Assembly (NCBI GenBank): GCA_039028615.1
Contig: JBCCHT010000036.1
Coordinates: 64,861 to 128,860, forward strand
Length of the DNA stretch: 64,000 bases
Direction: 5' to 3'
Source: Myxococcota bacterium
GTDB lineage: Bacteria; Myxococcota_A; Polyangia; Nannocystales; Nannocystaceae
Shown here: positions 1-64,000 of the stretch, piece after piece
Numbering within the stretch: position 1 is the first letter of the stretch
How the letters are laid out: each line of letters starts with the position of its first letter
Translations under genes and position numbers: made by a program
The notes under the pieces: generated by a model
The model's database searches: none
What the model was told of the DNA's origin: nothing
What the model saw: the letters and a program-made list of their open reading frames with translations, nothing else

Positions 1-1810
<1,810 letters not shown>

Positions 1811-1973
1811 GGGAGGTGCGGGTCCTTTCTAAGAACGCGGGGGTGAACTCGTTCGGGAGACGTTGGGGAGAAGTCGGACCGGAGCGCGGATGTCCGCGGC
1901 TTCGGCTTCGCTCCTGGGAGGAGCGTGAGGTCCCGCGCGCCCCCAACGGCAGCGCAGGCTTCGAGCGGCCCGC

Positions 1974-2001
1974 AGCCTAAGGCCACGGTGGACCAAGTCA
2001 A
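1974..2001 (-). promoter_or_regulatory. Putative sigma70-type promoter of dnaK
   Basis: Minus strand TTGACT-16 nt-TAGGCT, downstream of the lon terminator. Confidence 0.5.
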
Positions 2002-2081
2002 CCCCCCAAAAACCGCTTGGAACGGGCTTTTTGTGGGGGAACGCGGCCGGACCGGAACGAGCGACCGAATCCGGGCACGCG

Positions 2082-2110
2082 AAAACGGGGCCCCGTAGCT
2101 CACGGGGCCC
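2082..2110 (-). terminator. Intrinsic terminator after lon
   Basis: 9-bp stem GGGCCCCGT/ACGGGGCCC with a 5-nt loop, followed on the minus strand by CGTTTT. Confidence 0.65.
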
Positions 2111-2154
2111 TGTCGAGGTCGCCAACCCGGAGGATGGCGACCCATTCCCGAGGA

Positions 2155-4575
<2,421 letters not shown>

Positions 4576-4596
4576 CTAGGGCGTTTTCCGGCGGCA

Positions 4597-4624
4597 ACCG
4601 TAACACCGGGCCGGATCGTGTCAA
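4597..4624 (-). promoter_or_regulatory. Putative sigma70 promoter of lon
   Basis: Minus strand TTGACA-16 nt-TACGGT with TG just upstream of the -10. Confidence 0.6.
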
Positions 4625-4688
4625 CCGGTTGGGCGGGCCGGGGCCGGAGACCCCCGCCGGGAGTGCAATGGGTGCTAGGCTCCACCCC

Positions 4689-6554
<1,866 letters not shown>

Positions 6555-6560
6555 ACCAAC

Positions 6561-6592
6561 AAAAAGAGCCCGGAGCGGCCGGCTCCGAGCTC
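6561..6592 (-). terminator. Intrinsic terminator of the small gene at 6618-6800
   Basis: Minus strand GAGCTCGGAGC-CGGCC-GCTCCGGGCTC-TTTTT: 11-bp stem with one U.G pair, then a U tract. Confidence 0.8.
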
Positions 6593-6617
6593 GATTCGTG
6601 CACCGCGAGGGCTCGCG

Positions 6618-6800
6618 TCAGTCCCAGCGGCTTCGCACCGCGCGACGCGGACGCTGGTCGAAGTGCTCATCGGCGTCGAGCTCCTCGAGAAGCTCCAGCT
6701 CTTCCTTGCCCAGCGATTCGTGGTGGGAGAACGAGCCGCGCAGGGCCTCGCGCTGAAAGTCTTGGAAGCTGTTGTACCCGCTGCGGAAGTAGCTGCTCAC
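6618..6800 (-). CDS. Small (60 aa) charged protein of unknown function
   Basis: GTG start with AGGAG about 10 nt upstream; MSSYFRSGYNSFQDFQREALRGSFSHHESLGKEELELLEELDADEHFDQRPRRAVRSRWD; strongly G/C-ending codons; own terminator. It is the 3' third of ORF 6618..7166. Confidence 0.75.
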   Translation of the reverse strand: MSSYFRSGYNSFQDFQREALRGSFSHHESLGKEELELLEELDADEHFDQRPRRAVRSRWD

Positions 6801-7094
6801 GTGTCGTCGTCTCCTGAAGCTCGTAGTCGATTGCGTGGGGGGTGAAGGGGCCGGGGAAAGGCCGGGCTGCCGCGGTCGCATCGCGGGGGCTTCGGTCCTC
6901 GTCGAGCCCGTCGCGGCCCGTCCGGTGAGCAGAAGGTATTCCTTGCACCTACATGTAGACAAGAATCTTACCGATCCACGAAATCCTGAACGGCTTGTCA
7001 GTTCGGGACCTGGGGACAGCCTCAGGCCCGCCCCCATCGATGACTGCCGCCCCGGGCTGCTCAGGCCCCGCGACAGTGGTAAGGATGGCCGGCC

Positions 7095-7922
7095 GTGCCC
7101 AGCACTTCTGCCGCCCAACGCCGCGCGCCACAGTCCCGCCCCACCGTCATCGCCATCAGCAACCAAAAGGGTGGCGAGGGGAAGACGACGACGGCCGTGA
7201 ACCTGGCCGCCAGCCTCGCTGCCGGTGAAAAACGAGTGCTGCTGGTCGATCTCGATCCGCAGTCGAACGCGAGCTCTTCGGTCGGCTTCCCGCGCGGCAC
7301 CGTGGACGCGGGCACCTACGAGCTGCTGCTCGGCGGGGTGCGAGCGACCGACATCGTCAAGGCCACCGAGCTCCCCACCCTATGGGTGATCCCAGCGTCG
7401 GAGCACCTGGCAGCGGCCGAGGTCGAGCTGGTCAACGTCGACGACCGCGAGACCGCGCTGCGCCGCGCTCTCGCCCCGCTGTGGGACGACGACCGCTTCG
7501 ACTACGTGATCTTCGATTGCCCGCCCTCGCTCGGGCTGCTCACCATCAATGCGTTGGTCGCCGCCGATCGGGTCATCATCCCGATGCAGGCCAAGTATTT
7601 CTCGCTCGAGGGCCTCGGGGCGCTCAACGGCACCATCGATGCGGTCAAGCAGGGGCTCAACCCCCAGCTGACGATCGAAGGCATCGTGTTCTGCATGTTC
7701 GACGCCCGCACCAACCTCGCCCAGCAGGTGGTCAGCGAGGTCCGCGAGCACTTCGGCAACATCGTCTACGAGACGGTGGTGCCCATCAACATTCGCCTGT
7801 CCGAGAGCCCCAGCTTCGGCAAGCCGGCCCTGCTCTACGACATCGAGAGCAAGGGCGCCCAGGCGTACTTGGCGTTGGCCCGCGAGGTCCTGTCGCGCTT
7901 CGAGACCCGAGGTGCCGCGTGA
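7095..7922 (+). CDS. parA: ParA/Soj family partitioning ATPase
   Basis: NQKGGEGKTTT deviant Walker A, DLDPQ, DCPPSLG, LSESPSFG. Confidence 0.95.
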   Translation: MPSTSAAQRRAPQSRPTVIAISNQKGGEGKTTTAVNLAASLAAGEKRVLLVDLDPQSNASSSVGFPRGTVDAGTYELLLGGVRATDIVKATELPTLWVIPASEHLAAAEVELVNVDDRETALRRALAPLWDDDRFDYVIFDCPPSLGLLTINALVAADRVIIPMQAKYFSLEGLGALNGTIDAVKQGLNPQLTIEGIVFCMFDARTNLAQQVVSEVREHFGNIVYETVVPINIRLSESPSFGKPALLYDIESKGAQAYLALAREVLSRFETRGAA

Positions 7923-8905
7923 GCAGCAGCAAGAGCAGCAAGGGCGGCAAGAGCAGCAAGCGTCGACCCGCTCTGGGGCGCGGCCTGGGTGCGCTGCTGC
8001 CCACGGCTCCCTCGGCCCCGTCCAGCACCGAGGCAGCCCCTGCGCCGAGCGTAGAGCCGGGAGAGACCGCCGCGCCGCCCGGCGAAGGCCTGCGCACGAT
8101 TCCCATCGAGCGGCTGTCACCGGGACCGGACCAGCCCCGCAAGTACTTCGATCCGGACGCGCTGGCCGAGCTGGCGAGCAGCATCGAGACCCAAGGCATC
8201 ATCCAGCCGATCGTGGTGTGCCCCGGTCCGCCCAGCCCGGGCCAGCCCCGCCACTACCTCATCGTCGCGGGTGAGCGACGGTGGCGAGCCGCCCAGCAAG
8301 CGGGCCTGCACGAGGTGCCGGTCGTCGTGCGCGACGTGGACGACGAAGAGCGGCTCGAGCTGGCCTTGGTCGAGAACATCCAGCGCGCCGACCTCAACCC
8401 GATCGAAGAGGCCCGCGCCTACTCGCAGCTGCTCACGCTGCGCAGCTGGACCCAAGACGAGCTCGCCGGTCGCGTGGGCAAGGACCGCAGCACCATCGCC
8501 AATGCGCTGCGTCTTCTGCGGCTGCCCGACAAGGTCCAGGAATTCGTCCGTGAAGGTCGACTCTCGATGGGTCACGCCCGCACCCTGCTGGGGCTCGAGC
8601 AAGAGGCCGACATCGTGTCGCTCGCCAAGGAGGTCCTGCGCTCGGGCATGAGCGTGCGGGCCACCGAGCAGGCCGTCCGCAAGCACAACGCCCCCGCCGC
8701 GGCCCCGGCCAACCCCGACGACGACGCGCAGCGCCGCAAGATCATCGTCAAGGAGCTCGAAGACCGGCTGCGTCGCCGGCTCGGCGTGCGGGTGAAGCTC
8801 AAGGCCCGCGGCAAGAACAAGGGCACGGGGACCGTCGAGATCCCCTACGCCAGCCTCGACGAGCTCGATCGCGTCCTGCAGGTGATCATGGGCAACGCGA
8901 ACTGA
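7919..8905 (+). CDS. parB: ParB/Spo0J chromosome partitioning protein
   Basis: GTGA overlap with the parA stop; ALGRGLGALL, QPRKYFD, GIIQPIVV, IVAGERRWRAA, ENIQRADLNPIEEA, HTH region. Confidence 0.95.
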   Translation: MSSSKSSKGGKSSKRRPALGRGLGALLPTAPSAPSSTEAAPAPSVEPGETAAPPGEGLRTIPIERLSPGPDQPRKYFDPDALAELASSIETQGIIQPIVVCPGPPSPGQPRHYLIVAGERRWRAAQQAGLHEVPVVVRDVDDEERLELALVENIQRADLNPIEEARAYSQLLTLRSWTQDELAGRVGKDRSTIANALRLLRLPDKVQEFVREGRLSMGHARTLLGLEQEADIVSLAKEVLRSGMSVRATEQAVRKHNAPAAAPANPDDDAQRRKIIVKELEDRLRRRLGVRVKLKARGKNKGTGTVEIPYASLDELDRVLQVIMGNAN

Positions 8906-9099
8906 ATCTCGTTGTCGAGGCGTGCGAAATGTGAGGGTCTACCCCACCTCGTTCGGCCTCAAATGCAACGCGAGCACGAGCGTTCGACGGCGCGATTTGC
9001 ACGGGACGGTCATGAACCGAACCCCCGGAGCGAATCAATGCCGCAATTTCCGTATGGGAGCTAGCGAGCGGAGCGCGTCATCGGCGAGACTGAGTCCGC

Positions 9100-9876
9100 G
9101 TGCCCCAAGACGATGGCAAGGGCGAAGAGGGGTCGGTTCAGGCACCCGCGCCCGCAGACGATTCCAACCCGTCGAGTCGACGGAAGGATCCCCGCGTCTC
9201 GCAGGTGCTCCCGCTCGAGTACCGTAACGCCGGCCATCTTCTCGTCAGCTACTGCACCAACTTGTCACGCGGCGGGGTGTTCCTGCCGACGCCCGACCCG
9301 TTGCCGCCCGGCGAAGCGCTGACGCTGTCGCTGCGGGTGCCCGGTCACGACAAGCCGGTCCAGCTGCACGCCCGCGTCCGCTGGGTGCGAAGCACCGACT
9401 CCGAGCGAGGCCCCGCGGGCATGGGCCTGTCCTTCAAGAATGTCGACGCCGTACTCGGCGACACCATCGATTCGATCGTGTCCGGTTTCTTGCCGCTCCG
9501 CGTCGACCTGGTCGGGGCCCGGCCGGCGGCGTGGCATCACGTGGCCGCGCTGGTGCGCGCGCTGCTGACCTGCGAGACTCACGAGCATCCGCTGTCGCCC
9601 GACCTCGCGCCTTCGCTCGGCGATGCGGACTTGGTCATCGTGGATCTGGAGCGCTACCCGGAGCAGGGCATCGTGGTGCTCGAAGGGTTGAGCTCCCTGC
9701 CCCGCCCGCCGCCACGCATCGCGCTGTGCCCCGGTCGCGACGAGATGCTGCGCAGCAAGGCCGGGGTGCTGGCCCGCGTGGTGCCCACGCCCGCCGACAA
9801 CGGCGAGCTGCGGCAGCAGGTGCTCGAGGCGGTCAGCGAAGTGCATGCACGCTGGCCTCCCGTCGACGCCAAGTGA
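9100..9876 (+). CDS. PilZ-domain protein with a degenerate receiver-like C-terminus
   Basis: RKDPR (RxxxR) and NLSRGG c-di-GMP motifs, ARVRW...GMGLSF; C-terminal DLVIVDL. Confidence 0.8.
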   Translation: MPQDDGKGEEGSVQAPAPADDSNPSSRRKDPRVSQVLPLEYRNAGHLLVSYCTNLSRGGVFLPTPDPLPPGEALTLSLRVPGHDKPVQLHARVRWVRSTDSERGPAGMGLSFKNVDAVLGDTIDSIVSGFLPLRVDLVGARPAAWHHVAALVRALLTCETHEHPLSPDLAPSLGDADLVIVDLERYPEQGIVVLEGLSSLPRPPPRIALCPGRDEMLRSKAGVLARVVPTPADNGELRQQVLEAVSEVHARWPPVDAK

Positions 9877-9957
9877 AGGCGGAGACTCCAGGTGCACGAA
9901 ACCCGAGCACCCCACCGCGACGACGCGGACGGGCTCGGGTCGGCTCGCCGACCCGGG

Positions 9958-10806
9958 CTAGCGCTGCTCGGCCGAGGTGACGACGTTGCGCATGAGGCCG
10001 GCGATGGTCATCGGACCCACGCCGCCGGGCACGGGCGTGATGGCGCCCGCGCGCTCTTTGGCCGCCTCGAAGTCGACGTCGCCCGCGAGCTTGCCCGTAT
10101 CGAGCCGGTTCATGCCGACGTCGATGATGGTCGCGCCGGGCCGAATCCACTCACCTTGGACCAGGTTGGCTCGGCCCACGGCCGCGACCACGATGTCGGC
10201 ACGAGAGACCTCTTCGGCCAAGTCGGTGGTACGCGAGTGAGCGATGGTCACCGTGGCATGGGCCGCGAGCAGTAGCTGCGCCATGGGCTTACCCACGATA
10301 TTCGAACGCCCAATGACCAGCGCCCGCTTGCCCGCGGGATCGCAGCCGGCTTCTTCGAGCAGCCGCATGCAGCCGGCCGGAGTGCAGGGCACGAAGCGCG
10401 GCTTGCCGAGCATGAGCCGCCCCAGGTTGTCGGGGTGAAAGCCGTCGACGTCCTTGGCCGGATCGATCGCCAGCAGCACCGCGTCGGAATCGATGTGCGA
10501 CGGCAGCGGAAGCTGAACGAGGATGCCGTCGACCTGGGCGTCGGCGTTGAGCTCGGCGATGAGCCCGAGCAACGACTCGGTGGTGGTGTCGTCGGCGGGC
10601 AGTCGGTGGTCGCGGGTGGCGATGCCGACCTCGGCCGCCCGGCGCCCCTTGTTGCGCACGTAGATCTGCGAGGCGGGATCGTCACCGACCAACACCACCG
10701 CCAAGGTCGGTGTCACTCCCCGGGCCGCGCAGGCCTCGACGCGCACGCGGACCTCGTCGAGGACCCGGGCGGAGATCGCTTTGCCGTCGATGATCGCGGC
10801 GGTCAT
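9958..10806 (-). CDS. folD: Methylenetetrahydrofolate dehydrogenase/cyclohydrolase
   Basis: [45 protein letters not shown]. Confidence 0.98.
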
Positions 10807-11159
10807 GCCGACGCCGCCGACGAAGAGCCACCGCTCGAGGACGACGAGCCACCGCTCGAGGACGACGAACCACCGTCGGAACTGCTGCTCGACGTGGACG
10901 CGCTGGAGCTGGAATCGGAGCTGGAGCTACCACTGTCGCTCGAGCTGCTTCCTCCGCTGCTGCTGCCTCCACCGCCCGTGGTGCTGCCGTAGCCGTCCTT
11001 GTACCAACCGCCCCCTTTGAGGTGGAACGCGGCGGAGGTGATCTGCTTCTCCAACCGACCGCCGCAGCTGGAACACTCCGTCAGCGGATCGTCGGAGAAG
11101 CGCTGGATGTGCTCCTCTTCCGCACCGCAGTCTTGGCACTCGTACACGTAGATCGGCAT
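10803..11159 (-). CDS. FmdB-family zinc-ribbon regulatory protein with Ser/Gly tail
   Basis: [12 protein letters not shown]...CSSCGG...[17 protein letters not shown] overlap with folD. Confidence 0.88.
10818..10880. repeat. 21-bp coding tandem repeat (GGSSSSS), about 3 copies
   Basis: Repeated gacgagccaccgctcgaggac-like units encoding the Ser/Gly tail. Confidence 0.7.
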
Positions 11160-11389
11160 GAGACCGGCGAACTGTAGGCATTGGAGTTCTGCCGTCAAGG
11201 CGCCGCGGCCCCGCCGCGAGACTCGGTTCGCTCCAGCTGGAGAGCGTCGTCGCAATTTTCATGGCAGTGGCATCGTTCGACCCGACCGGTGCGTACCTAG
11301 CGACGATGGCCCGGGTTCGACTTCGCGTTCGTCCCAAGACACTGCCAATGGGGACCAGGGGCACGCGAGGACCTGCTAAACTCGAACTC

Positions 11390-14300
11390 GTGCCATCCCC
11401 GCGCCTGCGCCCACGCCGCATTCTCCGTTGCGTCGTAGCGTTGACGATGGGCTCGCTCGTGGCTGGGGTCGCCACGCCAACGCACGCCGCTCCGGCCGAC
11501 GACTGGTCGCTCGAGCGACGGCGTGACGATCCCAAACTCGTGAGCCAACGCATGACCAAGCTCGAGCGCAACCCGTTCGACCAAGCGCAGTGGAGAGCGT
11601 TGGTCAAAGCGATCGGCCTGCCGAGCCTCGCGTCCAAGATCCGTAAGGCTCGCAAGTCCCGACCTCGCGCCACCGCCCTGACGATCCTCGAAGCGAGGGT
11701 CGAGGCGGCCGAGGGCGACCCGGCCAAGGCCGCCGCTCGCCTGGCCGAACTCGAAGCGACCGCGGGGCGCTGGAAGGGCCGCATCTTCGAGCAACGCATC
11801 GACTGGCTGGAGGCCGCGGGCGACCGCCGCTCCGCCGCCCGAGCGCTGCAGGCCAAGGCCGACGCGAGCACCGGATCCACGCGTCAGTCGTTGCTCGAGC
11901 GCGCCTACGTGATGGCCGATCACGGCGACCTGCAAGACACCGCGCTCGAGCTCGCGCGCACCCTCGCCGACGAGCACCCCGACGAGAGCAAGGCCCAGCT
12001 GCGACTGGCTCGCGCCGCCACCCAGGCAGGTGAAGGGCGCGTGGCGGACGATGCCTACGCCAAGGCCATCGCGGGCAGCTCCAAGCGAGACCACGACGAG
12101 CTGACCTCCGAGCGCGCCCAGGCCCGCATGCGCACCGACAACCCCACGGGTGCGGCCGAGCTGCTGTGGACCCTGCTCGAAGACGCGGGGCGAGGCTCCA
12201 AGGCGGTGCGAGCGGTGCGTTGGGACCACCTGGCCGATGCGCATCGGCGGGCGGGCACCACCGACTTGTTGGTCGCCCGGCTCGGCACCTGGGTGGCCGC
12301 GCATCCCAGCGAGGCGGCGGCGTGGCACACCTTGGCTTCGGCGCAGTCGAGCGCAGGCATCGATGCGACCGAGACCTGGCGAAAGTCGCTCGAGCTCTCC
12401 CCGCGCGACGTCGAGAGCCACACCGCGCTGGTCGAGGCGCTCGAGGGCCAGGGCAAGACCCAAGAAGCGCTCGACGAGTTCCGTCGCCTGCTGTCGCGGC
12501 ACCCCTCCGAGATCGAACAAGGCCTCGAGCTGGCCACGCGACTCATCACTGCGGGCGAACGAGAGCTCGGCCTCGAGCTGGCCGGCGAAATCGAGTCCCG
12601 CATCAGCCGAAAAGCCAAGTCGTTGCTCGTCTTGCTCGACTTCTACAACCTCAACGACGAGGGCAAGCGAGCCCTGGCGGTGGCACAGCGGGTGGTCTCG
12701 CTCAAGCCGCGCTCGGCCGACGCCCGCGTCGCGCTGGGGGAGCAGCTGTATCAGATGAACCTGCGCGAGGACGCTCTCGAGCAGTGGGCCATGCTGCCCA
12801 AGCTCGTGCGTCCGGCCCACCGCGGCTGGGCCAAGCACGCCGAGCTGCTCAGCGAACACGGCCTCACCTCCGATGCCGTCGCCTCGCTCAAGGTCGCGCT
12901 CAAGGCCCAGCCTACCGAGCCCAACTACGTGCGGCTGCGGGCGGTGCTCGCCGAAGACCAGCGTCGGCCCGGGCTCGCGCTCGGCCTGTGGGAGCAGGTT
13001 CGGTCCATGGCCACCACCCCCGAGCACAAGCTGCTGCGCGACGAGGCCCGGACCCGCGTGGTCGAGCTGCTCGTCGGGGGTTCGATTCCCAAGCGCCGTC
13101 ACAAGCTCGAAGCCGCGGAGCTGCGCTCCCAGGCCATGCTCGACGCCGGAGATCCGCTCGAGGATGCGATCGAGGCGGGGCAGCTGTTGGCCGAGCTGTA
13201 TACCCGCCAGGAAAACTACGGGGCGGCGGTCTCGGTGCAGCAGCGCCTGCTCGAGCTCGACGCCGACGACCCGGATAGGCTCTCCGACTTGGCCGCTGCC
13301 CAGCGCCGCGCCGGACAGGTGCGCTCCGCTTTGGGCACGCTCGAAGAGCTGCTGCACGCCGAGCCCACGCGCAGCGCCGACACCCTGGCCGAGATGTCGG
13401 AGCTTTCGTTCGAGGCGGGCGACGCCCGCGGGGCGCTCGATGCCGCGAGCCGGGCGGCCAAGCGCGACCGCACCCGCGTCGATGCTCTCATCCACCTCGG
13501 TGAGCTTCACGAGCGGCGCGGCGACACCGACGAAGCGCGTCGGGCCTACGAAGAAGCGATCGAAGCCGATCCCCGCGACGCCCGGGCCCGACTGCGGCTC
13601 GCCGAGCTGTCGCTGACCCTGGGTGACCCCGCCCGATCCGCCGAGGCCTTCCGCGAGATCCTCGACCTGGGCGGGCCGCCCGAGCTGCTGCACGCGGCCG
13701 GTCGTCGGGCGCTGGATCTGGCCGAGGCCAGCGACACCACCCAAGAGCTGTTCAGCCTGGCCGTGCGCCGCACCACCGCCAAGCCCGAGGCCGACGAGCC
13801 CCGGCAGTTCCTGCTCGAGGCCCTCGATCGGGTCCAGCCGGCCGAGGTCGAGCGCTGGCTTCGCGACGGTCACGACGACGCCGAGCGCCTGGCCGAGCGG
13901 GTCGAGCACCTGCGACGCCCATTGGTCGCTTCGTTGAGCCGGGGCTCGGTGAGCACCCGGCTGCGGGCGGCCGAGCACCTCGGGCGGCTGAGCCTGCCCG
14001 ACACCGCCGAGCCGCTGGCCCAGCTCGGCGCGTCGCTGCGCGCCCCCCGAGACTCCACCGCGACCGTGCGGAGCGCGTTCGATCGCACCCGTGTCACCGC
14101 GATCGAAGCCGCGGGCCGATTGCGCGATCCCGCCGCGATCACCCATTTCCGCGACATTCTTCACGACGCCTCGCAGACCCAGGGAGCACGCCACGCCGCC
14201 GCCTGGGCCCTGGCCGGGATCGGCGGCCCCGAGGCGGCCGACGTCCTGCGGCGCTACGTCGCCTACGACTTCGACCCCATGCTGGCCTCGCTGGGCTGCC

Positions 14301-14920
14301 TGGTGCTCAGCCAGCTGCCGCGGCAGGACCTGGACTCGGAGACCGCATTCTCCATCTCGTACACCGCGCGCGATCACGGCAATCCCACCGTGAGGCACGC
14401 CTGCGCCTTCGCCGAGGCCGCACTGACCCCCGATGGCCGGGTGGCGCGGCTGCACGAGCAGCTGCGCGCCACCGACCCGATGTTGTCGGGGATCGCCGCG
14501 TGGCGACTGGGCCGCGTGAAACGGCCGAGCGAGGCCGACGTCGAGGCCCTGCTGACGCGCTACCTAGGCCCCGCTGGCCTACCCCGAACCGCCGCGATCG
14601 CGGGCCTGGCTGGGGTGGTCGACCCACGACCTGCGGCCCCCGTCGAGGCCCTGCCCACGCCCACGAGCCGTGGAGACTGGGGAACGACCATCGAGCGCTG
14701 GCTCCGGGCCCGCGTGGCCCCCCGGGTACAGGCTTTGCCCGACGGCGCCCTCGACCCCTGGGCGGTCCAGATCGATACGGCCCTGCGCACCGCTGAATCG
14801 GGCACCCGCGTCGAGCGAGAAGCCGCCGACGAGGCCCGCTGCGAAACCTCGTCGGGTGCCCCCGCGGCCTGCCTATCGCCCCTGGTGGACCGACCGATTC
14901 CCCTGCCCGTGCGCGATTGA
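11390..14920 (+). CDS. Large exported TPR/HEAT-repeat protein
   Basis: Signal-peptide-like N-terminus, many TPR-like helices, HEAT-like C-terminal repeats. Start set at GTG 11390 (TAAACT 7 nt upstream); the ORF track starts at 11261. Confidence 0.8.
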   Translation: MPSPRLRPRRILRCVVALTMGSLVAGVATPTHAAPADDWSLERRRDDPKLVSQRMTKLERNPFDQAQWRALVKAIGLPSLASKIRKARKSRPRATALTILEARVEAAEGDPAKAAARLAELEATAGRWKGRIFEQRIDWLEAAGDRRSAARALQAKADASTGSTRQSLLERAYVMADHGDLQDTALELARTLADEHPDESKAQLRLARAATQAGEGRVADDAYAKAIAGSSKRDHDELTSERAQARMRTDNPTGAAELLWTLLEDAGRGSKAVRAVRWDHLADAHRRAGTTDLLVARLGTWVAAHPSEAAAWHTLASAQSSAGIDATETWRKSLELSPRDVESHTALVEALEGQGKTQEALDEFRRLLSRHPSEIEQGLELATRLITAGERELGLELAGEIESRISRKAKSLLVLLDFYNLNDEGKRALAVAQRVVSLKPRSADARVALGEQLYQMNLREDALEQWAMLPKLVRPAHRGWAKHAELLSEHGLTSDAVASLKVALKAQPTEPNYVRLRAVLAEDQRRPGLALGLWEQVRSMATTPEHKLLRDEARTRVVELLVGGSIPKRRHKLEAAELRSQAMLDAGDPLEDAIEAGQLLAELYTRQENYGAAVSVQQRLLELDADDPDRLSDLAAAQRRAGQVRSALGTLEELLHAEPTRSADTLAEMSELSFEAGDARGALDAASRAAKRDRTRVDALIHLGELHERRGDTDEARRAYEEAIEADPRDARARLRLAELSLTLGDPARSAEAFREILDLGGPPELLHAAGRRALDLAEASDTTQELFSLAVRRTTAKPEADEPRQFLLEALDRVQPAEVERWLRDGHDDAERLAERVEHLRRPLVASLSRGSVSTRLRAAEHLGRLSLPDTAEPLAQLGASLRAPRDSTATVRSAFDRTRVTAIEAAGRLRDPAAITHFRDILHDASQTQGARHAAAWALAGIGGPEAADVLRRYVAYDFDPMLASLGCLVLSQLPRQDLDSETAFSISYTARDHGNPTVRHACAFAEAALTPDGRVARLHEQLRATDPMLSGIAAWRLGRVKRPSEADVEALLTRYLGPAGLPRTAAIAGLAGVVDPRPAAPVEALPTPTSRGDWGTTIERWLRARVAPRVQALPDGALDPWAVQIDTALRTAESGTRVEREAADEARCETSSGAPAACLSPLVDRPIPLPVRD

Positions 14921-15927
14921 CAACCCAGGGCGCCGCAACGCAGGATGCGTGGGCCATGCAGCTGGGCCTCGCCTGCCACGTATGTGGACAGCTCAACCCT
15001 CTGACGGTCCAAGCGTGCAACCGGTGTGGAACCGTGCTCGCGCCTGCGACCGCCGGTGCCCCCGCCCCCGCCCCTGGCGGGCCGCAAGCGGTTGCTTCGC
15101 CACCTGGACCCGTGCCGGGTGCACCCCCCGGAGGAGGAACGCCGCCCGCCGGTCTCGAAGACCTCGAGACCCGGCCGCAGCAGCGCTTCGACCCCGCCAC
15201 CGGTCAGCCGCTCGACGGCGCCGCCGATCAGCCGGGTCAGCCCGCCGCCAAGACCATGTTCTTCGGCGCGCTGCAGCAGCAGCCGGTCGTGCCTCGGCTG
15301 GTCGTCATCAAGGGCGAGGGAGGCGACGGGGCCACCTATCACCTGCAGGGCACCACCACGACCATCGGTCGCTCGTCGGCCGACATCACGTTCTCCGAAG
15401 ACCCGTTCCTGAGCCCCGAGCACGCCAAGTTCACCGCTCAGACCGGTCGCCTCTTCGTGCAGGACCTCGAGAGCGCCAACGGGGTGTTCTTGCGGATCAA
15501 AAAGCCCACGCCGCTCTACGACGGGGCGTTCCTGCTGGTGGGCGAGCAGCTGCTGCACCTGGTGCACCGCCCCTTCGGGGACGGCTCGCCCAACGAGCGC
15601 GGCACCTACTTCTACGGCAGCCCGCGCCCCGCTGGAGAGTTCCAGGTCATCCAGCACCTCGCCGGCGGTGGTGAAGGCCGGACCGTCACGGCCGAGGGCG
15701 CCTCGCTGTCGATGGGTCGCGAGGGCAACACTATGAACTTTCCCGACGATCGCTTCATCTCCGGGCACCACGCTCGGATCGATGCGTCGTCCGATGGCGA
15801 CCACGTGATCCTGACGGACACGGGCTCGCGCAACGGCACCTTCGTTCGCCTCACCGGGGCGCAGGAACTGTTCCACGGCGACTACCTGTTCGTCGGCCAG
15901 CAGCTCCTGCGCGTCGAGATCGCCTGA
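14917..15927 (+). CDS. Zinc-ribbon plus tandem FHA-domain protein
   Basis: CHVCG...CNRCG; IGRS...LSPEHA...SANGVF; MGRE...ISGHHA...SRNGTF; overlaps the upstream stop. Confidence 0.88.
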   Translation: MTTQGAATQDAWAMQLGLACHVCGQLNPLTVQACNRCGTVLAPATAGAPAPAPGGPQAVASPPGPVPGAPPGGGTPPAGLEDLETRPQQRFDPATGQPLDGAADQPGQPAAKTMFFGALQQQPVVPRLVVIKGEGGDGATYHLQGTTTTIGRSSADITFSEDPFLSPEHAKFTAQTGRLFVQDLESANGVFLRIKKPTPLYDGAFLLVGEQLLHLVHRPFGDGSPNERGTYFYGSPRPAGEFQVIQHLAGGGEGRTVTAEGASLSMGREGNTMNFPDDRFISGHHARIDASSDGDHVILTDTGSRNGTFVRLTGAQELFHGDYLFVGQQLLRVEIA

Positions 15928-15943
15928 GCCAGGGGTAGAAGAG

Positions 15944-17443
15944 ATGATCATCTGTCCCAACTGCGGGAAGCACAACGAAGAGCGACACAAGTTCTGCCTG
16001 GGGTGCGGCACCCGACTGCCCGCCAGCCCAGCCAAGCCGCCGCCCGAGGCCCCGCCTCCCCCCGCCGCGGCTCCGCCTCCCCCCGCCGCAGCGCCGCCTC
16101 CCCCGGCAGCAGCGCCGCCTCCCCCCGCCGGCCCTCCGCCGCTGCCGGGCCAGGCTGCCGCTCCGCCACCTGCCGATCCCACCGAGCAATGGGCCCCGCC
16201 CCCGGCTGGCATCCAGGGTCACGGCGGGCCTCCGCCCGTGCCGGCTCCGGCTGCACCCCCGCCCCCCGTGACCGGGGGCAACGCAGGCGGCTATCCCCCC
16301 ACGCCCGGCGCTCCCGCGGGCGGTTACCCCCCCACGCCCGGCGCTCCGGCTCCTGCTGCCGCTGCCGCGGCCGGCTATCCCCCCACGGGAGGCCCGCCGC
16401 CGAGCCAAGGCGGCTATCCCCCCACGGCCCCTAGCGGTGGCGGTGGCGGTGGTCTGCCGGGCGGTCCCTGCCCCAGCTGCTCGTTCGTCAATCCTCCGGG
16501 CTTTGCGTTCTGCGGTCGCTGTGGCTTCAAGCTCGGCGCCGATGCGGCCGCGCCCGAGCCTGTCGAGGACGTCGGCTCGGCCAACACCATCTTCGTCGAG
16601 CAGGATCCCGAGGAGCTCGAGAAGCTCCGCCAGCAGGGCATCGCAGCCGGCGTGTCGGCGACACCGGAACCGGTGACGTCGCCTCCGCCCGCGCCGACCC
16701 CCGCGCCTGCACCGACCCCTGCACCCCCGCCGGCGCCGGCCAAGTCCACTGCTCCGCCCACGCCCTCGTCGCTGCCCACCGCGGCCCCGTCGATGCCGAC
16801 GTCTGGACGCGGGCCCTCGGCCAAGCTCGTGATGCTCGGCCCCGACGGCTCACCCATCGGCGAGCGAGTGCTGGCCGCGGGTGAGACGCTTCAGCTCGGT
16901 CGCGCGGCCGGGCCCCCCTGGGACGAAGACGCCTATCTCGACGAGAACCACGGCGCTCTCACCCCCGAGGAAAGCGGGATCCGAGCCGACGACAACGACT
17001 CGCTCAACGGCATCTACGTCAAGCTCGCCGGGCGGGTAGAGATCCAAAGCGGCGATCAGTTCCGCGTCGGCCAGGAGCTGCTCTACTACGAGGACCTGCC
17101 CGAGCCCACGCCCACCGACGATGGCACCGAGCGCATGGGCAGCCCCAACCCCGGCTACTGGGGTCGCGTGAGCCTGATGGTCGAGCCCGACGTCGCGTCG
17201 CAGGCCTACCCCATCCAGGGCGAAGGCATCACCATCGGTCGCGAGCAGGGGGACATCACGTTCCCCGGAGACGGCTACGTCTCGGGCTCGCACTGCCGCA
17301 TCGTGGGCGACGACACCGGCGTGTACATCGAAGACCTGGGCAGCTCCAACGGCACGTACATGCGCGTCCGCTCCGGCGCGGTGATGCCCTACGGAAGCCT
17401 GGTCCTCATCGGCCAGAAGCTGTTCCAGTTCGAGCGCGCCTAG
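15944..17443 (+). CDS. Zinc-ribbon, Pro-rich, tandem FHA-domain protein
   Basis: CPNCG...CLGCG and CPSC...CGRCG; LGRA...SLNGIY; IGRE...VSGSHC...SSNGTY. Confidence 0.88.
   Translation: MIICPNCGKHNEERHKFCLGCGTRLPASPAKPPPEAPPPPAAAPPPPAAAPPPPAAAPPPPAGPPPLPGQAAAPPPADPTEQWAPPPAGIQGHGGPPPVPAPAAPPPPVTGGNAGGYPPTPGAPAGGYPPTPGAPAPAAAAAAGYPPTGGPPPSQGGYPPTAPSGGGGGGLPGGPCPSCSFVNPPGFAFCGRCGFKLGADAAAPEPVEDVGSANTIFVEQDPEELEKLRQQGIAAGVSATPEPVTSPPPAPTPAPAPTPAPPPAPAKSTAPPTPSSLPTAAPSMPTSGRGPSAKLVMLGPDGSPIGERVLAAGETLQLGRAAGPPWDEDAYLDENHGALTPEESGIRADDNDSLNGIYVKLAGRVEIQSGDQFRVGQELLYYEDLPEPTPTDDGTERMGSPNPGYWGRVSLMVEPDVASQAYPIQGEGITIGREQGDITFPGDGYVSGSHCRIVGDDTGVYIEDLGSSNGTYMRVRSGAVMPYGSLVLIGQKLFQFERA
16040..16430 (+). 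repeat. Low-complexity coding repeats (PPPPAAA about 4 copies, GGYPPT about 4 copies)
   Basis: Repeated ccgcctccccccgccgc and ggctatccccccacg units. Confidence 0.65.
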
Positions 17444-17465
17444 ACGACGCGCTCGCGCCACGCTC

Positions 17466-17501
17466 CGACGCCGAGGCGCCCGTAGTGGAGTCTCGGCGTC
17501 G
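17466..17501. terminator. Hairpin between convergent genes (possible terminator)
   Basis: CGACGCCGAG...CTCGGCGTCG 10-bp inverted repeat; no U tract. Confidence 0.45.
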
Positions 17502-17527
17502 CTCGTTGGGCCCGCGGAGCGGGGGGC

Positions 17528-17902
17528 TCAGCCGCCGATCTCGGGGCGCAGCACGATGCCCGACTGCTCGTCGTAGACGTAGGCTTCCTTCAGCGTGCGC
17601 TCGGTGCCGTCACCGAAGCGCAGGAGCACGTCGACCGCCCCCGGGTCCTCGCTCTGCGGGCTCAGGACGGTGATGAGCCAGGGGCTCTCGATCACGATGG
17701 CCTTGGCCGAGTTGTTGCCGAAGTACACGGCGACCGGGCCACGACCGGTGAAGTCCTCCCCTTCGATCCGCACCGCTTCGCCCCCGACCTGGCCTCCCCG
17801 CGGAGGGGACAGGGTCAGCGGATGGTCGACGGTGCAGGACAGGCCGAGCCCGAGCGCAGGCACGAGCCACAGCCGGGATCTCCGTCGGGGGGAGGCGCTC
17901 AC
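17528..17902 (-). CDS. IPT/TIG-domain lipoprotein
   Basis: Lipobox-like LGLSC; LSPPRGGQVGGEAVRIEGEDF...VYFG...ITVLSP...GAVDV; GTG start with TAGGGT 7 nt upstream. Confidence 0.75.
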   Translation of the reverse strand: MSASPRRRSRLWLVPALGLGLSCTVDHPLTLSPPRGGQVGGEAVRIEGEDFTGRGPVAVYFGNNSAKAIVIESPWLITVLSPQSEDPGAVDVLLRFGDGTERTLKEAYVYDEQSGIVLRPEIGG

Positions 17903-17932
17903 GGGCCCGACCCTACCCGAGGCGCGTCGCCA

Positions 17933-17969
17933 CGAAAAGCAGCGACGCCGCCCGGTGAGGCGGCGTCGC
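17933..17969 (-). terminator. Intrinsic terminator downstream of the sigma70 gene
   Basis: 11-bp stem GCGACGCCGCC/GGCGGCGTCGC with a 6-nt loop, then TGCTTTT on the minus strand. Confidence 0.7.
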
Positions 17970-18151
17970 AAGCGGTGTCACGGTCCCCGAGCCGACGGGA
18001 GCCCACCGAACCGACCCTCCCGCTTTGACGCTTCGCCGGGATGGCGGGGAGGCGGCGATCCGAGGACCACCGGCCTCCGTGGGCCCGAGCCGCCGGCGCG
18101 GGGACGCTCCCACCGGGGCCGTCTTTCGACCCCGGGGCGCGTGGGTAGCGT

Positions 18152-19480
18152 TTAGAGCATGTCCAGCCGCCGAAGCTCGCGGCGGATCTTACCCAGCGCC
18201 TGCTCTTGGAGCTGGCGAATGCGCTCCCGCGAAAGGGAGTACTGCTCGCCGATCTCTTTGAGCGTGAGTTCTTGGTCGACCTCGAGGCCGAAGCGCTTGC
18301 GTAGGATGTCGGCCTCGATCGGGCGCAGCCCGGTGATGACCTGACGGACCTGCTCGTTCATCGCGAGCGCCTCGAGGCTGTCGCCGGGCTGCTCGGTCTC
18401 CTCGTCCTCGAGGAAGTCGATGACCTTGCGACCGTCGGCCTCAGAGACGGGACGATCGAGGCTCACCGGTTGATCGATGGGCAGGGTCTGCATCTTCTCG
18501 ATCTTGGTGGTGGCCAGGCCGGTGTGCGACGCCAGCTCCTCGGGAGTGGGATCGCGACCGTGGATCATCTCGAGCTCGCGACGAGCCTTCGACAGCTTGT
18601 GGTGCGCGTCGATCATGTGGACGGGCAAGCGAACCGCACGACCCTTGTCGGCGATGGCCCGGCTGATCGCGTGACGAATCCACCAGCTGCCGTAGGTGGA
18701 GAAGCGGAAGCCCTTACGGTGGTCGAAGCGATCGACCGCCTTCATCAGCCCGATGTTGCCCTCTTGGATGAGGTCTTGGAGGGGCATGCGGCCGTGGTTG
18801 AAGCGACGAGCGATGGACACGACCAAGCGCAGGTTCGACTTCACGAAGCGGTGCTTGGCGGTGCGCAGGCCGAACTGCGCCCGGCGAGCGAGCTCGACGT
18901 ACTCTTTGTAGGGCGCGCTGCCGCGACGCGGCGGCCGGACGGCGAGGCCGATACCCTCGCGCTGCCCGGCGTCGAGCGCCTGCAGGTCGGCGAGCAGGCG
19001 ATCGGACACCAACCCGTCGGTGTCCAGGTGCGCCATGGTCTGCGCCAACGCGAGACGGCTGCTGTCGAAGGCGTCCTTGTTGACTCGAGTCTCGCGGTCA
19101 CGAAGCGCGCGAGCGTTCTTGCGGATGGGACGAAGCTCGGCGGTAGGGACGTCTTCGGGGTCGAGAGACTCCTCGATCAGGGCGACGATGCCGTCGATGA
19201 AGGGCGGATACGCCAGCAGGCGGTGCCAATACTCCGCACGCAGATCGGCGATGCGGGTGGCCGCGGCGAGCTCTTGCTCGGGGCTCATGACATCGAGGCC
19301 GGACATCTCCTTGAAGTAGGCGCCGAGCGTGTTGTCGGCGTCGTCCTCGGCCGAAGGCGTGCGCGACTTCTTGGTGGCCTGGCTGGCCTTCCCGTCGCGG
19401 TTCGTGCGCGAGGACGACCATCGGCTCCGGGATCGAGCGATTCGGGGTGGAGCTCCGCGAGTAACCTTGCGCCGTGCCAT
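18152..19480 (-). CDS. RNA polymerase sigma factor, RpoD/RpoS-like group 2 (no region 1.1)
   Basis: Region 1.2 LGAYFKEM, region 2 NLRLVVSIA...[18 protein letters not shown]...[10 protein letters not shown], region 4 TLKEIG...SRERIRQ. Start uncertain (19480 or 19546). Confidence 0.92.
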
Positions 19481-19630
19481 GATTTGCCTTCGTGAAGTTC
19501 GAGCTTCGGGTGACAGTCGCGTTCGTCCCTGCTCGTCTAGGACCACGCACGAGGGCGGGATTGTTTCCGCCGAAGTGTGTACGCCACAGCCGGGTAGACG
19601 GTGACGCTTGGTGAACGCGCCCGATATCTA

Positions 19631-19647
19631 TGCAAGTTGAGAACCGG
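19631..19647 (-). promoter_or_regulatory. Possible sigma54 (-24/-12) promoter of the sigma70 gene
   Basis: Minus strand CCGGTTCTCAACTTGCA: GG-N10-GC spacing with TTGCA, but a weak -24 element. Confidence 0.4.
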
Positions 19648-19977
19648 AATGGTGCGGTCGAGACCAAAGATCCAAGCAAATGAACAGGTTGGCCTCTCCA
19701 ACCGTTCATGGTCGGGGGTGTACGCATACTTCATTGGCAACGATGAAGCCGTCCCTCGGCGTTTCGCGTCGCAAGTTGGCACGCGAGGGTGACAACTGTC
19801 GTAGCCACCTGGCCCATGGTTCGCCGGAGATTCCCCGGCATCGCCGTCATACCCACGACATCTACGTCACAGCGACAGCGATCGGATCGCAGAGATCGAA
19901 CGACCGGAATCGACCCGTAGGGGCAAACATCCTCGGGCCAACGCCGTCAAGAACAAATGTGGGATACGCCCGGAGAT

Positions 19978-21729
19978 CTACCCATCGACGCGCTGGGCGA
20001 GCAGCCAGATCTCGGACGAGGTGCCACCGTAGAAGTGGCCTCGCGCGTGCCGGCTGCCGGAGTACTCCAGCACTTTGAGCCCCACCTGGGCGCACATGTG
20101 GACCAGCTCGGTGAGTCCGTACACCCGCAGGCCCATGTTGTGCTCGAACTGACTGCCAGTCTCGAACACCACGGTGCGGTGCACGTGCACCGTGCTGGTG
20201 GGCGCGTAGATCTGGGCTTCGTCGAGCACGAGGCAGCCCTGCCCCTGCCACCACGAACGGGCGGGCAAGCGACCCACGATGTAGTCGCGGTTGAGCACCT
20301 GGATCATCAGCCGGCCGCCGGGGGCCAAGCGGTCGCGCATTTGCTGGATGGCGAGCCGGTCGTCTTCGTCGCCGAACAAGCCGATGGTGCCGCCGAGGCA
20401 GACGACCCCGGAAAACGACCCCTCGACCGAGGGCTGCCGCATGTCGCCGGAGATCAGGTTGACGGCCGCCCCCGCGGCCTGAGCCGCATGGCTGGCCCGC
20501 ATCAGCTGGGCCGGCGAGGGATCGAGACCGGTCACGGCCATGCCGCGGGCGGCGAAGGCCACCGCATGCGCGCCATCACCGCAACCCACGTCGAGGATGG
20601 GTGAGCCGGCCGGGAGCCCCATGCACTGCAGCACGAAGTCGGCGTCGATGGCCGCCGAGGCAGCCCGATTGACGGGCAGCAGCGCCGCGTAGTGCTCCCC
20701 GAAGGCATCGATCTGCCAGCTGGGATCGACCGGAGGCGCGGGCGCGATGGTCGAGATGGCCGCGTGCAGGCTGGCGCTGGAGACCGGAGGCGGCGGGCGA
20801 CCGACGTCGAGACCACCCGAGGCGGGAGGGGCCGGCGGCGGGCTGGCGTCCTCGATCTCCTCGATGACTTCATCGCCCTCTTCGACGAGGTCGTCCGCGT
20901 CGAGCTCGTGGGGCTCTTCGTCGGGGTCGTCGTCTTCGTGGTCGTACGCGACGTCGAGGACCCCGCTGGCCGCGGGCGCGATGACGACCTTGGAGGCCGG
21001 CGGCGGCACGGGATCGGGCGCGCCCTCGTCGACCAGGCTGGCTCGATCGGGGATCTCGCCCCGCACCAGCGTCTCGGCCGCGTCGTCGGGCTCGGACTCG
21101 ATCATGCCGGCCGCGACGGGTACCGGCTCTTCTTCGAAGCCGGCCGGGGCCGTGGGCGGCGGACCGATGACCGTCTCGCCGGAGATGGCGGGGGGCAGCT
21201 CGTCGGGCGGAAGCTCGTCGCTGGCCGGGGTCGGCGTAGGGCTGACCAGCGTACGCGTCAGCGTGGGGATGAACAGGCCGTCGTCGCCCTCGTCGTCCCC
21301 GTCCTCGCCATCGGACGCCTCGGCGGGCTCGGGCTCGGCCTCGGCGGCGGGCGGCGGCGGAGCCTCGCTGGTGACGGGGTGGGCACCGATGGGCGGGACC
21401 TCGAGCGAGACCTCGAGCTGACCTTCGGGCGCGGCGAGCCCGATCTCGAGGGCCTCGGGCGCGAGGGTCTTGGGCGGCTCTTCGGGCAGATCGACCGTGC
21501 TCCGCACCAAGGTGGTGCGGCTTTCGAAGCTCTGCCCCTCGTCGTCACTGGGCGCCGGTTGACTGACCGTCTGCTCATCGCCGCCGGGGAAGGGATGGGA
21601 CGTCAGCGAGTCGGCGATGCGTGCATCGAGATCGTCGATGGGAGCATTGGCCGCCCCGGACGCGAGGTCGCCGTCCTCGGAGATCCACGCCTTCCACTGC
21701 TCGGACGCGGTCTTCCAGGCACCACTCAC
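19978..21729 (-). CDS. Class I SAM-dependent methyltransferase with a long acidic/Pro-rich N-terminus
   Basis: ILDVGCGDGAH, VTGLD, GDMR, LAPGGRL; GTGA overlap with the psd stop supports the start at 21729. Confidence 0.85.
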   Translation of the reverse strand: MSGAWKTASEQWKAWISEDGDLASGAANAPIDDLDARIADSLTSHPFPGGDEQTVSQPAPSDDEGQSFESRTTLVRSTVDLPEEPPKTLAPEALEIGLAAPEGQLEVSLEVPPIGAHPVTSEAPPPPAAEAEPEPAEASDGEDGDDEGDDGLFIPTLTRTLVSPTPTPASDELPPDELPPAISGETVIGPPPTAPAGFEEEPVPVAAGMIESEPDDAAETLVRGEIPDRASLVDEGAPDPVPPPASKVVIAPAASGVLDVAYDHEDDDPDEEPHELDADDLVEEGDEVIEEIEDASPPPAPPASGGLDVGRPPPPVSSASLHAAISTIAPAPPVDPSWQIDAFGEHYAALLPVNRAASAAIDADFVLQCMGLPAGSPILDVGCGDGAHAVAFAARGMAVTGLDPSPAQLMRASHAAQAAGAAVNLISGDMRQPSVEGSFSGVVCLGGTIGLFGDEDDRLAIQQMRDRLAPGGRLMIQVLNRDYIVGRLPARSWWQGQGCLVLDEAQIYAPTSTVHVHRTVVFETGSQFEHNMGLRVYGLTELVHMCAQVGLKVLEYSGSRHARGHFYGGTSSEIWLLAQRVDG

Positions 21730-22616
21730 GAGGCATCCCCTTTCGATGCCGTCTCCTCGAGCAGGGTCCGCCCCAAGAGCATGGGCACGGGCAGGTGCGG
21801 CTCGGTGCAGCGCAGGCCGGGGCCCACGAGCATGATCACGGTGCTCCCCAAGTGGAAGATGCCGAGCTCGTCGCCCTTGGACAGGCGCGCGGGCGGCTGG
21901 CAATCGCGGACCTGGAGCTCGCGCGGATGCGGATCGAAGCGCTGGTAGCTGCAGGTCATGTGACCCACGCCGAACGCGGCGACCATCACCACCGCCATCG
22001 TGCCGTGGCCGGTCTCCAGCACGTGGACGAGCCGCTCGTTGAGCGCGAAGAGCCGGGGCTCGCGACGGGCCGACGCCTCGGTCACGGGCAGCAAGCGCCC
22101 CGGCACGTGCACCACGCGATGGGCGAGCGCGTCGCAGGGCGCATGCACGCGGTGATAGTCGCGCGGGTGCAGGTAGATGGTGAGCGCGGTCCCGCCCACG
22201 AACTCGCGCGCGAGCGCCTCGTCGGCCAGCAGCTCACCCAAGGAAAACGCATGACCCTTCGCGACGACCTCGGAGCCGTCTTCGATGGGCGCGACCTGGC
22301 GCAGCTCACCGTCGCAGGGCGACACGACCGTGCTCGAGCGCGGGTCGATGGAGCGCGCGCCTTGGCGCAGCCGACGGGTGAAGAACTCGTCGAAGCTGGT
22401 GAAGCCGTCTTCGAGCGAGAGCGGATCCACGTCGCGTAGGTTGACGTCGAAGTAGCGCGCGTACGCCTGCACTGCAGCTCGTCCGACCGGCTCGGGCAGC
22501 CGCAGTCGAGCGGCCGCTCCCAAAAACCGGCTTGCCACGGACGCCGACCAGTCGGGCGTGGCATGGACGAGAGCCGCAGCGACACGAGCGCGCAGGGGAA
22601 TTCCGCGGTCCCTCAT
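21726..22616 (-). CDS. psd: Phosphatidylserine decarboxylase proenzyme
   Basis: FDEFFTRRL, SPCDG, YLHPRDYHRVHAP, NER, FHLGST self-cleavage motif. Confidence 0.93.
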   Translation of the reverse strand: MRDRGIPLRARVAAALVHATPDWSASVASRFLGAAARLRLPEPVGRAAVQAYARYFDVNLRDVDPLSLEDGFTSFDEFFTRRLRQGARSIDPRSSTVVSPCDGELRQVAPIEDGSEVVAKGHAFSLGELLADEALAREFVGGTALTIYLHPRDYHRVHAPCDALAHRVVHVPGRLLPVTEASARREPRLFALNERLVHVLETGHGTMAVVMVAAFGVGHMTCSYQRFDPHPRELQVRDCQPPARLSKGDELGIFHLGSTVIMLVGPGLRCTEPHLPVPMLLGRTLLEETASKGDAS

Positions 22617-22730
22617 CGGTTGCGGATAGACTAAACGAGCGCCCGCCCCGCACGCAAGCGCACGGAGCGGGTCCAAGTCGTCATGCGGCCCACGGACACG
22701 GCGAAAGCCGGCCCGTGCACGGGTGCTGCA

Positions 22731-24164
22731 CTACACGTCGAAGTACAGGGCGAACTCGTGGGGGTGAGGCCGCATGCGAACTTCCCCTACCTCCTGGGTG
22801 CGCTTCCAGTCGATCCAGGCGCCGATGAGGTCCGAGGAGAACACGTCCCCCTTGAGCAGGAAGTCGTGGTCCTTGCCCAGGGCGTCGAGCGCCCCTTCCA
22901 GGCTGCCGGGCACGGAGGGCACGTTGGCCAGCTCCTCGGGGGAGAGGCTGTAGATGTCCTTGTCCAGGGGCTCGCCCGGGTCGAGCTTGCGCTCGATGCC
23001 GTCGAGACCGGCCATCATCAGCGCCGAGAACGCCAGGTAGGGGTTCGCCGTGGGATCCGGGGTGCGGAACTCGATGCGCGCCGCCTTGGGCTGGCGAGCC
23101 GCGGCCGGGATGCGGATGGAGGCGGAGCGGTTGCTGGCGCTGTAGGCCAGGTTCACCGGGGCCTCGAAGCCCGGCACCAGGCGCTTGTAGCTGTTGGTGC
23201 TGGGGTTGGTGAAGGCACACAGCGCGGGCGCGTGCTCGAGGATGCCAGCGATGAAGTGCATCGCCATCTCGCTCATGCCCGCGTAGGCGTCCCCGGCGAA
23301 CAGCGGGTTGCCGTCCTTCCACAGGCTGAGGTGGGTGTGCATGCCGTTGCCGTTGTCGGCGTACAGCGGCTTGGGCATGAACGTCACGGTGCGGCCGGCC
23401 CGGCGCGCGACGTTCTTGATGACGTACTTGAACCAGCACATCTTGTCGGCTTGGTCGACCAGTGCGTCGAAGCGGATGTCGATCTCGGCCTGGCCGCCCG
23501 TGGCCACCTCGTGGTGCTGACGCTCGACGGTGATGCCCACGTCCTCGAGGGCGAGCACCATCTCGGTGCGCAGGTCGTGCAGCGCGTCGGTGGGCGGCAC
23601 GGGCACGTAGCCCGCCTTGGGGCCGACCTTGTAGCCGAGGTTGGGGAACTCCTCGCGGCCGGTATTCCAGTGGCCCTCGACCGAGTCGACCGAGTAGTGC
23701 GCGGCGTTGACCGAGCCGCCGAAGCGGACGTCGTCGAAGATGAAGAACTCGGCCTCGGGACCCACGTAGGCGGTGTCGGCCAGGCCGGTGGAGCGCAGGT
23801 AGGCCTCGGCGCGCTTGGCCAGCGCCCGGGGGTCACGCTCGTAGTCTTGGCCGGTGATGGGGTCCCGAATGTCGCCCAGGAGCACCAGGGTCGGCACCTC
23901 CATGAACGGGTCGATGCGAGAGGTGCTCGCCTCGGGCATCACCAACATGTCCGAGTTGTTGATCGCCTTCCAGCCGCGGATCGAAGAGCCGTCGAACGCA
24001 AAGCCCTCCTCGAAGGCGGCTTCGTCGAGCTGGTGCGAGGGCACCGTGAAGTGTTGCCAAGCGCCCAGCATGTCCTGGAAGCGGATGTCGACCATCCGCA
24101 CGTCTTGATCGCGCAGCAGCTCGAGGACTTCTTGGGTGGTTTGCGGAAAGTTGTCGTTGCTCAC
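22731..24164 (-). CDS. glnA: Glutamine synthetase type I
   Basis: [46 protein letters not shown], adenylylation-site DIYSL. Confidence 0.98.
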
Positions 24165-24220
24165 GGGTTCTCGCCTTTCGGACGTCGTGTGCGAATTGAG
24201 TGGCGTCGTTCCCCTGCGGG

Positions 24221-24559
24221 TCAGAGCGCCGTTTCGCCGCGCTCACCGGTACGCACGCGGACCGCCTCGAGCACGGGGAGGACGAAGATCTTGCCGTCGC
24301 CGATCCGGTCGGAGGCCGCGACCTCGCGGATGGCTTGCAGTACTTCCTCGACCAAGCGGGCGGGCACGACCACCTCGAGCTTGATCTTGGGGACGAAGTC
24401 GATCACGTAGGCCGAGCCGCGATGGACCTCGCGCTTGCCCCCGGTCCGGCCGAAGCCGCGGACCTCGGACACGGTCATGCCCCCTACCCCGATCTCGGTG
24501 AGTCGGTCCTTGACGTCGTCGAGCGCAAAGGGACGGATGATCGCCTCGATCTTCAGCAT
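24221..24559 (-). CDS. glnB: P-II nitrogen regulatory protein
   Basis: [11 protein letters not shown]...GFGR...[14 protein letters not shown]...IGDGKIFV...RVRTGERG; alternative start 24580. Confidence 0.93.
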
Positions 24560-24622
24560 CTCGGTGGGGCCGTCCGTCATGGTCTCGATCTCGCGGGGTC
24601 GGGGAAAAGCGACCGGGGTCGC

Positions 24623-25627
24623 TCAGGTGCCGGGGATGGTGGGCGACCAGGCCGGCTCGGCGGGGATGGGCTCGATGCAGCCGATGATGTCGGAGACCCG
24701 GGCGATGCCCAGCTCCGCCATCAAGCGGCGAAGCTCCTCACGGATGGTCAGCGCGGCGATGGGCTTGGCGAAGTTCGAGGTGCCCACCTGCAGGCAGCTG
24801 GCCCCGGCCATGAGGAACTCGAGCGCGTCCTCGCCCGAGGCGATGCCGCCCATGCCACAGATCGGCAGGTCGGGCGCGGCTCGGTGCACCTGATGGATCA
24901 TCCGCAGCGCGATGGGCTTGATGGCCGCCCCGGACAGCCCGCCGTAGGTCGTGGCCAGCCGCGGCCTTCGGGTGCGAACGTCGACCGCCATCCCCGTGAT
25001 GGTGTTGATGAGCGAGACGCCCTTGGCCCCTGCGTCGGCCACCGCCTGGGCCATGGCCGGCACGTCCCCCGCATTGGGCGACAGCTTGACCACGATGGGG
25101 ATGTCGGAGGCCTCGACGCAGCGGCGGGTCAGATCGTTCGCCACCTCGGGCACGGTGCCGAACTCGATCCCGCCCTTTTTGATGTTGGGGCAGGAGATGT
25201 TCATCTCCAGCACGCCGATGCCCTTGCCCTTGCCGGCGTTGAGCATCTCGACACAGCGGACGTAGTCGTCCTTGTCCTCGCCGAAGAAGTTCACCCAGAC
25301 GCTGATGCCCAGATCGGCCAAGAACGGCAGTTTCTCGGCCAGGAAGGCCTCGGCGCCGACGTTCTCGAGACCGATGGAGTTGAGCATGCCCGCCGCCGTC
25401 TCGCAGATGCGCGGCAGCGGGTTGCCGAAGCGGGGCTTGGGCGAGATGCCCTTGGTCGACAGCCCCGCCAGCTCGCGCAGGTCCATGAAGGGCGCGAACT
25501 TCTGGCCGTACGCGAAGCAGCCCGACGCGGTCATCATGGGGTGCGGCAGCGCCAGGTCGCCCATCGAGCAGCTCAGGTCGACCTGCTCGGGGGTGAGAGA
25601 GGACGTAGGTCGCGGAGCGGCGGTCAT
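24623..25627 (-). CDS. pyrD: Dihydroorotate dehydrogenase family 1B, catalytic subunit
   Basis: ASGCF, GMLNSIGLEN, EMNISCPN, VKLSPN, GGLSGAAIKPIA; ATGA overlap with pyrK. Confidence 0.95.
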   Translation of the reverse strand: MTAAPRPTSSLTPEQVDLSCSMGDLALPHPMMTASGCFAYGQKFAPFMDLRELAGLSTKGISPKPRFGNPLPRICETAAGMLNSIGLENVGAEAFLAEKLPFLADLGISVWVNFFGEDKDDYVRCVEMLNAGKGKGIGVLEMNISCPNIKKGGIEFGTVPEVANDLTRRCVEASDIPIVVKLSPNAGDVPAMAQAVADAGAKGVSLINTITGMAVDVRTRRPRLATTYGGLSGAAIKPIALRMIHQVHRAAPDLPICGMGGIASGEDALEFLMAGASCLQVGTSNFAKPIAALTIREELRRLMAELGIARVSDIIGCIEPIPAEPAWSPTIPGT

Positions 25628-26445
25628 GACCAGCGCACCCTTTGAGCGTCGAAGACGGGGCCGTCCGTGCAGCAGTACTCGTACGAGCGCTCGCCGTACA
25701 CGGGCACCGCACACCCGAGGCAGACCCCGAAGCCGCAGGCCATTTCCTCTTCGAGGCACAGCGAGGTGGGCACCTCGCGGGACAGCGCCAGGGTGCGCAC
25801 CGCCTTGAGCATGGGCGTGGGGCCGCAGGACAGCACGTGCACCGACTCTTTGCGGCTCGCGGCCAGCTCGAGGCGTCGGGCGAGCGGCACGGTGACGAAG
25901 CCGGCCTCGCCGACGCTGCCGTCTTCGGTGGCCAGGTGCATGGTCACGCCCCACTGCTCGAAGTCGGACAGCAGCACCAGGTCGTTTTCGTCGCGCCCGC
26001 CGTAGAGCAGCTCGACGCGGTCGGCCAAGCCGGCCTCGACGGCGCGTCGCGCCTGCAGGTGCAGCGGCGGCAAACCGACGCCGCCGGCCACGAGCAGCTG
26101 CGTAGGCCCATCGGCGGAGGGTGTATCGAAGGTGCCGCGTCCCAGCGGACCGGTGACGGTGATGGGGGCCCCCTCGCTCGCCTCGCACAGCGCGGTGGTG
26201 CCCCGCCCGTAGGCCTTGAGCATCACCGAAAAGCGGCCGTCGGCCGAGGCCTCGAGCACGGAAAACGCCCGCGGGTTGACCAGATCCCGGCCCCAATCGC
26301 CGCGAAGCATGACGAATTGACCGGGAACGGTATCGGCGAGCGGAGCGGGGTCGGTCGGACCTTGCATGGTCAGGACCACGTACCCGCCACGTAGGGACCG
26401 ATTGTCCACGACCCGTGACTGAAACTGCGAGGGCGAGGTCGCCAC
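25624..26445 (-). CDS. pyrK: Dihydroorotate dehydrogenase electron-transfer subunit
   Basis: PGQFVML, RAFS, GPLGRG, VAGGVGLPP, CGPTPM, MACGFGVCLGC...CTDGPVF; start approximate. Confidence 0.92.
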   Translation of the reverse strand: MATSPSQFQSRVVDNRSLRGGYVVLTMQGPTDPAPLADTVPGQFVMLRGDWGRDLVNPRAFSVLEASADGRFSVMLKAYGRGTTALCEASEGAPITVTGPLGRGTFDTPSADGPTQLLVAGGVGLPPLHLQARRAVEAGLADRVELLYGGRDENDLVLLSDFEQWGVTMHLATEDGSVGEAGFVTVPLARRLELAASRKESVHVLSCGPTPMLKAVRTLALSREVPTSLCLEEEMACGFGVCLGCAVPVYGERSYEYCCTDGPVFDAQRVRWS

Positions 26446-26618
26446 GGGCCGGTTAGTTAGTCCAGGTGCCGCCGGCCGTCCACTCGCGGAGCCAGGCCCG
26501 CGTGAAACGAGCAGAGCGTCGTCCCAGGGCCCCCGCGACGCGATGTCGGTGATGCGAGGAAGCCGCGGCACGGGAGATCCGCGATCGGCGGCTTGCGGCG
26601 GGAGGGCGATCTCGTACT

Positions 26619-27104
26619 TCAGCCCGAGGACGACCCAGCCCCGGGCAGCATCCGCTGCATGACCAGCGCATCGTCGGGGGGCTCGCGGTAGTAGCCACGA
26701 CGCAGCCCGATGCGCTCGAACGCGAACCGCTCGTACAGCGAGACGGCCGGCACGTTGCTCGCCCCGACCTCGAGAATGATGCGCTCGCAGCCCGCGGCCG
26801 TGGCCCGATCGACCACCGACGAGAGCATCATGCGCCCGAGGCCGCCGCGGCGGTGACGGGCGAGGGTGGCGATGCGGAGCAGATGCGCCTCGTCGCCCAC
26901 GATCCAGGTGCAGCTCAGGCCGATGATCGTGCCCGCCCGCTCGACGACATACAGTTGAGCAAAGGGCCGCTCGAACTCCTGCTCGTAGACCTCGGTCGAC
27001 CAGGCCCGACCGAAGCAGGCGGCGTCCAGCTGGGCAATGGCGGGCAGATCCGCCGCGGTTGCGGGGCGCTCGCCGCCCGCATGGGCCCGCCCGCCCGCCG
27101 TCAC
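26619..27104 (-). CDS. rimI: RimI-like GNAT N-acetyltransferase
   Basis: DEAHLLRIAT...RRGGLG...LEVGASNVPAVSLYERFAF...RRGYY...DDALVM; GTGA overlap with engB. Confidence 0.85.
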   Translation of the reverse strand: MTAGGRAHAGGERPATAADLPAIAQLDAACFGRAWSTEVYEQEFERPFAQLYVVERAGTIIGLSCTWIVGDEAHLLRIATLARHRRGGLGRMMLSSVVDRATAAGCERIILEVGASNVPAVSLYERFAFERIGLRRGYYREPPDDALVMQRMLPGAGSSSG

Positions 27105-27757
27105 TCGGGCTCCGCCAGCGCGGCCAACTCGGCCGCCAACCCATCTGGACCGGAGATCCCCAGCCCCGCGCTGGCCGACGTCAGCAGCACGTCGCGGGGC
27201 TTGGCGCCGACGTCCTTGGCCAGGGTGCGTCGCAGCAGGCCGCGCTTGGACGCCCCCAGCTTGTCGCACTTGGTCGCCACCAGCAGGCTGGGCAGTTCTT
27301 GCTCGCTGGCGAACTGCAGCAGGTCGAGATCGTCGTCGCGAAAGGAACCCCGACGAGCATCGACGAGCACGATGAGCGCCCGCAGGGACTCGCGATCGGT
27401 CAGGTAGCCCTCGATCATCGGCGCAAACGACTGGCGAATCTCGGCCCGAGCGGCCGCGAAACCGTAGCCAGGCAGGTCTACGACCCGGATCGAACGCTGG
27501 GCGTCGCCCGGACCCCGCAGCTCGACATCGAAGACGTTGAGCAGCTGGGTCCGCCCCGGCGTCCGGCTCACCCGGGCCAGGCCTCGTCGCCCGGTCAGCG
27601 CGTTGAGCAGGCTCGATTTACCCACATTGGAGCGGCCCGCGAAGGCCACCTCGGGTCGGTCGGCGGGGGGACAGCCGGCGACGTCCGGGGCACTGATCAC
27701 GAACTGGGCCTCAACGACCCGCCAACCGCCTTTGGAGGGTTCGCCCATCGACCGCAT
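27101..27757 (-). CDS. engB: Ribosome biogenesis GTPase YihA/YsxC
   Basis: EVAFAGRSNVGKSSLLN, SRTPGRT, DLPGYG, TKCDK. Confidence 0.95.
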   Translation of the reverse strand: MRSMGEPSKGGWRVVEAQFVISAPDVAGCPPADRPEVAFAGRSNVGKSSLLNALTGRRGLARVSRTPGRTQLLNVFDVELRGPGDAQRSIRVVDLPGYGFAAARAEIRQSFAPMIEGYLTDRESLRALIVLVDARRGSFRDDDLDLLQFASEQELPSLLVATKCDKLGASKRGLLRRTLAKDVGAKPRDVLLTSASAGLGISGPDGLAAELAALAEPE

Positions 27758-27822
27758 CCCTACCAGGCACCGACCGCGTCGGGAAGTCTCCCCGGCGGGC
27801 GGAAGCTGGTACCCTCCTCGGC

Positions 27823-28809
27823 ATGGATGTGTATGGCCTCACTGGCGGCATCGGCAGCGGCAAGTCGACCGTGGCCGATCTGCTCGAGGAGTACGGGGTT
27901 CCCGTCGTCTCCGCCGACGAGCTGTCGCGCGTGGTCGTCGCCCGCGGCAGCGAGGGGCTGCAAGCGGTGGTCGACAAGTTCGGGGCCGAGGTCGTCGACG
28001 CCAACGGTGATCTCGACCGCCGCCGCATGGCCAGCATCGTGTTCGGGGACGCCGAGCGTCGGCGCGAGCTCGAGGCCATCTTGCACCCGCGGATCCGCGA
28101 CCGCTTCGAGCAGGTCCTCGATGCGCTCGAGAAGGCCGGCCACGAAGTCTGCGTGTACGAGGTGCCGCTGCTGTTCGAGCGCAACCTCCAAGGCGAGATG
28201 AAGGCGGTGCTGCTGGTCACCGCGCCCATCGAGGATCGCGTGGCCCGCGTGCGCGCCCGCGACAATGTCACCGAGACCGAGGTCCGAGCGCGTATCGCCG
28301 CGCAAATGGACGAAGAGACCAAGCGACGCCGCGCCGACTACATCGTCGAGAACACGGGCAGCCTCGACGACCTGCGCCGCGAGGTGGAGTTCTTGCTCGC
28401 TCGCTTCCTGCGGGTCGGGCACACCGCTCGCCGCCCCGGCGGGCTCGAGACCACGTCCGGGACCATCGCGCCCGACACCACCCTGCCTCCTTCCGTGCCC
28501 GAGCCTCCCGCTGGCGCGGCGCGCCCGGCCGAAGACCTCCCCAGCAGCCGTCCGACGGCCGTGCCCACCGGAGCTCCGTCGACTCCGTCGGCGCCCATCA
28601 ATCGCGAGCTGCCCGACGAAGAGCCCCCGCCCGGGCCCCCCACGATTCAAGACACCGGGCCGCCCCCTCGCGCCACGCCGGACACGATTCACCCCGTGGG
28701 CCCACCGCCGACGCCGACCGCTCCGCCGGCCGCCGCGGGGCAAGAGGGCAAGCCAGAGCACGAACGGATCACTCGGATCGACGTCGGACCGCCGGGCAAG
28801 AAGACCTGA
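27823..28809 (+). CDS. coaE: Dephospho-CoA kinase with Pro-rich C-terminal extension
   Basis: GLTGGIGSGKST, LDRRRMASIVF, LEAILHP, PLLFE, RIAAQM, ADYIVEN. Confidence 0.93.
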   Translation: MDVYGLTGGIGSGKSTVADLLEEYGVPVVSADELSRVVVARGSEGLQAVVDKFGAEVVDANGDLDRRRMASIVFGDAERRRELEAILHPRIRDRFEQVLDALEKAGHEVCVYEVPLLFERNLQGEMKAVLLVTAPIEDRVARVRARDNVTETEVRARIAAQMDEETKRRRADYIVENTGSLDDLRREVEFLLARFLRVGHTARRPGGLETTSGTIAPDTTLPPSVPEPPAGAARPAEDLPSSRPTAVPTGAPSTPSAPINRELPDEEPPPGPPTIQDTGPPPRATPDTIHPVGPPPTPTAPPAAAGQEGKPEHERITRIDVGPPGKKT

Positions 28810-28909
28810 CCTGAACGGTTGAATCGCTGAAGACCAACTTCGGCGAATGGCCGGATTGAACGCCGATCCGTCGAGAAGCCGCGGGGCCTGATAAGCTTCG
28901 TGCCGCCCG

Positions 28910-30628
28910 ATGGCTTCTCCTCCCAAGTCGCCCCCGAAGAAAATGGTGCCTCCGCCTCCACCCATCGGTGGGGTGCGACGAGCCGCAAAGAAAGCGACGC
29001 CGAAGACCTCGACCCCCGAAGCCGCGAAGTCCGAGACCGAAGGGGACCCGAAGGCCACGCGCGATGCCGCGCCGGAGAAGACCGAAACCTCGTCGGCGAA
29101 GCCCTCGAGCCCGCCCGTCGCGGACGAAGCCAACCCGTTCGAGGACAACGCGACCGCTCGCTGGCCCAATGTCGATGCACCCATCGCGTCGGACGACGGA
29201 CCGAGCGACACCTCGATCCCGGACATCGAACCGACGGAGTCCTCCCCGGGCGCGCCCCGGCCTCCCGTACTGACCTCGCGTGTGCGCACGGGCAGCTCGC
29301 CCCTACCCGCCCCGCCGCCGTTCACCTCCGAGCCGGACGCGCCGTCGAACACCAAGCTGGTGACGGGCCTGGACGGGTCCGACGAGACGCCGTCCGGCCG
29401 GATCACGGCGCCGACCCGATCGGCCACGCCCGTCGGGGAAGCCGAGGCCAGCACCAGCGCGAAGGAAGAACAACCCGCGCCCGCGCCCGCGCCACCCAAG
29501 CTGCCCATGCCGAGCATGCTGCGAGACGGCAAGGAAGCGCCGGCCGCGGACTTTCGGGCCAAGCCGCGACCTCGAGCCTCCGCCAAGGCAGCCGCGATGC
29601 CGCCTCCGCGCGGCATGGTGCCGCCCAAGCTCGGTGCCGAACAAGACGAAGGCGAACGCAAGCTCAACCCCGGCGACACGGCGAGCTTCGTCGCGGCCGT
29701 GGCCGTCGAGCTCATGCAGGAGGCGAGCGCCGAAGAGGAGGCGGTGTCTCCCGCGGCGGCATCGATGGCGGGGGCCAAGGCACGAGCCGAGAGCGAGACC
29801 GAAAAGGCGGCCGTCGTGGTCCCGCCCGCGACCGCAGCGGCGAACGACGACGGGCCCCGCAAGGGCGCGCTGTGGATCGGCGGAGCGATCGCAGCCGTGC
29901 TGGTGTTCGGTGGGATCTGGTGGATGACGTCGGGCGACGACGAGCCACCGACCGGGACTTCGAACACGGTGGCCGCGGCCGAGCCAGAACCCGAGCCCAA
30001 GCCCCCCGTCGCCGAACCCGAACCGGAGCCGATCCCGGCCGCCGCGGGAAGCACTGGTGGCACGGGAGGTACCGAGGACACGGGGGCTGGGTCCACCGGG
30101 ACCGGGGACGACGGGTCGGGCACGCAGGGCTCGGACGGCAGCAGCGACTCCGGCACGGGCGGTTCGGGCACCAACGACACCGGGGGCTCGGACACCGGTT
30201 CCGACACCGAAGGCGCGACGGAAACCGGGGATGAAATCATCGAAGACGAGCCCGTCGCCGCCGCCAGTTCACGCCCGCGCAGCCGCCGACCGAAACCCAA
30301 GCCCCCGGCGGACTCCACCTCCAAGCCCACGCCGCCCAAGCCCAAGCCCAAGCCCAAGCCGGAGACGAAGCCGCTGTCGCCCTCCGACCTGCTGGCCAAG
30401 GCCCGCACCGCGTACAAGTCGGGCAAGGGCGCCGCGGCCTACGGCTTCGCGAGCAAGAGCTACCGACAGGGCAAGAGCAACGCCGCGGCCGAACTCATGA
30501 CCCTGGCCGCGTGCCAGATGAAGAACCCGGCCAAGGCCAAGGCCGCGCTGCGCAACGTTCCCCTGCTGAGCCGCAATCGCGTGCGCTCGACCTGCAAGTC
30601 GAAGCACGGCGTGAAGATCGGGCTCTGA
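28910..30628 (+). CDS. Single-pass membrane protein with low-complexity Pro/Gly/Thr regions and a Cys-containing C-terminal domain
   Basis: One TM segment (ALWIGGAIAAVLVFGGIWW); C-terminal LAACQMK...RSTC; host-like codon usage. Confidence 0.7.
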   Translation: MASPPKSPPKKMVPPPPPIGGVRRAAKKATPKTSTPEAAKSETEGDPKATRDAAPEKTETSSAKPSSPPVADEANPFEDNATARWPNVDAPIASDDGPSDTSIPDIEPTESSPGAPRPPVLTSRVRTGSSPLPAPPPFTSEPDAPSNTKLVTGLDGSDETPSGRITAPTRSATPVGEAEASTSAKEEQPAPAPAPPKLPMPSMLRDGKEAPAADFRAKPRPRASAKAAAMPPPRGMVPPKLGAEQDEGERKLNPGDTASFVAAVAVELMQEASAEEEAVSPAAASMAGAKARAESETEKAAVVVPPATAAANDDGPRKGALWIGGAIAAVLVFGGIWWMTSGDDEPPTGTSNTVAAAEPEPEPKPPVAEPEPEPIPAAAGSTGGTGGTEDTGAGSTGTGDDGSGTQGSDGSSDSGTGGSGTNDTGGSDTGSDTEGATETGDEIIEDEPVAAASSRPRSRRPKPKPPADSTSKPTPPKPKPKPKPETKPLSPSDLLAKARTAYKSGKGAAAYGFASKSYRQGKSNAAAELMTLAACQMKNPAKAKAALRNVPLLSRNRVRSTCKSKHGVKIGL

Positions 30629-30655
30629 GGCCCCCTGCCCTCGTTCGGCGCGGGC

Positions 30656-31531
30656 TCAGCCGCCGCGTCGCGGCCAACGACCCAGGCTCGCGACGAGGAG
30701 CCCGAGCGCAATGAAGCCGGCCAGCACCGAGGCGTGCCCGAACAGCAGGTGCTGCGGCTCGACCAAGGGGCAGTGCAGGAACACGCCCAAGCACCCCACC
30801 GAGCCGGCCAACACCACCGCCAGCCCCCGCGGCATGCCAAAGGGACCACGGCTCCGCGACACGAACCCGAGGATCACCAGGATCGGCAGACCGAGCAGCG
30901 TGCCCACCGAGATGCACAGCACGGCTCGCGGGATCAAGGCGTCACCGACACCGCCCATCGATGCGGGGTGATCGTGGTGCGCGGGCATGAGCATCGGGCC
31001 CACCAGCACCGCCCCCACGGCGAGCGCCAACGCCAAGAACTCCACCCATCGTGGCCACGCCGAGCGATGCAGTGGACGCATGACGATGGCCAGGATGACC
31101 AAGACCGGTAGGGTCAAGACCGACAGGTCGAGGGCCAGTCGCCCCAGGGGGTACACGGAGAGATCCAGTCGGGCCCACGCCACCAGCACGAAGGCGATGA
31201 CGGCGACCACCATCCCGGCCACCATCGCCACGCGGGCGGGCGTGGAGCGGCTGTGGATCCACGAGGCTGGGCCCTGCTCCTCCTCGATGGAGGCGTCAAT
31301 CTCCGCCCAGAGACCATCGAGCTGGGCCTCGGCCGACGGAGGCTCGGCGCTGGCGTCGAGCGCATCGGCAAAGGTAGGACCGCCGTCGATGAGCTCGGCG
31401 CAAGCAGGACAGCCATTGACGTGCGACTCGAGATCGGTCCCCTCGACCGATCCGCCCTCGCGCATGATGGCGTGAACCTGCTGGCACTGGGTCTCCACGG
31501 CTACCCCCGCAGTATTCCGACGCTCGGTCAC
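30656..31531 (-). CDS. Putative membrane anti-sigma factor (zinc-binding HxxxCxxC, NrsF-like)
   Basis: HVNGCPAC, about 6 TM helices, LHCP...HLLFGH; directly after the ECF sigma gene. Confidence 0.75.
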   Translation of the reverse strand: MTERRNTAGVAVETQCQQVHAIMREGGSVEGTDLESHVNGCPACAELIDGGPTFADALDASAEPPSAEAQLDGLWAEIDASIEEEQGPASWIHSRSTPARVAMVAGMVVAVIAFVLVAWARLDLSVYPLGRLALDLSVLTLPVLVILAIVMRPLHRSAWPRWVEFLALALAVGAVLVGPMLMPAHHDHPASMGGVGDALIPRAVLCISVGTLLGLPILVILGFVSRSRGPFGMPRGLAVVLAGSVGCLGVFLHCPLVEPQHLLFGHASVLAGFIALGLLVASLGRWPRRGG

Positions 31532-31534
31532 CGG

Positions 31535-32083
31535 TTACACCTTGCCGCCCATGGTTTCGCGCAGCTTGTTGTAGCCACGGTGTGCCCGCACTTTGACCGC
31601 AGACTGGCTTGCGCCCACGACTGCGGCGATCTCGCGGAACGACAGGCCCTCGAACCAGTGAAGTACGATGACCTCCCGCTGCGCGTCAGGGAGTTTCTGT
31701 AGCGCAGCCCGCAGCTGCACGTCGCCGACTCTCGCCTCCGGGTTCCCCCTAGGCGCAACCGGGTCGATTCCGCCGTCCTCGGCATCGAGGGAACTCTCGG
31801 GTCGCCGACCCAAGCGACGAAAGTGCTGCCGCTTGAGGTTGAGCGCGATGGTGAACAGCCACGGCCGCAGCTTGGCGTCCACCCGAAAATCGTTGCGCGC
31901 TCGATGCAGCTGCAAGAACGTCTGCTGCACCAAGTCGTGAGCGTCTTCGGCGCGACTCATGTCCCGCTGCATCAGCCGTTGCAGCCGGGGACCGTAGCGA
32001 GCAAAGAGCTCGGCAAACGCGGACCTGTCACCGCCAACATAGGCGGCCATCAGCTCCTCGTCGCTCATCGCGCCAGCGCTCAC
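31535..32083 (-). CDS. ECF RNA polymerase sigma factor
   Basis: SDEELM...AFAELF...DLVQQTF...WLFTIALN...LPDAQREV...GLSFREIA...VKVRAHRG. Confidence 0.93.
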   Translation of the reverse strand: MSAGAMSDEELMAAYVGGDRSAFAELFARYGPRLQRLMQRDMSRAEDAHDLVQQTFLQLHRARNDFRVDAKLRPWLFTIALNLKRQHFRRLGRRPESSLDAEDGGIDPVAPRGNPEARVGDVQLRAALQKLPDAQREVIVLHWFEGLSFREIAAVVGASQSAVKVRAHRGYNKLRETMGGKV

Positions 32084-32089
32084 GCGGCG

Positions 32090-32890
32090 CTAACCATACC
32101 CGAGGCAGGACGCGAGCGCGTCAAAGGTAGGAGCCGCCCGCGCCTCGATCCGTAAATCGACCTTGTCGGAGATCGTACTGCGGCCCGGGTTGATCTCGGC
32201 GGTGCGAGCCCCCCAACGCGGCGCCAGCAGCACTGGAGCGGCAATATAAGGAAATACGGCGGTGGTCCCGACGACCAGCACCACACAAAACCCACGTTCG
32301 ATCTCTCGCTCGAGGCGGGTGACCGCGGCCTCGGGTAACGCCTCACCAAAGAGCACGACCCGCGGCCGAATGCCCGCGCCGCAGCGAGGGCAGCGAGGGG
32401 GACGCTCGAGCTCGGCGTAGTCGGGGACCCTGCGCTCCCACTCGCAGCGGGTGCAGTGAAGCTCGTGCACGTTGCCGTGCATCTCGATGAGCTCGCGCGA
32501 GCCCGCGCTGCGATGCAGGCCGTCGACGTTCTGCGTCAGCACCACCACGTCGAGGTGGCGCTCGAGCTCGCGGATGACCTCGTGCGCGCGGTTGGGCTGG
32601 GCGTCGCGACACGCCTGCTCGACCTGGCCGATGTACTTCCAGCACACCTCGGGCCGTAGCTGCATCATGCGCCCGGACAGCGCGTCTTCGATCTCGAGCC
32701 CGTCTTCGGTGGTGGCGTCATCGTACAGGCCGCCCACGCCACGGTAGGTGGGCAACCCGGAGTCGGCCGAGATGCCCGCCCCGGTGACGATGAGCAGTCT
32801 CGACGCATTGCGGATCCATTGCGCGAGGCGCTGGAGCTCCGCAGACGTCGAGAGCGCTAGGTCTTCGCTCGCCGGCGACAACGGGACCAA
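32090..32890 (-). CDS. cobB: NAD-dependent protein deacylase (sirtuin)
   Basis: TGAGISADSGLPTYRG, TQNVDGLH, HG, two CxxC, RPRVVLFGE, EINP. Confidence 0.92.
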   Translation of the reverse strand: MVPLSPASEDLALSTSAELQRLAQWIRNASRLLIVTGAGISADSGLPTYRGVGGLYDDATTEDGLEIEDALSGRMMQLRPEVCWKYIGQVEQACRDAQPNRAHEVIRELERHLDVVVLTQNVDGLHRSAGSRELIEMHGNVHELHCTRCEWERRVPDYAELERPPRCPRCGAGIRPRVVLFGEALPEAAVTRLEREIERGFCVVLVVGTTAVFPYIAAPVLLAPRWGARTAEINPGRSTISDKVDLRIEARAAPTFDALASCLGYG

Positions 32891-33042
32891 GCATGACGTG
32901 CGATCGCGGGGCTCACAAGCCGAGGGGGACCGTCGGCCACTCCCGAGGCGTGTTGCCGACGTCCCAATTCGGATGACTCGACACCCCGTGAACGGAGCAT
33001 CGAGTGACGGTCGCGAGCCTCGCCGTGTCGGCGACTCGGGGC

Positions 33043-34872
<1,830 letters not shown>

Positions 34873-34919
34873 GCTCTGCTCGCTGGTGGCCCGTGCGAGG
34901 GCACTGCCGAGGTGCGAGG

Positions 34920-36377
34920 CTAGGTTACTTTGATCGATTTGAGAAGAGCACGGGCCTGAGGATCCTTGGGCCGCACCCGCTGCACGAGCAGCGCCTGTTC
35001 CCGCGCCGACTGCCCCTGGCCGGCAGCCAAGAACGCGCGCGCGACCATCATTCGGAGGTCCGCCACGGCATTGGGGCGCAACGGGGCATCGCTCGTTTCG
35101 TTCTCCGTCAGCAGCTGCAACGCTCGCATGGCGAGATCACGAGCTTTACCGACGTCCTGCTCCCGGACAGCGTCCGCGGCGTGAGCCAGGTGTTCCAGCG
35201 TCGGATCGGCATCGGCCGCCTCGAGGAACAAGGGAAGCGCTTCGGCGAAGTGCCCGACCTCCACCAGAGAGCACGCACGCGCAAAAGCGCCCTTTGCGCG
35301 ACCTTGTCGGGCGATTTGTCGGGAGTCCTCCCAACGACGCCGAATGTCGGGGTCATCGGGCGACAGCTGGAGCGCCAACCGGTAGTTATTCGCCGCCCGA
35401 GCGTAGTTTTCTTCGCCTTCCGCCTCGGTGGCGGCGGCCAGGTGTTCCTGGACCTTGGTCAGGGTGGCGGTGGCGATGCGCTGCCGCTGGCGTTCGTTTC
35501 GCCGGGCATCGCGGGCGGCTCGACGCTCGGCCCGCTGCTCTTGCTCCCGCCGCAGGCGGAGCTCCTCGGCGGCCCGGGCCGCCGCTTCGCGCTGGGCCTC
35601 GAGCTGCTTCTTTCGCAGTCGCTCCGCTTCGACCTGGGCCACCAGGGGCTGACGAACCTCGGACTTTTGCAGGTCTTGGTAGGCCGTCTTGGCCGCCGCG
35701 AACAACCCGGCCAAAACCTCGCGAAACCGCCCCAGCTCGCGGCCGTGGTACGCGTCGGGGTGAAATGTTCGGCTGGCGTCGCGAAATGCCGAACGAATGA
35801 CCTTGAGGTCGTCGGTGGGATGGAGCGACAGGATGTCGAAGGGGCTCAGCTCGGCCCGCCGATCCTCGAGCGCCAACAGATGTCGCTGGGTGTCGACGGG
35901 CAGACCCAGTGACGCATCGAGCCGCTCGTCGTCGGGCGCGACCAAAGGCGGGACGAAGTCGTTCGGCGTGGGCTCGGCTTCGGACGCGGGCTCGGCCGTC
36001 GGCGTGTTGTTGCGGGGCCGCGTCGATGCCGAGCCGGAGCCGGAGTCTTGCCGCACTTGAGCCCCCAGCTGTTGTCGCAGCAGGCGGCGCCGACGGTCGG
36101 CGGCCTGGCTGCGCAGCTCGGGGCTGGTCTGGATCCGCCGTCGCGGCGACGGCTTGGTCGCGCTGCCGTTTTCGCGTTCGAGCGCGCCCAGCTCGAGCAG
36201 CCGCTCGAGGATCTGCTCGGTCTCCGCCGCTCCGAGCCCGCTCGCTCCAATGATCTCCGCCACCGAGCCCTGCCCCTCGATGCGGCTGAGCACGAAGTAC
36301 TCCTGGGGGCCCAAGGCCAGGGTCTCGGGCCGCACCCCGGGCTTGACCCGTAGGCGCAAGGTGCGTGCGAGACTCAC
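34920..36377 (-). CDS. J-domain plus TPR co-chaperone-like protein
   Basis: PFDILSL...IRSAFRDASRTFHPD...AYQDL J-domain, a coiled coil and TPR-like helices; upstream of the Hsp70 paralog. Confidence 0.8.
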   Translation of the reverse strand: MSLARTLRLRVKPGVRPETLALGPQEYFVLSRIEGQGSVAEIIGASGLGAAETEQILERLLELGALERENGSATKPSPRRRIQTSPELRSQAADRRRRLLRQQLGAQVRQDSGSGSASTRPRNNTPTAEPASEAEPTPNDFVPPLVAPDDERLDASLGLPVDTQRHLLALEDRRAELSPFDILSLHPTDDLKVIRSAFRDASRTFHPDAYHGRELGRFREVLAGLFAAAKTAYQDLQKSEVRQPLVAQVEAERLRKKQLEAQREAAARAAEELRLRREQEQRAERRAARDARRNERQRQRIATATLTKVQEHLAAATEAEGEENYARAANNYRLALQLSPDDPDIRRRWEDSRQIARQGRAKGAFARACSLVEVGHFAEALPLFLEAADADPTLEHLAHAADAVREQDVGKARDLAMRALQLLTENETSDAPLRPNAVADLRMMVARAFLAAGQGQSAREQALLVQRVRPKDPQARALLKSIKVT

Positions 36378-36554
36378 CCCCCTACTCTAGCCCTACAGGG
36401 GCCTCAGGCACATTCTGCGACGAATCGGCCAGGTTGGCCCCCGCCTTCGTGGCATCGAGCGATAACGCCCTCGACCAGCCCCTGGGCCGCGCGTGATCGA
36501 CGCAGATCGACGGAACTTCGATCGAGCCGTCGGACGAGCGTGCTCGAACCGTGC

Positions 36555-38249
36555 TCACTTGAAGATCCGCCGGAATCGGTTGTCTCGCAGGTTCACCGTT
36601 CGGTTCAGCACGAGCCGCTCGTCGGTCGAGTCGGGGTCGACACAGAAGTAGCCGACGCGCTCGAACTGGACCACGGTGCCCGGCTCGGTGCCGATGATCG
36701 AAGGCTCGACGACGGCATCGTCGAGGACTTCGAGCGAGTCGGGCTCGAGGTAGTCGGTGATCGGCGCGGAGCCGTCGTAACCGTCGACCTCGGCCGTGAA
36801 CAGCTCGCCATACATGCGCAGCTGCACGGGCACCGCCTGGGCAGCGTTGACCCACTGGATGGTGCCCTTGACCTTGCGGACCTTGCCGCCGGGGACCCAC
36901 TTGCTGTCGGGATCGTAGGTCGCCCGCAGCTCGGTGACCTCGCCCGTCTCGGGGTCTTTGATCACCTCGGTGCACTTGATGATGTACGCCGAGCGCAGTC
37001 GTACCTCTCGGCCCGGGGCGAGGCGGTGGTACTTGGGCGGCGGCTCCTCCATGAAGTCGCTGCGGTCGATGTAGATCTCGTGGCCGAAGCTCACCGTCCG
37101 CTTGCCGCGGCTGTCGTCGCCCGGGAGGTTGGAGGCCTGGAAGTCGTCGGTCTGCCCCTCGGGGTAGTTTTCGATGACGACCTTCAGCGGCCGGGGCACG
37201 CCCATCACCCGCGACGCGGTCTTGTTGAGCGCCTCGCGAACGAAGTGGTCCATCAACGCCCGGTCGACCATGCCCGGCGACGCGCCCGAGACCCCCAGGG
37301 CCGAGCAGAACTCGCGAATGGCCGAGGCGGGGCAGCCCCGTCGACGCATGCCGCTCATGGTGGGCATGCGGGGGTCGTCCCAGCCCGCCACGTGTCCGTC
37401 CTCGACCAGCACCTTCATGTGCCGCTTGCTGAGGATGGTGCGGCTCACCGAAATCTCGGCGAACTCGATCTGGCGCGGGGGCTCGACGAAGTCGAGGGCC
37501 TCGAGGAACCAGTCGTACAGCGGCCGGTGGTTGGCGAATTCCTTGCCGCAGGTGGAGTGCGTGACGCCCTCGAACGCATCGGAGAGCGGATGGGCAAAGT
37601 CGTAGAGCGGATAGATTTTCCAGTCGCCCGCCCGGTGATGCGGCTGGTGCATCACGCGATAGACGATGGGGTCCCGCATGTTCATGTTCGAGGCGGCGGG
37701 GTCGATCTTGGCGCGCAGCACCAGGGTCCCCGGCTCGTGCTTGCCGTCCCGCATCTCGCGAAACAGCGTCAGGTTCTCCTCGACCGAGCGGTCCCGGTAC
37801 GGCGAGGGCCGCCCCGGCGTGTGGAAGTCACCCCGGTAGTCGCGAATCTCTTCGGTGGTCAGCGACTCGACATAGGCCAAGCCCTTTTCGATCAGCTTCT
37901 CCGCGCACTCGTACAGCCGCGGGAAGTAGTCGGACGCATGGAAGACCCGCCCCTCCAGGCCGTGCCCCAAAAACCATTCGAGGTCGTGGATCATCGCGTC
38001 GACGAAGCGCTGCTCCTCCTTGCTCGGATTGGTGTCATCCATGCGGAGGTTGAACAGCCCCTCGAAGCGCTCGGCCAAGCCATGCCCCACCGACGCCGCC
38101 TTGGCGTGGCCGATGTGCATGAAGCCGTTGGGCTCCGGAGGAAACCGCGTGCAGATCGGGCGTGTGTAGCGACCGGCCTCCAGATCGGCGGCAATTTCAT
38201 CGGCGATGAAATTCGAAGGGGCGTCCTCTTCCGAGCGCTCGTCACGCAT
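36555..38249 (-). CDS. glnS: Glutaminyl-tRNA synthetase
   Basis: TRFPPEPNGFMHIGHAK, DDTNP, MRDP, YDFAH, LSKR, GWDDPRMPT, QFERVGYFC. Confidence 0.96.
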   Translation of the reverse strand: MRDERSEEDAPSNFIADEIAADLEAGRYTRPICTRFPPEPNGFMHIGHAKAASVGHGLAERFEGLFNLRMDDTNPSKEEQRFVDAMIHDLEWFLGHGLEGRVFHASDYFPRLYECAEKLIEKGLAYVESLTTEEIRDYRGDFHTPGRPSPYRDRSVEENLTLFREMRDGKHEPGTLVLRAKIDPAASNMNMRDPIVYRVMHQPHHRAGDWKIYPLYDFAHPLSDAFEGVTHSTCGKEFANHRPLYDWFLEALDFVEPPRQIEFAEISVSRTILSKRHMKVLVEDGHVAGWDDPRMPTMSGMRRRGCPASAIREFCSALGVSGASPGMVDRALMDHFVREALNKTASRVMGVPRPLKVVIENYPEGQTDDFQASNLPGDDSRGKRTVSFGHEIYIDRSDFMEEPPPKYHRLAPGREVRLRSAYIIKCTEVIKDPETGEVTELRATYDPDSKWVPGGKVRKVKGTIQWVNAAQAVPVQLRMYGELFTAEVDGYDGSAPITDYLEPDSLEVLDDAVVEPSIIGTEPGTVVQFERVGYFCVDPDSTDERLVLNRTVNLRDNRFRRIFK

Positions 38250-38346
38250 GTCCAGATCGGATATCGCCTTCCGTCTGGGCGTGTCAACGGCTCCGCATCA
38301 TCGCGGACGACCCCCGAAGCTCACTCGCGACGCCTCGACGGCGCGC

Positions 38347-40158
38347 TCACGGGAAGGTGAGTTCGTCGGAGACCTCTCCGACGCAGCCGGAGTCGCCATC
38401 GGGTGCACTCACGGCCAGTCCGTCCCCCCGCACGCCGCCCAGGCCCCCCATGCCGGGTGCGCCCGCGGTCCCGCCCATGAAGGAGACATTGCCGGTCGTG
38501 ACCATCGTCATGCCCACCGAGGCAATGCCGATGCTCATCCCTCCGCAGCCGCCGGGGCCTCCCCCGCCGCCGCCTCCGGCCCCGCCGTCGCCACCGTTGT
38601 CACCCGGCTCGGGCTCCTCGCCACAGGTCGCGCAGGGACAGGGCGGTGCGCCCGTGCCGAAGTCGCCCGCCGTCCCTCCATCGCCGCCGTCCCCCCCGGG
38701 ACCGCCGTTGCCTCCGACCCCGAGCATGATGTCGGTGTTGGTGATCTCGATCTCGGAGTCGATGATGACCACGGCAAACGAGGCGCCTCCCGACTCGCCG
38801 GGCAGGCCGCCGTCGCCACCGCAGCCGCCCGAGCCACCGCCGCCGCCACCACCACTGCACGGCTCTTCACCCGGGGCGATGTCGCAGCCGAAGGGATCGC
38901 TGTCGAAGCCACCCGCTCCGCCACCGCCTCCCCCGCCACCGTTGAGGCCGTCGGTGGCCGCCGCGCCGACGGGCGGGATCCAAAAGCCGCTCGCCGAGAA
39001 CTCGCCGTCGATGTCGGCCGAGGCGACACCGCCCCCGCCGCTGCCTCCGACCGCCCCGGGCAGGCCCACCGCGCCCGGGCTCGCGCCGTCGAAGCAGCCG
39101 TCGCAGTTGCTCGACCCCGCGCCTCCGCCCGCGCCGACCATGGTGCCGTCGCCTCCCGCCGAGCCATCGGTGCCGTCTTCCGAGGGGCAGATGTTGCCGT
39201 TGCCGCCCTGCCCTCCGACCGCGCCGCAGGCGGAGACTCCACCTGCACCGCCGAGGCCCAGGTCGGCGTTCATGCCGTCGACGCCGTTGGGCCCGTCGGA
39301 GCCGTCCGAGCCGTCGTTGCCGTCACTACCCGTGCCACCGACGATGGTGCAGTGGTCGATGAGCAGCATCTGGCCGGGCGAGTCCCGGACCCAGACGCCA
39401 TAGGTCGCATCCCCCGAACCGCCCACGTTGGCGCCGACCAGCGTCAATCCATCGATCTCGGTGGGTTCGTTGATGTCGTTGGCGATGAGCGCCCGGTCCT
39501 CGACCGCCTCGACGGTCGTGTCGTTGTTGGCCACGCTGCGATTCCACGAGCTGGCGTCGTAGCCTCCGTAGAGGCTGCTGCCCGCCCCCACCGTCACCGT
39601 CTCGGCGTAGACGCCCTCGGCGATCAGCACGTCGCGGGGAGGGTTGAAGCCCTGAGCGATCTGGATGCCGCGCCCGATGGTGGCGACCGGGTCGTCGGGG
39701 CTCAGGCCGCTGGCCGCATCGTTGCCGCCCAGCTCGCTCACGAACACCGAGCAATGCCGCAGGCCATCGATGCCGTCGCCGTTTTCGTCCATGCCCTCGA
39801 TGTCGGGGACGTCGACGCCGTCGCAGCCGCAGCCGGGGTCCTCGGGCCCACAGAAGCCGTCGCCCGTGCTGCCCGAGCTGTCGTCTTCGCCGCCGGTCGT
39901 GGTGCCCGTGTCGTCGGCGCCATCCGAGCTGGCGCCGTCGCTGCTGCTGCCGCCCGTATCGCCCGTGCCCCCCATCGGGGTCGCCGCGCCCGTGCTCGGG
40001 TCGCTGACCGGCGGGGTCACGCCGCCCGTGGTCTCCCCGCCCGCCGATGCCGAGCTGTCGCCCGACTCGGTGATGATGACCGAGCCTTCCCCACACGCGG
40101 CGACGGTCAGCGAAAGACAACCGGTAAGCAGAACAAGACCACGAAGACAGGGCAGCAT
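38347..40158 (-). CDS. Gly/Cys-rich surface lipoprotein (PGRS-like tail)
   Basis: Lipobox VAAC, DENGDGIDG, FVS...GND...P...TI motif, long GGxGG repeats with paired Cys. Confidence 0.75.
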   Translation of the reverse strand: MLPCLRGLVLLTGCLSLTVAACGEGSVIITESGDSSASAGGETTGGVTPPVSDPSTGAATPMGGTGDTGGSSSDGASSDGADDTGTTTGGEDDSSGSTGDGFCGPEDPGCGCDGVDVPDIEGMDENGDGIDGLRHCSVFVSELGGNDAASGLSPDDPVATIGRGIQIAQGFNPPRDVLIAEGVYAETVTVGAGSSLYGGYDASSWNRSVANNDTTVEAVEDRALIANDINEPTEIDGLTLVGANVGGSGDATYGVWVRDSPGQMLLIDHCTIVGGTGSDGNDGSDGSDGPNGVDGMNADLGLGGAGGVSACGAVGGQGGNGNICPSEDGTDGSAGGDGTMVGAGGGAGSSNCDGCFDGASPGAVGLPGAVGGSGGGGVASADIDGEFSASGFWIPPVGAAATDGLNGGGGGGGGAGGFDSDPFGCDIAPGEEPCSGGGGGGGSGGCGGDGGLPGESGGASFAVVIIDSEIEITNTDIMLGVGGNGGPGGDGGDGGTAGDFGTGAPPCPCATCGEEPEPGDNGGDGGAGGGGGGGPGGCGGMSIGIASVGMTMVTTGNVSFMGGTAGAPGMGGLGGVRGDGLAVSAPDGDSGCVGEVSDELTFP

Positions 40159-40224
40159 CCGTGCGTCATAGCGTCCCCGCGTCGGCGCTGACAAGCACCG
40201 ACGCGATTGACCCAGGGCGCAGCG

Positions 40225-41187
40225 CTAGACGCCGTCGACGGAGTATCGGGCCATGTCCAGGTGGAAATGGTTGCGATGGGCCCGGTCGAACGAGGGCGTC
40301 AGGACCACCGAGAACACGCGTTCGTCGTACAGGCGCCGGGCCACGGCACGAAGGAACTTGGCTCGCTTGGTCTTCGCCTCGGTGCCGGTCTTCGCGTAGT
40401 GATCGAGGACCGAAATGGTGCCCCCACCGCGCAGGTGGAATTCCTTGATGTCGATCGCGTTGGCGTAGCTGTGCTCGCTGACCCACCCGGGGTAGTTGGC
40501 CATCTCGCGGCAGTTGTACGTGCCCATGTGCTTGATGCGCTTGATCCGGCGCTCGAAGTAGCGCTCGGCCTCCTCCTGGACGATGGCCTCCATCTTCGCC
40601 ATGGCCAGCGCGACGCCGCACGTGACCTTGGGCCCGCCACCCCACGAGATTCCGCCGGGGCCGCCGCGGTAGCGAACGATCTGCTCCGCGCCGCAGTAGT
40701 AGCCGCCCTTGGTCTCGTGCAGAGGGATCCGCGACGCCGTGAACTCCACCCCCGCCGTCTCGAGCTTGCCCTCGCAATCGGGGATCACCTCGGGAGGACC
40801 GACCCAGTCCGAGTCGTCGTCGTCCTCGTCCTGCGCGTCTTCATGGTCGTGGGTGTGCACGGACTCGGGCGTCGGGTCGGCCATGGCCACCACCGCCTTG
40901 GGCGTTTCCGCCTCGTCGGCTGCGTCCGCGTGCTCGGGGTTGCGCACCACCGAGTCGGCGCCCGCCTCGGCCTTGTCGGCCATGTCCATGTCCATCTGCG
41001 GAGGCGAGGCCGCCTCGGCCCGTTCGGAGGTGTGCCGTTCATCCAGCGCGGAGCACGCGCTCGCCCACGCCAACATCAGTCCTACGGATACGGCTGCACC
41101 TCGTCCCAAGCTCATTGCCTCGATCAACGCACGAGGCGCCGATTTGGTTCCGTGGCCGGGCCTACGCGGTCGCTGCCATACTCGCAT
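40225..41187 (-). CDS. Extensin-like C-terminal domain protein (putative peptidoglycan-related lipoprotein)
   Basis: GTYNCR...SEHSYANAIDI...VLTP...HRNHFHLD; start probably downstream of 41187. Confidence 0.8.
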   Translation of the reverse strand: MRVWQRPRRPGHGTKSAPRALIEAMSLGRGAAVSVGLMLAWASACSALDERHTSERAEAASPPQMDMDMADKAEAGADSVVRNPEHADAADEAETPKAVVAMADPTPESVHTHDHEDAQDEDDDDSDWVGPPEVIPDCEGKLETAGVEFTASRIPLHETKGGYYCGAEQIVRYRGGPGGISWGGGPKVTCGVALAMAKMEAIVQEEAERYFERRIKRIKHMGTYNCREMANYPGWVSEHSYANAIDIKEFHLRGGGTISVLDHYAKTGTEAKTKRAKFLRAVARRLYDERVFSVVLTPSFDRAHRNHFHLDMARYSVDGV

Positions 41188-41189
41188 CG

Positions 41190-42287
41190 ATGCGTGCCGC
41201 CCCCCTGCTGCTGATCTCGATGCTCGCGGCCAGTGGCTGTCTCACCTCGCCCCACCCCAAGCCGGCGCCCGAACGCGCCCAGACCCCCGCGCCTCGCTCC
41301 ATGCTCATGGGCGAGGCGGACGAGATCGTCGCCGCGTTCGCCAGCGGCGACGTCGACCGCATCGCCGCGCGCATGACCCCGCGCTTGCACGAGCGGCTGA
41401 CCGTCGCCGACCTGCAGCTATCGGGCTCATGGCTGCGGGAGACCTACGGCGAGCCGCTCGGCATCCTCGAAGAGCGCATCGCTCGAGAGGGTGATCTCCA
41501 GTGGTACTCGGGGCTCGTCGTGCACTCCAAGTCCAGGGGGCGACGCGGCGCCACGCTGACCCCGGTGCTCTACCAGTTCGCTCTCACCCGCACCCGGCAG
41601 CTGGAGCGACTGCTCGTCCGCGAGCACTGGTTCATCGAGCACGTCGAGCCGCCCGCGGAGAACTTCGTGCCCGTCACCCGCTTCCACGTTCCCGCCCACG
41701 GCGAATGGACGGTGAGCCAGGGCGGCCCCACCCGCGAGCTCAACGCCCACCACGGCTCGGTCTCCCAGCGCTTCGCGTACGACCTGGTGCTGGTCATCGA
41801 CGGCCGCTTCCGCAAGCGCGACGCCCCGGCAAAGAGCAACGAGGCCTACTTCGGCTACGGCCAACCCCTGCTCGCCCCGGCCGCCGGGGAAGTCATCCGG
41901 GTGGTCGAAGGCGTGCCCGACAACGTGCCCAAGACCATGGGCCGGGCCGGGGGCAACGGCGTCGTCATCGACCACGGCTTCGGCGAGTTCTCGTCGCTGT
42001 GGCACGCCAAGACAGGCAGCGTGCAGGTGAAGGTCGGCGACCACGTGGAGCCGGGCCAGGTCATCGGGCAGGTCGGCAACAGCGGGCGCAGCTCGGGCGC
42101 CCACATCCACTTTCACGTGACGCGCAACGACGGCGACTTCGGCCTACCCGCGCCGCTGGTCGATCTGCGGGTCGACGGCGCCCCCAAAGATCTGGCGCTG
42201 CCCGTGAAGGGCGCCAAGATCGAGTCCCGCGCCACACTCGGCGACGTGGCCGAAGCCGCGACCCCCCGCGTGTTCGTCGACGCCTGA
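41190..42287 (+). CDS. M23-family metallopeptidase lipoprotein
   Basis: Lipobox ASGC, AYDL, APAAGEV, GNGVVIDH, H...GSVQVKVGD...GNSGRSSGAHIHF. Confidence 0.88.
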   Translation: MRAAPLLLISMLAASGCLTSPHPKPAPERAQTPAPRSMLMGEADEIVAAFASGDVDRIAARMTPRLHERLTVADLQLSGSWLRETYGEPLGILEERIAREGDLQWYSGLVVHSKSRGRRGATLTPVLYQFALTRTRQLERLLVREHWFIEHVEPPAENFVPVTRFHVPAHGEWTVSQGGPTRELNAHHGSVSQRFAYDLVLVIDGRFRKRDAPAKSNEAYFGYGQPLLAPAAGEVIRVVEGVPDNVPKTMGRAGGNGVVIDHGFGEFSSLWHAKTGSVQVKVGDHVEPGQVIGQVGNSGRSSGAHIHFHVTRNDGDFGLPAPLVDLRVDGAPKDLALPVKGAKIESRATLGDVAEAATPRVFVDA

Positions 42288-42405
42288 CTGCGCAAGGTCA
42301 TGCGCGGCACGGCGTCACCGACTCTGACCGATCGGAAGAAAGGCCGGGCTACGGTCGGCATCGATCACCTGGACAAGGCCGACCCCCGTCGGTAGCACGG
42401 CCTCA

Positions 42406-43296
42406 GTGGAGGAGCGTCCCGACGGCCCCGGTCGCCTGACCGTGGTGCTCACGGTCACCGTCCTGTGTCTGATCTGGGGCAGCACCTGGCTGGTCATCAA
42501 GACGGGGCTGCGGGATCTCCCGGTCATGACCTCGGCCGCCGCCCGCTTCACGATCGCCGCGGTCGCCATGACCGTGATCGCCCCCGCGTTGCACCGCCGC
42601 GAAGGCGGCACCCGGCCGCCGCGCTGGCTGGCGCTGGTGATGGGCACGCTGAACTTCGCCGTCTCGTACGGGGTGGTCTACGTCGCCGAGACCGTGATTC
42701 CGTCGGGACTCGCGAGCGTGCTGTGGGCGGTATTTCCCCTGCTCACAGCCGCTCTAGGCCATGTTTGGCTGCCCGGCGAGCGCCTGCGCGGCCGCCAGTG
42801 GGCCGGTTTGGCCGTCGGCCTGCTGGGCGTCGTGGTCCTGTTTCTCACCGACCTGCGCAGCCTCGGACCCACCGCCATCGGGGCGGGCGCGTTGCTGCTG
42901 ATAAGCCCCCTCGCCGCCGCCATCGGGCAGGTCACCATCAAGCGCCACGGCCGCGAGTGCTCCGCCACGCTGCTCAACCGCGACGCGATGTTCGTCGGCG
43001 CGATCATTTTGTGGCTCTGCGCACTCCCCTTCGAATCGCCGCTCGACGCCAACCTCACTCCCACCGCGGTGGGGAGCGTCCTCTATCTGGCCGTGATGGG
43101 CACCGCGGTGACCTTCGGGCTGTACTACTGGCTGCTGCGCTACGTGTCGGCCAGCGGCCTGAGCCTCATCGCCTACGTCACCCCGGCCGTTGCACTGTGG
43201 CTCGGCTTCGCCGTCGACGGCGAGCCGCTCACCATGTTCACGCTGGCTGGCACCGGTCTCGTCTTCCTCGGCATCGTCGGCGCACTTCGACGGTGA
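42406..43296 (+). CDS. EamA/DMT-family transporter
   Basis: IWGSTWLVIK, about 10 TM segments, GER, YLAVMGT, P..A..LG....GE. Confidence 0.9.
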   Translation: MEERPDGPGRLTVVLTVTVLCLIWGSTWLVIKTGLRDLPVMTSAAARFTIAAVAMTVIAPALHRREGGTRPPRWLALVMGTLNFAVSYGVVYVAETVIPSGLASVLWAVFPLLTAALGHVWLPGERLRGRQWAGLAVGLLGVVVLFLTDLRSLGPTAIGAGALLLISPLAAAIGQVTIKRHGRECSATLLNRDAMFVGAIILWLCALPFESPLDANLTPTAVGSVLYLAVMGTAVTFGLYYWLLRYVSASGLSLIAYVTPAVALWLGFAVDGEPLTMFTLAGTGLVFLGIVGALRR

Positions 43297-43356
43297 GAAC
43301 GCTGACACCGACGAAGGTTCGGGCGCTCGATCGCAGGTGTTATCCTGCCACTGCTC

Positions 43357-45018
43357 TTGCCGCATTTGCCCGTGTCCACCTCCACCGACGATGAGCTGAT
43401 CGCACGATGGCGCAGTGAGCCCGCGCCCCTCCTTCCGTTGCTTCACGCGTTCCACGACCGTGATGGCTACTTGAGCGACGATGCCCTGCGGGCGGTCGCC
43501 AAGGGGCTACGGATGCCCATCGCCGATCTGTTCGGAACCGTCACCTTCTATCACCACTTCTCTCGGCAAGCGCCGGGTAAGGCGGCGGCCCGGGTCTGCG
43601 ACGGGCCGGTGTGCAAGCGGCGTGGCACCCAGGCATTGCTCGATGGCTTGCCCGACGCCACCGCGATGCCCTGTGCTGGCCGCTGCGACGGGCCGATTCC
43701 GGTCCTGAAGGGCGACGAAGTGCTCGTGGGATGCAGCCCCGACGTGCTGGTGGCAGAGCCCTCGCCGCTCCCGCCGGACTATCCCGGCACCGCGGGCGAG
43801 TGCGTGTTCTCGGAGATTCGCACGCCGGGTCGGGCCACGCTCGAGGGCTATCGCGCCTCGGGCGGCTACGAGGCGCTCGGCCTCACTCGGCAGTCACTGT
43901 CGCCCGCGCAGGTCATCGAGACGATCGGCGACAGCAAACTGGCCGGGCGCGGCGGCGCCGGCTTCCCCACCGGGCGCAAGTGGCAGGCGGTGGCCGACGC
44001 CCCGGGCGGACCCAAGACCATCGTGTGCAACGCCGACGAGGGCGAGCCCGGCTGCTTCAAAGACCGCGCGCTCATGGACCACGACCCGCATGCGCTCGTG
44101 GAGGGCATGGCGATCGCGGCCTACGCCACGGGAGCCACGCGGGGCTTCATCTATCTCCGCTACGAGTACCCGGACACCATGGCGATCCTCGAGCGGGCGA
44201 TCGAGGAGGCCAAGGGCGCGGGCTGGCTCGACGGCTTCGACCTGTACGTGCGGCGCGGCGCCGGGGCCTACGTCTGCGGGGAAGAGACCTCGCTGCTCAA
44301 CAGCCTCGAGGGCAAGCACCCCTTCCCGCGCAACCGGCCGCCCTATCCCGTCACGCACGGCTTCGAGGACAAGCCCACCGTCGTCAACAACGTCGAGACC
44401 CTGTGCGCCGTGCCGCAGATTCTGCGCCGCGAACCGCAGTGGTATCGCGACCTGGGCCAAGGCGAGCACGCGGGCACCAAGGTCATCAGCCTCTCGGGCG
44501 ACATCGCACGGCCGGGCAACTACGAGGTACCCATCGGGCTGCCGCTGAAGGTCCTGCTCGAGGACTGGGCCGGAGGCCCCGAGCCGGGGCGCAGCGTGCA
44601 AGCGGTGACCATGGCCGGGCTGTCGGGCGGCTTGCTCGGACCCGAGGCCCTCGACGTCACCCTCGACGAGCCCTGCCTGCGAGGCCGCGGCGCCTTCCTG
44701 GGCGCGGGCGGCATCATGGTCTTCGACGACACCCGCGACATGGTCGAGGTCGCCCGCGAGGCGATGTCGTTTTTCGCCCACGAGTCCTGCGGCAAGTGCT
44801 TTCCCTGCCGCATCGGCACCAAGCGGCTCACCGAGCGCCTCGGCACGGGCGGTCCCCAAGACCCCGATGGCTGGACGGCCGAGGTCATGGACATCGGCGA
44901 CGCCATGAAGGCCACCAGCGCCTGCGGTCTGGGCACCGCAGCTCCTCTCATCACCGATAGCTTGCTTCGCTACTTTCCAGACCAGGTGGCGCGCCACCTC
45001 ACCGGGAGGAAGGCATGA
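43357..45018 (+). CDS. NAD-linked formate dehydrogenase beta subunit (NuoE+NuoF-like fusion)
   Basis: VTFYHHF, CDGPVC...CAGRC (2Fe-2S), GRGGAGFPTGRKW, NADEGEPG, GAGAYVCGEETSL, ESCGKCFPCRIG...SACGLG. Confidence 0.92.
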   Translation: MPHLPVSTSTDDELIARWRSEPAPLLPLLHAFHDRDGYLSDDALRAVAKGLRMPIADLFGTVTFYHHFSRQAPGKAAARVCDGPVCKRRGTQALLDGLPDATAMPCAGRCDGPIPVLKGDEVLVGCSPDVLVAEPSPLPPDYPGTAGECVFSEIRTPGRATLEGYRASGGYEALGLTRQSLSPAQVIETIGDSKLAGRGGAGFPTGRKWQAVADAPGGPKTIVCNADEGEPGCFKDRALMDHDPHALVEGMAIAAYATGATRGFIYLRYEYPDTMAILERAIEEAKGAGWLDGFDLYVRRGAGAYVCGEETSLLNSLEGKHPFPRNRPPYPVTHGFEDKPTVVNNVETLCAVPQILRREPQWYRDLGQGEHAGTKVISLSGDIARPGNYEVPIGLPLKVLLEDWAGGPEPGRSVQAVTMAGLSGGLLGPEALDVTLDEPCLRGRGAFLGAGGIMVFDDTRDMVEVAREAMSFFAHESCGKCFPCRIGTKRLTERLGTGGPQDPDGWTAEVMDIGDAMKATSACGLGTAAPLITDSLLRYFPDQVARHLTGRKA

Positions 45019-47744
45019 CGAACTCATCCAGTCCATCCGCGACCCACGTCCTCACCATGGACGGCCAAGAAGTCTCGTTCGAGCCGGGGGAGACCCTGTA
45101 CGAGATCAGCGAACGGCTTCGCGCCGAGGTTCCCACGCTGTGCTACGACGACCGGCTCGACGCCTTCGGCGGCTGTCGGCTCTGCGTCGTCGAGGTCGAG
45201 GGCTTCCGCAACCCGGTCGCCTCGTGCACCACCAAGGCCACCGCGGGCATGAACGTGCGTACGCGGACGGCCACGCTCGAGCGCCACCGCAAGACGCTGC
45301 TCGAGCTCGTCGCCTCGGAGAACCCCAAGGCCACCATCGATCCCCTGCGCGGGCTGGCCAGCCAGGAGCTGCCCGTGCTGCGCGAGCGCTACGACGTCAG
45401 CGGTGAGCGTTTCGCCGGCCAGCACTCGGGCCAAAGTCGGCTCGACGACCAAAACCCGTTCATCCTGCGGGACTACGACCAGTGTATCTCCTGCTACCGC
45501 TGCGTGCGGGTGTGCGAGGAGCAAGAGGGCGACTACGCCATCAGCATCCGCGGGCGTGGTTTCGACACCAAGATCACGGTCGAGTTCGACGGCCACCTCG
45601 ACGACTCCGCCTGCACCTTCTGTGGGCAGTGCGTGCAGACCTGCCCCACCGGGGCCCTGGCCGACCGCAAGGCCCTGCGCGCCGAGGCCAAGCCCGAGCC
45701 GCTGAAGGCCACCCGCTCCGTCTGCCCCTACTGCGGGGTGGGCTGCTCGGTCGACCTCATGAGCAAGGGCGACGCGCTCGTCGGCATTCGCCCCGCCAAG
45801 GACGGCCCCGCCAACGAGGGAGCCCTGTGCGTCAAAGGCCAGTTCGCCTTCGACTTCGTGCAGCACGAAGACCGCCTCAAGACCCCGCTGGTGCGGGGCA
45901 AAGACGGCGCGCTGCATCCCGCCAGCTGGGACGAAGCCCTCGACCGTGCCGCCGAAGGCCTCGTGCAGGCCCGCGAAAAACACGGGCGCCACAGCACCTA
46001 TGCCGTCGCTTCCGGCCGAGCCCCCCACGAGAGCACCTACGCGCTGCAGAAGCTCATCCGCGCCAGCTACGGGACAAACTATATCGACAACTGTTCTAGA
46101 GCTTGACACGCTCCCACGGTGGCCGGTCTGGCCGCCACGATCGGACGCGGAGCCATGTCCAACCCGCTCAAGGACATGGAAAAACCCGATGTGATCTTCG
46201 CGATCGGGACCAACATGACCGAGTGCCACCCCGTGGCCGCCACTCGGCTCAAGAAGGCGCTGCGCAACGGCGCCACCATGATCGTCGCCGACCCGCGGCG
46301 CATCCACATGGCCGACATCGCCGACCTGTACCTGCCGCTACGGGTGGGCACCGACGTCGCGCTGCTGCTCGGCATGGCGCACGTCATCCAGCGCGAGGGC
46401 CTGCACGACCAGGCCTTCATGGAGGCGCGCACCGAGGACGCCCAGGTATTCCTCGATCACGTCCGCCAGTTCACACCCGAGTGGGCGGAGACCATCTGTG
46501 GAGTGCCGGCCGCCGACATCGAGAAGGCCGCCCTGCTCTACGGCAAGGCCCAGCGCGGCGCCATCTTCTACACGCTCGGCATCACCGAGCACATCTGCGG
46601 CGTCGACAACGTGCAGAGCCTGTGCAACCTCGCGCTCATGACCGGCAACATCGGTCGCGAGGGCACGGGCATCAACCCCATGCGGGGTCAGAACAACATC
46701 CAGGGAGCGGGCGACGCAGGCGGCTTGCCCAACAACTTCCCCGGGTTCCAGCCGGTCACCGATCCCGTCCACGTCAAGCGCTTCAGCGAGAAGTACGGGC
46801 GACCGATCGACGCGGAGAAGGGCATCACCAAGGTCCGTGCCCTCGACCGAGCCGCGGCCGGGGACATGGCCGCGATGATCATCTGCGGCGAGAACACGCT
46901 GGTGTCCGACCCCGACCGCGAGCACTGCGAAAAGGCGCTGAAGCGGCTCGATCACCTGGTGGTCATCGACCTGTTCCTCACCGAGACGGCCGAGGTCGCC
47001 GACGTCGTGCTGCCCGCCAGTGCGTGGGCGGAGACCGATGGCGTCTTCACCAACACCGAGCGCCGCGTCCAGCGGGTTCGGGCCGCCGTGCCGCCCCAGG
47101 GCGAGGCCAAGCCCGAGTGGTGGATCCTCTCGCAGATCGCCAAGCGCATGGGCACGCCCGGCTTCGACTGGGAATCGCCCAAAGAGGTGTTCGACGAGCT
47201 TTGCAGCCTGTCGGGCATCTACAAAGGCGTCAACTGGGAACGGGCCGGCGAAGGTACCTACCAGTGGCCCATCCCCGAAGAAGGCCACCCCGGCACGCCC
47301 CGGCTGCACGAAGAGGACTTCCCCACCGAGTCCGGCCGCGGCAAGTTCATGTGCGTCGGCTATCGCGACCCGGCCGAGGTCGTCTCCCCCGAGTATCCCG
47401 TGTGGCTCACCACCGGACGGCGGCTGCAGCACTACCACACGCGCACCATGACCGGCCGGGCCGGCATGCACTACTTCGTGCCCGAAGAAGTACTCGAGGT
47501 GCATCCTCGAGACGTCGATGAGTGGGGCCTCGCCGACGGGGGCTGGTGTCGCGTCTCGGGCAGCCGCGGCGCGGTCGAGATGCGCGTCGAGGCCAACGAC
47601 CGGTCGCCGCGAGGCACCGTGTTCTGCAGCTTCTCGTTTGGCGACGTCCCGGTGAACATCCTGACCGGGGCCGGCTACGACCCCGTCACCGAGACGGCCG
47701 AGCTCAAGGTCTGCCCGGTTCGGGTCGAGTCGATCGGGCGCTGA
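45015..47744 (+). CDS. fdhF: Formate dehydrogenase alpha subunit, selenocysteine-containing (909 aa, Sec364 at TGA 46104-46106)
   Basis: ORFs 45015..46106 and 46119..47744 are in the same frame. Read-through gives DNCSRA-U-HAPTVAGL, matching the FDH catalytic motif, and a SECIS-like hairpin follows. N-terminal Fe-S motifs, CPYCGVGC, RGQNN.QG, TNTERRVQ, LTTGR. Confidence 0.93.
46104..46136 (+). promoter_or_regulatory. Sec codon and SECIS element
   Basis: TGA, 11 nt, then GGTGGCC-GGTCT-GGCCGCC; same spacing and similar GGUCUG apex as the E. coli fdhF SECIS. Confidence 0.88.
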
Positions 47745-47768
47745 GCCGGCTGCAACCGGCACGTTCAA

Positions 47769-47800
47769 CCGAAGTCGAGCGGTCTCCCGCTCGGCTTCGG
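47769..47800 (+). terminator. Strong hairpin after the FDH operon
   Basis: 14-bp stem CCGAAGTCGAGCGG/CCGCTCGGCTTCGG with one U.G pair and loop TCTC; no U tract. Confidence 0.55.
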
Positions 47801-47908
47801 GCGTAATTGAGCGCATCGCACGCGGCGGTTCGCAAGACTGCGAACAGTCGGTCAGAATCCATGGGGGTCGCGGACTACTTACCGGGGTCCCCGACCCTCC
47901 CGCTCTTC

Positions 47909-50900
47909 ATGTCCGTCGCCTCCAAATGGTTCGACCTGGTCGTCGGCGTCGACCTCCACATGGAGCTCGTGCCGCCCTCCCCCGCGCCGGTGCCGTTCCC
48001 CCATCCCTTCGTCGGCATGGTGTGGGACCCGGTCGGGCTCATCATCGACGAGATGATCGGCGCGGGCATGGCTCTTTTGGGCGCCCCGCCCCCGCCGGGG
48101 CCCGTGCTCATCGGCGGTGTCCCGGCCACTGCCACTGGCGACGAGGCCATGATGCCCACCGGGCACATCCTGCTGCCGCCCGGGGTCTCGTGGGCGCCCA
48201 TCCCCAAGGTGCCCGCGCCCAGCGGGGGCAAAGGGGGCAAGCCCGGCCTCCCCGATCTGCCCGCCCCTCCGGCCGGCGATGCGATGCTCGCCTTCGGCAG
48301 TCAGACGGTCGAGTGGCGCGGCGGTCGAGCGGTCCGCATGGGCGACCCCGCCTTGTCCTGCTCCGACCCGATGCGACTGCCGACCTCGTTCGTCATCTCG
48401 GCCGGCCCCACCCCCGTGCTCGTCGGCGGTCCCGTCGGCCCCGACTGGGCCATGCTCGCCGCCGCGGTCGGGCTCGGGGCGCTGCGAACCAAGTGGGCCT
48501 CGAAGCTCGCGCACGCCGGGATTGAAAAATTCGTCCCCAAGCGCCTCAACCGGGCCCGCGACTTCCTCCACGACGCCGCCTGCTTCGTCACCGGTCACCC
48601 GGTCAACGTCGTCAACGGCAGCATGTTCACCACCTGGGCCGACCTCGAGCTGCCCGGCCCCATCCCGCTTTCGTTCACTCGTCGCTACCGCACCAGCTTC
48701 TGCGATCGCGATACCGGCCTCGGCTACGGCTGGACGCACAACCTCGACCAGCGCCTGTGGCTCGAGGAAGGGCGCGTCGTCTACCTCACCGAAGACGGCC
48801 GCGAGCTCGAGTTCGACACCTGGGAGTTCCCCGACCGAGCCATGCGCAAGGGCGACGAGGTCTTCGACCCCGTCAGTCGCTTCACCCTGCGCGCGCTCGG
48901 CCAGTTCCGCTGGTCGCTCGTCGGCCCCGACGGCCTGCGCCGCGAATTCGGCCCCGTGCCGGGCGAGTCCCCCCGCAACAAAGACCGCGGCCTCGCACGC
49001 CTGCTGTCCATCTCCAACCGCGTCGGTGACACCATCACCTTGGGCTACGACGAGCGGGCCCAGCTGCACCAAATCCGCGACAGCGGCGGCCGCCCCATCG
49101 CGCTCCAATACGACCGCCAGGGCCGAATCGCCACCCTCTGGGTCCCCGCCGCCGACGGCGAGGGCATGCGCCAGCACGCCGCCTTCGCCTACTCCCCCGA
49201 GGGCGACCTCGTGCAGGTCACCGATGCCGTCGGCAAGTCGGTGCGCTTCCGCTACGACCACCACACCCTCGTCCAAGAGACCGACCGCAACGGCCTGAGC
49301 TTCCACTTCGAGTACGAGGGTTGGGGGCCCTTTGCCCGCTGCACGCGAACCTGGGGCGACGGCCGACTCTACGACCACCTCATCACCTACGACGTCAAGG
49401 GGCGCCGCACCGTCGTCGAAGACTCGCTCGGCCACCCCACCCTCTACGAGTGGGGCCCCTACGGCCTCGTCACCTGTGTCACCGATCCCCGCGGCGGCGC
49501 CACCCGCTACGAGTACGACGATTGCCTGCGCCGCACCGTCGTCACCGACCCGCTCGGCCACACCACCCGCACCACCTACGACGCCCGCGGCAACCCCATC
49601 ATGGTCGTCGAGCCCGACGGCGCCATCACGCGGGTCCAGTACGACGAGCACGACGCTCCCCTCGCCCTCCAGACCCCCCGCGGCGGCACCTGGCGGTGGA
49701 CCTACGACCGCGAAGGGCGGCAGCTCACCGAGACCGACCCCCTCGGCCTGAGCACTCGCTTTCACCATCAAGGCGCCCGCCTGGTCGCCATCGACGACCC
49801 TGGCGGGGCGCGAACCACCCTTCACCACGATGGTGCGGGCAACCTCCAGGCGATCGAGCACGCCGACGGTTCCGCTCGGAAGTGGCGTCACGACGCCCTC
49901 GGCCGCCCCATTGTCGAGACCAACGCCAAGGGGGCCAACCGCCGCATCACCTACGACGCGCTCGGTCGAGCCGTCCGCATCGACGAAGCCGACGGCAACA
50001 CCCGCCAGCTCGCCTACGACGGCGAGGGCAACGTCGTGCGGGCCCGCGATCGCCTGCGCGACGTCGCCTTCACCTACCAGGGGCTCGGCGTTCCCACCTC
50101 GCGCACCATCGGCGGCACCACCGTCCGCTTCGAATACGACACCGAAGAGCGCCTCACCGCTTTCATCAACGAAAAGGGCCACGCGTACCGCTTCGAGCGC
50201 GACCCCGCCGGGGACTTGCTCGCCGAGCTGTGCTTCGACGAGACCAAGCGCGTCTACAAGCGCGACGCTGCCGGGCGCATCACCAAGCTGCTGCGGCCGG
50301 GCGTCGGCCGTAGCAGCGAGTACGGTTACGACCCCGCCGGACGGGTGCTGTCCGTCACCCACTCCGATGGCCTGACGGAACAGTTCGTCTACGACGAGCA
50401 GGGCGCGCTCGTCGAGGCCAGCAACACCGACACCACCCTGCGCTTCGAACGCGACCTGCGGGGCCGCGTGGTCGTCGAACATCAGGGCGAGCACTCCGTC
50501 ACTTCGCAGCTCGATCACCGAGGCCTACGGGTGGGTATGGAGTCCTCCATGGGCGGTGCCCTCGAGGTCGCCCGCAACGCCATGGGCGAAGTCGTGGGGC
50601 TCGTCGCCCGGCACGGCGAGCGACGCTGGGAGACCAAGATTACGCGCGACGTCCTCGGGCTGGAGGTCGACCGTCAGCTGCCCGGTGGTGCGCGTTCGTA
50701 TTGGTGGCGCGACGACCTCGGCCGACCCACCCAGCAGTGGGTCGGCAAGGAAAAGAAGCTCGCCCGCGGGCGTAGGTATACGTGGAGCTTCGACGATCGG
50801 CTCACCCAGATCTTCGAGGAGGGCCAAGGCGAGCAGCGCTTCGAGCACGACCCGCGGGGCAACCTCGTCCGCACCACGCTGCCCAACGGGCGCATCGAAT

Positions 50901-51994
50901 CGAGGGTGCCCGATGAGGTCGGCAATTTGTTCCGCACGGCCGAGCAGCAGGACCGGGAGTACGGCGTCGTCGGTGAGCTGAAGAAGGAGCAGACCGCCGA
51001 GGGTGTCGTTACGTATCGGTACGACTCCGAGGGCAACCTCATCGAGCGGGAGCAGCCCGATGGTGGCCTGTGGGCGTACGAGTGGGACGGTGCGGGTCGG
51101 CTGGTGTTGGTGCGCAAGCCCGACGAATCCGAGGTGACCTTCGCCTACGACCCGCTCGGGCGGCGGATCAGCAAGACTGCCGATGGGAAGACTACGCGGT
51201 GGGTGTGGGACGGCGATGTCGTCCTGCACGAGCTTGCTGGTGATGATGGCGAAGAGGTCGTCACCTGGGTCTTCGACCCCGAAGAGTTCTCTCCTGCGGC
51301 GCGGCTCGACGCCGAGGGGGCGCACAGCGTCGTCACCGATCACCTCGGCACCCCGCTGTGCCTCATCGACGAGGCCGGCGAGACGCGCTGGCAGGGCAGT
51401 ATCGATGCTTGGGGCCAGATGCGCATCGCGGGCGACGAAGCGCTGTGCCCGTGGCGGTATCCCGGGCAGTACGAGGATGCCGAGACCGGGCTCTGCTACA
51501 ACCGCTTTCGGTACTTCGATCCCAAGGGCGGCGCGTACATCAGCCGCGACCCGCTCGGCCTCGCGGGCGGCGTCAACCTGCACGGTTACGTCGACGACCC
51601 GCTCGTCGCCTACGACCCGCTCGGTCTCACGCGGAAGGACTACGAGCTAGGGGGTTTCGCCAAAGGAGTCGAGTTCTCCGAAGTCGCCGCGATCAACCGA
51701 AGATTCGGAGGAACGACCGCTCTAACGGGGAGCATCGATGCTGTTCTCGCGAGCGCTGCTCGTCAAAGGGGTTTCTTCAACAAAGCCGCAGTGGTCGTAC
51801 GGGGGATTGCGGGACGCCATCTCTACGACAACGGCAACAAACGAACAGCACACGCCGTACTCGACTTGTTGCGACAGCGAAACGGAGTGAGCAGCGGTGT
51901 CGATCCAACCGAAGTAAGGAAAGCAATTGCCCGGATCGCCCGCGGGGAACTGACAGAAATTCCAGACATCGCCCGAGCGCTTCGAGGCTTCTAA
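47909..51994 (+). CDS. Rhs polymorphic toxin: PAAR-like N-terminus, YD/RHS core, C-terminal Fic/Doc-like domain
   Basis: N-terminal KWFDLVVGVDLH...PHPFVG, GHPVNVVNG...GYGW, YD repeats, RYPGQYEDAETGLCYNRFRYFDP...DPLGL...DPLGL, C-terminal HLYDNGNKRTA. Alternative starts 47861 and 47807. Confidence 0.93.
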   Translation: MSVASKWFDLVVGVDLHMELVPPSPAPVPFPHPFVGMVWDPVGLIIDEMIGAGMALLGAPPPPGPVLIGGVPATATGDEAMMPTGHILLPPGVSWAPIPKVPAPSGGKGGKPGLPDLPAPPAGDAMLAFGSQTVEWRGGRAVRMGDPALSCSDPMRLPTSFVISAGPTPVLVGGPVGPDWAMLAAAVGLGALRTKWASKLAHAGIEKFVPKRLNRARDFLHDAACFVTGHPVNVVNGSMFTTWADLELPGPIPLSFTRRYRTSFCDRDTGLGYGWTHNLDQRLWLEEGRVVYLTEDGRELEFDTWEFPDRAMRKGDEVFDPVSRFTLRALGQFRWSLVGPDGLRREFGPVPGESPRNKDRGLARLLSISNRVGDTITLGYDERAQLHQIRDSGGRPIALQYDRQGRIATLWVPAADGEGMRQHAAFAYSPEGDLVQVTDAVGKSVRFRYDHHTLVQETDRNGLSFHFEYEGWGPFARCTRTWGDGRLYDHLITYDVKGRRTVVEDSLGHPTLYEWGPYGLVTCVTDPRGGATRYEYDDCLRRTVVTDPLGHTTRTTYDARGNPIMVVEPDGAITRVQYDEHDAPLALQTPRGGTWRWTYDREGRQLTETDPLGLSTRFHHQGARLVAIDDPGGARTTLHHDGAGNLQAIEHADGSARKWRHDALGRPIVETNAKGANRRITYDALGRAVRIDEADGNTRQLAYDGEGNVVRARDRLRDVAFTYQGLGVPTSRTIGGTTVRFEYDTEERLTAFINEKGHAYRFERDPAGDLLAELCFDETKRVYKRDAAGRITKLLRPGVGRSSEYGYDPAGRVLSVTHSDGLTEQFVYDEQGALVEASNTDTTLRFERDLRGRVVVEHQGEHSVTSQLDHRGLRVGMESSMGGALEVARNAMGEVVGLVARHGERRWETKITRDVLGLEVDRQLPGGARSYWWRDDLGRPTQQWVGKEKKLARGRRYTWSFDDRLTQIFEEGQGEQRFEHDPRGNLVRTTLPNGRIESRVPDEVGNLFRTAEQQDREYGVVGELKKEQTAEGVVTYRYDSEGNLIEREQPDGGLWAYEWDGAGRLVLVRKPDESEVTFAYDPLGRRISKTADGKTTRWVWDGDVVLHELAGDDGEEVVTWVFDPEEFSPAARLDAEGAHSVVTDHLGTPLCLIDEAGETRWQGSIDAWGQMRIAGDEALCPWRYPGQYEDAETGLCYNRFRYFDPKGGAYISRDPLGLAGGVNLHGYVDDPLVAYDPLGLTRKDYELGGFAKGVEFSEVAAINRRFGGTTALTGSIDAVLASAARQRGFFNKAAVVVRGIAGRHLYDNGNKRTAHAVLDLLRQRNGVSSGVDPTEVRKAIARIARGELTEIPDIARALRGF

Positions 51995-52002
51995 GGACGA
52001 AC

Positions 52003-52326
52003 ATGCCCGATCGGAAAAACACGAACAGGAGAGAAATCCCCCGCATCGCCTCTCTCCTCGGCCTTGCGACGATTGACAGCGACTGGTCGGGAGTCGATCC
52101 AGTGCTCCCGTTGCTGGAGCACATGCGCCAGGAAGGTGCAGTCGTCGTATTCAAGCTGGACGGCGGGCGTGGTCCCGGCGACAACGGCCCCTATACGGGC
52201 ATCGCGTCCGGGCCGCCCCTCGGAGACGATTTCGTCCGAATCGACGCAGATACGCTCGAAGACGCCCTAGCGAGCATCATTGTCGGCTACGCGACCCGTG
52301 TCTGGGGACACCCTCCTTCCGAATGA
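52003..52326 (+). CDS. Putative cognate immunity protein (107 aa)
   Basis: ATG 8 nt after the Rhs stop, with TAAGGA overlapping that stop; it is the tail of ORF 51358..52326. Confidence 0.7.
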   Translation: MPDRKNTNRREIPRIASLLGLATIDSDWSGVDPVLPLLEHMRQEGAVVVFKLDGGRGPGDNGPYTGIASGPPLGDDFVRIDADTLEDALASIIVGYATRVWGHPPSE

Positions 52327-52360
52327 GCGTACATGACGGAGCGACCGACCTAGCAACCCA

Positions 52361-52666
52361 ATGCAAACGCCCAGGACCACCGATGCAGGACCCCGAACGA
52401 TGACTCCCCTCGAGCAATATTTCCGTGGGAACGACGCCTGGCGGTCGTTCGTCGCTGCGGTCGACGGCGGCGCCCCTGCGTCCCCAACACTCCAACGAGC
52501 CCTCGGCGACGACGTCGAGTTGGCTCGCGTCGTCAGCTTCATCATCGGGCCAACCGCCGAGGAGTGGATCACCAAGCAAGTGCCCGCCCTGGACGGCCTG
52601 ACGCCGATTGAATGTGTAGCAACGGGCAAGACCGAGCGGCTCAAGACCATGCTGATGCGGATGTAG
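52361..52666 (+). CDS. Small protein resembling the Xre/MbcA/ParS antitoxin toxin-binding domain
   Basis: C-terminal AEEWITKQVPALDGLTPIECVATGKTERLKTMLMRM fits the W...PAL.G.TP pattern of that domain (by eye); start could be ATG 52400. Confidence 0.55.
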   Translation: MQTPRTTDAGPRTMTPLEQYFRGNDAWRSFVAAVDGGAPASPTLQRALGDDVELARVVSFIIGPTAEEWITKQVPALDGLTPIECVATGKTERLKTMLMRM

Positions 52667-52743
52667 CTGGGGAGTGCACTCGTGGCGCCCCACAGCGCGG
52701 CACACCAACCACGAAGATCCACTGAGTTCGGGGAAGCCGATCA

Positions 52744-53115
52744 ATGAGCGAGAAACGCCGAAAGATCCCCACGGCTGCGGACGTCGAATGAGCCTCCGAA
52801 GCGTTGAAGAAGCGGCGCTGTGGTCTCAGCGATATCAGGGACAGGGTCCTCGAGCGCTTTCGGGACGAACCTGCCCTCCACGATTCATTCGTGCTGGATG
52901 GGCCATCGGAGATGGTCTACGCCACGTTCTTCCATCGCCAGGCCGCGGATATCGACGCGGCCCTCGCATCCGGCCTGTCGGCGAGGCTTTCGCACGCCGT
53001 GCGGGAGGAACTCAGGCGTGTCGGGCGAGACGTGAAGGCTGTCGAGTTCGAGTTCGACAGCCACGAGAACGTCGAGAAGAACTTCGAGGGCGACTACTTC
53101 CTGCGGTTCCGTTGA
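52744..53115 (+). pseudogene. Small immunity-like gene interrupted by an in-frame TGA (52789-52791); alternatively an intact CDS from TTG 52804
   Basis: ATG 52744 reads MSEKRRKIPTAADVE*ASEALKKRRCGLSDIR..., in frame with ORF 52804..53115. Confidence 0.5.
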
Positions 53116-53276
53116 ACATCGCGCCCTCCGCCCCGGAGTCCAGTTCGAGTTGGCTCGAAGGCGACCGACGACACGGGGTGACCAAGACGGGCCGAGGTGA
53201 AGTAAACTCGGACAGAACCACGCCCCGCGGCGACTACTCGTAAAGCGATGCCCGACACCCCCGACGCGAGCCGCCC

Positions 53277-53531
53277 ATGGACTCACCGAACGACGCGCTG
53301 CGAACCACCTTGGAATCGCTACTCCGTCGCGGAGCGTCGCACGACGAGCTGCGGGCAGCCTTGGTTGCTTTCAAGGAGCGCGGGGGCCTACAGCAAGACG
53401 CGGTCGAGATCCTCTACGCCCTCCGTGCGTGGGCGCCCGATGAAGCAACCGAAGACCTCGTGCTCGACACGCTCGACTTCGCGACCGGTTGGTGCCGAGC
53501 GGAGATCCGTGTTTGGGGAACCGAGGGTTGA
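53277..53531 (+). CDS. Small helical hypothetical protein (84 aa), immunity-like by context
   Basis: Amphipathic acidic ORF ending DTLDFATGWCRAEIRVW; lies in the post-Rhs array. Confidence 0.6.
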   Translation: MDSPNDALRTTLESLLRRGASHDELRAALVAFKERGGLQQDAVEILYALRAWAPDEATEDLVLDTLDFATGWCRAEIRVWGTEG

Positions 53532-53790
53532 TCCGGGCTCGCGGGAGGCATCGCTGACAGAGCTGGCCGAGCTACTGACGTCCGTGTCCCGGGCGAGCAC
53601 GAACGACGAGTGAACGGTCGCGGCGCGACGACGCTCGGCCCACGATGAGTCCGTAGTGCGGCCAGCGGTCCGGGCCGTGCGCCTGCGAACGCTGCTCGGT
53701 GGTCCGACCCCAGCGGGCTCCCTGTCGACTGTTTACGCCATAATTCGTGTCCATTCGCGTTTGTCTCGATTCGCGGCGACGATACTCCTC

Positions 53791-54507
53791 GTGCCCCGGT
53801 TCGCGCTGATCCCCTTGCTCGTCCTTCCGATGATCGCGTGCCAGCCGGCGGGCGACACCGACGTGTCGGCTCGCTTCGATGCAATCGACGAACGCCTGAC
53901 CTCCATCGAGACGAAGCTCGACGAGGCGGCGGCGAAGGTCGACCAGATGTCGACGTGGGCGAGCGAGCAGCGGGCGGAGGACGAGCGCAAGCGCAAGGAA
54001 CGGGAAGAGCTGAAGAGCGAGCGGGATGCTCGGCGGGCGGAGCTCGAGGCCCGGCGAGCGGAGCGACGGGAGCAACGGCGATCGCTGCGAGAAAGCGGCG
54101 AGAGCACGCTCGGAACGCCGGAGACGGACGACACGTCCGAGCTGATGGCGGAAGGCATCCGATGCGAGCCGATGCGCGACGACCAGCAGCCATGCAGCAT
54201 CGACCGCGCGCTACTGGACGAGCTGCTGGCGAACCCGGCGAGGCTGAGCAAGCAGGCGCGCGTGGTTCCCCGAATGCGAGACGGCGAGTCCGATGGCTTC
54301 AAGCTCTACGGGATTCGCCCGGGGAGCCTGCCGAAGCAGCTCGGGCTCAAGAACGGGGACACGGTGCGGATGGTCAACGGGCGCGCGCTGCTGTCGATCG
54401 ATGACGCGATGGACGCCTACATGAAGCTGCGCAAGTCGAAGAAGCTGGAGTTCGAGATCGAGCGCAAGGGCAAAGTCTTCGACCTGGTGATCGACATCGT
54501 GGAATGA
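53791..54507 (+). CDS. Lipoprotein with coiled coil and GspC-like PDZ domain
   Basis: Lipobox-like MIAC; KQARVVP...GFKLYGIRPGS...LGLKNGDTV..VNG...IERKG; start uncertain. Confidence 0.75.
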   Translation: MPRFALIPLLVLPMIACQPAGDTDVSARFDAIDERLTSIETKLDEAAAKVDQMSTWASEQRAEDERKRKEREELKSERDARRAELEARRAERREQRRSLRESGESTLGTPETDDTSELMAEGIRCEPMRDDQQPCSIDRALLDELLANPARLSKQARVVPRMRDGESDGFKLYGIRPGSLPKQLGLKNGDTVRMVNGRALLSIDDAMDAYMKLRKSKKLEFEIERKGKVFDLVIDIVE

Positions 54508-54611
54508 GCCGGCAATCGTTGCGGGGTGGCAGCGCAGTTTTTGCTGGTGTCGAGGCCCCGGATTCGTTTTGACAGTCGGGGTTGTCGGGTCAGTCTCTGG
54601 CTCGAGAAACG

Positions 54612-55037
54612 ATGTCCAAAGAACTGCTGCAAGACAACCTCGAGCTGGTGGCCGAACGAAACCCAGACCTGATGGCTGGGTTCTACTCGCTGCTCTTCGA
54701 GCGATATCCCCAGGTGCGCCCGCTGTTCAGCCGCAACTCGCAAGCGGAGCAACAAAAGATGCTGGGCGAAGCACTGACGATGCTGGTCGCCCAGGTCGAC
54801 GACGAGGCGTTCGTGGTCGAGACGATGCGCAGCGTCGGGCGCAAGCACGTCGACTACGGGGTCGAGGACCACATGTACGGCTGGGTTGGCGAGTGCCTGG
54901 TGGAGACGCTCGCCCGAGCCAGCGGCGACGCGTGGAACGATGCGCTCGCGGAAGCCTGGACGGGCGTGGTGCAGACCATCTCCGACATCGCGATCGAGGC
55001 CGGCAAGGCGTATCGCGCGGAGAAGCTCGCGAGCTGA
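54612..55037 (+). CDS. Single-domain globin
   Basis: FYSLLFERYPQVRPLF, QQKML, GRKHVDYGV...Y..VGECL...AW. Confidence 0.9.
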   Translation: MSKELLQDNLELVAERNPDLMAGFYSLLFERYPQVRPLFSRNSQAEQQKMLGEALTMLVAQVDDEAFVVETMRSVGRKHVDYGVEDHMYGWVGECLVETLARASGDAWNDALAEAWTGVVQTISDIAIEAGKAYRAEKLAS

Positions 55038-55050
55038 CCCGCCCCGCGGC

Positions 55051-55986
55051 TCAGCGCTCGTCTTCGGTGCTGGGCCGCGCGCGCGGGTGCGACTGCTCGT
55101 AGACGTCGATGATCTTGCCCAGGCTCAGGTGAGTGTAGCGCTGGGTGGTGGACAAGCTGGCGTGGCCGAGCATGGACTGGATGGTCCGCAGGTCACAGCC
55201 GCTCTCGAGCAGGTGGGTGGCAAAGCTGTGGCGCAGGCCGTGCGGGCTCACGCGAGCTCGCGCTTGCTCGGTGCTGCGGCGCTCGACGAGGTACCGCACC
55301 TGCCGGTCGCCGAGGCGCCCGCCTCGATTACCCAGGAACACGGCCTCGGCGGGCGAGGTCTCGCGCACGAGCTGCTGGCGATGCTCGAGGTACTCGCGCA
55401 GCGCCTTGGTGCCCGCGCGCCCCAGGGGCACGATGCGGTCCTTGCCGCCCTTGCCTCGAACGACGCGAATGAGCAGGGTGTCGCGGTCCCAGCGCAGGTT
55501 TTGGTGGTCGAGCCGCACGCACTCGCTGACGCGGAGGCCCGCGCCGTACAGTACCTCGAGCACGGCCTTGTCGCGGAGGCGACGGGCAAGGGCGGGAGGG
55601 CGCTCGTGCTCGGCAGGCGCCTCGATCATCGAGGCGACGTCGTCGACGGGCAGCGCGACGGGGAGCCTCTGCCCGCGCTTGGGGTTTTGAATGAGGGCGG
55701 CCTCGTTGTCCTGGACGAGCCCTTGCTGGCGCAGGTACTCGCCAAAGCGGCGCAGCGCGGAGAGCTTGCGCGACATGGTGCTCGGCGCCCGCTTGGCGTG
55801 CATCTTGGCCAGGTGCGCCCGGACCTGCCGCACCTTCAGGTCGGCGGGAGTCGGCTCGCGACCGGTGCGCTCCTCCACCGTGTCGAGGAACTGCTCGATG
55901 TCACGCCGATAGGCCCGCACCGTGTTGGGTGAAGCCCGCACCTCCTCTTCGAGGTGCTGAACGAAGCGTGCGAGCGCGTCCCGCAT
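55051..55986 (-). CDS. xerC: Tyrosine recombinase XerC
   Basis: SPNTVRAYRRD, LYGAGLRVSE, GKGGKDRIVP, PHGLRHSFATHLL, LGHASLSTTQRYT. Confidence 0.88.
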   Translation of the reverse strand: MRDALARFVQHLEEEVRASPNTVRAYRRDIEQFLDTVEERTGREPTPADLKVRQVRAHLAKMHAKRAPSTMSRKLSALRRFGEYLRQQGLVQDNEAALIQNPKRGQRLPVALPVDDVASMIEAPAEHERPPALARRLRDKAVLEVLYGAGLRVSECVRLDHQNLRWDRDTLLIRVVRGKGGKDRIVPLGRAGTKALREYLEHRQQLVRETSPAEAVFLGNRGGRLGDRQVRYLVERRSTEQARARVSPHGLRHSFATHLLESGCDLRTIQSMLGHASLSTTQRYTHLSLGKIIDVYEQSHPRARPSTEDER

Positions 55987-56055
55987 GCCTCGATCCTAGC
56001 CGACTGAGGCTCAAACGCCCAAGAATCGCGACTGAGAACGCCGTTCTATATTAAA

Positions 56056-56071
56056 CTGAACAAAAATACAG
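56056..56071. promoter_or_regulatory. LexA (SOS) box
   Basis: CTGAACAAAAATACAG is CTG-N10-CAG; its reverse complement ends GTTCAG like the Myxococcus LexA box; it abuts the -10-like TATCAT of dnaE2. Confidence 0.75.
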
Positions 56072-56088
56072 TATCATCTCGGCCGCCG

Positions 56089-59181
<3,093 letters not shown>

Positions 59182-59243
59182 GCCCCGGCGGGCGCGCAAA
59201 GACTGCGTAGTGCGACGGTCCTGCTCCGCGGTATCGTTCGCCC

Positions 59244-60281
59244 GTGACGAGGACCCCTCCCCGCTCCGAAGCCGCCGCCCGGGCGCTGACGCTGGTCGAA
59301 TCGCTCCAACGCCGCTTCGTCACCGCGCTCGAGGACACGAGTGCAGGGCAAGGTGCTGCGCTGCGCTTCACCGAGGTCGAGTGGCTCCGCGACGAGGGGC
59401 GCCACGGCGGCGGCACGCGCTTCGAGGTCGGGGACACCCCCGTGTTCAACCGGGCCTCGGTGAACGTCTCGCAGGTCCACTACGACGACGATCCGAACAA
59501 GCGCCTCGCCTCGGCGACCGCGCTGTCGACCATCGTGCACCCTCGCCATCCGCACGCGCCCTCGGTGCACATTCACATCAGCTGGACGCAGATGCGCAGC
59601 GGCAAGGCGTACTGGCGCATGATGGCGGACCTCAACCCGTCCATCCCGCACGAGCCGGCCACGCGAGCGTACGAAGCCGCGCTGGAGGCCGCCGCGCCCG
59701 AGCAGCACGCCGACGCGATGGCGGCCGGAGACCGCTACTTTCACATCCCCGCGCTGAAGCGCCATCGCGGGGTCTATCACTTCTATCTTGAGGGGTACGT
59801 GACCGAAGATGCGGCGGCGGACGAAGCCCTCGCGAACACCATCGGCACGGCGGCGATCGACACCTACGTCGAGGTCCTGACCGCGGCGTTGCGGAGTGCC
59901 ACCGAGCCCGCGGAGGCCGACATCCAGGCGCAGCTGCACTACCACACGCTGTACCTGTTTCAGGTCCTCACCCTCGACCGCGGGACGACGTCGGGCCTGT
60001 TGGTGCACGACCAAAACGACGTGGGGATCCTGGGTTCGCTGCCCTCGCACGTCGACCGCGACCTGCTGGCGTCATGGCGCGACCGCCTGCAATCCCCTCA
60101 AGATGGGCTGCTCGATGCGCTGGTCGCCGCCCTCGGATCTCGGTCGCCCGCGCCCGTGGATCTCGACACCAAGCGAGCGCTGGCTCGGGTCGTGCGCGAG
60201 CACTACCGGGCCCACCCCGAAGCGCTGTCGATGCAGGCGTCCGGCACGGTGATTCCCCCGACGGTCGCCAACCATCGCTGA
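59244..60281 (+). CDS. hemF: Oxygen-dependent coproporphyrinogen III oxidase
   Basis: GGG...VFNRASVNVS, IVHPRHPHAPSVH, DRYFHIPALKRHRG, DRGT..GL...ILGSLP. Confidence 0.82.
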   Translation: MTRTPPRSEAAARALTLVESLQRRFVTALEDTSAGQGAALRFTEVEWLRDEGRHGGGTRFEVGDTPVFNRASVNVSQVHYDDDPNKRLASATALSTIVHPRHPHAPSVHIHISWTQMRSGKAYWRMMADLNPSIPHEPATRAYEAALEAAAPEQHADAMAAGDRYFHIPALKRHRGVYHFYLEGYVTEDAAADEALANTIGTAAIDTYVEVLTAALRSATEPAEADIQAQLHYHTLYLFQVLTLDRGTTSGLLVHDQNDVGILGSLPSHVDRDLLASWRDRLQSPQDGLLDALVAALGSRSPAPVDLDTKRALARVVREHYRAHPEALSMQASGTVIPPTVANHR

Positions 60282-60456
60282 GCCGTCCGACATCCCACGA
60301 CAACGGCCCTCGATTCTCGCGGGGGCCCTCGGGGGCATGAGCCTTCGACGCGTCCACGCCCGGCGGCATTCCAACGTGCGACGGCCTCGCCTTGAAATGC
60401 CATCGTAATTACGGCCCCGAACCCAATGGCAGAGTGGATCGTATAGCCTCTTGTTG

Positions 60457-62625
60457 GTGGTCGTTCCTGACGCACACGGTCCGCAGTCCGAGCTCGACGA
60501 TCGTTCGCAGGACGTCACCCTCCCGCAGGATCAAGACACGGCGATCTCGGGGGCCGACATCCGCACGGGAGACCCCGGACCCGAAACCACCGAAGACCCG
60601 CTGCTGTCGCCCGGCGACACCCTCGGACGCTTCTCCATCACCCGGGTGCTCGGTCAGGGCGGCATGGGAGTGGTGTACGCGGCCCGAGACCCCGACCTGG
60701 GGCGCGAGCTGGCGGTCAAGGTGCTGCACCGCTCGGTCGACGATGCGGACGAGCGCGCTCGGGCGCGATTGCTCCGAGAGGCGCGGGCCATGGCGAGCGT
60801 CTCGCACCCGAACCTGGTGACCGTGTACGACGTGGGTCGGCACGAGGGCCAGGTGTTCATCGCGATGGAGCTGGTCCGTGGCCAGACGCTGGGACAGTGG
60901 CAGCGTAGCGAGCCTCATGACTGGCGCGAGGTGCTGCGCATGTATCACCAGGCGGCGCAGGGCTTGGTGGCGGCGCACGAGGACGGGCTCGTTCACCGCG
61001 ACTTCAAGCCGAGCAACGTGCTGGTGAGCACCAAGGGTCGGGTGCAGGTGGTGGACTTCGGGCTCGCGCGGGCGGTGAGCACGGGCGACGCGGTGCAGGC
61101 GGTTCAACCCTCCCCCGCCGATGCGATCGCGCAGGCGGACCGCGAAGCGCTGGCCACCGATCTGACCAGAACCGGGGCTCTGGCGGGCACGCCCGCGTAC
61201 ATGGCCTCCGAGCAGTTCCGTGGCGAGGCCACCGACGCCCGGACCGACCAGTTCGCGTTTTGTGTCGCGCTTTGGGAGGGGTTGTTCGGCGAGCGACCGT
61301 TTGCGGGGGCGACTCCGGTGGCGCTCATGCTCGCGGTCATCGAAGACGAGCGTCGAGCGGCGCCAACCGAGACCGAGGTGCCCCCCCGGATCATCGAGGC
61401 ACTGGAGCGAGGCCTGGCCTCGGACCCGGGCCGACGCTTCGCGGACATGAGCGCGCTGCTCGAGCAGCTGCGGGTCGAGTCGGAACCCACGGCGACGCCC
61501 ACGATGGGCAGCCCCTGGCGATGGCTCGGAGCGGCCGCGCTCGTCGGTGTCGCCGGGCTGGGGCTCTACCTCGCGATGCCGAGCAAACCCGCCGACCCGG
61601 TGCCACAGACGCCCCCACCGGAGCAGACGGAGCCCACGCCCGCGGTCGAGCCCCCCAAGGTCGGTCTGGCGGCCATCGATGGCTATACGACCCGCAAGAA
61701 CTTCCGCAGCACGGCGACGCTGTGGGAGGCGGCGGCACGCGACTTTCAACGCGCATGCGAGGCCACGCCGGACCATGCCCGCTGGTGCGCGGCGTGGCAC
61801 TTCAGCCAGGGGCAGACCTTGCTCGAGCGACACGAGCCCGCAGCCGCCGAGGCGCCCCTGAACAAGGCGGCGTCGATCGATCCGAAATGGGCGCTGCCGC
61901 ACCTCGGCCTCGCGGGCGCATATCGGCTCCAGGGGCGCTTCGACGACGCGCTCGAGGCCTCGATCGTGGCGCAAGGGCTGGCGCCCGATCTATGGCTGAC
62001 CGTGTCCTCGGCCGCCTCGACCCATGTCGCTGCCGAGCGTCTCGACGAGGCGATCGACGAGTACCTTCGGGCGCTGGAGCTCGCCCCGGAGCAGCCCGAT
62101 CTGCTCGCCTCGTTGGCGCTCGTCTATCACGCGCACGAGCTCGACTCTCAGGCGGAGCGCTACGCCAACAAAGCGCTGGAAAAAGACCCGGAGAGCATGC
62201 CGGCCCTGATGCTGCTGGCCGAGCGCGGGCTCGAGGCGGGTGACGGCGCCACGGCGCTGGCCTTCGCCGACCGAGCGGTGGCCGTGGGCCCGCAGAGCGT
62301 CTCGGCGTGGCTCGCCCGTGGGGATGCGCTGCTGCTGCTCGATCGCAAGACGGAGGCGCAGACCTGCCTGACCCGTGCGGTGCAGCTGCTGTCGATCGAC
62401 AAGGATCACGGGGCGCCCGCGGAGCGGCTCGAGCGGGTGCAGCAGGCCCTGCTCGAGGGCGAGACCCCGCCGCCTCGCTACGGCGAGGGTGCGGTCGGCA
62501 AGCTGCGCTCACGCAAGGCCGAGGAGGAACCCGAGTCGCCCGCGCCCGTGCTTCAGCGCTCGCGCAAAGCCAAGCCGGCGAAGAAGGCCAAGGGTCACGA
62601 CGCGGACGACCCCTTCGGCGGCTGA
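60457..62625 (+). CDS. Membrane Ser/Thr protein kinase with C-terminal TPR repeats
   Basis: LGQGGMGVVY, LAVK, HRDFKPSNV, DFGLA, GTPAYM, a TM segment and TPRs; the ORF track starts at 60451. Confidence 0.93.
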   Translation: MVVPDAHGPQSELDDRSQDVTLPQDQDTAISGADIRTGDPGPETTEDPLLSPGDTLGRFSITRVLGQGGMGVVYAARDPDLGRELAVKVLHRSVDDADERARARLLREARAMASVSHPNLVTVYDVGRHEGQVFIAMELVRGQTLGQWQRSEPHDWREVLRMYHQAAQGLVAAHEDGLVHRDFKPSNVLVSTKGRVQVVDFGLARAVSTGDAVQAVQPSPADAIAQADREALATDLTRTGALAGTPAYMASEQFRGEATDARTDQFAFCVALWEGLFGERPFAGATPVALMLAVIEDERRAAPTETEVPPRIIEALERGLASDPGRRFADMSALLEQLRVESEPTATPTMGSPWRWLGAAALVGVAGLGLYLAMPSKPADPVPQTPPPEQTEPTPAVEPPKVGLAAIDGYTTRKNFRSTATLWEAAARDFQRACEATPDHARWCAAWHFSQGQTLLERHEPAAAEAPLNKAASIDPKWALPHLGLAGAYRLQGRFDDALEASIVAQGLAPDLWLTVSSAASTHVAAERLDEAIDEYLRALELAPEQPDLLASLALVYHAHELDSQAERYANKALEKDPESMPALMLLAERGLEAGDGATALAFADRAVAVGPQSVSAWLARGDALLLLDRKTEAQTCLTRAVQLLSIDKDHGAPAERLERVQQALLEGETPPPRYGEGAVGKLRSRKAEEEPESPAPVLQRSRKAKPAKKAKGHDADDPFGG

Positions 62626-64000
62626 GCACCGTGCGGTCGCTCCATCGGGTCACGGCCGAGCACGAAGACGTCGAGCCACGCGACCTCGACCGGCCCGCCG
62701 TCGGTGACCACCAGCTCGATCACGCCGTAGCCCGCCTCGAACTCGGTGCCCGTAGGCAACGGGTAGTCGTGCCATCCCGGGCGTAGAGCCAGCGTAGAGC
62801 CGTCCCCCCACCCCTCCACGCGAAGCTCGGAGACCTCGCCGGCCCATAGACGCAGGCGCCCATCGAGCACCAAGCCTTGTCGCAGCGGCAGCCCGACCAC
62901 GGCCCGCTCTTCGATGACGCGCGCTTGATGGCCTCCCCGACGATGCGGTGCACCGAGGCCCGACAGCGCCCAGCGCGAGTCATGGATCCACAGCCGCTCG
63001 TACCCCTTGTCGTCTCCGCGCGAGCGTACCAGCGCCCAGCCCACAGCCTCGTCGTAGGCCCCGGGTTCCGCCCCCGTGCGTGCGGCGAAGACCCAGTTGG
63101 CCGGCCACGAGCCGGGCGTGCCCACCGTCTCGAACCCCGAGTCCAGGGGCATTCCGAAGGCCCGCGACCAGGCCGGTGCCAGCGACTGCGGCACACCTCG
63201 CTGCAACCGTGCCTCGAGATAGTCGGCCTGCATCTGCATGGACAGGCGAACGGCGGCCAAGCTGAATAGCAGGACGACCCCGCGCTTCCACTTCGCGCCG
63301 CGAACCAGCGGTTCGAGCACGACCGCCCAGCCGACACCGAACGCCACCGTGCACCCCACCAAGCGCCGCGCCCCGAAGGCCCAGCCGCCCCACCAATCCG
63401 CGACGGCACCGCAGACGAAGACCTCCAGGATCACCGCCACCACCAGCGCCCGGGACAAGCCGCGAACGGGACCCCGCCGCACGGCACCGACGAGCAAGCC
63501 TCCGAGGGCAACCGCGACCGCGGGCGACCAGGCCAGCAATCCACCCCGACTGGACCACAGTACCCACGACCACTGGCTCTCGGACCACCGCATGAACTGC
63601 GGACCCTGAGGCACGAGCCACGGCTGCCCGTAGGTTTGCTGCCAGACCCACGCCTGCGGCAACCACACGACGAGCGCCACCCCGAACATCACCGCCAGCA
63701 CTCGACCGACATCGGGCAGTGCCGCGCCTCGGCGCCAGGCAATCCCGACGAGCGACAGCGGCACCACCACGAACACGGCATCCTGCGGTCGGACCAACGC
63801 GACCAGGCCGAGCCACAGCCCGGGACTCACGCCCGCTCGCCACCCACGCCGAACATCGCCTCGCACACTGGCGTGCACCAGGCCCGCCACCGCGAACGCC
63901 GAGGCGGCATGCGACCAGCTGGGCTGCCGCGTCATGTACCACCACAGCGGGGTCGCGAGCGCGGCCAACACGATCACCACGCCGACGGTTCGCGGCAGAA
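62595..64000 (-). CDS. Multi-pass membrane protein, GT-C/PMT-like glycosyltransferase (5' end probably outside the window)
   Basis: ATPLWWY...SHAAS, LVRPQD, GLLAWSP, WWGGWAFGARR; 31-bp convergent overlap with the kinase. Confidence 0.65.
   Translation of the reverse strand, partial: LPRTVGVVIVLAALATPLWWYMTRQPSWSHAASAFAVAGLVHASVRGDVRRGWRAGVSPGLWLGLVALVRPQDAVFVVVPLSLVGIAWRRGAALPDVGRVLAVMFGVALVVWLPQAWVWQQTYGQPWLVPQGPQFMRWSESQWSWVLWSSRGGLLAWSPAVAVALGGLLVGAVRRGPVRGLSRALVVAVILEVFVCGAVADWWGGWAFGARRLVGCTVAFGVGWAVVLEPLVRGAKWKRGVVLLFSLAAVRLSMQMQADYLEARLQRGVPQSLAPAWSRAFGMPLDSGFETVGTPGSWPANWVFAARTGAEPGAYDEAVGWALVRSRGDDKGYERLWIHDSRWALSGLGAPHRRGGHQARVIEERAVVGLPLRQGLVLDGRLRLWAGEVSELRVEGWGDGSTLALRPGWHDYPLPTGTEFEAGYGVIELVVTDGGPVEVAWLDVFVLGRDPMERPHGAQPPKGSSAS

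Follow-up and report, generated by a model that had tools for sequence, protein, structure and literature searches.

A Doc-type toxin tip on a Myxococcota Rhs protein and its likely immunity gene

Doc/Fic-fold tips on polymorphic toxins were predicted in 2012, when Zhang et al. described Tox-Doc domains as AMP/UMP transferases with the motif HxFx[DE]GNxR; the Tox-Doc listing in that survey names FilH repeats, with neither RHS nor T6SS, and gives Imm23, SUKH or Imm13 as immunity (PMC3482391). Our literature search found no experimental study of these tips. The family we describe here resembles Tox-Doc, as listed there, in its fold, in its T5SS (CDI) and T7SS carriers, and in its presence in Actinobacteria and gamma-proteobacteria. 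It departs from that listing in a motif that ends NKRT, in carriers that include Rhs and eCIS_core proteins, and in an immunity family without a Pfam match.

A review attributes the kinase activity of Doc on EF-Tu Thr382 to Lys73, which replaces a Gly and inverts ATP (PMC7180214). The Fic motif is given as HxFx(D/E)GNGRxxR (PMC9755527). Our tip shares with P1 Doc (TIGR01550; PDB 3k33, 3dd7) its fold, its size, and a His-x-[FY]-x-[DN]-[GA]-Asn-Lys-Arg-Thr motif. A Phd-Doc type II system, however, pairs a small stand-alone toxin with an upstream Phd, whereas the toxin here is fused to an Rhs carrier, its partner is a downstream alpha/beta protein, and its family groups apart from toxin-antitoxin Docs. 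Salmonella TreTu-TriTu offers a parallel in layout, with a T6SS Rhs tip, a translation block through EF-Tu (as we predict here), and a downstream immunity gene, but TreTu ADP-ribosylates Asp21 with NAD and belongs to another fold with another immunity family (PMC9825190). CccR of Yersinia pseudotuberculosis is likewise a Fido-fold antibacterial effector secreted by a T6SS, but it has the canonical Fic motif, AMPylates FtsZ, and is described in its source with neither a carrier nor an immunity gene (PMC9755527).

The tip and its Rhs carrier

Within the window, by which we mean the whole 64,000-nt stretch of DNA analyzed, an intact Rhs gene runs from ATG to stop without internal stops (Table 1). 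This ATG, and not an upstream TTG, is the likely start, since the same MSxASKW opens the proteins of relatives. A promoter scan returned 0 sites. DPxG is the consensus of the Rhs cleavage site, and across the DPLGL motif GC3 drops from 0.89 (1104/1240 codons) to 0.60 (72/121; Fisher p 6e-15), which bears out the shift in codon usage that an earlier note, made from the sequence alone, had placed there. Of 11 complete Rhs relatives in 13 loci, 10 carry other tips, so the tip is variable and exchanged; the Rhs N-terminus is present in 29/73 genomes of the order and the Doc-type tip in 3/73.

Table 1. Features of the Rhs locus, in coordinates of the window
Feature	Coordinates	Strand	Basis
Rhs polymorphic toxin gene, 1361 aa	47909..51994	+	RHS_repeat, DUF6531, RHS, YD_repeat_2x and Rhs_assc_core over cut-off
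PAAR-like N-terminal domain	47909..48448	+	common to relatives' Rhs proteins adjoining vgrG; weak PAAR_motif match
DUF6531 domain, residues 229-302	48593..48814	+	domain match
YD/RHS repeat shell and Rhs core, ending RDPLG...YDPLGL	48815..51628	+	profile matches
DPLGL, predicted autocleavage boundary	51614..51628	+	motif position; Rhs autoproteolysis known
Doc-type toxin tip, 121 aa (P0002)	51629..51994	+	fold, motif and profile matches
Active-site motif HLYDNGNKRTA (H64, Y66, N70, K71, R72)	51818..51850	+	aligned to Doc HIFNDANKRTA
Likely cognate immunity gene, 107 aa (P0003), unnamed alpha/beta family	52003..52326	+	co-occurrence with tip
K51-x-D53-G54-x-R56, most conserved immunity stretch	52153..52170	+	possible mimic of EF-Tu E-G-G-R-T loop; post hoc, speculative

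The earlier note had described the C-terminal domain as helical and Doc-like rather than Fic-like, and both descriptions hold. The model is all-helical (pLDDT 94.8), and among 48,161 chains its best structural match is P1 Doc 3dd7 (Z 13.7, rmsd 2.5 over 109 residues), followed by AvrB (Z 7.1) and Fic enzymes (Z <=6.2). In Foldseek, a check that the note had proposed, the five top rows are all P1 Doc chains, though none reaches E<=0.001. The tip family profile matches Doc 3k33 at E 1e-8, and the tip itself falls just below cut-off against both TIGR01550 (E 4e-9, 36.6 bits vs 38.65) and Pfam Fic (PF02661; 22.5 bits vs 24), with about 24% identity to P1 Doc. Given this distance and the lack of a Foldseek row at E<=0.001, the target of the tip need not be conserved.

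In the six frames of the window H.[FY].[DNE][GA]N[KG]R has a single match, and a search of all the genome's open frames of at least 50 aa likewise gives one. From 153 family proteins we recovered the motif in 144, and in these the His, Asn and Arg are always kept (144/144), the Doc-type Lys stands at the Fic Gly position in 140, and the second Arg of the HxFx(D/E)GNGRxxR motif of Fic AMP transferases is found in none. Position 6 is a Fic-like Gly in 112/144. Asp70 probably matters for P1 Doc, and the Asn68 that our tip has in its column, a family variant (Asn in 76/144), counts against the kinase reading. The Tyr at the Phe position, which the earlier note had thought unusual, is an ordinary if minor variant (9/144, query included), and we reject it as a special feature. 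Fold and motif together lead us to predict kinase chemistry with good confidence.

A full HMMER search with the tip returned 209 relatives, and a word-index search 2. The family is widespread, and is carried on Rhs, CDI, T7SS-type and eCIS-type proteins: the 51 longer matches scanned, out of 150, gave RHS repeats (14), PT-HINT (11), PT-VENN (2), eCIS_core (2), SpvB (2), PT-TG (1) and ALF (1). The earlier note had singled out this locus as its best candidate for an uncharacterized system; the observation is borne out, but the system belongs to a widespread family, found in many groups of bacteria, and is not peculiar to the locus. In a quick tree built on few columns, the tips group apart from toxin-antitoxin Docs, and one row (L155), which a very long branch places with the ordinary Docs, is probably a wrong pick of sequence.

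The gene downstream of the tip

A 107-aa ORF begins 8 nt past the Rhs stop codon. Its family lies directly downstream of the tip in 70/80 genome loci and never elsewhere in those loci; in metagenomes it occurs at 62/80 loci and beside all 49 of 49 fused tips, and it is absent at 99 ordinary Doc loci (77 distant, on viral contigs, and 22 weak-scoring, in Streptomycetaceae). The co-occurrence that the earlier note had suggested checking is thus found, and on these comparisons the ORF is likely the cognate immunity gene of the tip. That the two proteins form a toxin-immunity pair we hold to be very highly probable.

The note's remark that this ORF does not look like Phd also stands: the protein has no Phd match, is alpha/beta, and lies downstream, and none of 57 family members has a Pfam match. 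In Foldseek the immunity model has no row at E<=0.001, and its best rows are dsRNA-binding domains. In VIA the best match is 1r7l (Z 6.9, rmsd 3.1, 81 aligned), with dsRBDs at 5-6, scores typical of a common arrangement, and no family is assigned; its Atlas neighbors are unnamed clusters. A complex prediction of tip and immunity protein (alignments A3 and A4; score 0.17, mark 0.32) is evidence neither way.

Delivery, target and competing readings

The earlier note had read the N-terminus as PAAR-like and proposed T6SS or eCIS delivery. The PAAR likeness is a weak sequence match (Pfam PAAR_motif, 18.7 bits against a cut-off of 27, E 0.002), which recurs at E<=1 in 9/11 aligned members; comparison with the PDB gives weak rows, the Atlas gives 0.80-0.81, and a genome-wide search was blank. 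Gene context supports a contractile system, with eCIS less favored than T6SS. Though the window has no vgrG, as the note had seen, and its whole contig no match either, TIGR03361 VgrG genes adjoin the same Rhs type in six relatives' loci, and the genome encodes four VgrG and VipB. In a Doc-tipped orthologue (L231), the neighboring VgrG C-terminus and accessory protein find their best match on contig C32 of our genome, where a vgrG-plus-accessory pair has no Rhs behind it. Because the relatives adjoin vgrG and a matching pair exists elsewhere in the genome, we favor the T6SS, which we consider quite likely to deliver the protein, probably via the C32 pair. The pair could instead be real but delivered here by an extracellular contractile system, or be an orphaned intact gene that is not delivered. 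The vgrG-less contig, the sub-cut-off PAAR match, three phage-sheath-type loci in the genome and the eCIS_core carriers within the tip family would fit such a reading, which the vgrG neighborhoods of the relatives, the VgrG and VipB genes and the effector-less C32 pair make rather improbable.

For the target, we regard EF-Tu Thr382 as probable, from fold and motif together with two indirect hints that arose post hoc. At one Streptomyces locus (L077), the only known context of this kind, a degenerate EF-Tu-like gene follows the tip directly, in the place expected for the immunity gene. Its product differs from EF-Tu at more than half of its residues and has Ala416 at the Thr382 column, where ordinary EF-Tu matches have Thr in 118/118. 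A TriTu-like ORF comes next, so the EF-Tu-like gene may guard against another EF-Tu toxin; a distant immunity homologue lies elsewhere in that genome. No second candidate decoy was found in 400 further Streptomycetaceae genomes (query P0219), at the remaining 79 genome loci or at 80 metagenome loci. In 400 further Actinomycetota none scored higher than ordinary tuf, a tally that takes in five genomes flagged unpublished (G562, G786, G804, G594 and G523), which contribute nothing else here. A further hint is the immunity motif D-G-x-R(-T) (D 56/57, G 54/57, R 57/57), which resembles the E-G-G-R-T loop of EF-Tu, a likeness noticed post hoc; Thr follows in 17/57 members, with Gly in our protein, and [DE]GxR occurs in 7.9% of the genome's 100-residue windows. 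Comparing the profile of the immunity family with EF-Tu gave nothing (probability 0.7%), so any mimicry would be local and not homology.

The same delivered pair with the same kinase chemistry might act on a different target, be it a second translational GTPase or some essential protein of an unrelated kind. The low identity to P1 Doc, the separate grouping in the tree and an inhibitor wholly different from Phd are consistent with this, as are stand-alone members in Acidobacteriota that keep the full motif without a partner gene, with which a strong EF-Tu poison sits uneasily; the Ala-bearing EF-Tu-like gene and the D-G-x-R-T loop, if weakly, point back to EF-Tu, and we think another target unlikely. 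That the tip transfers AMP or UMP onto a protein is less probable still. Zhang et al. call polymorphic DOC domains AMP/UMP transferases (PMC3482391), the T6SS Fic effector CccR AMPylates FtsZ (PMC9755527), and the Gly at position 6 is Fic-like, but the Lys at the Gly position, the missing second Arg and a model far closer to Doc than to any Fic enzyme speak against it.

Our preferred reading, a T6SS-delivered Doc-type EF-Tu kinase tip with a cognate immunity protein, is on the whole somewhat favored. The PAAR-like N-terminus would load the Rhs protein on the T6SS spike, probably together with the C32 pair, as gene context suggests. Self-cleavage at DPLGL would free the tip in a neighboring cell, as is established for Rhs proteins, which undergo aspartyl autoproteolysis (PMC8636562). 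By its fold, its motif and the two indirect genomic hints, the tip would phosphorylate EF-Tu, most likely at Thr382, and halt translation, while the downstream protein, paired with it by co-occurrence, would bind and block it, perhaps, speculatively, via a loop imitating the EF-Tu target site. A broader version, in which a Thr382-directed kinase weapon spans several secretion systems and is neutralized by mimicry, through the D-G-x-R(-T) loop and the Streptomyces decoy, is doubtful.

Implications

In the literature searched, the characterized injected antibacterial toxins that act by protein modification attach ADP-ribose or AMP, and none phosphorylates. If our reading is true, EF-Tu phosphorylation would join the arsenal of such toxins, and the 2012 assumption of AMP transfer by Doc tips would be corrected. 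A toxin-antitoxin enzyme would then have been taken up as a weapon on Rhs, CDI, T7SS-type and eCIS-type carriers, where a new inhibitor replaces Phd. The tip and its immunity gene are a small pair that is easy to test, and if the mimicry is true, the immunity protein would reveal how Doc recognizes EF-Tu.

The Rhs gene and its Doc-type tip

The Rhs open reading frame gives matches over the cut-off to RHS_repeat, DUF6531, RHS, YD and Rhs-core in a profile scan. The DPLGL motif and the active-site motif HLYDNGNKRTA lie where the earlier note had placed them, and the shift in codon usage that it reported after DPLGL is borne out by GC3, which is 0.89 before the boundary and 0.60 after it (p 6e-15), in a genome of 12.3 Mb and about 68% G+C. 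The active-site pattern occurs once among this genome's open frames of at least 50 aa. The 107-aa partner, the likely immunity gene, does begin 8 nt downstream of the Rhs stop. When the 121-aa tip that follows DPLGL and the partner are compared with three close relatives, the third codon position accounts for most mismatches (e.g. 29/20/74 and 33/20/75 for positions one to three), and both thus behave as real genes. Most of the tip's nearest neighbors in a quick tree are Myxococcota.

By sequence and predicted structure, the tip is of Doc type, as had been proposed. TIGR01550 matches it at E 4e-9, slightly below cut-off, and a PDB sequence comparison returns Doc chains. The tip model (pLDDT 94.8) has P1 Doc as its best structural match (Z 13.7, rmsd 2.5, 109 residues), followed by AvrB (Z 7.1) and Fic enzymes (at most 6.2); in Foldseek, Doc chains again rank first, but no chain reaches E 0.001. 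The full search for relatives gave 209 cluster representatives, of which 150 were listed; with two more proteins and the query these form a sample of 153, and the motif was obtained from 144. His, Asn and Arg are present in all 144, Lys is present in 140, and none has the second Arg of the Fic motif. The Tyr at the Phe position, previously called unusual, is better described as a minor variant, since 9/144 carry Tyr and 134/144 Phe. The Doc Asp70 column holds Asn in the query tip and in 76/144, and an acid at that column or the preceding position is kept in 122/144.

Coordinates of features at the Rhs locus, elsewhere in the genome and in relatives
Feature	Location	Strand	Remark
Rhs ORF, 1361 aa	window, ATG 47909 to 51994	+	reading frame without stops
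DPLGL	window 51614-51628
HLYDNGNKRTA	window 51818-51850
87-aa ORF	window 52403-52666		weak Xre/MbcA/ParS C-terminal antitoxin match, 20.8 bits vs cut-off 24.5; no toxin partner seen
Small ORF	window 52804-53115		GC3 somewhat lower
Small ORF	window 53277-53531		GC3 somewhat lower
XerC-like recombinase gene, presumably	window 55051-55986		near locus, named by eye
Error-prone DnaE2-like polymerase gene, presumably	window 56089-59181		near locus, named by eye
vgrG and 804-aa accessory gene	contig C32:3394-8524	minus	no effector behind
Second PAAR-like Rhs, 1415 aa	contig C14:32283-40228	minus	behind vgrG and 471-aa gene; unrelated tip
Degenerate EF-Tu gene	L077:6427-7722		next gene, directly after Doc tip
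TriTu-like ORF	L077:7700-8059		after degenerate EF-Tu; match under cut-off
Immunity-family domain	L047:6356-7006		tandem duplicate immediately after tip
Distant immunity-family copy	L244:1474-2052		apparently doubled, away from any toxin

The two small ORFs have no paralogues in the genome or the fetched loci, and are possible orphan immunity genes.

Carriers of the tip and linkage to the partner

Judged by sequence, the tip is a weapon domain common to several carriers. Among the 51 longer matches scanned out of 150 listed relatives, carrier domains were RHS repeats (14) and PT-HINT (11), and more rarely PT-VENN (2), eCIS_core (2), SpvB (2), PT-TG (1) and ALF (1). A genome scan gave 284 relatives, and the best 80, which were taken forward, span Myxococcota, Planctomycetota, Actinomycetota, Pseudomonadota, Bacillota and others. 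Within the order, the Rhs N-terminus occurs in 29/73 genomes and the tip in 3/73; 13 Rhs loci of relatives were examined, and 10 of the 11 with a complete Rhs bear different tips. Tips cluster apart from toxin-antitoxin Docs with support 96 in a quick tree of few columns, where row L155, probably a wrong pick, falls among ordinary Docs on a very long branch. Five Streptomyces loci (L016, L018, L020, L026 and L048) hold the tip in a short open frame of 136-137 residues with the partner gene, and are likely orphan tip-immunity cassettes.

At E<0.001, a first partner profile built from 8 independently found relatives already matched 62 frames across the 80 genome loci; it was then refined in two rounds using those loci. 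The expected co-occurrence of tip and partner was found: the partner is directly downstream on the same strand in 70/80 genome loci and nowhere else in them, figures that are counts and not a test because related genomes are not independent. In metagenomes (80 of 222 loci) it is present in 62/80, and in 49/49 fused tips. The commonest spacings among the 70 pairs measured are -1, +1 and -4 nt. As controls, 79 viral-contig loci had the partner in only two, both true tips, and 22 weak-scoring Streptomycetaceae Doc loci had it in none. No Pfam family is common to the 57 aligned partner members. The predicted fold of the partner (pLDDT 87.4) consists of two helices, three strands and one more helix, and loosely resembles a dsRNA-binding domain; this alpha/beta model agrees with the earlier remark that the partner is unlike Phd, the Doc antitoxin, whose segment is helical in the available text of PMC2686095.

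Nine of the 10 partnerless genome loci are small Acidobacteriota genes (L038, L041, L043, L059, L062, L063, L067, L068 and L074), stand-alone domain genes at the match with the full motif and neither carrier nor partner, which form one clade in the quick tree. No partner was found in the four Acidobacteriota genomes with a stand-alone gene that were searched. Their neighbors, named by eye, we take to be uvrB-, urease-, efp- and siroheme-synthase-like, that is, unrelated housekeeping contexts. The tenth, L077 of Streptomyces cinnamoneus, has an ALF-HINT carrier, and its tip nests among actinobacterial tips that have the partner (quick tree).

Delivery

The earlier note saw no vgrG in the window, and there is none on the whole contig; the genome does encode four VgrG proteins and VipB, and it has three sheath-type loci. 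Sequence support for the proposed PAAR-like N-terminus is weak. In relatives this Rhs type is adjacent to vgrG: the Rhs comes after vgrG and an accessory gene in L239, L241, L242 and L243, and vgrG is immediately downstream of it in L240 and L231. L231 carries an orthologous Rhs bearing the same Doc tip; the sole match of its accessory protein in our genome is on C32 (48% over 427 aa), where its VgrG C-terminus also finds its best match. With no Rhs behind the C32 vgrG-accessory pair, these matches suggest that loading probably takes place in trans, on C32 as platform. Members of the accessory family turn up again next to Rhs genes of this type in relatives, and the L241 homologue matches TPR only faintly, so the protein may be an unnamed adaptor.

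Proposed mechanism and target

Computation shows the architecture, the Doc-type fold and motif, how widely the family is spread, and the linkage to the partner and, in relatives, to VgrG. Rhs autocleavage and loading onto VgrG are established, going by the available text of PMC8636562; our Rhs protein would likewise autocleave and be loaded on VgrG, probably that of C32. In the available part of a review (PMC7180214), a Lys-for-Gly change inverts ATP and turns Doc into a kinase of EF-Tu Thr382. The tip would then be a kinase with EF-Tu Thr382 as its target, and the partner would bind the tip directly and, more speculatively, might mimic the target site. We consider this mechanism overall reasonably probable, and the combination of kinase activity with target mimicry unlikely.

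One hint at the target is the degenerate EF-Tu of L077, an extra copy besides two other tuf-like genes. Switch I and the DCPGH motif are gone from it, but the C-terminal RFSVREGGRAVGSG is kept. Its Ala416 aligns to residue 382 of the 393-residue EF-Tu chain 1efc_A, a column with Thr in 118/118 ordinary EF-Tu matches; P0219, a relative in the same species at 43% identity, also has Ala there. The L077 copy may be a decoy, in a cluster that would protect against EF-Tu toxins. Against the hint at the target count the single context in which a degenerate EF-Tu follows the tip, the TriTu-like ORF that comes next, and a distant partner homologue elsewhere in the same Streptomyces genome. A DUF5958 ORF also follows the degenerate EF-Tu. 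A further hint, noticed afterwards, is that a D-G-x-R(-T) stretch of the partner sequence resembles E-G-G-R-T of EF-Tu. Among 57 partner members (mutual identity 17-56%), the best-conserved columns are R56 (57), D53 (56), K51 (56) and G54 (54), and Thr follows that Arg in 17/57 vs 3.8% Thr overall. Counted against this likeness, [DE]GxR is present in 7.9% of 100-residue windows of the genome, and the query partner has Gly, not Thr, after the Arg; the partner family and EF-Tu have no profile homology.

In the available text of Zhang et al. 2012 (PMC3482391), Tox-Doc has T5SS and T7SS carriers, immunity by Imm23, SUKH or Imm13, and an assumed AMP/UMP transfer; that set may include members of the present clade. 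From similarly partial sources, TreTu (PMC9825190) and Rhs2 are Rhs tips modifying or binding EF-Tu, CccR (PMC9755527) is a T6SS Fic AMP transferase, and the available part of a 2023 T6SS review (PMC10433429) does not mention a kinase effector. In the literature covered, which excludes most subscription papers, no experiments on Doc-type polymorphic toxins came to light. The gene pair is real, and its toxin class was predicted earlier, apparently without experimental study. New here are the predicted kinase-type chemistry, carriers wider than described, and an immunity family without a name.
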